Assembly: GCA_950097015.1 (NCBI GenBank)
Contig: CATNEN010000038.1
Coordinates: 5,146,001 to 5,210,000, forward strand
DNA from: Macrostomum hystrix
Lineage: Eukaryota; Animalia; Platyhelminthes
Reading direction: 5' to 3'
Length of the DNA: 64,000 bases
The position numbers were made by a program, and so were the translations under genes. The notes beneath the pieces are model-generated. The model did no database searches. It was not told the DNA's origin and saw only the letters and a list, made by a program, of their open reading frames with translations. The stretch's first letter is position 1, and the number at the start of each line of letters is the position of its first letter. This document shows positions 1 to 64,000 of the stretch, one piece after another.

Positions 1-630
1 TGCATGCTCAGGGTTTCTCTGATGTTCGGCGTTTGGGTACTACGTGACCAATGTCGTTTCCACATTCCTTCTTAAAGAGTCTACACGAGTTATGGGTGAA
101 CTTGGTATGAATTCGCTTTTAAGTTAAATAATAGTTTCTAAGCTTCTGATCCGGAAAACGCTATACGCTATCCGGATATTGTTGGACATGTGAATATACG
201 AGCTATAAAAACGAATACAGATGAAAACTTGAAAATTCATAAAAGTTTATATTGAAGTTTATTTCATTTAAAATAAAACAGAATATTTGCTGTTGTGTGT
301 ACAATATATTTGTTTTTTTTCTTAATCTTGTTTTGTTCTTACAGGCGTACTTTTACTTCACGTAACAAAAATATAAAAGAAATACCCGGCGCTTGCACTC
401 TGCTGTGTACCAGCGTATGGTCTATTCGTTTTTACTCCGACTTGCTATTTAGAAACGCAGATTATACGTATAAATTACTAAGCTTATATAGATTATACAG
501 GGTGATCTAATTCCAGAAAGCTCCAAAGCTCTAAAAGCTTAAGTGTGCATAAAACTAAATTAGATATACGTCCAGGACGTATAACACTAGCTATATGATT
601 GCAACAGCGAAATTCCAAGCACAATCACCA

Positions 631-1311
631 TTAGCCGGCGCCACTGTCCTCAACGTTGCTAAGCAGTGCCTGAAAGTGTCGGCGTTGAATTAACTGACCA
701 ACGTTCACTTCGGCGGGATTCCAGCCGTCTTCTAAGTGTTGCCGCGCCTCTATTTTGGCGCGCAACTGGGCGATCTGCTGCTCTCGCAGTTGCTGCTGCT
801 GCAGCTGCAGCTGACGCGGTGTAGCAACGTCCCTAGCAGTCGAAATGTGGCGCAATAAGCTTGCACCGGCGCTGACCCACGAGTTGAGCGAACAAACAGC
901 GTCTGTCGCGTATGAATTCGCCTCTTTCAGATCTAGTGAGTCTGCTAGTTGCTGCTCCAGCAGACGGATCGCCTTCGTTGAGCAATCCTGACTGCTTGCT
1001 GCAATGCTTGGGCGTTGGGGCCTTTCTCTAGCTCGTTCGTAATCTCCGACGAATAGTTCACTATCAGAGGTACTCCTTATGCCGCATTTCAGTTCTTTCT
1101 CAATGCTGATGTCGCGAGGGTATATGGTGCCATTATTCTGCGGCTGCTGCTGCTGCTGCATTTGCTGCTGCTGCTGCTGCTGCTGCTTCATTTGCTGCTG
1201 CTGCTGCTGCTGCTGCATTTGCTGCTGCATTTGCTGCTGCTGCTTCATTTGCTGCTGCTGCTGCTGCTGCTGCTGCATTTGCTGCTGCATTTGCTGCTGC
1301 TGCTGCTGCAT

Positions 1312-1383
<72 letters not shown>

Positions 1384-3150
1384 ATTTTTCTGTTGCTTTT
1401 GCTGATGTAGAGGGCGCAGCAGCAGCTTTTGATGATTCAGCTGACCCAAATTGCTTTTGCTCTGCTTCTGTCTGTTTGACAATAATGGGAATCGTCGATT
1501 AAAATAAATCATCATTCTTCATGTAAATCGACGAATCGACGCATCTAACCGGAAAAAACTTTGCAACGAATAAATGCTTTCGGGCGCCCCTAAGATTAGG
1601 CTTAACCGCATTATATGCTAGTTCAAGCTGAGATGTTAAACGGGACATGCTGATTAAATGGATGTTAGCTCGTATAATTTGCTGACAATGGTTATCTTAT
1701 CTAATATGGATTTTTGCTTTTGCGCGTGTTTACCAAGCACCCCTGAAAGCAGGTACATAAATCGGATATACAAGATTATCTCTGGCACAGCTTAGATCTA
1801 AAGCTTTTTGTTTTACTTGCTGAGCTCTCTTGACCATATCTAGCAACTCTAGTTCAAAAAGCTATAACCCGCTTAAAAGTACGTTTGAACTATTTTCCAG
1901 GAAAGTACCCGACCTGTGATCGACGCCTGCGTCAGAGCGGACCCGTTCGTCGATGCCGTTGATGCCGGGCGGCCTAGCGAGGACGCGTCTTCGCAAGTTG
2001 GAGTCACCCGGGGCCCGAGGCGGCAACTGAGGCTGCGGGGGTCGCCTAGCCGTCCTTAAGTAACGCCCAGTTCGAGCCTGGTTCTCGGCCAGCTTGCTGC
2101 ATGAGATGGCCTGGTTGCTCGTGAAGGTTAGACGCACGTTGCGGCACGAATCCTGTATTGGTGCGGCTGTCTGCGTATAGTCGCCAAATCATTACATGCC
2201 TATTAACCATTAAACAGCGAACCAGAAACGCACCCGTTTCTGTGCACTAAAATCATCGAGCTCGAATCTATTGTGAGGCTGCTTTAATTCTTCAGGCGGC
2301 TTGTCGTGCTTGACAACTTGCTTGCTTGTTGAACTGACGCCTTTGAGAAACAACCCCCCCAAATGCCAGACTCCTAGTTTACTCCTGTCTCCTACTCCTA
2401 GTGGTCCTTGCCTAAATGCACAGCTAGAGTGACAGTGACACTGCCTGATATTGAAAGAGTTAGGGCAGATGTACACCAAGGTGCGTTCAGGAGTCAGCGG
2501 AAAGGGTGCAGCGGTTGCCAGGGCCCACATAGCTCTCGCGCAAATACTATTATTGTGCTATTAAGATAGCACCAATATTATATATAATGGTTACATTCAT
2601 TAGGTGATCTGAATAAATAAGGGAGTTGCGTGCTGAGTGTCTTGATATAAGTCACAGATTGTTTTCTGTGAGACTCGAGAAGTAACTTAGCTTTTCCAGT
2701 GGAGCTTCAGAAAGCAAATAATGGGTCTAATCGAGTGCTATAGAGTGAATTCCCTGACGGCTTCAAACCCAGAGCCCAAATCCCTGAGTCTCACGTTGTA
2801 TGCAGCTGAATCGCGTCCATAATTATTTCCGTCAGCTCCAGAAGTGCTGTCTGCTGCTGAACCTCCTTGAATGCGTTCAATGATGCGACGCTCCTCGGCG
2901 GATAATGAACGCATCCGAAGTCCCAGATTCGTGTCGCCGGTAAGTGAGCGCTGCTGTTCGTGGCTGCCACCGTTCACCTGGGCTAGAGTCACGCGAAGCT
3001 TCTGCGCTTGTTTCGGCCTACCACCGCTGCTTCTCGTGTTTCGGCGGCTGCGATCGTACACAGAAGGCGGCACCTTCATGTCGCGGATGCGCAACGGATC
3101 GTCCAGCAAGATTGCAGCCGCTGATTTTCGCATCTTCTCCCACTTCCCGA
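631..3150 (-). CDS. Multi-exon gene of unknown function with a long polyglutamine tract (5' part uncertain)
   Basis: The last exon 1471-631 (acceptor TCAAACAG|A) carries polyQ and a non-repetitive helical C-terminus. It joins in phase 2 to exon 2170-1914 (ACGCAG| ... CACAG|GTCGGG). That exon joins in phase 0 across a 63-nt intron to an exon ending at 2234 (AAACGG|GTGCGT). ORF 3133-2738 is probably a further upstream exon. No recognisable domain. Confidence 0.5.
1143..1381. repeat. Interrupted (CTG/CAG)n trinucleotide tract encoding polyQ with Met/Lys interruptions
   Basis: About 80 codons of CAG with CAA/ATG/AAG interruptions on the minus strand. Confidence 0.95.
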
Positions 3151-3387
3151 TCTAGCCTGGTTGCATGCGGAATAATAAGAATCCGCATGAACTCGCGCTA
3201 ATAGCAATTGAATAAGTTATTTACCATAGACTAAAAACTTGCGAAAGCACATTCTGCATGGATTTATCTGAAAATATGAAGCAGCTTGCTTGTTTATTTA
3301 GGAATTTTATATACGAGGGCTATCCCAAAAGTAAGTTTTGTAACTTTATAATTTAATTTTATCTAGGAGTTTTATCAAAGAGATTTC

Positions 3388-3685
3388 GTAGCCTTGTGGT
3401 TAGAGCGTCGGACTCACGACTTGTAGGTCGGGGGTTCGATTCCTGACTCCACTGGAGCAATTTGTGTCCTTTAGCAAGACACTTAACTCTGCATTGCTGC
3501 AGCTCACGCAGCTGTTAAAAGGGAACCAGCATCAGCTGGGGTAATTGATCGAGGGTGGGTGTGGCGTCCCCCCAGTCCATAGACTGAAAAGCTGTACGCA
3601 GCCTTCAGATGCGCCGCGCAATAGCTCCGGCTGTGCTGTCAGCTGCACATCTATCTCAATTGAGGCAGGTGTAATTAATTATTTT
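3388..3685 (+). mobile_element. tRNA-derived SINE, family A (near full length)
   Basis: A box (TAGCCTTGTGG), B box (GGTTCGATTCC), CORE-like central segment GTGTCCTTTAGCAAGACACTTAAC, 3' hairpin and AT-rich tail. Several other copies lie in the window. Confidence 0.85.
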
Positions 3686-5044
3686 TTATTTATCAAAACA
3701 TTAATTATGCCTTTGTTTGAAAATTTGTTGCATCTTTTGTTAGTTAGTTAGGTCTGTTGAAGTCCACACTTTCTCCACAAATTCAGCCAAAGTGTGAGAG
3801 ATACAATCCAGACTACTGACAACAGTAGAAAAGCAAAGACTTGGCTGCAAAACTCTCACATAACACTAAAAGAGTATCGCCATAGAAAATGGCAAGGTTA
3901 AAAGAGACTTCTGTGCACACTAAGAGTGGTGGGAGAGGACTGCGTGTGGCTATGGCTGACTGACGAAGGCAAACAAGCCAAAAACCTGTCTGCCAGCGCG
4001 AGGTTCGTTCCCCACTTTTAGTGTGTTACACAAAGTAAAACGGTACCCCAATCTTTTAATTGCCATCAAAATGCATAGCCGCGTCAGTTGGAGTTGAAAC
4101 TCTAGATCTACTGAAACAACTTAAAAGTGTTTACAATAAATCTGTTAAGTTTTAAACTTGTCCATTAAGAGGGAGCGCCACAGTTGACAGTTTATTTTGC
4201 CCCATTTTTGAGACACCCGTTATAGCGACTTGTCAAGGACAAAGACTATTCGGTTTTACTGCTTAAGCTCTGTTTAAGTAGCTATTTTTCATCCTTCTGT
4301 ACATTATTCTGCAATGCTAAAATAAATTAAGTTAGCTTGTTCCAAACATCCTCTGTTTTGAAAAACAAATAAATAAATAAAAGATTGAAGATATTGACAC
4401 AAGGCAGGCATCTCTTACAACAAGCCTCAATGCTTGAATAGCTTTATGGACAGGCCTACTCAGTGCGCTACAACGCGTGAGTTTTAAGAACTGCTCAAGA
4501 AAGGATTCTGAATGGCGGCTCCGTTCACGTTCTAAAAATAGATCCTGGATGAAGTCCAATACGAGACGCAAGCTGTTCTTGAGTGGCCCTGCCCCTGCCG
4601 TCTCTTAAGATCCTGTTTTCTGTTTTGCGGAACATTTCCACCTGCTGTTCCACTGCACTACAGACGGCTCCGCTGCTCCAGTATAGTTTCCCCTATTGGA
4701 ATTCTTCAGTTTAGAACAAGCGCAGCTGCCAAATTGGTCCGTGGCCTCGATACGGTCGCGCACGCTTGTATTCTGCAGAATGCAATCTGTCACCGGCTTC
4801 TTCCAAATGACAGATTCTCAGACCGCGCTGATGGCTCAGCTGACAAGGCTCTGAGCTTGAATGCCTGGTGAGCCCTCGACCCATTGTTTCAGGTGCTCTC
4901 ACGTGAAAAATAAAAGTCAGCAAATGGAGGAAATTTCACTCCTCGCTGCCTCCCCCTTCCTGCCGCTCATTGCATTTATCTTTCCCTCACCATCTATTTA
5001 ACTCGCATTTGCAGCCTGACATTGCTGCTCTCTCCCTGCCTCCA

Positions 5045-8000
5045 ATGCGATTGCCGTTGCGGCTGTGCCGGCAGCGGCTGTCTCTGTCGCTATGCCTGCT
5101 GCCTCTAAGCGCAGCTCTAGTGCTGCTGCTGCGGCTCCATCTGCGCCGCCTTTTATGGCAAGAGCGGCTAATAGATACTACAGCGCCGACCTCCGCAATC
5201 TGCGATCAGGTGGCTCGCGAGGCTCACCGAGTCCCGGTCAACCATCGACTTGGCGCAGCCATCGAGCAGGCAATCTACCATAGACTACTGCAGTCGCTAG
5301 CCAGTCTTAAGAAGCTGAATTTTAGCTCTACAGTCGCCCTCCGCTCCAGCAACTGTGCTGGGCGCATTCCGCCGCTGCTGCACCAGATTTATTCAACGCC
5401 TGACATCCCGGTAGCCTATCGCTTCGCCGTCATGTCCTGCTTGTTACTGAATGCCGCTCTCGGACGCTTCTCTTACGTCTTATGGACAGATGAGGATGCG
5501 TTGGCATTTGTGCGTGACAAATATCCCAGGTACCTCGACATGTACACGAGGTACAAGCAGCCGCTGCAAAGGTCGGACGCGCTGAGATACTTTATTCTGC
5601 TCTATTACGGAGGTAACTCGTTTGGAAAGTCTGCTTTGGTTCTTCGTGGCCTAAATAGACAAAAATTTCACCTAGCCAGCTTGGGCCAGATGTACAGTCA
5701 ATAGCACAGCGGCAGCTAAGGCTGTGTACAGCTGTTTAGTCTGCGGACAGGGGAGGCTGCAATACACACCTAAATTTTTACCTTAGAATTCGGTGCATTG
5801 TTAAAGGATACAAATAGCTTCTGTTGGGCTCATAGTCGAGTTCCCCTCTCGCACCAAGGCCCACTGAGCTCGATTCTGTGACGTGGCGTGAATGTCCGTT
5901 GCTACATTCATTTTGGAGCTACCTGCAGACGGAAGGCTAGGGGAGCTTGTAGGAGTGTACAGATGAACACAACCTTCATGTATTTTTAGCCTACGTAGCG
6001 TAGTGTTTATTCCACACCAGTTCGATACTCACTCTATGTTCAGGTCTGTGGACACCGGTACAACACTTTTTGACAGTAGACCCTCTGCTCATTAATGAGG
6101 ACACGTGCGCACAGCGCCAGGCAGTGTACTCACTGTGCCATGGAGGTTAACCCCAAAAAGCGTAAATTGCACAATCACGGAAGGAATTTCACACCCTAAA
6201 ATGTATACCTTACTAAAGGTAAAAAATACCCCTCGTTAAACAGGCATCTATGCCGATATGGATGTTCAGTGCTTGAAGCCATTCAACAGCCTGGCAACCA
6301 GAGAGTCCTGCTTCCTGGACCAAGAGCGACTGGAACAGAGTCAGATCCTGCACAGTCATGACAGCGCTGTGATGAATTCGGTAATGGGATGTACCAGGCA
6401 GCACTCGTTCATGCGGGTGGCGGTTCAGAACCTGCACGAGTCCAGCAGTTGTGAGCAACTTGACGAAGTTTGATTTTTCATAAGCCTGTCTTCTGCTTTA
6501 CCAAAGCCTGTCTGAGGGTCTGACACTAATGAGCCAATTATCCAGCTTTGGCGTGCACATGCGAGGTGACAATGGCTAGAGAAATACGGGCGTAAAAGCT
6601 GTTTGGTTAGCTCCAGCAATTCGTGTCAGTAATTTCATTCGTAATTGAACAGAAAGTCCAACAGTACCAACCCTATACATAATTAGCAGTACCAACCCAA
6701 TACCAATTAACAGTACCTATACAATAGCAACCAACAGTACTAGCGAAAAACCTATTACGATACGAACAGAAGGCTTTGGAACTGTTATTATGATTTTGGC
6801 CCATGAGGGCCTGGCCCAAAAGCACAGGGAGAGTGTACACCGCGTGACGATGAGAAAGCCATGGCTGATGCATCCATGTGTGGGTGTTGTGCTCAGGGGT
6901 CAGCAGAATGGGCAGAATTGCCTCCTCACTGGCTGTGGATCTACTGTCGCCAAATGAGCCTCTTCTGACTTTTCAGACTCAGACATTCTGAAGTCCACCG
7001 GACCGCTCTTCCTCACGCGGCTGTTCAGGAGTTTCATTCGGAAACAAACTCCCGAAATGCGACACGGACTGCGCGCGCTGTCACCTGAAATTTTTTCACC
7101 GTTGCTTGACGGACCGAGCAACCTGGCGAGCAATTGCAGTGAGCGAGCTTTGATTGTGCCTGTACTCACCAAGTCTAACTTGGTGGGTTAAATATATGCA
7201 TTACATTCAGTCGCTTAGAGCTTCAAGATTCGTAATTCTGACCAAAAGGTCTGGAGTTCGAATTTCAATCCCATGGATATATTTTTACACATGTTGGGCC
7301 ACATGTGCAGACGCAGCTATTGCGCGGTGCAACTGAGGTCTGCGAACGGCTGTTTAGTCCATGGACTGGGGAGACGCTACACCCACCCTCAATTACCCCA
7401 GCTAATTATGGTACACATTCAAGTATTTAGTCACTGAAGCAATGCAGAGTTAAATCTAAAAGAGGCACAAATTGTTCCAGTGGAGTCAGGAATCGAACCT
7501 CCCAAACCGTCCAGTCGTGAGTCCGTAATTAGTAATTTGAGCAAGACACTTCATGTCTCATTGCCTCTATTAATTTGAGATGTAAAGATGAAACCAGGAT
7601 TAATAATAATAATTGCAGGAGGGCTGCGGGCAATGGCACATCATTTAGTGACACTAGACCCGCAGCCAGCGAGGAGGCAATTCTGCCCGTTTCGCTGACT
7701 CCTGAGCATACACGCACACAAATACTGTACGCAGGCACACGCTCACACAGGTGTGTACATCTGCCCTGACTTTCTCATCGTCAGGCAGTGTACACTTCAC
7801 TGTGTCTTGGAGGTTGGCCCTCAAGGGCGTCAATTGCACGACAAGCCCCAAAGCCTTCTCTCCGCGGCTGCGCCCCAAATAAATGTGGCCTCGCCGTGGA
7901 ATCGAACTTAGGGACCGTGGTGCGAGAGGCAAACGCGTTAACCACTCTGCCACTCACCCCCGGAACCAGGATTAGCCAGGATAGAAATTTAGGTGGGTGT

Positions 8001-10585
8001 AGTTTAGGGTCTGTTAGGTGAAATTTTGATTTTCCGAACAGTCTTTAATACTACATGAGGCATCCCATTTTTGTTGCTATTCTAGGAAAAAAATACCTTT
8101 AGTGAGTACGCTTGCAGTGTAAAACTTGCTTAAGCACTCTCAAGATAGTGTTTGCACCTCTGCTATACTTCGATACTAAATATTGGGTCTAGGTGGGAAG
8201 GCCTAATTGATTGCTCCCACTTAGGTTACAAAAATCGATGAAGGAAAGCAACAGGCAACCAGGCACGTGACTCCATACACAGCAGCTCTCGCTGTCGGGG
8301 GAATATTTGTTACTCTGAGCTGAGCAGTCTGAGGCACAGGTGCTATAGATAGGCTTCCCCGGGCCGCAGCTGAATTGACATCAATGCGCTTCTGGCAGTC
8401 TTCAGATCTGTGAGGCTCCTGAACAATGGCCACTGCACAGCGCCAGGGGAAAAACTGGCGAACAATCGGTCATTCGCTTCTGGGAGAAGTAGTCTACATT
8501 TTTTAAATCTATTTTTAGCCGCCGGTGCTTTCCTGAGGATGCAGCAGCGCAGCAACGCTTGGTTAGACAGGGTGGGTTGGTGCCGCCTTGGCATTTTCCC
8601 CTTGCTTTACAAAGAGCTTGCAAAAGCATTAGCGTCTATGGCAATAGCACTAGAATGTTCTAAAGTTCCGCTGACTCCTGAAAGCATACACACCACACAG
8701 ATACTGTACTCAGCCACACAGTCCTACAGGTGTGTATATTTGGCCTGACTTTCTCATCGTCCAGCTTCCAAGCCTTTTCTCTGCGGCTGCGCCTTGAATG
8801 TGGCCTCACTTCGGAATCGAGCTCAGGGACCTTAGTTGCGCGAGGCAAACGCTTTAGACGGCTCTGCCACTAACGAGCCCAAACTACTAAAGGTAACCTA
8901 AGAAATGAGATTTTACCAGAATTAGATGAAGCTGACACTAAGGAAGATTAAAAGGTGTCTTCTTAAAGGTGTTGACAGAGCCGTGACTTGTCAGATTACT
9001 GCACAATAGAAAGCGGAGAAAATTAAATTTTAAGCAGCCCTGAAGATTAGCTGCTTAGCGACTTCGGCCCATGCAATTAGCGAAGCAAACGGGAAGAAAC
9101 TTTAGCGAGAAATTCTCACCTGGAAGTGAAGCGTCTTAAGTTTTGCCCAAAAGGTAATAAAGGTAATCACGCCTGTCATTTAAAAACTGAATAAATTATT
9201 TGTTTAAATGCAGTTGTAGCTGTCCGTTTAAGTGAATGAGCATTTCTTATAGACAGTTTAAGAAAATAAGTAATATATAGTCGTTTTCTAGACAGACTGA
9301 AAAGATTTATGAGTAAATATGCAGAAATTTTGACTCACTTTTGTTATATTTAATGGTTTGGTGTTTATTTAAATTAGGTATCGATGTTTGTAGAAGCCAG
9401 TATACCAGCGTTACCTGGTAACGCTGGTATGCTTTTTAATTAACGTTTTTTAATTAATTTAAAAAGTCTAGATCACAAAGTTTTTTTATTCTGCTTGCTC
9501 AACGAGAATTTTTCGCATTTGAAACCTTCCATTGAGCACAGCTCACCAGCTAAAACAGGTAAAAACGCAAGCTTGAACTATAATTGCAAGGAATTAACTC
9601 AGCGTTTTAATAAAAACTAACTTTTATATTGACAATCGGGTGAACGAAACGAAAGTTAATCTGAGCTTTTCCTAATGAAGTACATCAGAATTCCCTAAGA
9701 GTGTGGCAAGATAACTCGTGTTATCAAGTTGTACTCGTACTTGGATTGTTGAGATTGCGTCCGGCTTTTTTGTCTATGGCTAAAACTCTCTATCAATAAG
9801 TGCCAAATTCTAAACTTTACCTTTAATGGGTTATTTGATTTTTTCACTGTCTAGTATTTTAACGATCATTGTTGGTAGTTTTTTATGCAAGACAACAGCT
9901 TCTGGCTTTGCCTTCTACCATAGACTATGAACTCTTCTTATATGATTTACTTCTAGCTGGGAGTGCGAGATTTTCGTGTGTCGGAAATGAAGCAACGCAG
10001 AGTTAAGTGTCTTGCTAAAGGACACAGATTATTCCAGTGGAGTCGGGAATCGAACCCCCGACCTTCAAGTCGTGTGTCCGACGCTCTAACCAAAATGCTA
10101 CAATTTCTTGCGGTTCAAGCTAAGTGCATAAGCTTCAAGCATTAAAATGTCGTACTTTTATGAGGGCTTTTTACCCTGATAGCTAAATAACTTTGGTGAC
10201 CCACAAGCAAAAAAATGTCCTGCACCCGCCATTGAGTACACTAGTCCTAAGTTTAGCCTCCTAGTTCACACTTTGCACTATTGTAGAGCGCTGGATTCGG
10301 TTGTCTGGCAACAAGCAGATGCGGCGCCAGTTTGAGCTGCAGTTGAGCGCTTGTCGCGCATTGAAAAGCACCGGCTTTAGCCAGAGCCTGGACCGCTGGC
10401 TCACAAACGCCACCGTGGCTGTGCACCGGTTCCTACACCTCGGCTACCACAGCGACGGAGCCGTACCCCAAGCCGCAGCAGTCAAATTCAGCCTTGTCGA
10501 TGCTGCGCCTCCGCGTGTGAAAGTCTTGAGATACGTCAGCCACGCTGCAGAATTGGAACAATTGGCACAAACTTGCTTTCAGTGA
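5045..10585 (+). CDS. GT32-family DXD glycosyltransferase (SUR1/OCH1/alpha-1,4-transferase-like), type II membrane protein, about 411 aa
   Basis: Exons 5045-5612, 6244-6450, 6977-7138 and 10287-10585, all GT-AG and phase 1. N-terminal hydrophobic anchor. Motifs RIPPLLHQIY, QRSDALRYFILLYYG|GIYADMD (DXD motif assembled across a junction), NSVMG, STGPLFLT and AVH. Confidence 0.88.
7298..7528 (-). mobile_element. SINE family A, degenerate copy
   Basis: Reverse-complement match to the 3388 copy (GTCCATGGACTGGGG, CCAGTGGAGTCAGGAATCGAACC). Confidence 0.75.
7600..7962 (-). mobile_element. tRNA-derived SINE, family B
   Basis: On the minus strand: A box TGGCAGAGTGG, B box GTTCGATTCC, internal hairpin, 3' stem-loop and (ATT)n tail. 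Homologous to the copies at 17637, 24627, 25040 and 42950. Confidence 0.85.
8668..8872 (-). mobile_element. SINE family B, partial copy
   Basis: Matches CTGACTCCTGA ... CTGACTTTCTCATCGTC ... GGAATCGAGCTCAGGGACC of family B. Confidence 0.7.
9985..10105 (-). mobile_element. SINE family A, 5' (tRNA-like head) fragment
   Basis: AGTTAAGTGTCTTGCTAAAGGACAC ... GGAATCGAACCCCCGACC ... GTCCGACGCTCTAACC. Confidence 0.75.
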
Positions 10586-10980
10586 AACTGTGTTAAATTT
10601 AGCTAGTACGGCTCGTACTTATGCACGTGTTATGTGTTATGGTGTGCTATGCTCTACTACATAAAGTACTTGTTTTAGAAGCCCGATAAAATATTGGGCC
10701 ATTGACAAAAAGCCCTCCCAGATAAATGCAAAACAATATGATGCGAAACAAATTGAAATTTCATTTTGACGAACGAGTTCGTCAATTACTCATTCCAATT
10801 ATGTCCAAATTTCACGACCATTTCTTACGAACCAAAAAGCCAACCTTCTGGGAGAACAATACAGAATTCGTTTTTATATCTAGTTTTTTTCGAGTTATTT
10901 TGGACAGAAATTAATTGCCTAAACATGGTACAGGTCATTTACAAGGTCGTAGATCAATCTGCCCCGAGCACTTTTCCATC

Positions 10981-13900
10981 TATCTCACCTGTCTCATCTC
11001 TCACCTGTCTCATCTCTCACCTGTCTCATCTCTCACCTGTCTCATCTCTCACCGGTCTCATCTCTCACCTGTCTCATCTCTCACCTGTCTCATCTCTCAC
11101 CTGTCTCATCTCTCACCTGTCTCATCTCTCACCTGAAATATATCTCACCTGTCCTATCTCTCACCTGTCTCATCTCTCACCTGTCCTATCTCTCACCCGT
11201 CTCATCTCTCACCTGTCTCATCTCTCACCTGTCCTATCTCTCATCTGTCTCATATCTCGTCTGTCTCATTTCTCACCTGTCTCATCTCTCACCTGTCTCA
11301 TCTCTCACCTGTCTCATCTCTCACCTGTCTCATCTCTCATCTGTCTCATATCTCGTCTGTCTCATTTCTCACCTGTCTCATCTCTCACCTGTCTCATATC
11401 TCACCTGTCCTATCTCTCATCTGTCTCATATCTTATCTGTCTCATTTCTCACCTGTCTCATCTCTCACCTGTCTCATCTCTCACATGTCCCATCTCTTAC
11501 ATGTCTCATATCTCATCTGTCTCATCTCTCACCTGTCTCATCTCTCACCTGAAATATATCTCACCTGTCCTATCTCTCACCTGTCTCATCTCTCACCTGT
11601 CCTATCTCTCACCCGTCTCATCTCTCACCTGTCTCATCTCTCACCTGTCCTATCTCTCATCTATCTCATATCTCATCTGTCTCATTTCTCACCTGTCCTA
11701 TCTCTCACCTGTCTCATCTCTCACCTGTCTCATATCTCACCTGTCCTATCTCTCATCTGTCTCATATCTCGTCTGTCTCATTTCTCACCTGTCTCATCTC
11801 TCACCTGTCCTATCTCTCACCTGTCTCATATCTCACCTGTCCTATCTCTCATCTGTCTCATATCTTATCTGTCTCATTTCTCACCTGTCTCATCTCTCAC
11901 CTGTCTCATCTCTCACCTGTCCGATATCTCACCTGTCCTATCTCTCACCTGTCTCATCTCTCACCTGTCCTATCTCTCACCTGTCTCATCTCTCACCTGT
12001 CCTATCTCACACCTGTCTCATCTCTCACCTGTCTCATATCTCACCTGTCCTATCTCTCATCTGTCTCATATCTCATCTGTCTCATTTCTCACCTGTCTCA
12101 TCTCTCACCTGTCTCATCTCTCACCTGTCCTATCTCACACCTGTCTCATCTCTCACCTGTCTCATATCTCACCTGTCCTATCTCTCATCTGTCTCATATC
12201 TCATCTGTCTCATTTCTCACCTGTCTCATCTCTCACCTGTCTCATCTCTCACCTGTCCTATGTCTCACCTGTCTCATCTCTCACCTGTCTCATCTCTCAC
12301 CTGTCCTATCTCTCACCTGTCTCATCTCTCACCTGTCTCATCTCTAACCTGTCTCATCTCTCACCTGTCTCATCTCTCACCTGTCTCATCTCTCACCTGT
12401 CTCATCTCTCACATGTCTCATCTCTCACCTGTCCTATCTCTCATCTGTCTCATATCTCACCTGTCTCATCTCTCACCTGTCCTATCTCTCACCCGTCTCA
12501 TCTCTCACCTGTCTCATCTCTCACCTGTCCTATCTCTCATCTGTCTCATATCTCGTCTGTCTCATTTCTCACCTGTCTCATCTCTCACCTGTCCTATCTC
12601 TCACCTGTCTCATATCTCACCTGTCCTATCTCTCATCTGTCTCATATCTTATCTGTCTCATTTCTCACCTGTCTCATCTCTCACCTGTCTCATCTCTCAC
12701 CTGTCCTATATCTCACCTGTCCTATCTCTCACCTGTCTCATCTCTCACCTGTCCTATCTCTCACCTGTCTCATCTCTCACCTGTCCTATCTCACACCTGT
12801 CTCATCTCTCACCTGTCTCATATCTCACCTGTCCTATCTCTCATCTGTCTCATATCTCATCTGTCTCATTTCTCACCTGTCTCATCTCTCACCTGTCTCA
12901 TCTCTCACCTGTCCTATCTCACACCTGTCTCATCTCTCACCTGTCTCATATCTCACCTGTCCTATCTCTCATCTGTCTCATATCTCATCTGTCTCATTTC
13001 TCACCTGTCTCATCTCTCACCTGTCTCATCTCTCACCTGTCCTATGTCTCACCTGTCTCATCTCTCACCTGTCTCATCTCTCACCTGTCCTATCTCTCAC
13101 CTGTCTCATCTCTCACCTGTCTCATCTCTCACCTGTCTCATCTCTCACCTGTCTCATCTCTCACCTGTCTCATCTCTCACCTGTCTCATCTCTCACCTGT
13201 CCTATCTCTCATCTGTCTCATATCTCACCTGTCTTATCTCTCATCTGTTTAATATCTGCCCTGTATCATCTCTCACCCTGTCTCAGCTTTCACCTGTCTC
13301 ATCTCTCACCTATATCATCTCTTATCTGTCTCATCTCTACCCTGTCGCATCTCTCACCTGTCCCATCTCTCCCTGTCTCAGCTCTCACATCCTATATCTA
13401 TCGCTTGTATCATCTCTCACCTGTCCTATCTCTCACCTGTCTCATCTCTCACCTGTCCTATCTCACACCTGTCTCATCTCTCACCTGTCTCATATCTCAC
13501 CTGTCCTATCTCACACCTGTCTCATCTCTCATCTGTCTCATTTCTCACCTGTCTCATCTCTCACCTGTCTCATATCTCACCTGTCCTATCTCTCATCTGT
13601 CTCATATCTCATCTGTCTCATTTCTCACCTGTCTCATCTCTCACCTGTCTCATCTCTCACCTGTCCTATGTCTCACCTGTCTCATCTCTCACCTGTCTCA
13701 TCTCTCACCTGTCCTATCTCTCACCTGTCTCATCTCTCACCTGTCTCATCTCTCACCTGTCTCATCTCTCACCTGTCTCATCTCTCACCTGTCTCATCTC
13801 TCACCTGTCTCATCTCTCACCTGTCCTATCTCTCATCTGTCTCATATCTCACCTGTCTTATCTCTCATCTGTTTAATATCTGCCCTGTATCATCTCTCAC

Positions 13901-14272
13901 CCTGTCTCATCTCTCACCTGTCTCATCTCTCACCTGTCTCATCTCTCACCTGTCTCATCTCTCACCTGTCTCATCTCTCACCTGTCTCATCTCTCACCTG
14001 TCTCATCTCTCACCTGTCTCATCTCTCACCTGTCTCATCTCTCACCTGTCCTATCTCTCATCTGTCTCATATCTCACCTGTCTTATCTCTCATCTGTTTA
14101 ATATCTGCCCTGTATCATCTCTCACCCTGTCTCAGCTCTCACCTGTCTCATCTCTCACCTATATCATCTCTTATCTGTCTCATCTCTACCCTGTCGCATC
14201 TCTCACCTGTCCCATCTCTCCCTGTCTCTGCTCTCACATCCTATATCTATCGCTTGTATCATCTCTCACCTG
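10981..14272. repeat. 16-bp minisatellite (TCACCTGTCTCATCTC)n, about 200 units, with higher-order duplications
   Basis: Direct tandem repeat; explains the spurious 828/956/420-aa ORFs. Confidence 0.97.
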
Positions 14273-14942
14273 TTCATATTCACTTTTTTGCCAGCGAGGC
14301 AACTAAGTTTATCAAGAGATGCAACAGGAAAAGGAAAAAAAAATTCGCATTATAATATACATGTAATTTATGGTAAAATATCGCAATATATAGAGATCGT
14401 GTATACGAGCTAAACTCCGAGAATTTGTAGAATTGAAAAGTTTGTGCAAAGATCATAATTTAGCCAATCATTTAACTTTGCAATCTCCAGCCTTCAGCTG
14501 ACTTGCTCAAATAACTCGAATTTACCGCTATAAGCTATTTGACAGTGCTTTGCTTAGGTATATTTTTGTGTGTTGAATATTGAGCAAGTTTTATTCAAAC
14601 CCAGCCACTGACCCAGCCACAATCACTGCTTGATGTGTTCTAAAAATAGACTAATGGGGCAGTATCGGGCAGTAAGTAGCATTGCATTTTACAGTCCACT
14701 TTGCCACGGCAATTCCGCCGATTTTATGTGGCATTCCAGGGGCTCCCCGCGGCTTTACCGCGGCTTTGTGCATGTTCCACTTGACACTGTGTCATGGTGT
14801 CAAGGAATACCCGGGAACAATCCGCGGTATTGCATTGGAAGTTTCTGCAGTTGAAATGAAAAATAGCAAACGAGGGGCCTTTTGATCAAGAATAGTTTGC
14901 GAATACGAAGTAGAACTGTTAGCTAATCCGCAGTTTTTTAAA

Positions 14943-15476
14943 ATGGTTTACCTATTTTGTGAAGCGATGCAAGACTTCACTGAGAACTCATTGAGCCGAC
15001 GCAATCGCAAAGCCTTGTTATCTGTCTCCGGCTGCATCGAGACCGTTACAAGAACTGTTCGACTGCAAGCACAAGACATCATCACCTGCCAGTCGCTGTT
15101 CGACTACCGCTCCGAGACATTCCAGCTCGCCGGCTGCCATTTCTACATTCGACTGCGGTGCATCCAGTCCTCCGCGACTCACAGGGCGGAAATTATAGCT
15201 TTTCTCACAATGGTCTCATCCACGGACTCAGCGAAGTCGACACTTCGCCTGCTGGCCAGTTGGTCGGCGACCTCGAGCAGCAAGTCGCATTTCCTGGCAC
15301 GGCAAATCAGCGAGTCGATCTGCTTTGAGCACAAGCCTATAGATAATTCGGACTGCTCAGTGCTAAGCAAAGGTGTCGAGTTAGTTGGCATTGACGAAAT
15401 GCAGCCATGCTGTGATGCTGACTGGCTGGAAATTCAGCTCCAATTGCAGTGCCAGCAGTCTGTTGGTATTGACTGA
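14943..15476 (+). CDS. Intronless 177-aa protein with a possible single divergent MATH/TRAF-like domain
   Basis: Open ORF more GC-rich than its flanks. YRSETFQLAGCHFYIRL resembles the MATH S-x-x-F-x-x-x-G-x-x-W/F motif, and the protein is beta-strand-rich. AATAAA lies about 80 nt after the stop. Confidence 0.5.
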   Translation: MVYLFCEAMQDFTENSLSRRNRKALLSVSGCIETVTRTVRLQAQDIITCQSLFDYRSETFQLAGCHFYIRLRCIQSSATHRAEIIAFLTMVSSTDSAKSTLRLLASWSATSSSKSHFLARQISESICFEHKPIDNSDCSVLSKGVELVGIDEMQPCCDADWLEIQLQLQCQQSVGID

Positions 15477-15716
15477 TGCTATTTAATTTGTTGTACATAA
15501 ATCGTGTAAATAACATTTCATTGATACTTAATTTGCAGTCTTTGTACAGACGACACAATAAACAAATCGCACGCATAATGTAATTAAGGTTGATCAAATG
15601 TAAACAGGTGGCTCCTGAGGTTTCAAATTTCATTGACATTTTATCCGCGTAAAGAAGAGAAATAATTACATAAAATATCGGATCGCCATCAGTGCAATAT
15701 ATTTAATACATGTAAC

Positions 15717-15977
15717 ATGTAGGATTCATAGTGAGATGTAGGATTCATAGTGAGATGTAGGATTCATAGTGAGATGTAGGATTCATAGTGAGATGTAGGA
15801 TTCATAGTGAGATGTAGGATTCATAGTGAGATGTAGGATTCATAGTGGGATGTAGGATTCATTGTGAGATGTAGGATTCATAGTGAGATGTAGGATTCAT
15901 AGTGAGATGTAGGATTCATAGTGAGATGTAGGATTCATAGTGAGATGTAGGATTCATAGTGAGATGTAGGATTCATA
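15717..15977. repeat. 19-bp minisatellite (ATGTAGGATTCATAGTGAG)n, about 13-14 units
   Basis: Direct tandem repeat. Confidence 0.95.
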
Positions 15978-16031
15978 AAGTCAGAAGGAGTCAATAATTT
16001 TGATTTGATTAGATCGCTCTTACCACTAAGC

Positions 16032-16255
16032 GGTTGTAGCCTAATGGTTAAAGCGTCGGACTCACGACTTGAAGGTCTGGGGTTCGATTTCCGAATATGC
16101 ATCAGCTGGGATAATTGAGGGTTGGAAGTAGCATCTCCCCAGTCCATGGACTGAACAGTCGTACGCAGCCTTCAGATGCGCCGCGTAATAGCTGCGGCTG
16201 TGCTGTCGGCTGCACATCTGGCCCAATTGGGGCAGGTGAAATCAATTACTATTTT
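16032..16255 (+). mobile_element. SINE family A with internal deletion of the CORE-like segment
   Basis: Head and tail match the 3388 copy; the segment between the B box and CATCAGCTGGG is missing. Confidence 0.8.
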
Positions 16256-17236
16256 TTTTCTGTTGTAAAGTACGAGTATTTATAAGAAAATGTAGATATG
16301 CAACACTGTGCTGGTAAGAAGCACAGTACTTAATTACGTTAAAACTAAACTCAAAGCGCTACATGTGCACTGCGAAGAATTAAGAACTTCCAGACAATTC
16401 TAAAGCGAATCGGAATTAAAATAATCCAACTGAGGTGGATGGGACTAGCTGGCCACTTCGCAGTTAGCAGTTGGCCGTTGCAGTTCTAATCATTTTATTT
16501 TCTTACTTTCAACAGGGGAGGAAATGACGTAGCATTAAAGAACCTCAGGTGCAATTCAGCTCGACCTAAAATAGGAGTTTAGGCTATTAGGCAGGTAATG
16601 CTTGGGGGAGGGGCGCATCTGTGGGGAGGGAAGGGACGAAGGGGGGCAGACACAGATTTCTCAGGTGGTTTCTGTGCGCGCGAGAGCCGACTAAATTTTT
16701 TTTTATGTGGGGTGGCCCTTATCTCTCCTGTAGCTCCACCCTCTAACTCGCCGAGGGCCTAGCGTGTCCTCCGAGTGCCCCGCGTCCCCCGTGTGCTCTC
16801 TCTGGCTTCGCCTGTCCCTTCCTCACTTCCCTCCTCCTCTCCTTCGCTCCCTCCCCAGCTAAAGCCAATCCCACTATTCTCTAATCCCGGCTTCGTGTCC
16901 ACGGCGTGCCCTCGTCTCCCTTCGCTCAAAGGCAAAACGCGAACTACTCCTGAAAGCAAAAAAACTGAACGAAAGTCGAAGTCCTTCTGCTTCTCTGTCC
17001 TTCGCTTTTCCTGTCTGTCATTTATTATTTTCTTGCACGGGGTCTCGCGCCTCTGACTGCCTTAAAGCAATTGGCTGCTTTTTAGTTTTAGTTTGCTTTA
17101 AGCCGTTTGTAATATCAGCCTCATTTTCCATAGTCCCATCCTCGTTGCTGCTGCTGCTGCTGCATTGCTAACCGATAAGTCTGTCTGTCATTGTGTTGAG
17201 TCTATCAGTGCTCAAAACTAACCATCAGCTAGCCCG

Positions 17237-19366
17237 ATGCAGCGAGACAGGCACTCTGGTAAGCCATTTGTTGTACCGCTTATTGTAAAATTTAATATTA
17301 AAGCTCTACTCACGACTCAAGCTAAACAAATTTTATAAATCAGCACCTTTTGAAGACCAGGTTTAGTTTAGTCATGCACGCAAGACAGTTACAATTCGTC
17401 ATGATTAAATTGGAATAGGAATTGGCTTTGTTGACAGTGCTTGATAGAACACGTGATTCAGACTGCGCATAAAAATAGTTTGCTAGAAATAAACTGCTTG
17501 GCTTACACCTGATTTGCACAAAACTAGCACCAGTAGGTCTTATCTACGAACATATATGGCTAGTACATATTTTATTGCTAATACGAAAATGTAGGTAAAA
17601 TGCTCAATAATTGGAGCAATTATGATAACCATCTTTATAATAATAATAATAATAATAATTTCAGGAGGGCTGCGGGTAATGGCACATTATTTAGAGACAC
17701 TAGACCCGCAACCAGCGAGGAGGCAACTCTACCCATTTCGCTGACTCCTGAGAAGACACGCACACAGAAACTGTACGCAGGCATACGCTCACACAGGTGT
17801 GTACATCTGCCCTGACTTTCTCATCGTCAGGCAGTGTACATTTAACTGTGTCTTGGAGGTTGGCCCACAAGAGAGTAAATTGCACGACAAGCACCCGAGC
17901 CTTCTCTCCGCGGCTGCGCCCCAAATACATGTGGCCTCACTGTGGAATCGAACTTAGGGACCTTGGTGCGAGAGGCAAACGCGATAACCGCTCTGCCACC
18001 GACCCCCCAACTATCTTTATAGTCACAGTTCTCTAGATCCAGATGGTGACAGTTCTCTAGATCCAGATGGTGACAGTTCTCTAGATCCAGATGGTGACAG
18101 TTCTCTAGATCCAGATGGTGACAGTTCTCTAGATCCAGATGGTGACAGTTCTCTAGATCCAGATGGTGACAGTTCTCTAGATCCAGATGGTGACAGTTCT
18201 CTAGATCCAGATGGTGACAGTTCTCTAGATCCAGATGGTGACAGTTCTCTAGATCCAGATGGTGACAGTTCTCTAGATCCAGATGGTGACAGTTCTCTAG
18301 ATCCAGATGGTGACAGTTCTCTAGATCCAGATGGTGACAGTTCTCTAGATCCAGATGGTGACAGTTCTCTAGATCCAGATGGTGACAGTTCTCTAGATCC
18401 AGATGGTGACAGTTCTCTAGATCCAGATGGTGACAGTTCTCTAGATCCAGATGGTGACAGTTCTCTAGATCCAGATGGTGACAGTTCTCTAGATCCAGAT
18501 GGTGACAGTTCTCTAGATCCAGATGGTGACAGTTCTCTAGATCCAGATGGTGACAGTTCTCTAGATCCAGATGGTGACAGTTCTCTAGATCCAGAGGATA
18601 AAAGTTCTCTAGATCCAGAGGATAAAAGTTCTCTAGATATAGTGAGCGATGTTTCCCTAGGTCTAGAGGATGAGCAGTTTTTTTAATCGGAATCTCCGAA
18701 TCCTCCCAAGGCGAGTCTTCCTCCGAGCACGGAGCAGTCGGCGGCCCGCCGCCCCCATCGCCGTCTATGGCATCAACTGCTGGACTAGAAAGCGTCACAG
18801 CCGGAGAAGACACGTTCAGCACGCCGACATTCAGTTTGCGAGCGCAGAAGAAGATCGCCAGCCAGTTGGCCTCAAAGAAGGCCGTCAAGATATTCTTGGA
18901 CGCTCCGTCGGCTCGCGTTTTCGACAAGATGTACAAAATTGTGAAGACGCACACGCAGTCAAGACTGGCGGCACAGAAGCTGATGAAGCAGATTATCAAG
19001 ATCAACCTGAAGATCGGTGTGCTCTACCTCAATGACGCCTTCAACGAAGAGGAGATGACTTTGGCCGATGACTTTCGTGATAAATTCAACGACCTGGCTA
19101 CGGCTCTGGTGCGAATGCAGAAGCGTCAATCGCCGATCAACCCGCCGGAACTCGTCCGCCAGCTGACCGACTGTGAGCAGCTCGTACTGCGCCTCATCAG
19201 GCGCCACCTGAGTGACAAGTCGCTGCAGACTGTGCGCACCTGCTCCAAGTTCTTTAGAGAGCCGCGCCTGCTTAACGACATTTTCGATAGCAGCTCACCA
19301 ATTGCAGCTCAGATGGAGAGCCTTTGCGACGATGTCCAGGACTTGCTAGACCGAGGCGTCATATGA
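17237..19366 (+). CDS. TNFAIP8: TNF-alpha-induced protein 8 (TIPE) family protein, about 225 aa
   Basis: Family motifs FSTPTFSLRAQKKIASQLASK and AQKLMKQIIKINLKIGVLYLNDAFNEEE. A probable short first coding exon 17237-17258 (ATG...TCTG|GTAAG) joins in phase 1 to 18711-19366. The alternative start is the ATG at 18767. Confidence 0.9.
17637..18008 (-). mobile_element. SINE family B, full length, in TNFAIP8 intron
   Basis: A/B boxes, 3' stem-loop and (ATT)n tail. Confidence 0.88.
18022..18638. repeat. 24-bp minisatellite (GACAGTTCTCTAGATCCAGATGGT)n, about 25 units, in TNFAIP8 intron
   Basis: Near-perfect tandem repeat with two diverged terminal units. Confidence 0.97.
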
Positions 19367-20974
19367 TGCTCCGGTGGCTTGAAGCAGAATTTAAATGACC
19401 GGCTCCTTTGTTAGGATGATTAATATATATTATTTGCACCTGATGTTGTTGACAGTGACGATAAATCTAGCCGCGGCCGTGTTATCTTTTGTAAAAACTC
19501 GTTGATTTCGGATTCGTACAGGCAATCTATTGAATCATTTTTATAAGCAGCGTTACTAATCGCCTTTCACTGTCGCCCCTTTGTCTAACCGGATAGTCGC
19601 AGGTTATTCCTGTGGCAGCCGCTCGAAAGACCCAGATGAGTGGAATACTGTACACAGTCAATAATCTAGTCCAGTGTCTCATTACTGTCCGGTATTAAAT
19701 ACCCATTGCTGTGAATTTGTTATCCGTCTGTTTTGTTCCGTCTTTCCATAGTCAAGACTTGTATTTATTGTAGCTTTCTGTACACGAATGCACGCACTGT
19801 TCCGCTCAAAAGAAAGGCTACGTGATTTACGTATAAACGTACACAATCAGCTGTTAATTCAAGAAAAGGCAAGCTTTGACTCAAAGCAGAGCAACACGGG
19901 ACCACAATAATTTATCGTGTCTTTTTGCCGCTCTTGATCATCGCTTGAAAACAAGTAAAACAAGCTTTCACTGTGCTTTTGGTCAATAAATGGCTGTAAA
20001 TTAATGAATTTGTGCTTTTAATTCTAGTTTTTTAATATTTTTGCGCTAGGTTTTTTAATCTTTTAAAACAGAGGGGAAGTGTTTTTTAATTAACTAAGCC
20101 GCGATTTTTATTTGATTCAATTTTAAAATTTGCAACGCTTTTCTAGTGCCGACATTTTTCGCGCTGTTTTTAACATTCTTCTAAATTAACTACAAACGAA
20201 TATTTATCGAACTTTTTTTCTGGGACAACAACTGTTTTAAAACGCTTTTTCGTTTGTTTATTGCTTGTGCTCGCACAATTTTCGCACCAATTTGAAATGC
20301 TCACAAAAACTTGAAAGCTGCTTCAAAAACGCAATCGTTAAGAGTTTTTGCATTGCTGAGTTTTCAAAGTTTCAATTGACTGTTTATTGTCGAAAAGAGA
20401 AAAAAGAATACAATATTTGTTTTATTGTTCTGTCTTGCCAATCTTAACTGCATGCTCTGCTTTTGGTTTTCAAACCAGCGTTGTCGTTCCCTGTTTCCTT
20501 TATGCAAACTACACAATTGGAGACTTGAAATTCTTCAAAACTCTTTTATATAGTAACTGCTGAACTAGAGTCTTGGAAGAAAAACTCCAGGAAAAGTATT
20601 AAATGTAGAAACTCCAGAAGTGGAGGCCTTGAAATAGAAACTTCTATTTCTAGAAAATTGAAATAAAAGTGGAGTCTTTTTAATAGGGACTACAGAACTG
20701 GAGTCTTTACAAAAAGTAGTACAAATTTTTGTCTAAATATATTTAGCGATATAAGCGCGCCATAACGAGATTTCCCCACGCGGAAAGTGCTTCAGTTAAG
20801 CAGTTGGAGAGGCCGATGGGCTCGGGAAATGGTTTCCCAACATCTGAAACCCAGGGATGACGAGGGACGCAGATGCCGCTTCTTCCTCCGCGACAGAGAC
20901 TATGCGCTTCTTAAGTAACTGCCTTTGACTGCCGAATTTCGAGTCATAGTCCATAGTCCTTTCGGTATATTTTT

Positions 20975-21455
20975 CGCCTCAAACATTGTTTTCTACCGTG
21001 CTCTTGTACAACGCCCACACGTGGACCCTGACCAGCTCGCAGGAGCGGCAGTTGGACGCCGCACACGCAGCTCTCCTGCGCGCCGCCTTCGGGATCCACT
21101 ACTCGCCGAACACCGCCACCATTGTCACCAACGATGAATTGTACCGCCAAGCCCAGCTCCGTCGACCAAGCCAGCTACTGCGATCCCGGCGCCTGCAGCT
21201 GGCCGGACACGTCTTTCGAGCGGAGCAGCGCTGCCCAGAGCCCCTGCAGGATGTACTGTTGCTTTCCCTGCAGGGACCGCGGCGGCGTGGCCAGGCGAGG
21301 ACAGTGCGCTACGTCGACCTGCTTCTGTCGGACGCTGGCATCTCCGACCCCCGAGGAGTGACAATTCTGCGAAACGCTGCGCTTGCGCGCGCATTTTGAC
21401 AGTTACCCACCTTCGGCACCGCCGGGGTAGCTGTAATTTGTTGTTGTTGTTGTTT
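20975..21455 (+). mobile_element. 3' fragment of an RTE-like non-LTR retrotransposon
   Basis: Post-RT motifs STVLLYNAHTWTLT, VTNDELY, RRLQLAGHV and GPRRRG. The stop is followed by a hairpin (ACAGTTACCC...GGGTAGCTGT) and a (TTG)n tail. Confidence 0.8.
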
Positions 21456-21459
21456 CTAC

Positions 21460-23218
21460 CGTACCGTCGCAAAAGGCGTTCGAGCGTAGTTGTGTAAATT
21501 CTACCTAGCGTCAGCAGGACCATTGACGGATACTGAAAACCCGAGTGAGCACCTGGTCGGAGCAAATCGGCATACTCGACGAAAACCAAGTCAGGTTTCG
21601 GAAAGGCCGGTCCACAATGGATGCCACGCAGGTGATCCTCCGCCTACATGAAGATGCAACGACGATTCTAGAGAGCCCGGACTTCGTGGCCAGCATGGAC
21701 ACCGAGATCACACTACTCGACCTTCGCAAGCATGCCCCCACGTGAACAAACTAGTACTATGGGAGCTGCTAAAGCTCTACAGCATGACTGACAGCACGAT
21801 AGGAAAGCTCGAAGACCTTCATAAGCACACCACAATTAAGGTAATTTGTGACAAAGAGACCAGCACTGGATTCTACCCACAGCGAGGACTACGTGAAGGC
21901 TGCGCGACATCGCCTGTGTTTTTTAAGATGTATCACCAAGTGGTAATACGCATTGCGGAAGCCGGACGCGCTAGGGCCGCAAAAGAGAACGGTCTGGATC
22001 CTGCAGGTCAACAGAACGAATCGCTGCGGGCACAGCCTGCCGCCGCAACGAATCAAAACGCAAAAAAGAATATAACACAGAGATGCACATCATAATGTCC
22101 TTGTTTGCGGACGATACGACGATCCCTGGGACAACCGAAGAATGCCGAAAGGGAACAGCGATTGTCAGGGAAATCATGGGGAAATTATAAAAACGCACGA
22201 ACGACGATAAAGAAAAAAGCGCCATCTTAGGGACTCCCGAAGCCGACTAGATCCGGATGCTAGGGACCTGGCTGGGAAGGAAAGAAGAGCATGGAAAAAG
22301 GTTTATCGTGGAGCCAGAGCATGGGCACGAGTCCGCAACATGCTTCGACGAATGAGGCTCAGCAAGAGGACACAGGCGAAGATAGTCGAAGCGTGCGTCG
22401 AGAGCATGGTACTATTCAATGCTGGCACATGCCCTTTCCAGAAGGCAGAAATCAGGAGAAGCTGCAATGGACGGCAGATACCGGTACATCTGGAGCAGCA
22501 AGACAAAGCCACCATGCTGATCGAGACCGAGGAGCGGAGAGAAAATATGTGGGATGTGAGACACAAGCTTGGAGTCCACAGCGTGAACGTGAAAATCGAA
22601 GCCGCCCACTGGAGAAGGATGGGCCACGTTCTACGGGCACCGGACAGCAACATCACGAGACGGGCAGTTATCAGCTGGAGCAAGATGCTAGAAGGAATTC
22701 GGAAAGCAAAGAAACACAGAGAGCCATCAATTAGCTACTGGAAGAAGCTGGTACGGGCGGCAGGCATAGATAAGCTACAAATCGATCGCCTGGTCAGGAA
22801 CCGGAGCTGATCGGATTCCGCTGCCGGTTAGAAGGTTGCGTCTGTGTCAAGGGCTAGCCTCGCCATCCATCAATGAAGAATGCACCACCAGATCAAGAAG
22901 AGAAAACTCCCTTGCCTGAAGTGTGGCACGAGGCCCTTTGCAACACGGAGGCCACGCGCAAGAACCTCGCGAAATGGTGTCGAGGAGGGCAACAGGACGC
23001 GGGAAGCGGGCTCACAGCCGGACAATAGGACACCGGCGCTGCAAGCCGTAGCAAGCACAAAGACTACTGAAGCGGCACGAATCTACCTGAGCGTCAGGGT
23101 GCCATGCCCCTACTGCGTCAGGCACCTGGTGCGAACGAACATGGCAAAGCACAGGAGGAGGTGCGTCCTCGTCGACAGAGCCGCTAGCAAAGCGGCATAA
23201 TATAATATAATTATAATT
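21460..23218 (+). mobile_element. 5'-truncated, frameshifted non-LTR retrotransposon (RT plus C-terminal Cys/His motif)
   Basis: RT motifs in shifting frames: NQVRFRKGRSTMDA, RGLREGCATSP, SLFADDT (about 22098) and WRRMGHVLR. C-terminal CPYC...HRRRC, then an AT-rich tail. Confidence 0.88.
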
Positions 23219-24626
23219 TTTGTTAAAAGTTTCTTCTTACGATTAAGCATCTTTAGACTTCAGTCCACTAAACTAATTGGAGTCTTGGGATAGAAACTTC
23301 ACAATTGGAGTCTGTAGATGTAAGTGTTTTGTAAAGCGGTTGGATCCAAGGCACTTCTAGCATGCTGTGGCTCTGCTAACAAGCTAAGTGAAAGAATCCA
23401 GCGAATGCAAGTCAAGCCGTCCAGCATTGATGTAGTAAATTTCAATCGAAAGAATGCTAAAGCAATCGTTAAACTACGAGTATATATTTGAATGTAGCGC
23501 ATTTGACTTTGTTTTTGTGCTTAGAAAAAGGCATTGCAGATGACCGTTCCGTATAGAATTTGACGCATGTCAGAAAACTCAGTATATTAATCTACAGTGC
23601 ACAGTAAGTCTAGTTACAGGTTTCGGGATGAAACACTACAATTACACTAATTATAGAACTGTAGAAACTTTTTCAAGAAGCATCGAAGCAAATTTTCGAA
23701 TGTGCAGCACACACTTAGAGTTTTGCGGTAGTGTAATGCTTGACATGAACAAAATATTTCTTTTTTTGGTTAATGCAGCAATCGCTACGTTTAAACCGAC
23801 TCTGTCAATGGGACACAATACTGAAAACCTGTCAATTAAGAAGCTTTCCTTTTTAGATTTAATATTCCTTTATGAACCCTTCTAGCTGAAACTGAAATAA
23901 GCAAACACAAATGTGAAAATATAATTTAACATAAGCTTTTAAAATCATTTAACGGAACGGAAGTTATCAAATTTCTTTCAAGTCGTCATTGAAATTGGCC
24001 TAACTCCTCATTGAAAATGTAAGATAGCCAGTGGTTCGCAAAATGGGGATTTAATGTGATTTGTCTCTCCGGGTTCTATTTTCGGAACTCCACGCTCGCA
24101 TAGTCTATCCAATAACTGGGAGCCAGGTTACTAATTTCAGCTTCCGTAAGCAGAAGAAGATAAGAATAAAGAGCCTGGCAAAGATAGAAGAGGGGCTGCA
24201 ATTTGCGATGTTATATGAGCTGATAACAGAAAAACAAATCCTTTTCACGTGTTCTATTCTGAGCACAGAGACATTTTTGCATGATTGAGTTCATTAGTTT
24301 TATCATTTTCTGGGTATATCGATAGCTTTGCGTTTTTACTAAAGACACATCATGTTACTAAGCAAGCCAAAGCCAATGACAGGAATGATAATGAGGCTGT
24401 TTTAAAAAACCAGACTCACAACAACAGAGAAGCGGTAGGCGTACAAAAAACTCATTAAAGCGCAGTAACAAATGACTACAATAACTTACTTACAATAACT
24501 TACTCGTAGTTACTTCAGACAAGCAGCCGCTTCTGCTTCCCTCGGCTCACACACATGACGGTGTGTACATCTGCCCGGGGCTTTTAATAAAGAAGTTTAC
24601 TGTTTACTGTTTACTGTTTACTGTTT

Positions 24627-24982
24627 GGGGGGTCGGTGGCAGAGCGGTTATCGCGTTTGCCTCTCGCACCAAGGTCCCTAAGTTCGATTCCACGGTGAGG
24701 CCACATGTACGAGCTATTTGGGGCGCAGCCGCGGAGAGAAGGCTCGGGTGATGATCGTGCAATTTACGCTCTTGTTGGCCAACCTCCAAGGCACAGTGAA
24801 ATGTACACTGCCTGACGATGAGAAAGTCAGGGCAGATGTACACACAATCCTGTGTGTGTGCCTGCGTACAGTATCCGTGTGCGTGTGTGCTCAGGAGTCA
24901 GCGAAACGAGCAGAATTGCCTCCTCGCTGGCTGCGGGTCTAGTGTCACTAAATGTTGTGCCATTGCCCGCAGCCCTCCTGCA

Positions 24983-25012
<30 letters not shown>
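24627..25012 (+). mobile_element. SINE family B, full length
   Basis: A box TGGCAGAGCGG, B box GTTCGATTCC, long (ATT)n tail; preceded by (TTTACTG)x4. Confidence 0.9.
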
Positions 25013-25014
<2 letters not shown>

Positions 25015-25039
25015 TGTTCAAACCGCCACTAAAATAAAA

Positions 25040-25352
25040 ATAATAATTGCAGGAGGGCTGCGGGCAATGGCACATCATTTAGTGACACTAGACCCGAAGC
25101 CAGCGAGGAGGCCCTTCTGAAATTTCGCTGACTCCCGAACACACACACTGCAGGCTTTCTCATCGTCAGGCAGGGTACACTCCCACTACTGGGCCTTGGA
25201 AGTTGACCCTCCAGGGCGTAAATTTGCAAGAAAAGCCCCCCAAGCCTTCTCCCCGCGGCTGCGCCCAAAATAAATGAGGCCTCGCCGTGGAATCGAGCTC
25301 AGGGACATTGGTACGAGCGGCAAGCGCGTTAATAGCTCTGCCATCGCCCCTC
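25040..25352 (-). mobile_element. SINE family B, diverged copy, tail-to-tail with the 24627 copy
   Basis: Reverse-complement match with an internal deletion. Confidence 0.85.
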
Positions 25353-25501
25353 CAATGACCCATTTGCACTAGATAAATAATATCTTGCTCTAGAACTTCC
25401 TTCAGAATTTTTTTAGAATAATCTCTTGAAGTTAACAAACAGTAAAATTTTCTGTACAAAGAATGAACCACGAAAAACGGCTCAACTGTTTATCAAACAC
25501 G

Positions 25502-28500
25502 TCAGCACAACTGCTCTTGATTGTAGAAATCTGCTGAGCGAGTGGACAGCTGCTGCTGCTGCTGCAGTTGAGTTGAGGATAACGAAGCAACCTCAGGCTC
25601 CTCTGGGATGCCCAGACAGTGGCCTGGGGATCGAATCCTGGGCAGCGGGATCGGGGGCTGCGCAGCTCTCGCCTTGGCCGGGTGAGTTGGCGAACTGTCC
25701 GTGATTGCAGTCGGATGCTGGTGATACTGCTGCTGCTGTTGCTGATGAAAGTGTGAGTTAGGATGCTGTGGCTGGTAGGGCATCATCGAGGCAGCTGATG
25801 AAGCCACGGAGGAGAGAAACTGCTGAGAGTCTGCAAAGAGAGGCAGGAAGCCACTTTGTTAGCTTTATTTTTAACCAACAAAATCCAATCATGCTACTAA
25901 ACACAGCTAGACAAGTAGAAAGTTGATTTTGCATACTAAATATTGATAATTTCACATCAGCTCACTCTGATGCAGGTGATGCTGAGCTCCGTCCTCGCTG
26001 CCACCCCGACCGGAGTCAGCACTATCGCCGCCGTCAAATTCCTGCGTTTTGAAGGAGTTAAATTTTCTTTTGTTGTTAATTATCTCCGCCAAACCCGCAG
26101 TTCTACTCAGAAACTCTATTGCAACTGAAGACGTCTCAGAAACTGAGGAAGTGACGCCTCACAGACTGAGGAAGTGACGCCTCACAGACTGAGGAAGTGA
26201 CGCCTCACAGACTGCGGAAGTGACGGCTCAGGGACTGAGGAAGTGACGCCTCACTGACTGAGGAAGTGACGCCTCACAGACTGAGGAAGTGACGCCTCAC
26301 AGACTGAGGAAGTGACGCCTCACAGACTGAGGAAGTGACGCCTCACAGACTGCGGAAGTGACGTCTCAGGGACTGAGGAAGTGACGGCTCAGGGACTGAG
26401 GAAGTGACGCCTCACAGACTGAGGAAGTGACGCCTCACAGACTGAGGAAGTGACGCCTCACAGACTGCGGAAGTGAAGTCTCAGGGACTGAGGAAGTGAC
26501 GGCTCAGGGACTGAGGAAGTGACGCCTCAAAGACTGAGGAAGTGACGCCTCACAGACTGAGGAAGTGACGTCTCAGGGACTGAGGAAGTGACGGCTCAGG
26601 GACTGAGGAAGTGACGCCTCACAGACTGCGGAAGTGAAGTCTCAGGGACTGAGGAAGTGACGCCTCACAGACTGCGGAAGTGACGGCTCAGGGACTGAGG
26701 AAGTGACGCCTCACAGACTGCGGAAGTGACGCCTCACAGACTGCGGAAGTGACGTCTCAGGGACTGAGGAAGTGATGGCTCAGGGACTGAGGAAGTGACG
26801 TCTCAGGGACTGAGGAAGTGACGGCTCAGGGACTGAGGAAGTGACGCCTCACAGACTGAGGAAGTGACGCCTCACAGACTGAGGAAGTGACGCCTCAGAG
26901 ACGCTCTCAAATGCGCAGTTCTGCAATATCGAAAGTGGCAGCTACCCGAAACCCGCGAGGACACACGCACCTGCGCCCAATGTTCCATCCGTGTTTTGAG
27001 CGATGAGCAAAAAACATAGCAAGCAACTCTATTTCTGTTCTCATCTTAGACTGTTGCGCAATCGCCTTTTTAGATATTGAATATATTAGAAATCTGACCC
27101 GACAGCTCAAGCCCTTAGCGGGTTCGCATCATCTTCGAGCCACTCAAGTAGGCGGAACAAAACAAAGCAAATCACACTGGGAACAACTGACGTCTCAGTT
27201 TTCACTCCTCCGTCTCATACTCGCTAAATGCTCAGCTTTTTCTCAACAATTCCTTTTTGTTCACTCCTATTTAACTGATCCACCCTATAGCTGTTCCTTC
27301 AAGCCAGTTATTTGCTCCTTCTTTATAGTGGCAAGAACATCTTGAGTGACACATCACCTGGCCTGCCGTGTGCCGCATGCGTGACGGGGCTCAATTAGCG
27401 GTGAAGCTCAGCTCAGCACCCTGGCCCCTCAGTGCAAAAATTTAATGCTCCTAGCTTCGTCAATTCTAGAGAACACTGTTTCAAATAGTAGCTACATTGG
27501 GAGATATAAACAATGCTGATTAAGAACTCTGCTGCCTCTGCTGCCTTCAGTGTCTAGTCTAAACTCACAGTGACTCCCAGACCAGCTGCTGCTGCTGCTT
27601 TGATGGCATAGCGATAAGTTTTCGGATGAGGTCTGTGGCCCTCAGAAAATTCTAACTCAGTGATTCTGGTGCGAGAGGATTTTTCCACTGTACAAATACT
27701 GCCATTCTTATTTACACAGTTTAAGACTCGGAAATTTCCAGAATTCAATAATTTAAATTCATAACCTCACCTCATTGCCGGCCAGTAGCAGTTGCAACTG
27801 GGGCAGCTGGTAAAGCGGATGCTGAGGCGGAGGATAGCGCAACGTCGGATGCTTATGCTGGTGCGTGAAGTACAGCGGATGCAGCTGCTGCTGCATAATC
27901 ATAGGCATCATCTGAGAATCGTTCTGGCAGAAGGTCGTCATTTGCAGATGGTGCCGAGTTGGCGTACCATAGCTGCTGCCTTCGCCGCCGCTCTCTGCGC
28001 AGCCGAACATGAGCGAGTCCTGCGCTTCGCAGTTGTCCAGATGCCGGCAGTCATCGAGGGCAAACTGGCAGGACGCTGGCAGCGGCAGCGGTGGTGGAGG
28101 TGGAGAAGCCTTTTCAACGCCATTGCCGCATGAGGAGCCGCCCGCGGAAGAGGCGGCTCCAGCTGACCGTTGTCGCCGGCGCTGCCTGACGCAGACGATG
28201 GCAGACACCAGGCACAAGCTCACCATACCTGTGGCGGCTACCATGGCAACAATTATTGACAGGTTGACGCGGACTTCACGCAAGTGGCCGCTGTCTCCAG
28301 AGTAGCGCAGCACGTTAATCACGAGCTGTGTTTCAACGTAGAAAATCGTGTGGTCAGCATCCAAGGCTCTCACGGTCACAACATGCCGCCCTGGAGTCGG
28401 GCGGGCTACCAGTCGAACTACTCCGGACGCTGAGTCGATAGCAAGGAAAAATGACGCTTGGGACGGGGTCCCTGTTAATGGCTCGCCGACTGCGTCGATA

Positions 28501-30809
28501 AGCTGGTAAATAATTTTACTAGACTCGTCCGGGTCAGTTGCCTGCACTCTGGTGACGTCATCGTTTAGGCGGTGCGCAGTAGAGATGTTCACGTTGAAAT
28601 AGGACTCCATTGGGAACAACCAGACAGGCTTGCTGTCATTTTCATCCTCGACCACCACGGTGATTTCAGCTGTTGTGCTTAGCCGTGGCGTGGCATCTGA
28701 ATTCGTTGCCGACACTGACAGCAAGTAAACCGAATGAGCCTCTCGATCTAGCACCTGCGTCGTCCTTATTTGACCATCACTACTTACACGGAAGGGTCTC
28801 ATGATAGGCCGGATGTATCGATCGCTGTTTTCGCCTTCCCCTCCAAGAATTTTCGCGCGCACATCTAAGAGACGAAACTCCACGCGCGAGTTCGGCCCAG
28901 GAGCGTCAGGATCACTGACCCTAATTCGGTTTTCACCTTGATCAAATGGGATGGCGACTGTACCTTCAGGTGAATTTTCGCGCACTCTGAACTGACGCTG
29001 GGTTAATACTTCAGGAGCATTGTCGTTTAGGTCAACTACGCTGATGGTAACGCTAGCGGTCGCTGTGTGCTGAGTGCCATCGGCATCAGGTGTGTCCACA
29101 ACCTGCAATGCAAACACCAGGCAATCGTTAGGCAGCCGCAGTGTGTCCCGGTCGATTTCCGATTTCACCCTGATGAGTCCAGTTGCTCGGCTAACACCCT
29201 GCCGGCTTGACAAGCTCGACTCATTATGCTCAACAATCTCAAAGAAGCGGCCATGTGATGCAGTTCCATCGTCAAGAATTTTAAAGGTCAGCTTTTCGTT
29301 CCTGTCTCTGTCGACAGCTTCAATACTGAGCACGGTTCTTGATACACCAGTGACATCGTTCAGTCCATTGGACTCTTCAACAGTGCCATTGTAGAACGAT
29401 GACTGAAACTTCGGCGTAAATTCGTTCACATTCACAATTTTAATCTGCACCAGTTTGTACGATGACATCGGAGGAGAGCCATTATCGCGACAGTCGATTT
29501 TGACGTTCGTCTGAGTAAGGTCTTCGTAGTCCAGAGACTTTCTGCTGTGGAGCATGTAATGCTTATTATCAGAGTCTCCTTTTAAAAGAAACTGGGCGGC
29601 ACCAGGCTCACCCAGCTGACACGAGGTGCGTCCGTTTTCTTCCATATCTCCATCGGTCACCTCAATTAATGCGAGAGAGTTTTCAGAGTTGGAATTTTCA
29701 GTTACTGACACCACCCCAAGGCTCACAGCTGTACCAGATGTTCCATGCTGCTGCCACCCATGATTCATCGGAATGACAGATATATTTGGCGCATGATCGT
29801 TAGCATCCATTACTGTGAGTTTAAAGCTTGTCACTGCCTGACGATTAGGCGTGCCATTGTCCGAGACTTGCACCCGTACAGTGTAATTCGACTTGATGCG
29901 CGCGTCAAGTCTACGTTTTAGTCTAACCTGTCCTGTTGTTGCGTTAATGACAAAAGTCTCGATCACCTTCAAATCACCTGTGATGCTGTACGTAAGCCTT
30001 CCATTCTCACCACTGTCCGGGTCGAAGGCTGTGACATCCGCCACAAGTCCTCCAACTGGCAGCGTGTCAGGCACCTCGGGCCAGCTTTCGGGCGTCACAA
30101 ATGGAGCGTTGTCGTTCCGATCATGGACTCGAATTAACAAACGTTGGCTTGAGCACTTAGGGTTCAAGCCTCCATCGCAAGCTGTCAAATTCAGCAAGTG
30201 CTGGTGCGCAGTCTCGTAGTCAAGAGCCGGTGCACCCTTGGCCAGTACAAGGTAGAGTGCGCCATGTTGGTCGCTTTTTTTCAGATCAAACAGGCCCTTG
30301 CCACCAGAGAGATAGTAGCGGCCCTTAACCAATATTCCGTTGTCTCCAACGTCGGCATCCGTGGCCATATCAAGCGGGCACTGAAATTCCATGTCGCCTT
30401 CTTCAATAACGAGCTCTTTTTGCGGTTCCTTAAATACCGGCGCGTTGTCGTTGATGTCCTCGATGGTGACCCGCACTACAGTCCGACTGTTGCCAGCGAA
30501 AGCGTTGAGCTCTATTATACATGGCCGGGTCTCGCTGACATCGGGACACGCGACTGGGTCCTCGCGATCGATGCGTGAATTTGTGCGCACGTTGCTGACC
30601 TCGTCGATGTAAAAGTACGGCGACTCGGGCATCAGCAGAAACTTAGATAGGTTGCTGGGACTGCCCAACGCTTTCCAAATATTACCCACTGAGGCGTTCG
30701 AGTCGGTTGCTTCTTTGACGCTGAAGCTCACCTGGCGGCTGGCGGCTAGGACGATGCCAGTAAAACTTGCTGCCCATAGCAACCAACCTATGATGGTCGG
30801 CCCAGGCAT
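25502..30809 (-). CDS. Delta-type (delta1-like) protocadherin, about 1147 aa
   Basis: Exon 30809-27771 holds a signal peptide, 7 cadherin repeats (DRE, DINDNAP, DRNDNAP, DANDHAP, NVNEFTP, DLNDNAP, DENDSKP) and a TM helix, ending at donor GAG|GTGAGG. Exon 26041-25966 encodes DSADSGRGGSE, resembling the conserved delta-protocadherin cytoplasmic DSG-x-G-x-S motif. Exon 25830-25502 runs to the stop. All phases are consistent. Confidence 0.92.
26128..26898. repeat. 23-bp minisatellite (ACTGAGGAAGTGACGCCTCACAG)n, about 33 units, in protocadherin intron
   Basis: Tandem repeat with a few variant units. Confidence 0.96.
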
Positions 30810-32195
30810 AATACTATCTTGTGTAGTCCTTGTTTTAGTGCTTTATCTTGCGTGCGAGGTGTGCATTAGTTTCAGATCATATCATCCGCTTATCATCCTC
30901 CACATAAGCAGTCTGCGTTGTTGATGCAGTCTCAGGAATCTGTGGGGAGATTTCAAGGGTGGTTCCGAGTGATCTCCACAGGGTACTTCAACTTTCATTA
31001 ATGCCTCAAAATGTGAAATTGCTCCCCAAATTACGTTCTTTACTCGAGAACTTGAGATGGCGATTAGCTCAAGTCGAGCGTTTTTGTGTGGCCTCTAACG
31101 AAAACAGCCCCGCCGCGTTATATAATAATCGATTGAAGCTACTGCCCGTCACAAAAATCAAGAAATCATCTGTGCATGTATATGTATATCCAGCGGATTA
31201 ATAAAATAGGATAAGTGATTTAGAATTTATACGACTTAAGCTTACAGATTTTTCTGGGAAAAATTCACCGAGAAAGCTGAGAGAGCTAGATGTGGAGGGA
31301 CACACTCGGTCTCCATTGTGTGAGAACAATGGCAGTTCTAAGGCCTATTTATCTCCACTGCCTTTGCACTAACGTCTGTTGTTAGCCGGCATGGTCACCT
31401 AATTCGAGGTCTTTCCCACAACCCCTAGCCCCGAGGCGAGTTTCTAGTGTCTCCGCACTAGGGGATCACACTGCATTCTCGCTGAAGCTTGTATCCATGC
31501 GGCCGCTATAAGGGGCAAGACAGACTCTGATGAGCTGCCCTGTTTCGCTTACAACGGCCTGCGTTTCCTTTCAACAATTTTCTGATGTTTTTTGCCTTTA
31601 CCTGTCTTGCCGTTTCCTCCCCGTTGTCCTATCCCATCTCTAAGGAATCCTGAGAGGCTTGTCGGACAGTGCTAGCCTTTTGTTAAACTGAAAATAACAA
31701 GCACGAAATAGACAACCCGTGAGCTCGGGAGAATAACAGGAAGATGCAATTAAATGACTTCTGCTTGTGTCTCTTGCGTGTCGCCAGGCTCAATGAGAAC
31801 GCATAGCGCTGGGACCTCGGATTCAAATTGCTGATGAATTGGCTACTTTGAGATTAGACAATCCTATTCTTACGTGTAGCTGCAGGGAATCGACCAGCTG
31901 CTACCACGGGCCATTGGCATCAGATTTCTTAGCCCGAAAAAAATAAAAGCTCAAAAGATTTGACAGGGATTTAGGGGGAAGGACACTCGGTCTGCAGTAA
32001 AGCTCTGGACCACGATCGTGTGGCAATTTTATATGAAAATATGAAGATTGAATTCTCGAAAACTATCGATTTCATAGCATTATTATACATTTATTATGGC
32101 ATCTAAAATTTTTTATCTGGATTACACAGTTAATGCAGTAAATTATTCAGTAAATAAAAGTTGCAGATAGATATGTAAGGTAGATACGAGCGCCG

Positions 32196-32196
<1 letters not shown>

Positions 32197-32289
<93 letters not shown>

Positions 32290-32290
32290 T

Positions 32291-32342
<52 letters not shown>
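32197..32342. repeat. (GATA)n microsatellite
   Basis: Direct observation. Confidence 0.97.
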
Positions 32343-33842
32343 GAGCCCTGCGTACCGCTGTTCAGTCCATGGACTGGGGAACCCTCCCTAATTTTCTATC
32401 TCAACTGTACTCATTTTACAGTTGGGTGAACTGAAGCACTAGATAATTAGTACACAGATTGCTAAGATTCGAACTCCTGGTCTGAAGCTCCACATCGAAG
32501 TTAATCTGTTAGCTTTATAACTTTGTGAATAATTGCATGCTCCGGCTTGAGGAGCGCATATGCGTATTGTGTCACGAGTTGCGACTGGCAGCACAATTGG
32601 CCTCCAGAATCTGGGTCCGCGAAATGCGATTCCCACGCGCAAAAAGAGAATATTCTTGTCGACTATATGGACAGAATAGCAGCATGCAGGATTTTCTGTT
32701 TAATTTCTGAGAAACAACAGGGATAGCGTTTTCGCTGCTTGCTGATTCTGTTCTGTGGCACCAGAGACAGATAGATCAGGGCCTTTCTTGCTGACTGGTG
32801 TTTCATGGGGGTAACTTGGCCCGACACAACCCAGGCTTAGTCGACCAGTTTTTTGTCAGTAACAAACTGGCAGCAAAAAATTAATCCAAAAGAAATTTCT
32901 AACTTCAAGCTGGTCTGGTGGCGCCTGATTTAGACCCATTTAGACCCATCCTCTATCAACTAGCTCGCGATAGAGTCTGTCAACTCGAAGCTGGAAGCCT
33001 GAAGTCAATCTGAAGCCATTGCAATCTTTTGTCAATTTTGTAAAATGCGTGTTTTAATGTCTGCAGATATTCTTTAAGGAATTGAATAGGGCCTGGGGCT
33101 GCTGCTTACGATGCATTTGACACGGAAATGACAGAATCAATGCCTGTTGCCAATCACTCTTTCTCGCTCCCCTTCAGTTCAATTTTTTCATCACAATTCA
33201 ACTTAAAGTCCCCCTGTTCCCCTCTCTCGAGACTAAAAATGAAGTAATCTTTCTATCATGAAAACAACTCACCGCTTGATGAAGTAAAAAATTGAGTCAC
33301 CTAGCACCGGAGTTCTAGTCTTGTGCGGGAGCCAACACAGTCGCGTGTGAGCAGAAGAAACCCGACAACCTGGCCAGCCTGACCAAGTGGACTCAAGCAA
33401 TATTTCTGTTTGCTGAGCTTCTGCCCGCCAAGGGAATAAAATCTTCCCTGATTAGGGGCACAATTGAGGATTAATTAAAGGCCCAACCAGACCGCCTAAT
33501 GCAAAGAAAGAGTTGGTCTTCAGATTTCGAACGCACAATAATCCTTCCTCCAGGGAGCCACAGAAGAGGTGGACTTTGCTGAGCAAGGTCGGGCCATACC
33601 AACTCTTACTCTAGCCATAAGCCTGTTACTCGTATTTAGACATAATAACGAATCCCTATAGTGCGAGTTTGCCGTTATTAAAGTCGGCAGACGAAACAGC
33701 GGTCTGCTGATCTGCGAAGTAGCAAAAAAAGTTGTTTAGATTAGAAAGGAAAATGAGCCGCCCGTTCTGAACGGAGTTTTTCATCGCATAAGTTTTTGTT
33801 TTAATTTTAGTATGACTCTTTGCCTTCACCTTTGCAACAGAT

Positions 33843-33843
<1 letters not shown>

Positions 33844-33875
<32 letters not shown>

Positions 33876-33899
33876 GGCAGCAGCAGCAGCAGCAGCAGG

Positions 33900-33932
<33 letters not shown>

Positions 33933-33951
33933 GGCAGCAGCAGCAGCAGCA

Positions 33952-34007
<56 letters not shown>

Positions 34008-34010
34008 GGC
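33844..34010. repeat. Interrupted (CAG)n microsatellite, apparently non-coding
   Basis: Direct observation; no supporting exon context. Confidence 0.9.
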
Positions 34011-34929
34011 AAGCTGAGTCATTAGAGATTCGCAGCAATGGCACACGATGAATTCTATTTCACTTCATCTCGTCGTCTCTCAGGCTGCCTTCTGATAAAA
34101 AAGCCAGCATTCCCTCACTCCTCAGTTGAGAGAGGAGAGTGAGGAGTCCGAATTGGCTCCTTGACATTTGGGCGGGAATTGTTTTTCCCGACGCTCCCCT
34201 CTTCCCACGGGAGCATTGCCAATCGCCTCTCGCGCTCGGAGGATCTAAGCTTTGACAAAAACAGCTTTGCAGAATGCTCTCCGTTGGTCCACTGTTTTGA
34301 CTGTACGCCCCTCCCCAGCAGCGCGTGTCCAGCAACTGATGCCCCGCTGGGAAATCCCTTTAGGATTTAGAGTGCCGTCGGGAATGACATCGCGGGACGG
34401 ATCAGCCTGACGAGGACAATCCCGCAGTCTCCGAGCGCCATCGCTGACCTCGGAACTGCCGATTGGCGCGTTGATATTCCCCCGAGCGAGGCACCGCATC
34501 TGTCTTGCCCGACCCGCTCGACCACCGAGCGGCAAACATTAATACTCCGAGTGTCATTTGCATGATGCGATTGTCAGCATTGCAGCTTTCATCTGCCTGA
34601 CTTCGTGCTTTGAGAGTCTTTAAAACCAGGGCCACATTTTTTATTAAACTTTCGATTTTTCATTGTTTGCGATGCCATGTGGCGGTTCGCGTACCATCGC
34701 GTGCCTCCGCTTCGGCTAGAACTTTTCTGAACTGATTTTGCTTCTGGTCAGTGAAATCGGTATAGAAACTTTGCAGCATCATAAAGGATCTGCTGTCGAA
34801 AGTAGTGAAATTAGTATCGGCTTGAACGAATACACAAAGTTTTTCAATAAAAAATGGTACATTTTTTTAAATAACAGGCGTTATATTAAGAAAATTAGAA
34901 ATAAAAAATTGGTCGATTATAAATCTACG

Positions 34930-35062
34930 AAATCTAGTTGTAGATTTACGTAGTTGTCTACCTGAAATCTAGTTGTCTACCTGAAATCTAGTTGTCTACC
35001 TGAAATCTAGTTGTCTACCTGAAATCTAGTTGTCTACCTGAAATCTAGTTGTCTACTGAAAT
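34930..35062. repeat. 19-bp minisatellite (AAATCTAGTTGTCTACCTG)n, about 6 units
   Basis: Direct observation. Confidence 0.9.
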
Positions 35063-36889
35063 TTCGCTGTCTATGAAAATAGGAAAGAATCGAGCCAAAG
35101 CACAAGCCGTCAGAAATTCCTTTCAGCCGATCATTTCGCTAATAAATTAAGAAGCAAATTAAAAGAGCAATCAATCTAATCGATTTGGATAATCCAGTTA
35201 AAACATATTTTTGGCAGTGCATGAGAATGCATGAGTATGGTAGCAGCTAGCCACTGTATATAAGCCTGTTTTCCAGGAAATTGACTCTGAATTAATAACT
35301 TATCAGCCTAATGGACAAAAACGTAGGCCAGCGATTCTAGTAGCTAGAAAAAACAACTGGGAGACCCAATAGAGTAACTTTCTCTCATTGAAATATCTGC
35401 TGTCAGCTCTGCGCACATGCAGTGTGAAAGTGGGTATGTTGTAGGACCCAGGCACAGCTGCCCCGCGCCATCTGCCACTCTCCTCTGCACCGCTCACTGA
35501 CAAGTTGCAAGCTGCGGGCACTGGCAGACAGCCCCTGGTGACCTCGGGTCCAAGTTATTAAAGCTTCTGCCTGGTTGGTGCCAGAGAGGAAATGCATTTT
35601 AGGCCTCTTAATGATGCTTCTGTGTCAGTCGCCATCTCTCACAGACTTCCTATACCCCCACTACCCAGGTCGTCCAAGGCAAGCAATGCCACTTAGAAAG
35701 TTGTCTGGCATTGTACCATCATCTTCTGATTTCCAATGGACTGTTTTTTTAGCTATTATGCCAACAGTCTTTAGACACTGCATTGGCAGCAGAGAAATTC
35801 GAATTTGAAAAGACTTTATGGATGAGGGCGGCAAAGTGACCGGATACAAAGCAAACAACTCAGCAGATTCCGAAGATAGCGGTCAACTGGCAGCTTAACT
35901 GTAGTCAACTGGGTTGTTATGGGCGGTAGCATTCGTCATTAATCTTTATAGGGGACAGTGGGACACGGAGACAGGTAGAAAAATACTTCATACAGATAGT
36001 GGGGGGAGACAGGGTAGGGATTAGAGACATTATTTAGGCGCCCAAACTTGATTTATGGTGCCTGATTCAGCAACCGAAATGTAGCAATCGACCTCAGCTT
36101 GACCCTCTGCCGCACCTATAGACCGAAAATACCGGCTTTCGGGGTGGATTCATTCGCCATCGAGTCCGCAGCCAAACTTGCCCACATCTGCTGTTTTATG
36201 AGCAGCCGCAGTCACCCAGACTGCTCAGCCTGGGTCACATCAGCCCCGCAGCGAATAATTAATCACCTAAACTCAAATTGACCGCCCGACACTGATTTCC
36301 TGCTGCTGCTGCTTTTACAGGAATGTATCCCAAAGAAGAAACCTGCATTCTACTTTAAACTGGCACAGTGCGATATCGTGAGCACTAAGCTGCAGTTGTC
36401 TCAAATGACATGCGGGCTATCGTTGAGAACTAAACGGAGAATGAGATCGGAGATTAGTGGCCTCAACTGGGTGAGTGGAGGCTGCGGACCGGATTATCTC
36501 AATCGATGAGTCAGAAAAATTTAATTTGCTTTTTTTGTTCGTTAAATTTTTTTGAATCGTCAAATCAAACGAGCTAGCTTACTCATTCGCTGCCTTTTTC
36601 AGTGTGCGTTTTTTGGCTTGTCTAACTGCATCAGCATGAAATGCAAACTGCTTGTGCTTGCACTCACGCTATGGCATATGCTAGGGCGCTCTGCATCAAC
36701 ATCGACTGAGCGAACTGGAAAATGTAAACTGACTGCCGTGAAACAACCCCAATAAAGTCCGGCGCATAGCTAGCAATCTGGCCTCTTATTAGGGCTTATC
36801 TGGTCTGCGTTTTACACTTGATGGCCTTCCTGTGTAGTGTCTTCGCACCTTATGCCTCAAAAAAATAATAATTATAGATTTGAGTACGA

Positions 36890-37030
<141 letters not shown>

Positions 37031-37654
37031 CCGATCAAATCCAATAGAAAAAGAAGCAAGCTGGAAAGTACAAATTTACCTCCTTTATCGATTTTCCAGT
37101 TGAGCTGAGCTCAGAATGCCACTGAATGAAGCACAGAACAGGTCTTTGGTTGCTTCACAGTTTAAGAGGGCGACAGAATATCGATACAGGGATAGGAGAA
37201 AAAATCGAAGCTCTGAGTTGTTGATTTTCGCGGGTCAATCTTCTTCAGAGCTCGGAACCCGAACGCGAGCCTCAGTCAAGCTTAAAACAAATCTCCTGCT
37301 GCCGCGTGCACCGCCTCATGGCATCCATTATCCCATCAGGGCCAGATGCTACTGGGCTCTCGACCCGATCCCATTGGTTCAAGACCATTCACCCACTAAG
37401 GCGTTTTTGCAAGGAAACACAGCAGTAGCGACCCAGCCAATGAAGTTAAGCCCTGATTCAAAACTGCCGTCCCGTGTATCGGGATTGCACACACTAAATT
37501 CTTAGTCCATATCTAGCTGAAACTATTTGCCGCGTGTCTTTAAATTCATTCTTTACAGACTGCGCTATCTCGAGTTAATTTTCTTGGTCCTGATCTTAGG
37601 ATAAAGGATCTCAAAATTATTACATTGGGATTACCCGTTTAACAGTTGGCTGAA

Positions 37655-37732
37655 CTGTCCAGTGGAGTCGGGAATCGAACACCCGACCTTTAAGTCGTGA
37701 GTCCGATGCTGTAACCACTAGCCTACAACCTC
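37655..37732 (-). mobile_element. SINE family A head fragment
   Basis: CCAGTGGAGTCGGGAATCGAAC ... GTCGTGAGTCCGA ... CTACAACC. Confidence 0.7.
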
Positions 37733-40700
37733 GTATTATAACCTCGGATTATAAACTTGTGATAAATAATTTTAGTATTATGAGATTATGCTAAGGAATT
37801 CAGGACGATCTTATGATAGCATTTCAGGAATTTGATTTTGGCATTACAATTAGAAAGGTTAGAAAGTTTTTTTACCATAGACTATGATGAATTTAACTGC
37901 GTTTATGTTTTTTGAGATCCTACTGCCCGGGGACCATAAAATGACTTAATGGCCCTAGAATGCAGACTTTTTTAGCCATAGACAACAGATTCTCGCATAT
38001 TATGGTATTATCACATTTTACAGTGAGATTTTTTATCGGTAATTCTTGTCTATGGTTAAATCGTATCTGTGCAAGGCATTTTTTATCACAAACTAAAAGT
38101 GCAGCTGTCTTACAACACATCTCGTTGAAAATATATTTTCGCTTAAAATCCATTTCGACTACATATTTATCCAGGAATCGAGAGAAGATTGCGTCCTTGG
38201 TACTTTAGTTGTTGTTTTATCCCAGCATACTCACCCATCCTGCAGTTCCTAGCCAAGTGAGTTTGCAGTGAGAGTGTGTGAATGTGTGTCGTTTGAGGAG
38301 TGGGAAAAACTTAGCGACCAGACACGGAGGACGGGATTAGCGAGCCGTAGCCGGGCGTGGCCCCTCCGCTTCGGCTATAAGCTCACTCTCGAGTTAACCC
38401 CCTTCCAACTGAAAGCTTCCAGTTTTAGTAGCCATTAGGCCACGGGTGGCTAAGCGCAGGGTGGGGAACACAAATTGGCGCTGACGGGGCAGGGCGGAAC
38501 TGAGGTGAGGGCGCTCAGTTTTTCACAATATTAGATATCCATTTTCCCCCTCGAGATTCGCTGCATCCTCCGGCTTTCTAGTGGGGATAAAAAACTGATG
38601 TCCCCTCCTGAGCACTTTCAGTTCGCCATGATTGAAATGAGAAAAATCCCATTTGAGTAGCGCTCTAAAGGACAGCAGGGCGAGGATGAAGAGGCTGCGA
38701 GGATCTTGGGGATTGCATATTGAGAATTGTCTCCAAATGGACTGTTATCACCTTGGTTGAACTTCCACAGGTAGGAGCAACGGGTCTCTGCATCTGCTGA
38801 CGAGATGACGATCTGAAACGACACGACAAAATAAACCTTTTCAAATCATGTCATTTCGATGGCCCTGAAAGCCTTGTCTAATATAACGCCGGGTATTATC
38901 AGGTCAAGGGCTTTTAAACAGTCCGATAATTTTAAATTTATCATTTCAAAAGTGCATGCAATAGGCATGCAATATGCATGCAATAGGCATTCGCAAATGA
39001 AAGTTGAGGAACTAAAAGTTGAAAGCGCCTAAGTGTGCATCATAATTGATGACTGCAACAGCGAAAAGAGTATCTGACGCTCAAGGACAGTATTTTGGTT
39101 TGTGGTAGCGAGATGCTCTTTGATGGGACCACACTGAAAGGCATGGCTAAGGCAGGTAGGATATACAATTGACACACAATGGGTCTGCACCTGAGGCAAC
39201 ACTGGCATTGAAGCCAATTATGCGTGAACTGGCCCAAGTGGGCCAGCACGGCACTGTAGGTGTGTAGACTGCGGTTATCGCTCTCATTGGCACTCAGTGA
39301 AAAGTGTGCAGTTTAAAGTAGGCCACGTTATTGAATGAAGCAGCCAGTAAATAAGCGCAGACGTGCCATTGTGGCGCTGGATAAAAAGTTGAAGGGCCTT
39401 TGGGCAGGCAGTGGTGGGCAGTGCGTAGACAAAAGCTGATTGGCATTGTCCACCTAATCAGTCCTGAGTATACGGTCCTGGCCTCGAGCAATAGTCACCC
39501 GTAGGCAACGCTTTGAGAGCTCAAATATGCTTGGATTGCCGTAACTCTCCTGCATGGTGTTCCTTTGTCTTTGAAGTTTGGCTCGCGTGTTCTTCAACTA
39601 TGAATGAAGCCATGCTGTTTGGTTACAACAGGTGAACGAGCTGCGTTATGAAATTCATTTACCAAGGCCACCTAAGAGGCCTTGGTAATGGGAATGGGCA
39701 GAGGTGATGAGTGAATCTACAATTATATAAGCTGAAACATGGACTAAGAGATCTGGCAGGGAGCGCTGAGTGCAGTGTCCCAGAAAGCAGGCAGCTATAC
39801 TTCTGAATCCCTTCCAGCAGCAGCTGTTTCAGATTAGCGGAGTGCAGTTTTTGAGTACACTTAAGCAAAGTTTTTCTATGCTCACATAGGCCCGGTGGCA
39901 CTGATTGATGGTGCCTGTCGGAAGTTATCGTGTAGGTTTGGCTGCGATGCCAAGGAGACGGATAATGCCAGAGCGCTGAGTAGCTCAGATCAAACAGGGA
40001 AAAAGCCGATAGCTGCAGGCAACACGCAGTCATTGAGCTCCCGGCAGAGGAAGCCAGAGTGAAAGGTGCCACTGAGCAATGCGTATGTGAATAGTTGGGC
40101 ATTAAAAAGCAGAAAATTGTTTTCAGCCTGCCAAGCAGATCTGTCAGTGAGATAATAGACGTGTAAAGAGAAGAAAATTTATAAAATGGCGACTGACATG
40201 TGTTCCGTCCGCAGGGTGTCCAGCGCCTTGACATGTCATCATTGACATGATTGGGAGGCCAGTATAGCTTGTCAATGGGGTCACAGAGCAACCAGCGACG
40301 GCCCATTTGAGTTGTTACGCAACCGCTTGAAGCTGATAACAAATGGTCCATTGCTTTTAGTAGCACAAAAATATATTGATTGAGATTTGGAAACACATTT
40401 TAGAGACTTTTTAAAGAAGATTTTACTTACTACTATCTAAAGAAATCAGTATAAAAATGCGAACGTTTGAAAAGAATTGAGCATATGACACACACCACGA
40501 AAAACTAACTTAAAAAATCTATCCACTATTGTTTCAGGTCTCCAAATCGTTGCGTAATTTAGATAATCCTAAATCTCTGCGGTATTGACTCCCAATAATC
40601 ATGAGATCAAATTATAAAATGTGTATGCAGAAAAATCTCCAACCGTGATTTCAGTTTTTCAATAAAGCCCTGGTACGCAGCCAAATGCTTTTGGCGAGGG

Positions 40701-41264
40701 ATAAACTGATCACGATTGATAAGCGGGGAATCGACGGCACAGCTGAGGTGGAAATGCGACCTGCCGTTTTGAGGCATTCCTTGGCTTCTCTGCCCCGCTG
40801 CCTCGCTTGGCTACAAAAGACTAACAGAAAAAATGAGACAGAAAGGAACACGGGATCATAAAGGGGAAGACGACACCGCCCCAGTGTGTGTTGCGTGCTG
40901 AGCTTTGAGTCCATTGTGTTACGTAATCGATTAACAATGAAACCGCTTTCGCGACCGGATCCGTGCCGCAAGCAATTCGCTGTGTGGGCTGGGCGATGTG
41001 AAAAAAAAGCAATTTTCCTGAAGACTCTTGTAGCGGCTCACACTGCAAATGAAAGTATTGCCGACATCTGAATAATACCCGATTTTGTCAAAACATGCCA
41101 GAAGTTAGACAAATCGCCATTGCGTCGACAAGCCATTCCAAGCAGTCATTAATTTTCTTGATTTGCTTCTGCGATTTCAAGGTGTTCTCTTAGACATTTA
41201 CAAGTGAAGGAAATTATGCCCCACCCCTTTAGAAGTTCTATAACCCAAACAAGTCTTAGCGAAA

Positions 41265-42230
41265 TTCCATCCATCCATTCATCCAACCACCCATCCATCC
41301 GTCCACCTATCCATCCATCCATCCTTCCATCCATCCATCAATCCATCAATCCATCCATCCATCAATCCATCCATCCATCAATCCATCCATCAATCCATCA
41401 ATCCATCCATCCATCCATCAATCCATCCATCCATCCATCCATCAATCTATACATCAATCCATCAATCCATCCATCCATTCATCCATCCATCCATCCATCC
41501 ATCCATCAATCCATCCATCCATCAATCCATCCATCAATCCATCCATCCATCCATCCATCAATCCATCCATCCATCAATCCATCCATCAATCCATCAATCC
41601 ATCCATCCATCCATCAATCGATCCATCCATCCATCCATCAATCTATACATTAATCCATCAATCCATCCATCCATCAATCCATCAATCCATCCATCCATCC
41701 ATAAATCCATCCATCAATCGATCCTTCAATCCATCCATCAATCCATCAATCCATCCATCAATCCATCCATCCATCAATCCATCCATCAATCCATCCATCC
41801 ATCCATTAATCCATCTATCCATCCATCAATCAATCCATCCATCCATCCATAAATCCGTCAATCCATCCATCCATCCATCAATCCATCCATCCATCAATCC
41901 ATCCATCCATCAATCCATCAATCCATCCATCAATCCATCCATCCATCCATCCATCAATCAATCCATCAATCCATCTATCAATCCATCAATCCATTCATCC
42001 ATCAATCCATCCATCAATCCATCAATCCATCCATCAATCCATCCATCCATCCATCCATCAATCAATCCATCAATCCATCTATCAATCCATCAATCCATTC
42101 ATCCATCAATCCATCCATCAATCCATCCATCAATCCATCCATCCACCAATCTATGTATCAATATATCAATCCATCCATCAATTCATCCATCCACAAATCC
42201 ATCTATTCATCCAATTGTCCACTTACCTAT
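41265..42230. repeat. Compound (ATCC)n/(ATCA)n microsatellite, about 1 kb
   Basis: Direct observation. Confidence 0.96.
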
Positions 42231-42949
42231 TAATTAGTCCATCAATACCATCTTATAAGCACTATAAAAGCATTATGAAAAATGTGAGCAAAATCACCTG
42301 GAAGTCACATCGCAGTCTCCCCAATGGACCTTGTCAATCGGCATGAGCAAATATCTTACAGCTTTCCTGCAAGCAAGTATGCAAGGCAGGCAGTAAGACA
42401 TCAGACAACCAGGGTCCAGAATTTGCACTGGCAAAGTGTTGTTGAAAGTATAAGATACACAGATTTCCTCTCCTTACTGGCAAAATATCTGCAAACACTA
42501 TCCGCAGCCAACTATAACAAACTGTTTGGACATGCCCTCTAGCCATGGGGACAAGGACTTGGGCATGGCAGCCACCCACCCAACCTGCCCCTAAAACTGA
42601 AATTGAAAAAACTTGCGCACCTACAAGAATCTATGTTTCCACACCGGATTTTTTACTTCGCTTTTCCAGATAAGGATGAAATCTCGCATCTCGCAAAATC
42701 CTCAATTGTTTTCGCCACTGATGTATGGGTTCCAACCTGTCTGTCAACTCTGCACAGCTAGTTTCTTCAGCGCATTCCCTCACCGACCCACTTGACAGAC
42801 ACATGTCGCTTAGATCTTTCTGCCGATTCTAGATTCTAGACTTTGTAATTATTGCGATCTGTGGTGATCTCATAGGCATCAACATTTTTCTAAAAAACTT
42901 TTGTAAATCCATATCACTTCTGCATAAATAGTAATAGTATAATAACAAT

Positions 42950-43213
42950 GATAATAATAATAATTGCAGAAGAGCAGCGGTCAGAGGCACATAATTTCGT
43001 GGCGCTAGACCCGCAGCTAGCAATTCTGCCCATTTCGCTGACTCCAGAGTTCACGCGCACGCAGATACCGTACGCAGGCACACGCTCACACAGGTGTGTA
43101 CATCTGTCCTGATTCTCTCTCTCATCATCAGGCAGTGTACAATGTGGCTTCGCCGCGGAATCGAGCTCAGGGACCTTGGTGCGAGAGGCTAACGCATTAA
43201 CCGCACTGCCACC
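42950..43213 (-). mobile_element. SINE family B, diverged copy with deletions
   Basis: Tail, internal hairpin and tRNA-like head recognisable. Confidence 0.78.
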
Positions 43214-44162
43214 GATTCCATGACTTCTACTTTAAATTGGACATAATTTTAAAATGATGTTGAAAAAATAATATATTGTAGTGCACTTCATTCTTTAACT
43301 TTATCATCAATATAACCTAAGCATGAACACTAGAAGTGGTTTTCATCTTTTTTATTTGCAAACAAGCAATATTGTCTAGCAATAGTTTATTCTCTTTTTA
43401 CTCCCGCTTTTCGAGTGTGTCGTCATGGTTTCTGCTTTCGGGGCAAATAGAGTCCAGAATCTGTGCCCAGAAACATGTGAAACTGCGTGATCCATAAAAA
43501 ATGCATGGAGTGCTGCAGCTTAGCGCTGGTCCTAGCTAAACCACAGCAGTCAGACAGCAGACAGCTGCTGCTGCTGCAACAGTCATCATAAATTTCAATT
43601 TTTTATCAGCACTGTTAACTTGCAATACTGCCGTTTCCGATAACGCTGTGAGCAGAAAGTTTTTTGCGCAGTCAAGCTTTACTGTTTCTGCTGTTGTTGA
43701 GTCTTTTTCACCGGTTGCAAATTTTACTAAATTATAGATCTCCATTTTCATTTAGCAGTATTTTCGAAAAATAATCTCATATCGGAAAAACACATCAGAT
43801 GTCCAATAATATGAACCCATGCAGCCGAGTATCGTTTAATAGACTATTTGCTTAGTAGGTCACTACTAAACAACACGTGTGCATTAAGTCCATAGGTCGA
43901 TATTTATTGCGCATTTTATAAGCGTCAGCGGCCACAATTCAGTTCAAGAGTTACACTTCATCTGGTTTTAATCTTTCGCTAAAAGACTGCGCTAGGGAAA
44001 AAACATAAACTGTGTGGAACATAAACTGACGTGCTCCTGAAAATTGGGCCATTGTGAAAACTTGCATTAGTGGCTGAATTAGGTGCCGAGTTTAGTTTTG
44101 CACAGAGATTTGTTTTCAGTTCACTCTTGCGAAGAGAACGCCCATGTTTGCGAAGTCTTGTA

Positions 44163-44632
44163 AGCTCACACTTATGAGGTCCTGTACGCTCGTACATATG
44201 AGGTTATGTACGCTGATACTTATTAGGTCCAGTACGCTCGTACTTATGAGGTCCTGTACACTCACACTTATGAGGTCCTGTACGCTCGTTCTTATGAGGT
44301 TAGGTACGCTCGTACTTATTAGGTCCAGTACGCTCGTACTTATGAGGTCCTGTACACTCACACTTATGAGGTCCTGTACGCTCGTACATATGAGGTTATG
44401 TACGCTCGTACTTATTAGGTCCAGTACGCTCGTACTTATTAGGTCCAGTACGCTCGTTCTTATGAGGTTAGGTACGCTCGTACTTATTAGGTCCAGTACG
44501 CTCGTTCTTATGAGGTTAGGTACGCTCGTACTTATTAGGTCCAGTACGCTCGTACTTATTAGGTCCAGTACGCTCGTTCTTATGAGATTAGGTACGCTCG
44601 TACTTATTTAGGTCCTCTTCGCTCGTACTTTT
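44163..44632. repeat. 24-bp minisatellite (CTTATKAGGTCCWGTACGCTCGTA)n, about 19 diverged units
   Basis: Tandem repeat with variant units. Confidence 0.92.
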
Positions 44633-46971
44633 TAGACTCTTAAAATGAAATTGTTTTGTTTAGGCTCATAAATTTATTTTTGAAGCCGTGTATTTGTGTG
44701 AGATCTTGTAATTATAAGGCCTTGCTCTTGAGAAGTGTTTAGAATTTAAAGTGTATTGTTTGACTCTGACGACATTTTCTTAAATGTTTTCAAATCTGAT
44801 CATGTACTCGTATAAGAGTATACGGAAAGGCTCCTGGCTTAGATTTAATGCGATTTATGTTCGATGAAGTACGCAAGTTTTTTTAAGCGAGAAAGTAGAA
44901 CTCGATAAAATTCCGTCTGTTATATGACTACAATGGTATGAATTTTTGTTAAACTAAAAAATGTGATAAAATTCGTCAATCTGGGGCTTAAAAATCTCTC
45001 CAAACACAAGTTTATCGCCTTACTAGCACGGGAAACGACGCTATTTGATAAGGCAACAGCTTGTTCAGGAATTTTACAGTTTATTTAACGGCTTACAATC
45101 GCCTGGACTATTTCAGCATTCGTGCTAGCTCCAACCCCAATTTGAAGCTTCTCTATACCTCCCGGCCGTCCCCATGTTATCCGGGTCCTTCTCCCAATCC
45201 AGTTTTCCCCTCGAGTGAGCTTCTCTATGCTTTCTAACGGCGCCAGGGCGATGTTGGGATTCAGTGCATGGCTGCATATTGGGGGAGGTAGTTGCCGAGG
45301 GCAGCAGCTGCCAATTGTTGGAGCCTCGAGAGGGCGGCGTCATATAAGTCTGCGATTCGGTTTCTGTTTGTTGCCTGAGGCACACCTTCCCACTTCACAT
45401 GCACGCTCACACACACTTACGCATATTTTTCCTATACTACCTTGAAGGCTGACGCCGCTAAAAATCAGAAATGGAATTCGCGTCAACCCCACCGACAGGG
45501 GGAAGCCCGCATTAATAACGGGTCACCGAACCGGCCCACCACACACCGCCCTCTCGCCTTCAGGCACTCGCGTCAGCCAATCTGGCTAAATCCAAGCAGA
45601 CTTTCAAGACTATCTGTCCGACTGAATACCGTCTAACATCTGGTGATAAGATATAGCAGCGGTCAAAGCTTTTATCACCTTTGCGAACAAAATCATTATG
45701 GAATGGCATAGGAATACTAAAATGAAAATATCTTGTCGAAACGGAGGCAATCATTACTAAATTACAAGGACGCAAGACTCTCATTTATTCTTGATAAACA
45801 ATTTACTTGAATACTGAATTTAAGGAAACGTACATTGCAAGGATACAGTGTCACTTATTGGTAGTTTTTTATAATCAAATTCATCCATTTTGAGCCATTT
45901 TTGACAACGGTATCAGATGTATCGATTAACAATAGAAAGACACATGCGAGCCTATTTTAGGAGATACAGAAAATGTGAGTATTTGAAATGCCCTCATGGT
46001 CGCTCCACTGTTTAAGACTGTCAGTTGGCTTAAAAGAAAATTTTAGCGCAAAGGCAGATCAATGACTTATTATTTGTTGTTAAGTAGTCTCCTAAATGAT
46101 GTAAGAAAATGTACGGATGAGCAAGGATTCAAATGAGTCCTAAATGCAGCATCTTTAGATAATTGCCAGTTTGAAGATATCCGAAACTTACTGATATGAT
46201 AATTGCTGATATTACCATGTATCAAATTTATCTTTTAAAGAAATGAAACATAACTTCGTGTACTCAAGAGTCTAAAAAATATGGTTAGTATACAATACCC
46301 CATCCCCATTCTCTCAGGATCAGGAGTATTTCTTTGCTTTTACTTGATCTAACTGCTCTAGAATGAGCTTTCCATCGGCCCAGAAACCCTTTCGCTCCAT
46401 CATGAATCCCTGCTCAGCACCACCCTTTAAGCATCGGCAGAGAGCAGTGCTGTCGCTTCTATACAGCTGCGGGCAATAATTTCCGCGATCAACATCCGAC
46501 AAAAATCCCCCAAAAGATTATGAGCACGACTAAGTCGCATTATTCCGCTGAGTCCGAGCCGGGCTTGGCGTCAGAGCTCAGAGGCTTGTATGCGGACGGC
46601 CTTCTTCTGGTCAATTTGATTCAAAGCTTGCTTGGTCAGAAATGAGCTTTCTGGGGCCCTTTGATGGTTGCGTAATAGCGATCCAGGGAGGATATGAATT
46701 GCACGAAGCTCTGCAAGATCCCGCGGCAAGTTCGTGGCGTCGCGAGCTTTAATCCGAGCACCAGAGATTTTCGGACAAGACCTAGCCGGGCTAATTCGTG
46801 CGAAAAATTTCATTTTTTGCGGTCAAGCTTTTCGGGATCACTCTCACGTTCAACGCATGGCGGCGTGCCGGAATTGCTAGCTGGGTTTTAGGTGCTGTCT
46901 GGAGTCCATGCGCAATTCAAAACTGTTTAAGTAAAATAAATGCGCTTGTACGAGATAATAATAATTAATAA

Positions 46972-47250
46972 TAATTGATTACGCCTGCCCCAATTGGGTC
47001 AGATGTGCAGCCGACAGCACAGCCGCAGCAAATACGCATCTGAAGGTTGCGTACAGCTGTTTAGTCCATGGACTGGGGGGACGCCACACCCACCTTCAAT
47101 TATCCCAGCTGATGCTGGTACTAATTTAACAGCTGGGTGAACTGAAGCAATGCAGAGTTAAGTGTCTTGCTAAAGGACACTAATTGTTCCAGTGGAGTCG
47201 GGAATCGAACCCCCGACCTTTAAGTCCTGAGTCCACTAGTCTACAACCTC
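46972..47250 (-). mobile_element. SINE family A, near full length
   Basis: Reverse-complement match across the head, CORE-like segment and tail of the 3388 copy. Confidence 0.85.
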
Positions 47251-47979
47251 CCAAGGCTACAACCTCTCCTATGCTTGTACGAGAGCATATATAAGTAAAA
47301 AAAGTTAGTTTGATTTATATCTTCTACTTTGAATAAAAAACTTGAATAATTAAAAACCGTACAGTACAATAAATTTTCAGTATTTTGGTTTCTAGAGTCA
47401 ATGTTGTCACACAATGTTGTCAATTAACTGCAGCAGCAGCATTTCATTCTGAATTTTCTCTTTAGTTCTTCTGTATTCTCTTTGCTCTTTAGTAGTGTCG
47501 TAGGTTTATTAGTAGTATCTTGAGGTTTTGAAGTCAGTTTATTTCTGCAGCAGTCACTACAGTTTCGGTTATTTATTTTTTAAGAATCAAAAAGCAAACA
47601 AAATAACTTAAAATAAAAATATTTGATTAAAATTAATTAGTGTGCAGGTTAATAGCGTTCTAAACAAAATTAAAAAAATATCATTGAACCGTCGTTAGAA
47701 GTGCAAATGACTTTTTTCAGATCATTTTCATGACCTTAAAGAATTATAGTTGCTAATTAAAAATTACGCGTAAAAAATATTTTTGCTTAAAATTAATTAG
47801 TGTATCTTCAAACTATGAGCTATTTAAAATAGTCATTGTTTAGTCATTAATTTGATTATTGTGTGCTTTCTATGGTGCTTCAGTGCCGTTCTGAGAGAAA
47901 AAAGAAAATTTTTTTGCGAGAAGCCTTCTCTTTTAGTTAAAATTTTCTTTTGTTCAATTTATATGCCGACGTAGAGGAC

Positions 47980-50900
47980 TCAAACGGTCTCTCGCCGGTA
48001 GAGCACGCTGTCAAGCCATCCGACCAAAGCCTCAGCGCAATCCTCGGCTGTGGCGTCGAACCAGTTCTGCGGGACAATGTCGCCTCCGTCATCCAGTCGA
48101 TGATTTGCTAGCGCCTGGTAGCGCGCTTTCAATCTGTCATCCACCTGCAACGTCAATGCAAAGAGGCGAAGGTAGTGCAGCCTCATCACTATTGTTGAGA
48201 ATTTATATACCAGTATTTAAGCCATATGATTATTCGTCTCACCTGTCCGACGAGAATCACAAGCAGACGACGTTTGAATGTGTTGGCAGCGAGAAAGGAC
48301 TGGAACTCCACCTGTAGAGCTGCCTCATCCTTGAGCCAATTGAGCAGGTCATTGCTGAGCAGCAGCACAAACTGCCGAGTTCTCTTCATAAGAGAGCCAT
48401 TGAACCTGTCGGCTGTTGTGGCCGTGTCAAAGTTTTTGGGCCAGCTGGCAACCAGAGCCGCATCGTTGGTACCCAGTCGGAGACCAGAAAGTCGCCCAAC
48501 AATGTTCTCAATAATGGTGCTCGTTGTGCTGGACAGCTCAGCACAAGAACCAAGGACAGAGATAATGAAGACCTCACACACACCATCCGAGTGGAATGGA
48601 GGCCAGTCTTGGTTGCTGGGTTTCAAGGGGCTTCCTGAAATGCCCGAGTTCTCATAATATGGTAAAGTATAGAACACAATACGCAACCAACCCATTTAGA
48701 CCAACTATTGCACGGCTTGTTCAAAAACCATTCAGTTCAAGTTGAAATAATGGAATTGGTGCTTAATTGTCGCACTTACGAATGAATAGTTTTCATTTCA
48801 TAATCAAACTTCAGAAATCTTGGTTTCTTCAGAAATATTAGGCTTTCTACACAAAAATTTGTTTAAATTTAGCATGTTACGGTTTATTGGTTCATTTAAA
48901 AACCCCCCAGTTAATTTGGTTGCTAAAGCGACTTACTCAAGACCTCGCTATGTCGTTCAACGTCAATGATGAGGGGTGCTTGCTCGTCTCTAGACATGTC
49001 AGCCAATTCCGCAGGCGGCTCCGAAGCGAAATACTCAAAATTGCGCTCTTCCGGGACATGCTGAGCGATACTAGCGGAAGCAACCATGGCGTCTTTGCTT
49101 CGTATCCGCTCAATCAGCCGATACTCCCAGTCCACAGAGTTGTACACGATATCGCTGCCTGAGAGGATTCTTTGAAGAGTTTTGAAGCCCTGTACGTCTT
49201 CGGGTCCGAGGTGTCTCTGTCTGTGTAGCGAGACTCTGCGAGAGCTCAGACGCAGAAATACTATGTCTCTGAAAGGATTCCGACCTACATTGTCGAGCTC
49301 TCGAATCACCTGTAACAAGGCGAGGTACTGAGTGTCTAGGAATCTCTCTGACAGTGCCACCACCACCTTACTGCTGAACTTGGCTCCTTCAGCTGGACAG
49401 TCGAAGTAGGTGAGTGGCGATGAGCACAAATCCGAGTACAAGAAGCTCTCCGGAACGCACAGCTCGAGCTCGTCGCCTCCGGAAGCACCGCGCACGCAGT
49501 TTAGCACATCAACCAGGCAGTCCTGGTCTCTGTCGGCTGCCCACAGCATCGCATCGTAGGGAAGCGATTCGCGCAACATCTGCCGTTGCTGCCGTCGGTC
49601 GCGCTGGTACTTCAGGAGAACAAGAACTCGGACTACGGCGAGCAGTCTGTGGCGACGCCTTATGGCAAAACTCACGAGACAGAGCAGTGCAAGAAAGAGG
49701 GCTGCAGTTAGAACGCTCAGAGCGATCAGCTTCCGCTGTTCCACCGTCGTATTTTCCATGAGAGCGCACAATTTGATCAATCTGCCTTCATCGTCTACAG
49801 GATAGCCGCCGCCGCTTGAAGCGCTTAAGTACTTGCAGCTTTCTCTCCACCGGGCATTTTCCTTGTTTTCCTTGCAAGCGTCTATAATGGCTTGGTCGAC
49901 AGTGCACTCCATTTGCTGATAATCGGACACGATCTGACTTGTTTGGGAAATATACAGCAGAGTACTGTGTAATTTCATCCACATAGAATTGCAGGAACAT
50001 TGCCATGAATTGTCTCGTAGTGTGACTTCCATGAGACTTGGCAGGCAGTTGTTTTTTAGAATTTCAGAGTCAAGTTGCCGCATGTTGTTGCCGTGCAGTG
50101 CCAGGGTTTTTAGGGAATCAGCGAAAAAGCAAATCGAGTCCATGAGTAGACTCTGAATATTATTGTCGTTTAAAAATATGACTTTTAAAGCATGACTAAA
50201 ACGAAACGCGTATTTTTCTACCGAGAACACCTGACTGTTGTTTAAATACAGGAACTGCAACTCCGATGACATCTTTGGCTGACTCCATTTAAAAGTGCCA
50301 CTAGAAATTCGACGCAGGTTGTCTTGACTGGTGACGTTCGACATGTCGATTTTCTTTACTGGATAGTCGATAACGATTTGCGCAACTTCAAGAGGACGAT
50401 TTTGGCACTGAAGGTTCGAGAATCCCCACTCTTCGCTGTGGTAGCAGGAGCAGCCCCTCAGACAGGCCACCAAGCAGTTGGACGGAGACTTGTGAGTTCC
50501 GTTCTCAAATATGCAGTATTTGCTAGGCAGGCTCTGCCTCCAGCCGCGCTCAAAGTTGCACAGAAACTGGCTTGATTTCGCTTCTCGCAGCGTCTGGCTC
50601 ACTTTGCCCTGAGTCGGGTCAAATATGTAGCAGTGTGTTTCATTTAACTCGTTCTCTGGGATTCTGGGATAATTGTAAGCCGCATGATCCCTCCAGACTG
50701 TGCTCTCCTCTAGAAATATCTTGGAGAATACACTAATGCAATCACAGATGAGTTGTCTAGCCTGGCCTGTTACGTGCAGGACAACTCTTGAGCCGAGAGT
50801 TGCTCTTTGTGGCATGCGCATGCTGTCATAGTGGATGTGCTGCAGGTCATTGTTTGATAAGTCGACTGATTCCAGATGATGGGTGGCGTTAAATGAATCT

Positions 50901-53004
50901 TTCTCAATAGCATTAATTTTGTTGTTGGCCAGCTTGACTCTTATCAGATATGGAGACTTGGGCAGAGACTGCAACTCAATATTCAAAATTGTGTTGTTCT
51001 GTACGCTAATTTCCTCCAGTCGGTAGAGACTGCTCAACAGAAAGTAGGATAACTTGTTGTTGTCCAAGTTCAACTTAAGAAGACTTTTTGTGAGCAGCGA
51101 CTGCGAGAAGGCGACTTCGTTGATGTTGAGAATTTGGTTGCCCTGAAGGTGAAGCTCGGCAAGCTTGACCTGCGGTGAAGTGAGTTCAATGCAGAATTAT
51201 ATGCCATAAAGTAGTGGGGACAGGAATGACTCAAATTTAAGGTCAAACTATTCGATTAATCATCAAAGTTTTGAATGACATCAACTACTCACCATACAAA
51301 GATTAAGTGCTATCAAACGAATGTCTTAACTTGCCGCTACCAGCAAGTGCCTGGCTAGATCAACACTTCATTGCCTCAGTCTATAGCACTGTATGTCTAG
51401 GCATCGCACGTAGTGTGCCACTAATATTCTCAAAAGTTCCCTAAGTTGAGGCGGAGTATAGTACAGACCCTATCAACACGTTACATGTAAAATATTAGTT
51501 TGCTCATCCAAACCTGGTACCAAGGCTGAATTTCGCCAATCTGATCGATTTTGTTGTAAGACAGGTCTAGCACCTTCAGTACCTGCGCCGAGCCTCTGAA
51601 CCAATAGCAGTGTCGGTTAGGCCCGTTTTTAGTGCTGTTGTCTACAGGCGGAGGCCAGCAGATCCAATCGCGGTACAGACTGCTGATGTAGTTGTGACTC
51701 AAATTGACATGTTCCAGGTTGCTAAATAGACTGAGCGAGTAGGGGATTTCAGCGAGGTTGTTGAATGCCAGATTCAGGTAACTGAGACCGAGGCTCCAAG
51801 GAACTCGCTGGAGCTTGTTCTTCAGCTTGGAACTGTTGTGATTTGCCTGATAGCCGAACACCAAGGAGAAGCTGATATTCTCAGCATCCATCATATCGTA
51901 CAGGTAGGTTATTCTACTCAAGCGCCCAATGTCATTGTATATATTTTCTAACTTTTCTATGGCATTTAGTGTTAGATTATTACTCGAGTACGGCTGGTGA
52001 GCTGTTGGGCTCGACGTCTGTTGACTGTCGATAAAAATGTTTAAAGCTTCGAGCGCTACCTGCAGTGCATCGTCTCCAAATGTGGAGACGTTGCAGTAGT
52101 TCATGGTCAGGCTTTCGATGGCTCTGAGTGCCATGATGCCCTCTATTGACACCCAGGTGATCGGCGAGTTCTTTATCGAAATGCTTCGCAGCTGTGTGCA
52201 CCTGTGCAACACGTACACAGGTAAATACCATATGTCTACGCTGTCCATGTGAAAGAAAGTCAACCAACAGTCCGACTCGTTGAAGTCGTTGGGGTAGTTG
52301 AGGTCGACGGTGTAGTAGCCACCAACTCCAGGCCTCTCAGGAATGCCAAACTGAGCCACCTCCATTTTGTGAGTAAGATTCACACGCTCCAATTTGAGCT
52401 GACTGGGGCCAACATCCAGGCTGGTCACCTGGCAGTTCTCTACGGTCACATCAGGTGGCGGAAAAACCTGCAGAATATTGTTGGGTAATTCAAACTTTCA
52501 TATTTGAGATGATTCCCAAGTTTTCTCTCGAAGAGAACCCAGTTTTATATATTACGAGTGCGACAACTCCTCTGACAATAGCTTTCTCTGATTAAATAAA
52601 GTGCTCACACTTCTATCGTGAGCCTGGTAGTGCTTTCGAGTGAGTTCTCGCAGATCAACCCTCACACACTCGCGGCACCCGGAGCAGTTGATGGCGAGAT
52701 GGGCCGTGATTCTTCTAGAAACTTCTGAGCAGTTGATGGCGTGCTCAGGCCTGCGTTGGCTTTTGTCTGTCGCATTGTAGATCCCGCATGTGTAGTCGTA
52801 CTCAGACGGATGGCCGGAGTCGCAGAGACACTCGAACATTTCGTGGTAATTTTCGACGAAGAACACATAGCTGCCTTGGAGATTTTCTGCTGGTGTGGCT
52901 GACTGCTCACCGCTTGATTTCAGTGCTCCCAGAGGCGGGCAAAGCAGAAGGATTGCCAAGGTCAGTAAACACAGGTGAGAATTAGAAATGTCAACGCGTT
53001 TCAT
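47980..53004 (-). CDS. Toll-like receptor, multiple-cysteine-cluster type, with a degenerate TIR and a probable second TIR-like domain, about 1379 aa
   Basis: Exons 53004-52609, 52467-51514, 51169-48937, 48634-48243 and 48144-47980, all GT-AG with phases 0,0,1,0. Ectodomain: signal peptide, LRRs (LSYLNLAFNNL, LEHVNLSHNYI, LKVLDLSYNKI, LESVDLSNNDL), internal LRRCT/LRRNT (LICDC; CLRGCSC...LQC), juxtamembrane LRRCT (NSWQCSC). TM helix followed by RRRHR. TIR1 has YDAMLW and SSKVVVALSERFL; TIR2 has EVFIIS and RQFVLLLSNDLL. The first three exons are high confidence; joining of the last two is inferred. Confidence 0.85.
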
Positions 53005-53709
53005 CTGCTTCGTGTCCTGTTGGAAGCGGTGATGTTGAAAATGCTTTTTGCAAAACTAAGCTCGAACTACGACTTCACTCGCGTGGTCGCTTAATAACAG
53101 TTTACACGCAAATATAGCTGGAAGCGATGGATAAATTTATAAATGATTACGCCTTGATGTTCCAGCACAGACTGTGACACCATGGGCCAATTAAGCTTGT
53201 AGAACTTCTGTTTTAGCTACTTAGATTGTGATCGCTGCTAGTCCAATATGCTTTTAGCTATGTTTAGCTGGCTCTTCACTGTCGCCCTGGACGACGATTG
53301 GTGAGGTAGGAATGCTATAAGCACAGCTTAAGTAGGTATTTGATTCTAGTACGGAAATAGGAGATGAAATGAGAATGTGATACGGCTTTGTTCGTACGAC
53401 TTTTTCTTCTTTATAAGGGCTATCATGTTATTTGCGTTGGTGAGTAAATTATTTTTACACGAATACGACATACATATTTAGGCATTTAAAATATCATTTG
53501 AGTTGTACGAGCAGAAATACCTCTATGCAGATTTTTAAGACACAACTGTAGCTTATGCTACTTAATGTGATGTATTGCAACTAAAATAGTGGTATATTTT
53601 TGTTGTTGTTATATGGTTGTAGCATTCCTTGAAGGTCGAAAACTCGACTCCCAGCTTCACTGGAACAATTCGTGTCTTTTACAGACACAACTCTGCGTTG
53701 CTTCAGTTC

Positions 53710-54535
53710 AGTTCCCAGGTTTCCTGGTTCCCAGGTTTCCTGGTTCCCAGGTTTCCTGGTTCCCAGGTTTCCTGGTTCCCAGGTTTCCTGGTTCCCAGGT
53801 TTCCTGGTTCCCAGGTTTCCTGGTTCCCAGGTTTCCTGGTTCCCAGGTTTCCTGGTTCCCAGGTTTCCTGGTTCCCAGGTTTCCTGGTTCCCAGGTTTCC
53901 TGGTTCCCAGGTTTCCTGGTTCCCAGGTTTCCTGGTTCCCAGGTTTCCTGGTTCCCAGGTTTCCTGGTTCCCAGGTTTCCTGGTTCCCAGGTTTCCTGGT
54001 TCCCAGGTTTCCTGGTTCCCAGGTTTCCTGGTTCCCAGGTTTCCTGGTTCCCAGGTTTCCTGGTTCCCAGGTTTCCTGGTTCCCAGGTTTCCTGGTTCCC
54101 AGGTTTCCTGGTTCCCAGGTTTCCTGGTTCCCAGGTTTCCTGGTTCCCAGGTTTCCTGGTTCCCAGGTTTCCTGGTTCCCAGGTTTCCTGGTTCCCAGGT
54201 TTCCTGGTTCCCAGGTTTCCTGGTTCCCAGGTTTCCTGGTTCCCAGGTTTCCTGGTTCCCAGGTTTCCTGGTTCCCAGGTTTCCTGGTTCCCAGGTTTCC
54301 TGGTTCCCAGGTTTCCTGGTTCCCAGGTTTCCTGGTTCCCAGGTTTCCTGGTTCCCAGGTTTCCTGGTTCCCAGGTTTCCTGGTTCCCAGGTTTCCTGGT
54401 TCCCTGGTTTCCTGGTTCCCAGGTTTCCTGGTTCCCAGGTTTCCTGGTTCCCAGGTTTCCTGGTTCCCAGGTTTCCTGGTTCCCAGGTTTCCTGGTTCCC
54501 TGGTTTCCTGGTTCCCAGGTTTCCTGGTTCCCAGG
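53710..54535. repeat. 16-bp minisatellite (TTCCCAGGTTTCCTGG)n, about 51 near-perfect units
   Basis: Direct observation; explains three spurious ORFs. Confidence 0.97.
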
Positions 54536-55741
54536 GATTATTTTTAGTACAGATTTCAGTTTACGCTTAAGAGCTATGCTATTATCTGTTTATAATTATT
54601 TTTCCTGTTTATACATTTAAATGTGCATGCTACTTAATTTTTCTTTTCTATAGCAGCAGCAAGCAAAATAAACAAAAATGGCGAACACGAAGAGACGCTA
54701 TAATTTGTATGTGCATAGAGTTAAAATTCATGCCTAATAACTCCATAAAAAGTGTGCGCTCTCTAATAGATACATGTACAAGGCAGAGCGCATGAACTGA
54801 AGTTCCCCAACGCTAATTAAAACGTACACCGTCTTATCTTTACCCGCTTTCATTTCTCATTTTTTTCTCATTGTTGTGCTGTACCTATTGCTTAGATAGT
54901 CCACTCCATGCATTTTAGTGTCGTTTTGCTAAGTATTTTTTTAACCAATTAATTTATCAAGTGTTTAGACACATCTTTCAGACACAAAAAGTTCAAAGAA
55001 AAGGTACTCATTCAACCAAAAAGTTTTTTGCTTCCAAGGACTTTCCGAGGACTTTCCGTGGAATGGCCGTGGATTTTTCCCGTACTTTTCCAGAGTTTCA
55101 CAGAATAAAGTGACATTTTTGCATTTTATAGTGACCATTGGAAGCAATTGATTACAAAAACGAAATAATTTTACTTCGTTAAATTTTCGATATTGACTTT
55201 TTACAGTACGAAGGATCTGCTTTGCTAACGTATAACAAATTCATTAAGTAATAGGTAGTCTATACACGTCTAAAATTAAGTACCTCATGAGCAAATATGA
55301 CTAAATATCGACGAAAACAACCTGTTTCAGTGCCAAGAAAACACAACAAGGTTTACTTCATTTCCAAAGCAATTTGTGAACAAATCTCGATATGGAAATT
55401 GGTTGTTATATACTGAAGTAAAGTTCACAGCAGTTAAACAAGCATCAGTGTAGACGCATGTGAGTTCCGATGTGCAAAATTCAGTTAAAACAAGGTCTAT
55501 AGTACCACGCATGAAAAGTCGCAAAAAATATTAATCAAAGTTTAAATCACGACGCCTTTCCTCAAATTGATGGCAGCATAAACCTGTTAAGCTGGGAACG
55601 AGACTATTTCTAGCTCCTGTTCTTTGGGCTACTCACACTGAAGACACGAGAGCGAGAGAGAAAATAGTGTTAGCTTGCAAAAAAATAGTCGAGCAAAAAC
55701 TGTTAGTTGATGTATAGTACTTTTAGTTCTTTTGTGTCACT

Positions 55742-57676
55742 TCAAGCCCTAATATGATGATGATTATCTGAATTATCACGATGATCATTTACGGTGCACG
55801 GACCGGGCCTTTGATAGCCGCCGGGTCCTGATTCATCCAGTTGGATTGCGCCATCATCGGGTTGTGCCTGCGGTTCATCAACATGGTCTACTTCATTCGG
55901 TCGGTGAAGCAGTAGTTTAAGTAGCCTCGAGGTTTCAATCAATTGGTTCTCGCCGAGCTTTTTGATAGCAATTTCAACTTTCTTTATGGATATCCTACAA
56001 TCTTCGGCAGTTTTACGCTTCTTTTTTGCTTCAGATGCTTCAGATCGGTAAAAATAGAAAATTAGAGCGCCAACAGCTAGCAAAGCTGCAGCAAGTGGGA
56101 TAGTCAAAGGCGAAGCTGATGCAGCAGCCACAGATGAAGCTACCGCTGATTTAGCAGCCACAGATGAAGCTACCGCTGATTTAGCAGCCACAGATAAAGC
56201 TACCGCTGATTTAGCAGCCACAGATGAAGCGACCGCTGATTTAGCAGCCACAGATGAAGCTGCCGCTGATGCAGCAGCCACAGATGAAGCGACCGCTGAT
56301 TTAGCAGCCACAGATAAAGCTACCGCTGATTTAGCAGCCACAGATGAAGCTACCGCTGATTTAGCAGCCACAGATGAAGCTGCCGCTGATGTAGCAGCCA
56401 CAGATGAAGCTACCACTGATTTAGCAGCCACAGATGAAGCGACCGCTGATTTAGCAGCCACAGATAAAGCTACCGCTGATTTAGCAGCCACAGATGAAGC
56501 TGCCGCTGATGTAGCAGCCACAGATGAAGCTACCACTGATTTAGCAGCCACAGATAAAGCTACCACTGATTTAGCAGCCACAGATGAAGCTACCGCTGAT
56601 TTAGCAGCCACAGATAAAGCTACCGCTGATTTAGCAGCCACAGATGAAGCTACCGCTGATTTAGCAGCCACAGATAAAGCTACCGCTGATTTAGCAGCCA
56701 CAGATAAAGCGACCGCTGATTTAGCAGCCACAGATAAAGCTACCGCTGATGTAGCAGCCCCAGATGAAGCTGCCGCTGATTTAGCAGCCACAGATGAAGC
56801 TACCGCTGATGTAGCAGCCCCAGATGAAGCTGCCGCTGATTTAGCAGCCCCAGATGAAGCTGCCGCTGATTTAGCAGCCACAGATGAAGCTACCGCTGAT
56901 TTAACAGCCACAGATGAAGCTACCGCTGATTTAGCAGCCACAGATGAAGCTGCCGCTGATTTAACAGCCACAGATGAAGCTGCCGCTGATTTAACAGCCA
57001 CAGATGAAGCTGCCGCTGATTTAACAGCCACAGATGAAGCTGCCGCTGATTTAACAGCCACGGATGAAGCTACCGGTGATTTAACAGCCACAGATAAAGT
57101 CATGGCGCCTAAACCAAAAGCCACTACTTCAGCTCCAGAAATCCAACGACCAATTACCTTACCGATAGCTACTGACTTTTCTGAGTTTTCGGCTTCGTCT
57201 TTCAGTGCTCTACAAAGCGAATACAATTTAGAATCGTGTTTACTGTTAAAAATTTTCCGCACATTTGCCAGACACACTTTATGCAGCACGTTGAAGGACT
57301 CGACAAAGGAGTGAGTTTGCTCAAGACTTGTCATAATTTCTTCTTCACTCACTTTGCTCCGCTTCAAACTGGAGGTATAAATTAATTTTTTTGTTACTCG
57401 AATTTGTTGTTGAAGACGCTTCAACTGTTTTACAAGGGCGTCAGTTGACGCAATGCCTTCTTTCAGCTGAAATTGCAACTCGATTTGAATTTTACTCACC
57501 ACCAGAAATTCTTCGCTTTTTTCAACAAAGTCAGCAGCATCACTTAATGTTTTCCTGATTAACTCCAGTTGCACTGTCATTGAATCGGTTTTTAATTCTA
57601 CGATAGACAGCGTCTGCTGGCACCTTTGAGCCAGAAATCGCCTTCGGTGGTGTTTCTGAGAATCAGCTTCTTTCAT
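55742..57676 (-). CDS. Intronless coiled-coil membrane protein with about 33 copies of a 10-aa Ser/Ala/Val/Lys repeat; function unknown
   Basis: About 190 aa of unique helical N-terminus and about 120 aa of unique C-terminus stay in frame across the repeat in AT-rich DNA. Hydrophobic segments flank the repeat (WISGAEVVAFGLGAMTL; LTIPLAAALLAVGALIFYFY). First ATG is at 57676. Confidence 0.65.
   Translation of the reverse strand: MKEADSQKHHRRRFLAQRCQQTLSIVELKTDSMTVQLELIRKTLSDAADFVEKSEEFLVVSKIQIELQFQLKEGIASTDALVKQLKRLQQQIRVTKKLIYTSSLKRSKVSEEEIMTSLEQTHSFVESFNVLHKVCLANVRKIFNSKHDSKLYSLCRALKDEAENSEKSVAIGKVIGRWISGAEVVAFGLGAMTLSVAVKSPVASSVAVKSAAASSVAVKSAAASSVAVKSAAASSVAVKSAAASSVAAKSAVASSVAVKSAVASSVAAKSAAASSGAAKSAAASSGAATSAVASSVAAKSAAASSGAATSAVALSVAAKSAVALSVAAKSAVALSVAAKSAVASSVAAKSAVALSVAAKSAVASSVAAKSVVALSVAAKSVVASSVAATSAAASSVAAKSAVALSVAAKSAVASSVAAKSVVASSVAATSAAASSVAAKSAVASSVAAKSAVALSVAAKSAVASSVAAASAAASSVAAKSAVASSVAAKSAVALSVAAKSAVASSVAAKSAVASSVAAASASPLTIPLAAALLAVGALIFYFYRSEASEAKKKRKTAEDCRISIKKVEIAIKKLGENQLIETSRLLKLLLHRPNEVDHVDEPQAQPDDGAIQLDESGPGGYQRPGPCTVNDHRDNSDNHHHIRA
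56112..57100. repeat. 30-bp coding minisatellite (CAGATGAAGCTACCGCTGATTTAGCAGCCA)n, about 33 units
   Basis: Tandem repeat inside the ORF, with no indels. Confidence 0.96.
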
Positions 57677-58658
57677 GATGAGTAAACTGGAATTCAGGTT
57701 CACCAACGAAATGGCAAGATGATCCTAGCGGCCTAACTCATTAAAGCCCCATCTCATTACAACACTTATCACTTAAGCAAGAAAGCGATGTGCGCCTCAG
57801 GAGAGAAATTCTTTACAGCTCAAATTCTATTGGTCCTCGTAGCTCGTATTGGGCTAGCCGAGAGCAGTATCTAGCATAGAATTTTTTACTGAAACGCCTT
57901 ACTTTCCTAAGTAGTTCGATTAGCAAATTCTGTATAAATAGGAAATATATCCGTCATGGTAGTGGGGTTAAAATGAGGAACCCCCCCCTACAAGACCTCG
58001 CATAGTACATTAGACAGTGTAATACAAGGCATAGTATAATCCATTAAGTATTAAGCTTGATACCAAAGAACAGATACTAGTATAACCCAGTAGGTATTGT
58101 ATAATTAATTAGAATCTAGATGCACTAAAATACAGACTCTGCTGGTCATGAGTATAACTATATGAGCACTGACTCATAGCTGGCAAACGTCCAAAAAAAG
58201 TACAACCAAGTGCAAACAAATCAGAAAAGGGTTTCAATTTACAATTCATATTTAGTTAAAAATGGCAACAAACGGGATAAGCAAAAGCAAATCCTGAAAA
58301 ATTATTTATTTAACCGAAAACTTTCCATTTTCAATAAGCAACCTTAGTCGACCGGGAAAATGAATGCCACATATTGAATGCAAACAAGCGACATTTTTTG
58401 TTATCAGTCCAACATAACATGTCATAACTGTCTAAAATACAAATTTAGGTTTTGTAAATGACAAATTGTGAAGAACTTGACCTGTGACTTTATCAACAAT
58501 TGATACGTAGTTCATAAAGTAGTTGTTAAAGCGACAAGAATAATAGTGACGTAGTAGTTTTAGTCAAACTAACGAATTCCTCTTCTCAAAGAAAAAGAGG
58601 TCAAAAATATGAGTTCGAATTTCACACGTAGCGACAGTTGGCCAGACACTGTCTATGG

Positions 58659-61600
58659 TCAAATCTCCTCGACACTAACGGTACGGCGAAATTCCGGCTT
58701 AACCCGGAAGGCGGCCCCGTGGCCAGGTACCACGGCTTGTACCTTGTGCAGTATCCGGCTCCTCTGGTCCGCCTGCACCTCGGCGTTGGCAGAGCGGCTC
58801 ATCCACTGGGCGTCGCCGTCGTCACCAAAGTCGCCTTCGGACTCGAATAGATCTCCGGCGATGGCCACCTGTGAGGCACAAATCGAAGGCGATTCTCTCA
58901 ATAGATACTGTGCTCAACTGATTCTCTCAACAGATACTGTGCTCAACTGATTCTCTTAACAGATACTGTGCACAACTGATTCTCTCAACAGATTACTGTG
59001 CTCAACTGATTCTCTCAACAGATACTGTGCGCAACTGATTCTCTTAACAGATACTGTGCTCAACTGATTTTCTCAACAGATACTGTGCTCAACTGATTCT
59101 CTCAACAGATACTGTGCTCAACTGATTCTCTCAACAGATACTGTGCTCAACTGATTCTCTCAACAGATACTGTGCTCAACTGATTCTCTCAACAGATACT
59201 GTGCTCAACTGATTCTCTCAACAGATACTGTGCTCAACTGATTCTCTCAACAGATACTGTGCTCAACTGATTCTCTTAACAGATACTGTGCTCAACTGAT
59301 TCTCTCAACAGATACTGTGCTCAACTGATTTTCTCAACAGATACTGTGCTCAACTGATTCTCTTAACAGATACTATGCTCAACTGATTCTCTCAACAGAT
59401 ACTGTGCTCAACTGATTCTCTTAACAGATACTGTGCTCAACTGATTCTCTCAACAGATACTGTGCTCAACTGATTCTCTTAACAGATACTATGCTCAACT
59501 GATTCTCTTAACAGATACTGTGCTCAACTGATTCTCTCAACAGATACTGTGCTCAACTGATTCTCTCAACAGATACTGTGCTCAACTGATTCTCTAAACA
59601 GATATTGTGCTCAACTGATTCTCTCAACAGATACTGTGCTCAACTGATTCTCTCAACAGATACTGTGCTCAACTGATTCTCTCAACAGATACTGTGCTCA
59701 ACTGATTCTCTCAACAGATACTGTGCTCAACTGATTCTCTCAACAGATACTGTGCTCAACTGATTCTCTCAACAGATACTGTGCTTAACTGATTCTCTAA
59801 ACAGATACTGTGCTCAACTGATTCTCTCAACAGATACTGTGCTCAACTGATTCTCTTAACAGATACTGTGCTCAACTGATTCTCTCAACAGATACTGTGC
59901 TCAACTGATTTTCTCAACAGATACTGTGCTCAACTGATTCTCTTAACAGATACTATGCTCAACTGATTCTCTCAACAGATACTGTGCTCAACTGATTCTC
60001 TTAACAGATACTGTGCTCAACTGATTCTCTCAACAGATACTGTGCTCAACTGATTCTCTTAACAGATACTATGCTCAACTGATTCTCTTAACAGATACTG
60101 TGCTCAACTGATTCTCTCAACAGATACTGTGCTCAACTGATTCTCTTAACAGATACTATACTCAACTGATTCTCTCAACAGATACTGTGCTCAACTGATT
60201 CTCTCAACAGATACTGTGCTCAACTGATTCTCTTAACAGATACTGTGCTCAACTGATTCTCTCAACAGATACTGTGCTCAACTGATTCTCTCAACAGATA
60301 CTGTGCTCAACTGATTCTCTCAACAGATACTGTGCTCAACTGATTCTCTTAACAGATACTGTGCTCAACTGATTCTCTCAACAGATACTGTGCTCAACTG
60401 ATTCTCTTAACAGATACTATGCTCAACTGATTCTCTCAACAGATACTGTGCTCAACTGATTTTCTCAACAGATACTGTGCTCAACTGATTCTCTCAACAG
60501 ATACTGTGCTCAACTGATTCTCTCAACAGATACTATGCTCAACTGATTCTCTCAACAGATACTGTGCTCAACTGATTCTCTCAACAGATACTGTGCTCAA
60601 CTGATTTTCTCAACAGATACTGTGCTCAACTGATTCTCTTAACAGATACTATGCTCAACTGATTCTCTCAACAGATACTGTGCTCAACTGATTCTCTCAA
60701 CAGATACTGTGCTCAACTGATTCTCTTAACAGATACTGTGCTCAACTGATTCTCTCAACAGATACTATGCTCAACTGATTCTCTCAACAGATACTGTGCT
60801 CAACTGATTCTCTCAACAGATACTGTGCTCAACTGATTTTCTCAACAGATACTGTGCTCAACTGATTCTCTTAACAGATACTATGCTCAACTGATTCTCT
60901 CAACAGATACTGTGCTCAACTGATTCTCTTAACAGATACTGTGCTCAACTGATTCTCTCAACAGATACTGTGCTCAACTGATTCTCTCAACAGATAGTAC
61001 TGTGCGCAACTGATTCTCTTAACAGATACTGTGCTCAACTGATTCTCTCAACAGATACTGTGCTCAACTGATTCTCTCAACAGATACAAGGTGCTCAACT
61101 GATTCTCTCAACTGATACTGTGCTCAACTGATTCTCTCAACATATGCTGTGCTAAACTGATTCTCTCAATAGATACTGTGCTCAACTGATTCTCTCAGCA
61201 GATACAGTGCTCAACTGATTATCTTAACAGATACTGTGCTCAACTGATTCTCTCAACATATACTGTGCTCAACTGATTCTCTCAACAGATACTGTGCTCA
61301 ACTGATTCTCTCAACAGATACTGTGCTCAACTGATTCTCTCAACAGATACTGTGCTCAACTGATTCTCTCAACAGATACTGTGCTCAACTGATTCTCTCA
61401 ACAGATACTGTGCTCAACTGATTCTCTCAACAGATACTGTGCTCAACTGATTCTCTCAACAGATACTGTGCTCAACTGATTCTCTCAACAGATACTGTGC
61501 TCAACTGATTCTCTCAACAGATACTGTGCTCAACTGATTCTCTCAACAGATACTGTGCTTAACTGATTCTCTAAACAGATACTGTGCTCAACTGATTCTC

Positions 61601-63547
61601 TCAACAGATACTGTGCTCAACTGATTCTCTTAACAGATACTGTGCTCAACTGATTCTCTCAACAGATACTGTGCTCAACTGATTCTCTTAACAGATACTA
61701 TACTCAACTGATTCTCTCAACAGATACTGTGCTCAACTGATTCTCTCAACAGATACTGTGCTCAACTGATTCTCTTAACAGATACTGTGCTCAACTGATT
61801 CTCTCAACAGATACTGTGCTCAACTGATTCTCTCAACAGATACTGTGCTCAACTGATTCTCTCAACAGATACTGTGCTCAACTGATTCTCTTAACAGATA
61901 CTGTGCTCAACTGATTCTCTCAACAGATACTGTGCTCAACTGATTCTCTTAACAGATACTATGCTCAACTGATTCTCTCAACAGATACTGTGCTCAACTG
62001 ATTCTCTCAACAGATACTGTGCTCAACTGATTCTCTCAACAGATACTGTGCTCAACTGATTCTCTTAACAGATACTGTGCTCAACTGATTCTCTCAACAG
62101 ATACTGTGCTCAACTGATTCTCTCAACAGATACTGTGCTCAACTGATTCTCTCAACAGATACTGTGCTCAACTGATTCTCTTAACAGATACTGTGCTCAA
62201 CTGATTCTCTCAACAGATACTGTGCTCAACTGATTCTCTTAACAGATACTATGCTCAACTGATTCTCTCAACAGATACTGTGCTCAACTGATTTTCTCAA
62301 CAGATACTGTGCTCAACTGATTCTCTCAACAGATACTGTGCTCAACTGATTCTCTCAACAGATACTATGCTCAACTGATTCTCTCAACAGATACTGTGCT
62401 CAACTGATTCTCTCAACAGATACTGTGCTCAACTGATTTTCTCAACAGATACTGTGCTCAACTGATTCTCTTAACAGATACTATGCTCAACTGATTCTCT
62501 CAACAGATACTGTGCTCAACTGATTCTCTCAACAGATACTGTGCTTAACTGATTCTCTAAACAGATACTGTGCTCAACTGATTCTCTCAACAGATACTGT
62601 GCTCAACTGATTCTCTCAACAGATACTGTGCTCAACTGATTCTCTCAACAGATACTGTGCTCAACTGATTCTCTCAACAGATACTGTGCTCAACTGATTC
62701 TCTAAACAGATACTGTGCTCAACTGATTCTCTCAACAGATACTGTGCTCAACTGATTCTCTCAACAGATACTGTGCTCAACTGATTCTCTCAACAGATAC
62801 TGTGCTCAACTGATTCTCTAAACAGATACTGTGCTCAACTGATTCTCTCAACAGATACTGTGCTCAACTGATTCTCTCAACAGATACGGCAGAAAGTCCT
62901 CACAGTGATCTCAGATTCTTCCTCCGTTTTGAAGGCCTCAAACAGCGGCCCAGACGCGGTTCTGACCAGCACGGTGACGTCATCAGACGAATGCCCGGGC
63001 GTGTGCACAACGCGAACAAATTCGTCCAACTCGTAGGCGATGCCAGAGCGAAAGTCGTGCGACAAAAACTGATCCGGCGCTTTGGCAATGTCGCAGCCTA
63101 CAATCATTAGGCTGGCGCTGCTAGAAAACATGGCCAGGTTGCCGATGTGATCGATGTGGCCGTGTGTGCAGATCACCATGCCAATGTCAGATGGGGCAAC
63201 GCCACGCGTAGCTAGCAAGTTGACTAGCTGCTCTGTTTCCCAGGGGCCGCCAATGTCAACCAGGATGTTTTGGTTGCTGGGGCCTCTAATTAGGGTGATG
63301 GTGCAGCCGCTACACTCTGGTGAGCTGTAGCCAGCTCGCAGGACATCAACTGTGTAAGGAGAAGCCTGGAGAGTGCATGGAGGAACGAAGTTAGTCGACT
63401 GATATATTATGAAAGCCTCAGTCAAAAGTTCTATCGAGTAATCATTGCCTTATTAAATAACTTTTGTTTGAATTTCAATTTACAAAAAAACCATTTCTTA
63501 GACATTAGCTTAAAAACTTTATCAACCTAAATATTTACCTGCTTCAT
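58659..63547 (-). CDS. MBLAC1: Metallo-beta-lactamase domain-containing protein 1 homolog, about 226 aa
   Basis: Exons 63547-63539 (ATGAAGCAG|GTAAAT, tentative), 63365-62904 and 58868-58659, phase 0. Motifs ILVDIG, THGHIDHIGNL, TPGH, VAIAGDLFE and VVPGHG. Confidence 0.88.
58891..62887. repeat. 29-bp satellite (GATTCTCTCAACAGATACTGTGCTCAACT)n, about 137 units, filling MBLAC1 intron 2
   Basis: Direct tandem repeat. Confidence 0.98.
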
Positions 63548-64000
63548 CCACTTGTCTGATCAGATGCTTGCTCGATAAAAAATATCGCTGGCTGAAAACT
63601 ATTGATCAAACTGCATGCCTAAAGAACAGTATACATCATTTGACTACAAGCTTAAGATTAGAATTTTGCTAGGTCACAGGTCACAGCTAGCAAATCACAG
63701 GTACAGGTAAATCTTCTAATTCTTGATATGCAAGTAAAGTCTAAATCAAAAAAGCATGGCAGTCAAAAAAAGAAGAATATTTTGTCTTTTTTTACAATTA
63801 GAATGTCATTAAATGTGATGCTTGAAAATCATTAAATTATATTGATAAATGATCAGCACCACAAGATAGCTTTTGTATAGACCGTGTCAAACTAGAAGTC
63901 TAGCTATACTTACTAACTATAATTAAAAGCCTTTGAACTCCATAAAAAAAGGGATTCAAAGAGCAAGACAATGTCTGTCTTACATTGCTTAGAAAATGAC

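What the first reader, a model, noticed from the sequence alone, without database searches (positions are those of the whole stretch)
47980..49570. Toll-like receptor with two tandem TIR domains: a degenerate TIR plus a SARM1-like TIR retaining a candidate catalytic Glu
Seen: the TLR ORF contains a consensus donor (TTGA|GTAAGT, 48937/48936) four codons before its stop. A phase-matched acceptor (TTTCAG|GA, 48634) opens a 392-nt exon, and a 98-nt GT-AG intron leads to a terminal exon. Together these add about 185 aa with a TIR-like pattern (EVFIIS ... RQFVLLLSNDLLNWLKDEAALQVEFQSFL ... RLLVILVG). Established: canonical TLRs have one scaffold TIR with a box-2 RDxxPG loop. Enzymatic TIRs (SARM1, plant TNL, bacterial ThsB) use a Glu in helix alphaC; recalled SARM1 sequence is RNFVLVLS...WVHKEI. 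Seen: TIR1 lacks RDxxPG and has no Glu at the equivalent position (RFLDTQYLALL), whereas TIR2 has LQVEF. Inference: this receptor may signal through a fused, possibly NAD+-cleaving TIR rather than MyD88 recruitment.
Basis: partly seen in the sequence, partly recalled or inferred. Interest (0 to 1): 0.88.

Follow-up and report, generated by a model that had tools for sequence, protein, structure and literature searches.

The report
Flatworm Toll receptor with extra tail domain
A Macrostomum-type flatworm transcribes a five-exon Toll-like receptor gene whose tail carries a very diverged TIR domain and then a second conserved domain that is probably, but not provably, another TIR; nothing tested here supports the idea that it is a SARM1-like NAD-cleaving enzyme.

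Summary
Spliced contigs from four public runs (one study) join the receptor ORF at 48937 to 48634, and 48243 to 48144, exactly as predicted. The result is one 4140-nt CDS in five GT-AG exons.

The added ~185 residues form a real domain:
- It is present after the first tail domain in all four paralogs in this genome, always behind a phase-1 intron.
- It is under purifying selection (dN/dS about 0.2).

Whether it is a TIR fold remains open:
- Pfam, PADLOC and PDB sequence searches find nothing.
- Profile-profile P values are 0.03-0.4.
- Both AlphaFold models have pLDDT of about 44.

TIR1 is a weak but significant TIR (P 7e-4).

"SARM1-like" is not supported. The motif-equivalent Glu is the one in WLKDE, not LQVEF, and a Glu at that position does not predict activity. 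The genome also encodes Death-TIR adaptors and a separate SARM1-like gene.

This scan had already found the same twin-domain layout in paralogs on other DNA of this genome.

The parts
52609..53004 (-). Coding exon 1: start codon and hydrophobic signal-peptide-like N-terminus. The 5' UTR reaches about 53083-53135 in the contigs.
   Evidence: ORF and exon arithmetic; contig ends and the junction at 52609|52467.
51514..52467 (-). Coding exon 2: N-terminal leucine-rich repeats of the ectodomain.
   Evidence: Pfam LRR_8 2.7e-12, LRR_4 and LRR_1 on the ORF; both junctions in spliced contigs.
48937..51169 (-). Coding exon 3 (2233 nt): further LRRs with cysteine clusters, the transmembrane helix, TIR1 and an acidic linker. 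It ends at the GTAAGT donor, four codons before the in-frame stop.
   Evidence: Pfam LRR_8 3e-14; exon phases; junctions.
49661..49732 (-). Transmembrane segment (KLIALSVL...VSFAI) followed by the stop-transfer RRRHR.
   Evidence: Read from the translation. No dedicated TM predictor was run.
49064..49564 (-). TIR1: a diverged TIR-like domain (LPYDAMLW ... KVVVALSERFL ... VDWEYRLIERIR). It has no RDxxPG box and no alphaC Glu.
   Evidence: No Pfam TIR hit even at E<=10. hhalign against 12 canonical TIRs of this genome gives P 6.9e-4. It is 73% identical to the M. lignano protein named TIR domain-containing. dN/dS is 0.15 against paralog L002.
48938..49063 (-). Poorly conserved acidic linker between the two tail domains.
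   Evidence: 35% identity and dN/dS 0.47 against L002.
48635..48936 (-). Intron 3 (302 nt, GT-AG, phase 1). A phase-1 intron sits at the same point in all four paralogs.
   Evidence: Joint in 4 runs; paralog splice sites read.
48243..48634 (-). Coding exon 4 (392 nt): first 130 residues of the second tail domain (DWPPFH, EVFIIS, RTRQFVLLLS, WLKDEAALQVEF, RLLVILVG).
   Evidence: Junctions. Four paralogs and one outside homolog, P0002. dN/dS 0.20. ESM features nearest to TIR_2 clusters, 0.93. AF2 pLDDT 44.8.
48324..48326 (-). Glu of WLKDE (W+4). This is the motif-equivalent of the TIR alphaC Glu. It is Glu in the window, L003, L004 and P0002, and Arg in L002.
   Evidence: Alignments; colinear hhalign alignment; WLHRE in the SARM1-like TIR of this genome.
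48306..48308 (-). It is acidic in all paralogs (E, E, D, E) but lies six residues after the motif-equivalent position.
   Evidence: Alignments.
48145..48242 (-). Intron 4 (98 nt, GT-AG, phase 0). It is present in L002 and absent in L003 and L004.
   Evidence: Joint in 4 runs; paralog sequences.
47980..48144 (-). Coding exon 5: last 54 residues of the second domain (predicted helices, W..LYRR end motif) plus the stop. The 3' UTR runs to about 47775-47845.
   Evidence: (contig ends), alignment, dN/dS 0.17.

Best explanation
This is the 3' end of one expressed five-exon gene (CDS of 1379 codons plus the stop, by exon arithmetic) for a Toll-like receptor of a Macrostomum-type flatworm.

Layout, from N to C terminus:
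- signal peptide
- multi-cysteine-cluster LRR ectodomain
- one transmembrane helix
- a strongly diverged TIR (TIR1) that has lost box 2 and the alphaC Glu
- a variable acidic linker
- a conserved ~185-residue alpha/beta domain, most likely a second, even more diverged TIR. That makes this a "twin-TIR" receptor, a layout so far described in bivalves.

Inferred mechanism: ligand-driven dimerisation of the ectodomain brings the paired tail domains together. They then act as a protein-protein scaffold for TIR adaptors such as the Death-TIR proteins encoded elsewhere in this genome.

Shown: the transcript structure, the conservation, the selection and the four-gene family. Inferred: the TIR fold of the second domain and the scaffold role.
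For: - Gene structure: spliced contigs in four runs carry all four junctions, and the exon phases are clean.
- Family: the same TIR1, phase-1 intron, (D/E)WPP...second-domain layout occurs in four paralogs.
- Selection: dN/dS is 0.15-0.20 for both domains against 0.47 for the linker.
- TIR1: hhalign against canonical TIRs gives P 6.9e-4.
- Second domain, features: ESM features are nearest to bacterial TIR_2 and ThsB clusters, 0.93, and all ten best family-bearing hits are in one clan.
- Second domain, secondary structure: the predicted order is b-a-b-a-b-a-b-a.
- Second domain, alignment: it aligns colinearly with TIR blocks, with the best P of 0.032 against TLR-type TIRs.
- Adaptors: Death-TIR open frames exist in the genome.
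- Precedent: twin-TIR TLRs are known in bivalves (PMC6836662).
Against: - No sequence method reaches significance for the second domain: Pfam and PADLOC at E<=10, PDB profiles, and hhalign P 0.03-0.39 over several profiles tried.
- Both AF2 models are unreliable (pLDDT 44.8 and 43.3).
- The ESM hit shares 152 of 256 features, below the 170 typical of true family members.
- No binding or signalling was tested.
Confidence: 0.5

Rival explanations
1. The C-terminal domain is a lineage-specific Rossmann-like alpha/beta domain that is not a TIR homolog. On this reading it has another role on the receptor tail, for example docking, regulation or trafficking.
For: - All sequence and profile tests for TIR are non-significant.
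- Canonical TIR subgroups of the same genome find each other at P 1e-5 to 2e-12 with the same method.
- Structural neighbours of the paralog model include many non-TIR three-layer folds at equal Z.
- The exon-4 model gives no TIR.
- Only one homolog cluster exists among 1.84 billion representatives.
Against: - TIR/SEFIR entries take ranks 1, 5, 8, 12 and 32 among 48,161 chains, although they are a very small share of the library.
- ESM features point to TIR_2.
- The block order and spacing (bA; KRTRQFVLLLS as bC; W-x3-E as the start of aC; RLLVILVG as bD) match TIR.
- It sits directly after a TIR, as in twin-TIR receptors.
Confidence: 0.3
2. The second domain is a catalytically active TIR that consumes NAD+ or makes a cADPR-type signal when the receptor dimerises. 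TIR1 would serve as a pseudo-TIR partner.
For: - A Glu sits at the W+4 position of the putative alphaC in the window, L003, L004 and the M. lignano homolog.
- A second acidic residue is conserved six positions later.
- The nearest ESM clusters include ThsB-type TIRs.
- Some TLR TIRs are now reported to make cADPR (bioRxiv 10.64898/2026.04.20.719644).
Against: - The fold itself is unproven.
- There is no significant similarity to this genome's SARM1-like TIR.
- The closest paralog, L002, has Arg at W+4.
- The Glu is present in inactive TIRs such as TLR2 and IL-1R9/10 according to the same preprint, so it has little predictive value.
- No model is good enough to place the Glu in a pocket.
Confidence: 0.1
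3. The downstream ORF (ATG at 48695) is a separate small gene, or the exons are untranscribed chance ORFs.
For: An ATG-initiated 168-aa ORF covers exon 4. The runs are not labelled as RNA, and contigs cannot exclude minor isoforms.
Against: One contig per run crosses 48937>48634 in frame, with 255+ letters on both sides and no contig over the intron. The same phase-1 junction is conserved in all four paralogs.
Confidence: 0.02

Closest known systems
Twin-TIR Toll-like receptors of bivalve molluscs (described in PMC6836662, which cites Gerdol et al. 2017)
   Same: The layout is the same: LRR ectodomain, one TM helix, and two domains in tandem on the cytoplasmic tail. Both are spiralian animals.
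   Different: In bivalves both domains are recognised by Pfam PF01582. Here neither is, and the second cannot be proven to be a TIR. The two domains are split by a conserved phase-1 intron and a variable acidic linker. The host phylum was reported to have no TLRs (PMC8609888).
Multi-cysteine-cluster (P-type) Toll receptors such as Drosophila Toll/Toll-6
   Different: TIR1 lacks box 2 (RDxxPG) and scores below every Pfam threshold. There is an extra ~185-residue C-terminal domain.
SARM1 TIR (NAD+ hydrolase)
   Same: A short resemblance around bC and aC: TRQFVLLLS...WLKDE here against TRNFIVVLT...WLHRE in this genome's SARM1-like gene. Both have a Glu at W+4.
   Different: There is no significant alignment (BLASTP E 2, hhalign P 0.06), no ARM or SAM domains, and the SARM1-type loop between bC and aC is absent. 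A separate SARM1-like ARM + TIR_2 gene exists at G000:C10.
Cryptic TIR domains (BCAP, PDB 5for) and SIGIRR-type regulatory TIRs
   Different: The matches are within the noise band of a low-confidence model, and no sequence relation was detected.

Membership tests
Toll-like receptor (LRR-TM-TIR) | Extracellular leucine-rich repeats | tested here: met
   Pfam LRR_8 at 3e-14 and 2.7e-12, plus LRR_4 and LRR_1, on exons 2 and 3.
Toll-like receptor (LRR-TM-TIR) | Single transmembrane helix between the ectodomain and the tail | tested here: met
   A hydrophobic 24-residue stretch followed by RRRHR, read from the translation. No TM predictor was run.
Toll-like receptor (LRR-TM-TIR) | Cytoplasmic TIR domain recognised by family models | tested here: inconclusive
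   PF01582 and PF13676 do not hit TIR1 in any paralog at E<=10. hhalign against the genome's canonical TIRs gives P 6.9e-4 and probability 27%. ESM scores are 0.86-0.88 to TIR clusters. The ortholog is named TIR domain-containing by UniRef.
Twin-TIR TLR | A second TIR domain on the same polypeptide | tested here: inconclusive
Enzymatic (NAD+-cleaving) TIR, SARM1-like | Significant sequence or profile similarity to SARM1-type TIR | tested here: not met
   BLASTP E 2 and hhalign P 0.06 against the SARM1-like TIR of the same genome.
Enzymatic (NAD+-cleaving) TIR, SARM1-like | Glu on helix alphaC pointing into the catalytic pocket | tested here: inconclusive
   A Glu is present at W+4 (codon 48324-48326) in 3 of 4 paralogs and in P0002. 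Its position in a pocket cannot be judged from models with pLDDT of about 44.
Enzymatic (NAD+-cleaving) TIR, SARM1-like | NAD+ consumption or cADPR-isomer production that depends on that Glu | not testable with these tools
   This needs a biochemical assay.

The most novel reading that the evidence does not exclude
A flatworm Toll receptor carries, behind a dead pseudo-TIR, a cryptic second TIR that is an active NAD+-processing enzyme using the Glu of WLKDE. Receptor dimerisation would then directly produce a nucleotide signal instead of, or in addition to, recruiting adaptors.
Probability: 0.08. Interest if true: 0.75.

Novelty: new variant of a known kind. Interest (0 to 1): 0.45.

Why it matters
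A published survey reports no Toll-like receptors in Platyhelminthes, including Macrostomum lignano (PMC8609888). This gene and its three paralogs show that a Macrostomum-type genome has transcribed Toll-type receptors whose tail domains have drifted below the detection limit of the domain models such surveys rely on. The same genome also has at least one receptor with a Pfam-detectable TIR. So "loss of TLRs in flatworms" is at least partly a detection artefact.

The tandem tail extends the twin-TIR layout beyond bivalves, if the second domain is confirmed as a TIR. It also gives a natural test case for how far a TIR can diverge and still signal. The enzymatic reading is speculative and is no longer conceptually new, now that TLR TIRs have been reported to make cADPR.

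Tried and rejected
Searches that found nothing:
- Pfam on every exon and every paralog at E up to 10: only LRR hits.
- PADLOC on the second-domain family: nothing relevant.
- PDB sequence and profile searches for both domains: nothing relevant.
- HMMER of exon 4 against 1.84 billion representatives: one hit only, a chimeric 2297-aa prediction.
- Word-index search with the family alignment: none.
- A search meant to build a deep TIR profile from a canonical TIR of this genome: none. The TIR profile therefore had to be built from 12 TIRs of this genome.

Comparisons that gave no signal:
- hhalign of the second-domain family against the TIR1 family: P 0.37, so there is no evidence that TIR2 is a duplicate of TIR1.

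Structure:
- The two AF2 jobs (window exon 4; full-length second domain of paralog L003) both gave pLDDT of about 44.
- Foldseek on the L003 model gave no match at E<=1e-3. The MyD88, MAL and SPARTA TIRs appeared among NSF/eIF4A-type hits.
- The VIA search on the window's exon-4 model gave only ferredoxin-like noise.

Tools and steps not run:
- Exons were searched and folded one by one by reference, which is why the window's own second domain could only be modelled without its last helices.

The separate-gene reading was rejected.

Full report
**Observation**

On the minus strand the large receptor ORF (51073-48923) contains a consensus donor, TTGA|GTAAGT, with the exon ending at 48937, four codons before its stop. 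TTTCAG|GA opens an exon at 48634 that ends at 48243 (392 nt). A 98-nt GT-AG intron then leads to 48144-47980. Exon arithmetic gives phase 1 into exon 4, phase 0 into exon 5 and no internal stops. With two upstream exons (53004-52609 and 52467-51514) the CDS is 4140 nt.

Four public runs from one study hold this stretch. Laid on 47400-53200, each contributes one 4.4-kb contig, identical to the window. Each skips exactly 52468-52608, 51170-51513, 48635-48936 and 48145-48242, all with CT..AC on the plus strand, which is GT..AG on the minus strand. The runs are not labelled as RNA, and all come from one study, but such intron-less contigs can only derive from spliced transcripts. Contigs cannot exclude a minor intron-3-retaining isoform, which would end after TIR1.

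**Source organism and family**

The tail region is 73% identical to a Macrostomum lignano protein that UniRef names "TIR domain-containing protein". The assembly is 220 Mb in 42 contigs, so the source is a Macrostomum-type flatworm.

Exon 4 has only one homolog cluster among 1.84 billion representatives, inside a chimeric 2297-aa prediction. Within the window's own genome it has three paralogs:
- L002, on the same contig, 66% identity;
- L003, 29% identity;
- L004, 29% identity.

Reading those loci shows the same layout each time. A TIR1-like domain is followed by a donor, a phase-1 intron, an acceptor, and then a (D/E)WPP motif, a hydrophobic strand and the rest of the second domain. L003 and L004 lack the second intron, so their second domain is one open frame.

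Between the window and L002, dN/dS is:

| Region | dN/dS |
|---|---|
| TIR1 | 0.15 |
| Acidic linker | 0.47 |
| Exon 4 | 0.20 |
| Exon 5 | 0.17 |

dS is near saturation, so these values are rough. The extra domain is a real, constrained part of a four-gene receptor subfamily.

**Is TIR1 a TIR?**

Pfam gives only LRR hits for the receptor and no TIR hit for any paralog, even at E 10. Genome-wide scans with PF01582 and PF13676 find at least 18 and 42 places elsewhere, but none at these loci.

I built a profile of 12 single-exon canonical TIRs from this genome. The TIR1 family aligns to it over the whole domain with P 6.9e-4 and probability 27%. For comparison, canonical subgroups find each other at 1e-5 to 2e-12. 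ESM features place TIR1 nearest to TIR clusters at 0.86-0.88, which is only a lead.

TIR1 is thus a weakly but significantly detectable, degenerate TIR.

**Is the second domain a TIR?**

Against:
- There are no Pfam, PADLOC or PDB hits, for single sequences or for profiles.
- hhalign gives P 0.18 against all TIRs, 0.032 against the TLR-type subgroup, and 0.22-0.39 against the other groups. None of these survives the number of tests.
- P against the TIR1 family is 0.37.
- AlphaFold on exon 4 gave pLDDT 44.8. On the uninterrupted L003 domain it gave 43.3.

For:
- ESM features of exon 4 are nearest to bacterial TIR_2 and ThsB clusters, 0.93. All ten best family-bearing hits are in one clan, but only 152 features are shared, fewer than is usual for true members.
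- Both models predict the order strand-helix-strand-helix-strand-helix-strand(-helix).
- Foldseek lists the MyD88, MAL and SPARTA TIRs among weak hits.
- The hhalign alignment, though not significant, is colinear. EVFIIS aligns to bA, KRTRQFVLLLS to bC, W-x3-E to the start of aC, and RLLVILVG to bD.

I put the TIR-fold reading at roughly 60%, counting the scaffold and enzymatic versions together. A non-TIR Rossmann-like domain gets about 30%.

**The Glu and "SARM1-like"**

The genome has its own SARM1-like gene, with an Arm repeat and TIR_2. Its bC-aC reads TRNFIVVLT...DWLHRELS. By the same W-x3-E spacing, the equivalent residue in the window is the Glu of WLKDE (codon 48324-48326).

The W+4 Glu is kept in the window, L003, L004 and the M. 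lignano homolog, but is Arg in L002. The later position is acidic in all of them.

Direct comparison with the SARM1-like TIR is not significant (BLASTP E 2, hhalign P 0.06).

A 2026 preprint (10.64898/2026.04.20.719644) reports that human and mouse TLR4 and two invertebrate TLR TIRs make cADPR. It also reports that TLR2 and IL-1R9/10 keep the Glu without detectable activity. So the Glu alone predicts little, and an enzymatic TLR tail is no longer a new concept.

The genome also encodes Death-TIR open frames:
- C38:30080434-30081027, in one 516-aa frame;
- five tandem Death-TIR-TIR copies at C38:17.955-17.996 Mb.

A MyD88-type route is therefore available.

**Comparison with what is known**

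The layout matches the twin-TIR TLRs reported only from bivalves (PMC6836662). The ectodomain is of the multi-cysteine-cluster Toll type.

The differences are these:
- Both tail domains are below Pfam detection.
- The second is unproven as a TIR.
- The phylum was reported to have no TLRs at all, M. lignano included (PMC8609888).

That report is further contradicted by a single-exon LRR-TM-TIR gene in this genome that passes Pfam's TIR cut-off (L040, 25.1 bits).

The scan has already described the same twin-domain receptors on other DNA of this genome. Notes s1-344278, s1-408158 and s1-852444 cover them, and s1-852444 is the L002 paralog.

**Limits**

Each exon was searched and folded by reference, so the window's own second domain was modelled without its last helices.

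**Verdict**

It is not supported in its SARM1-like, NAD-cleaving part. I class this as a new variant of a known kind, of moderate interest.

Noticed in passing
L040 (G000:C1:26817706-26820300, + strand): A single open frame encodes a signal peptide, LRRs (LRR_8 1.1e-17), a TM helix and a TIR that passes Pfam's cut-off (PF01582, 25.1 bits, with an HDRACIPG box 2). This is a canonical TLR in a phylum reported to lack TLRs. Two similar open frames lie at C29:2727844 and C38:8428662.
   Followed up: partly
L041 (G000:C10:934000-940500, - strand): A SARM1-like gene: an Arm repeat hit and a TIR_2 domain with the TRNFIVVLTPGALDRC...DWLHRELS motif. No SAM domain was found in the ORFs that were scanned.
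   Followed up: partly
G000:C38:17955229-17996330: Five tandem copies of a gene with a Death domain followed by two TIR_2 hits (Death-TIR-TIR). A separate Death-TIR open frame of 516 aa lies at C38:30080434-30081027 and is MyD88-like in layout.
   Followed up: no
window 53711-54535: A 16-bp tandem repeat (GTTCCCAGGTTTCCTG, 51.6 copies, 99% matches) about 580 bp upstream of the receptor's transcript start. It is open in three frames, which creates spurious 290-340-aa ORFs.
   Followed up: partly
P0001 (M. lignano A0A1I8HBV3) C-terminus: The public ortholog model ends ...VTSKYNCQSFL. The SK sits where the window has the AGTAAG donor, so the annotated protein probably reads into the intron and misses the second domain. 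P0002, the only other homolog, is a chimeric 2297-aa prediction.
   Followed up: no
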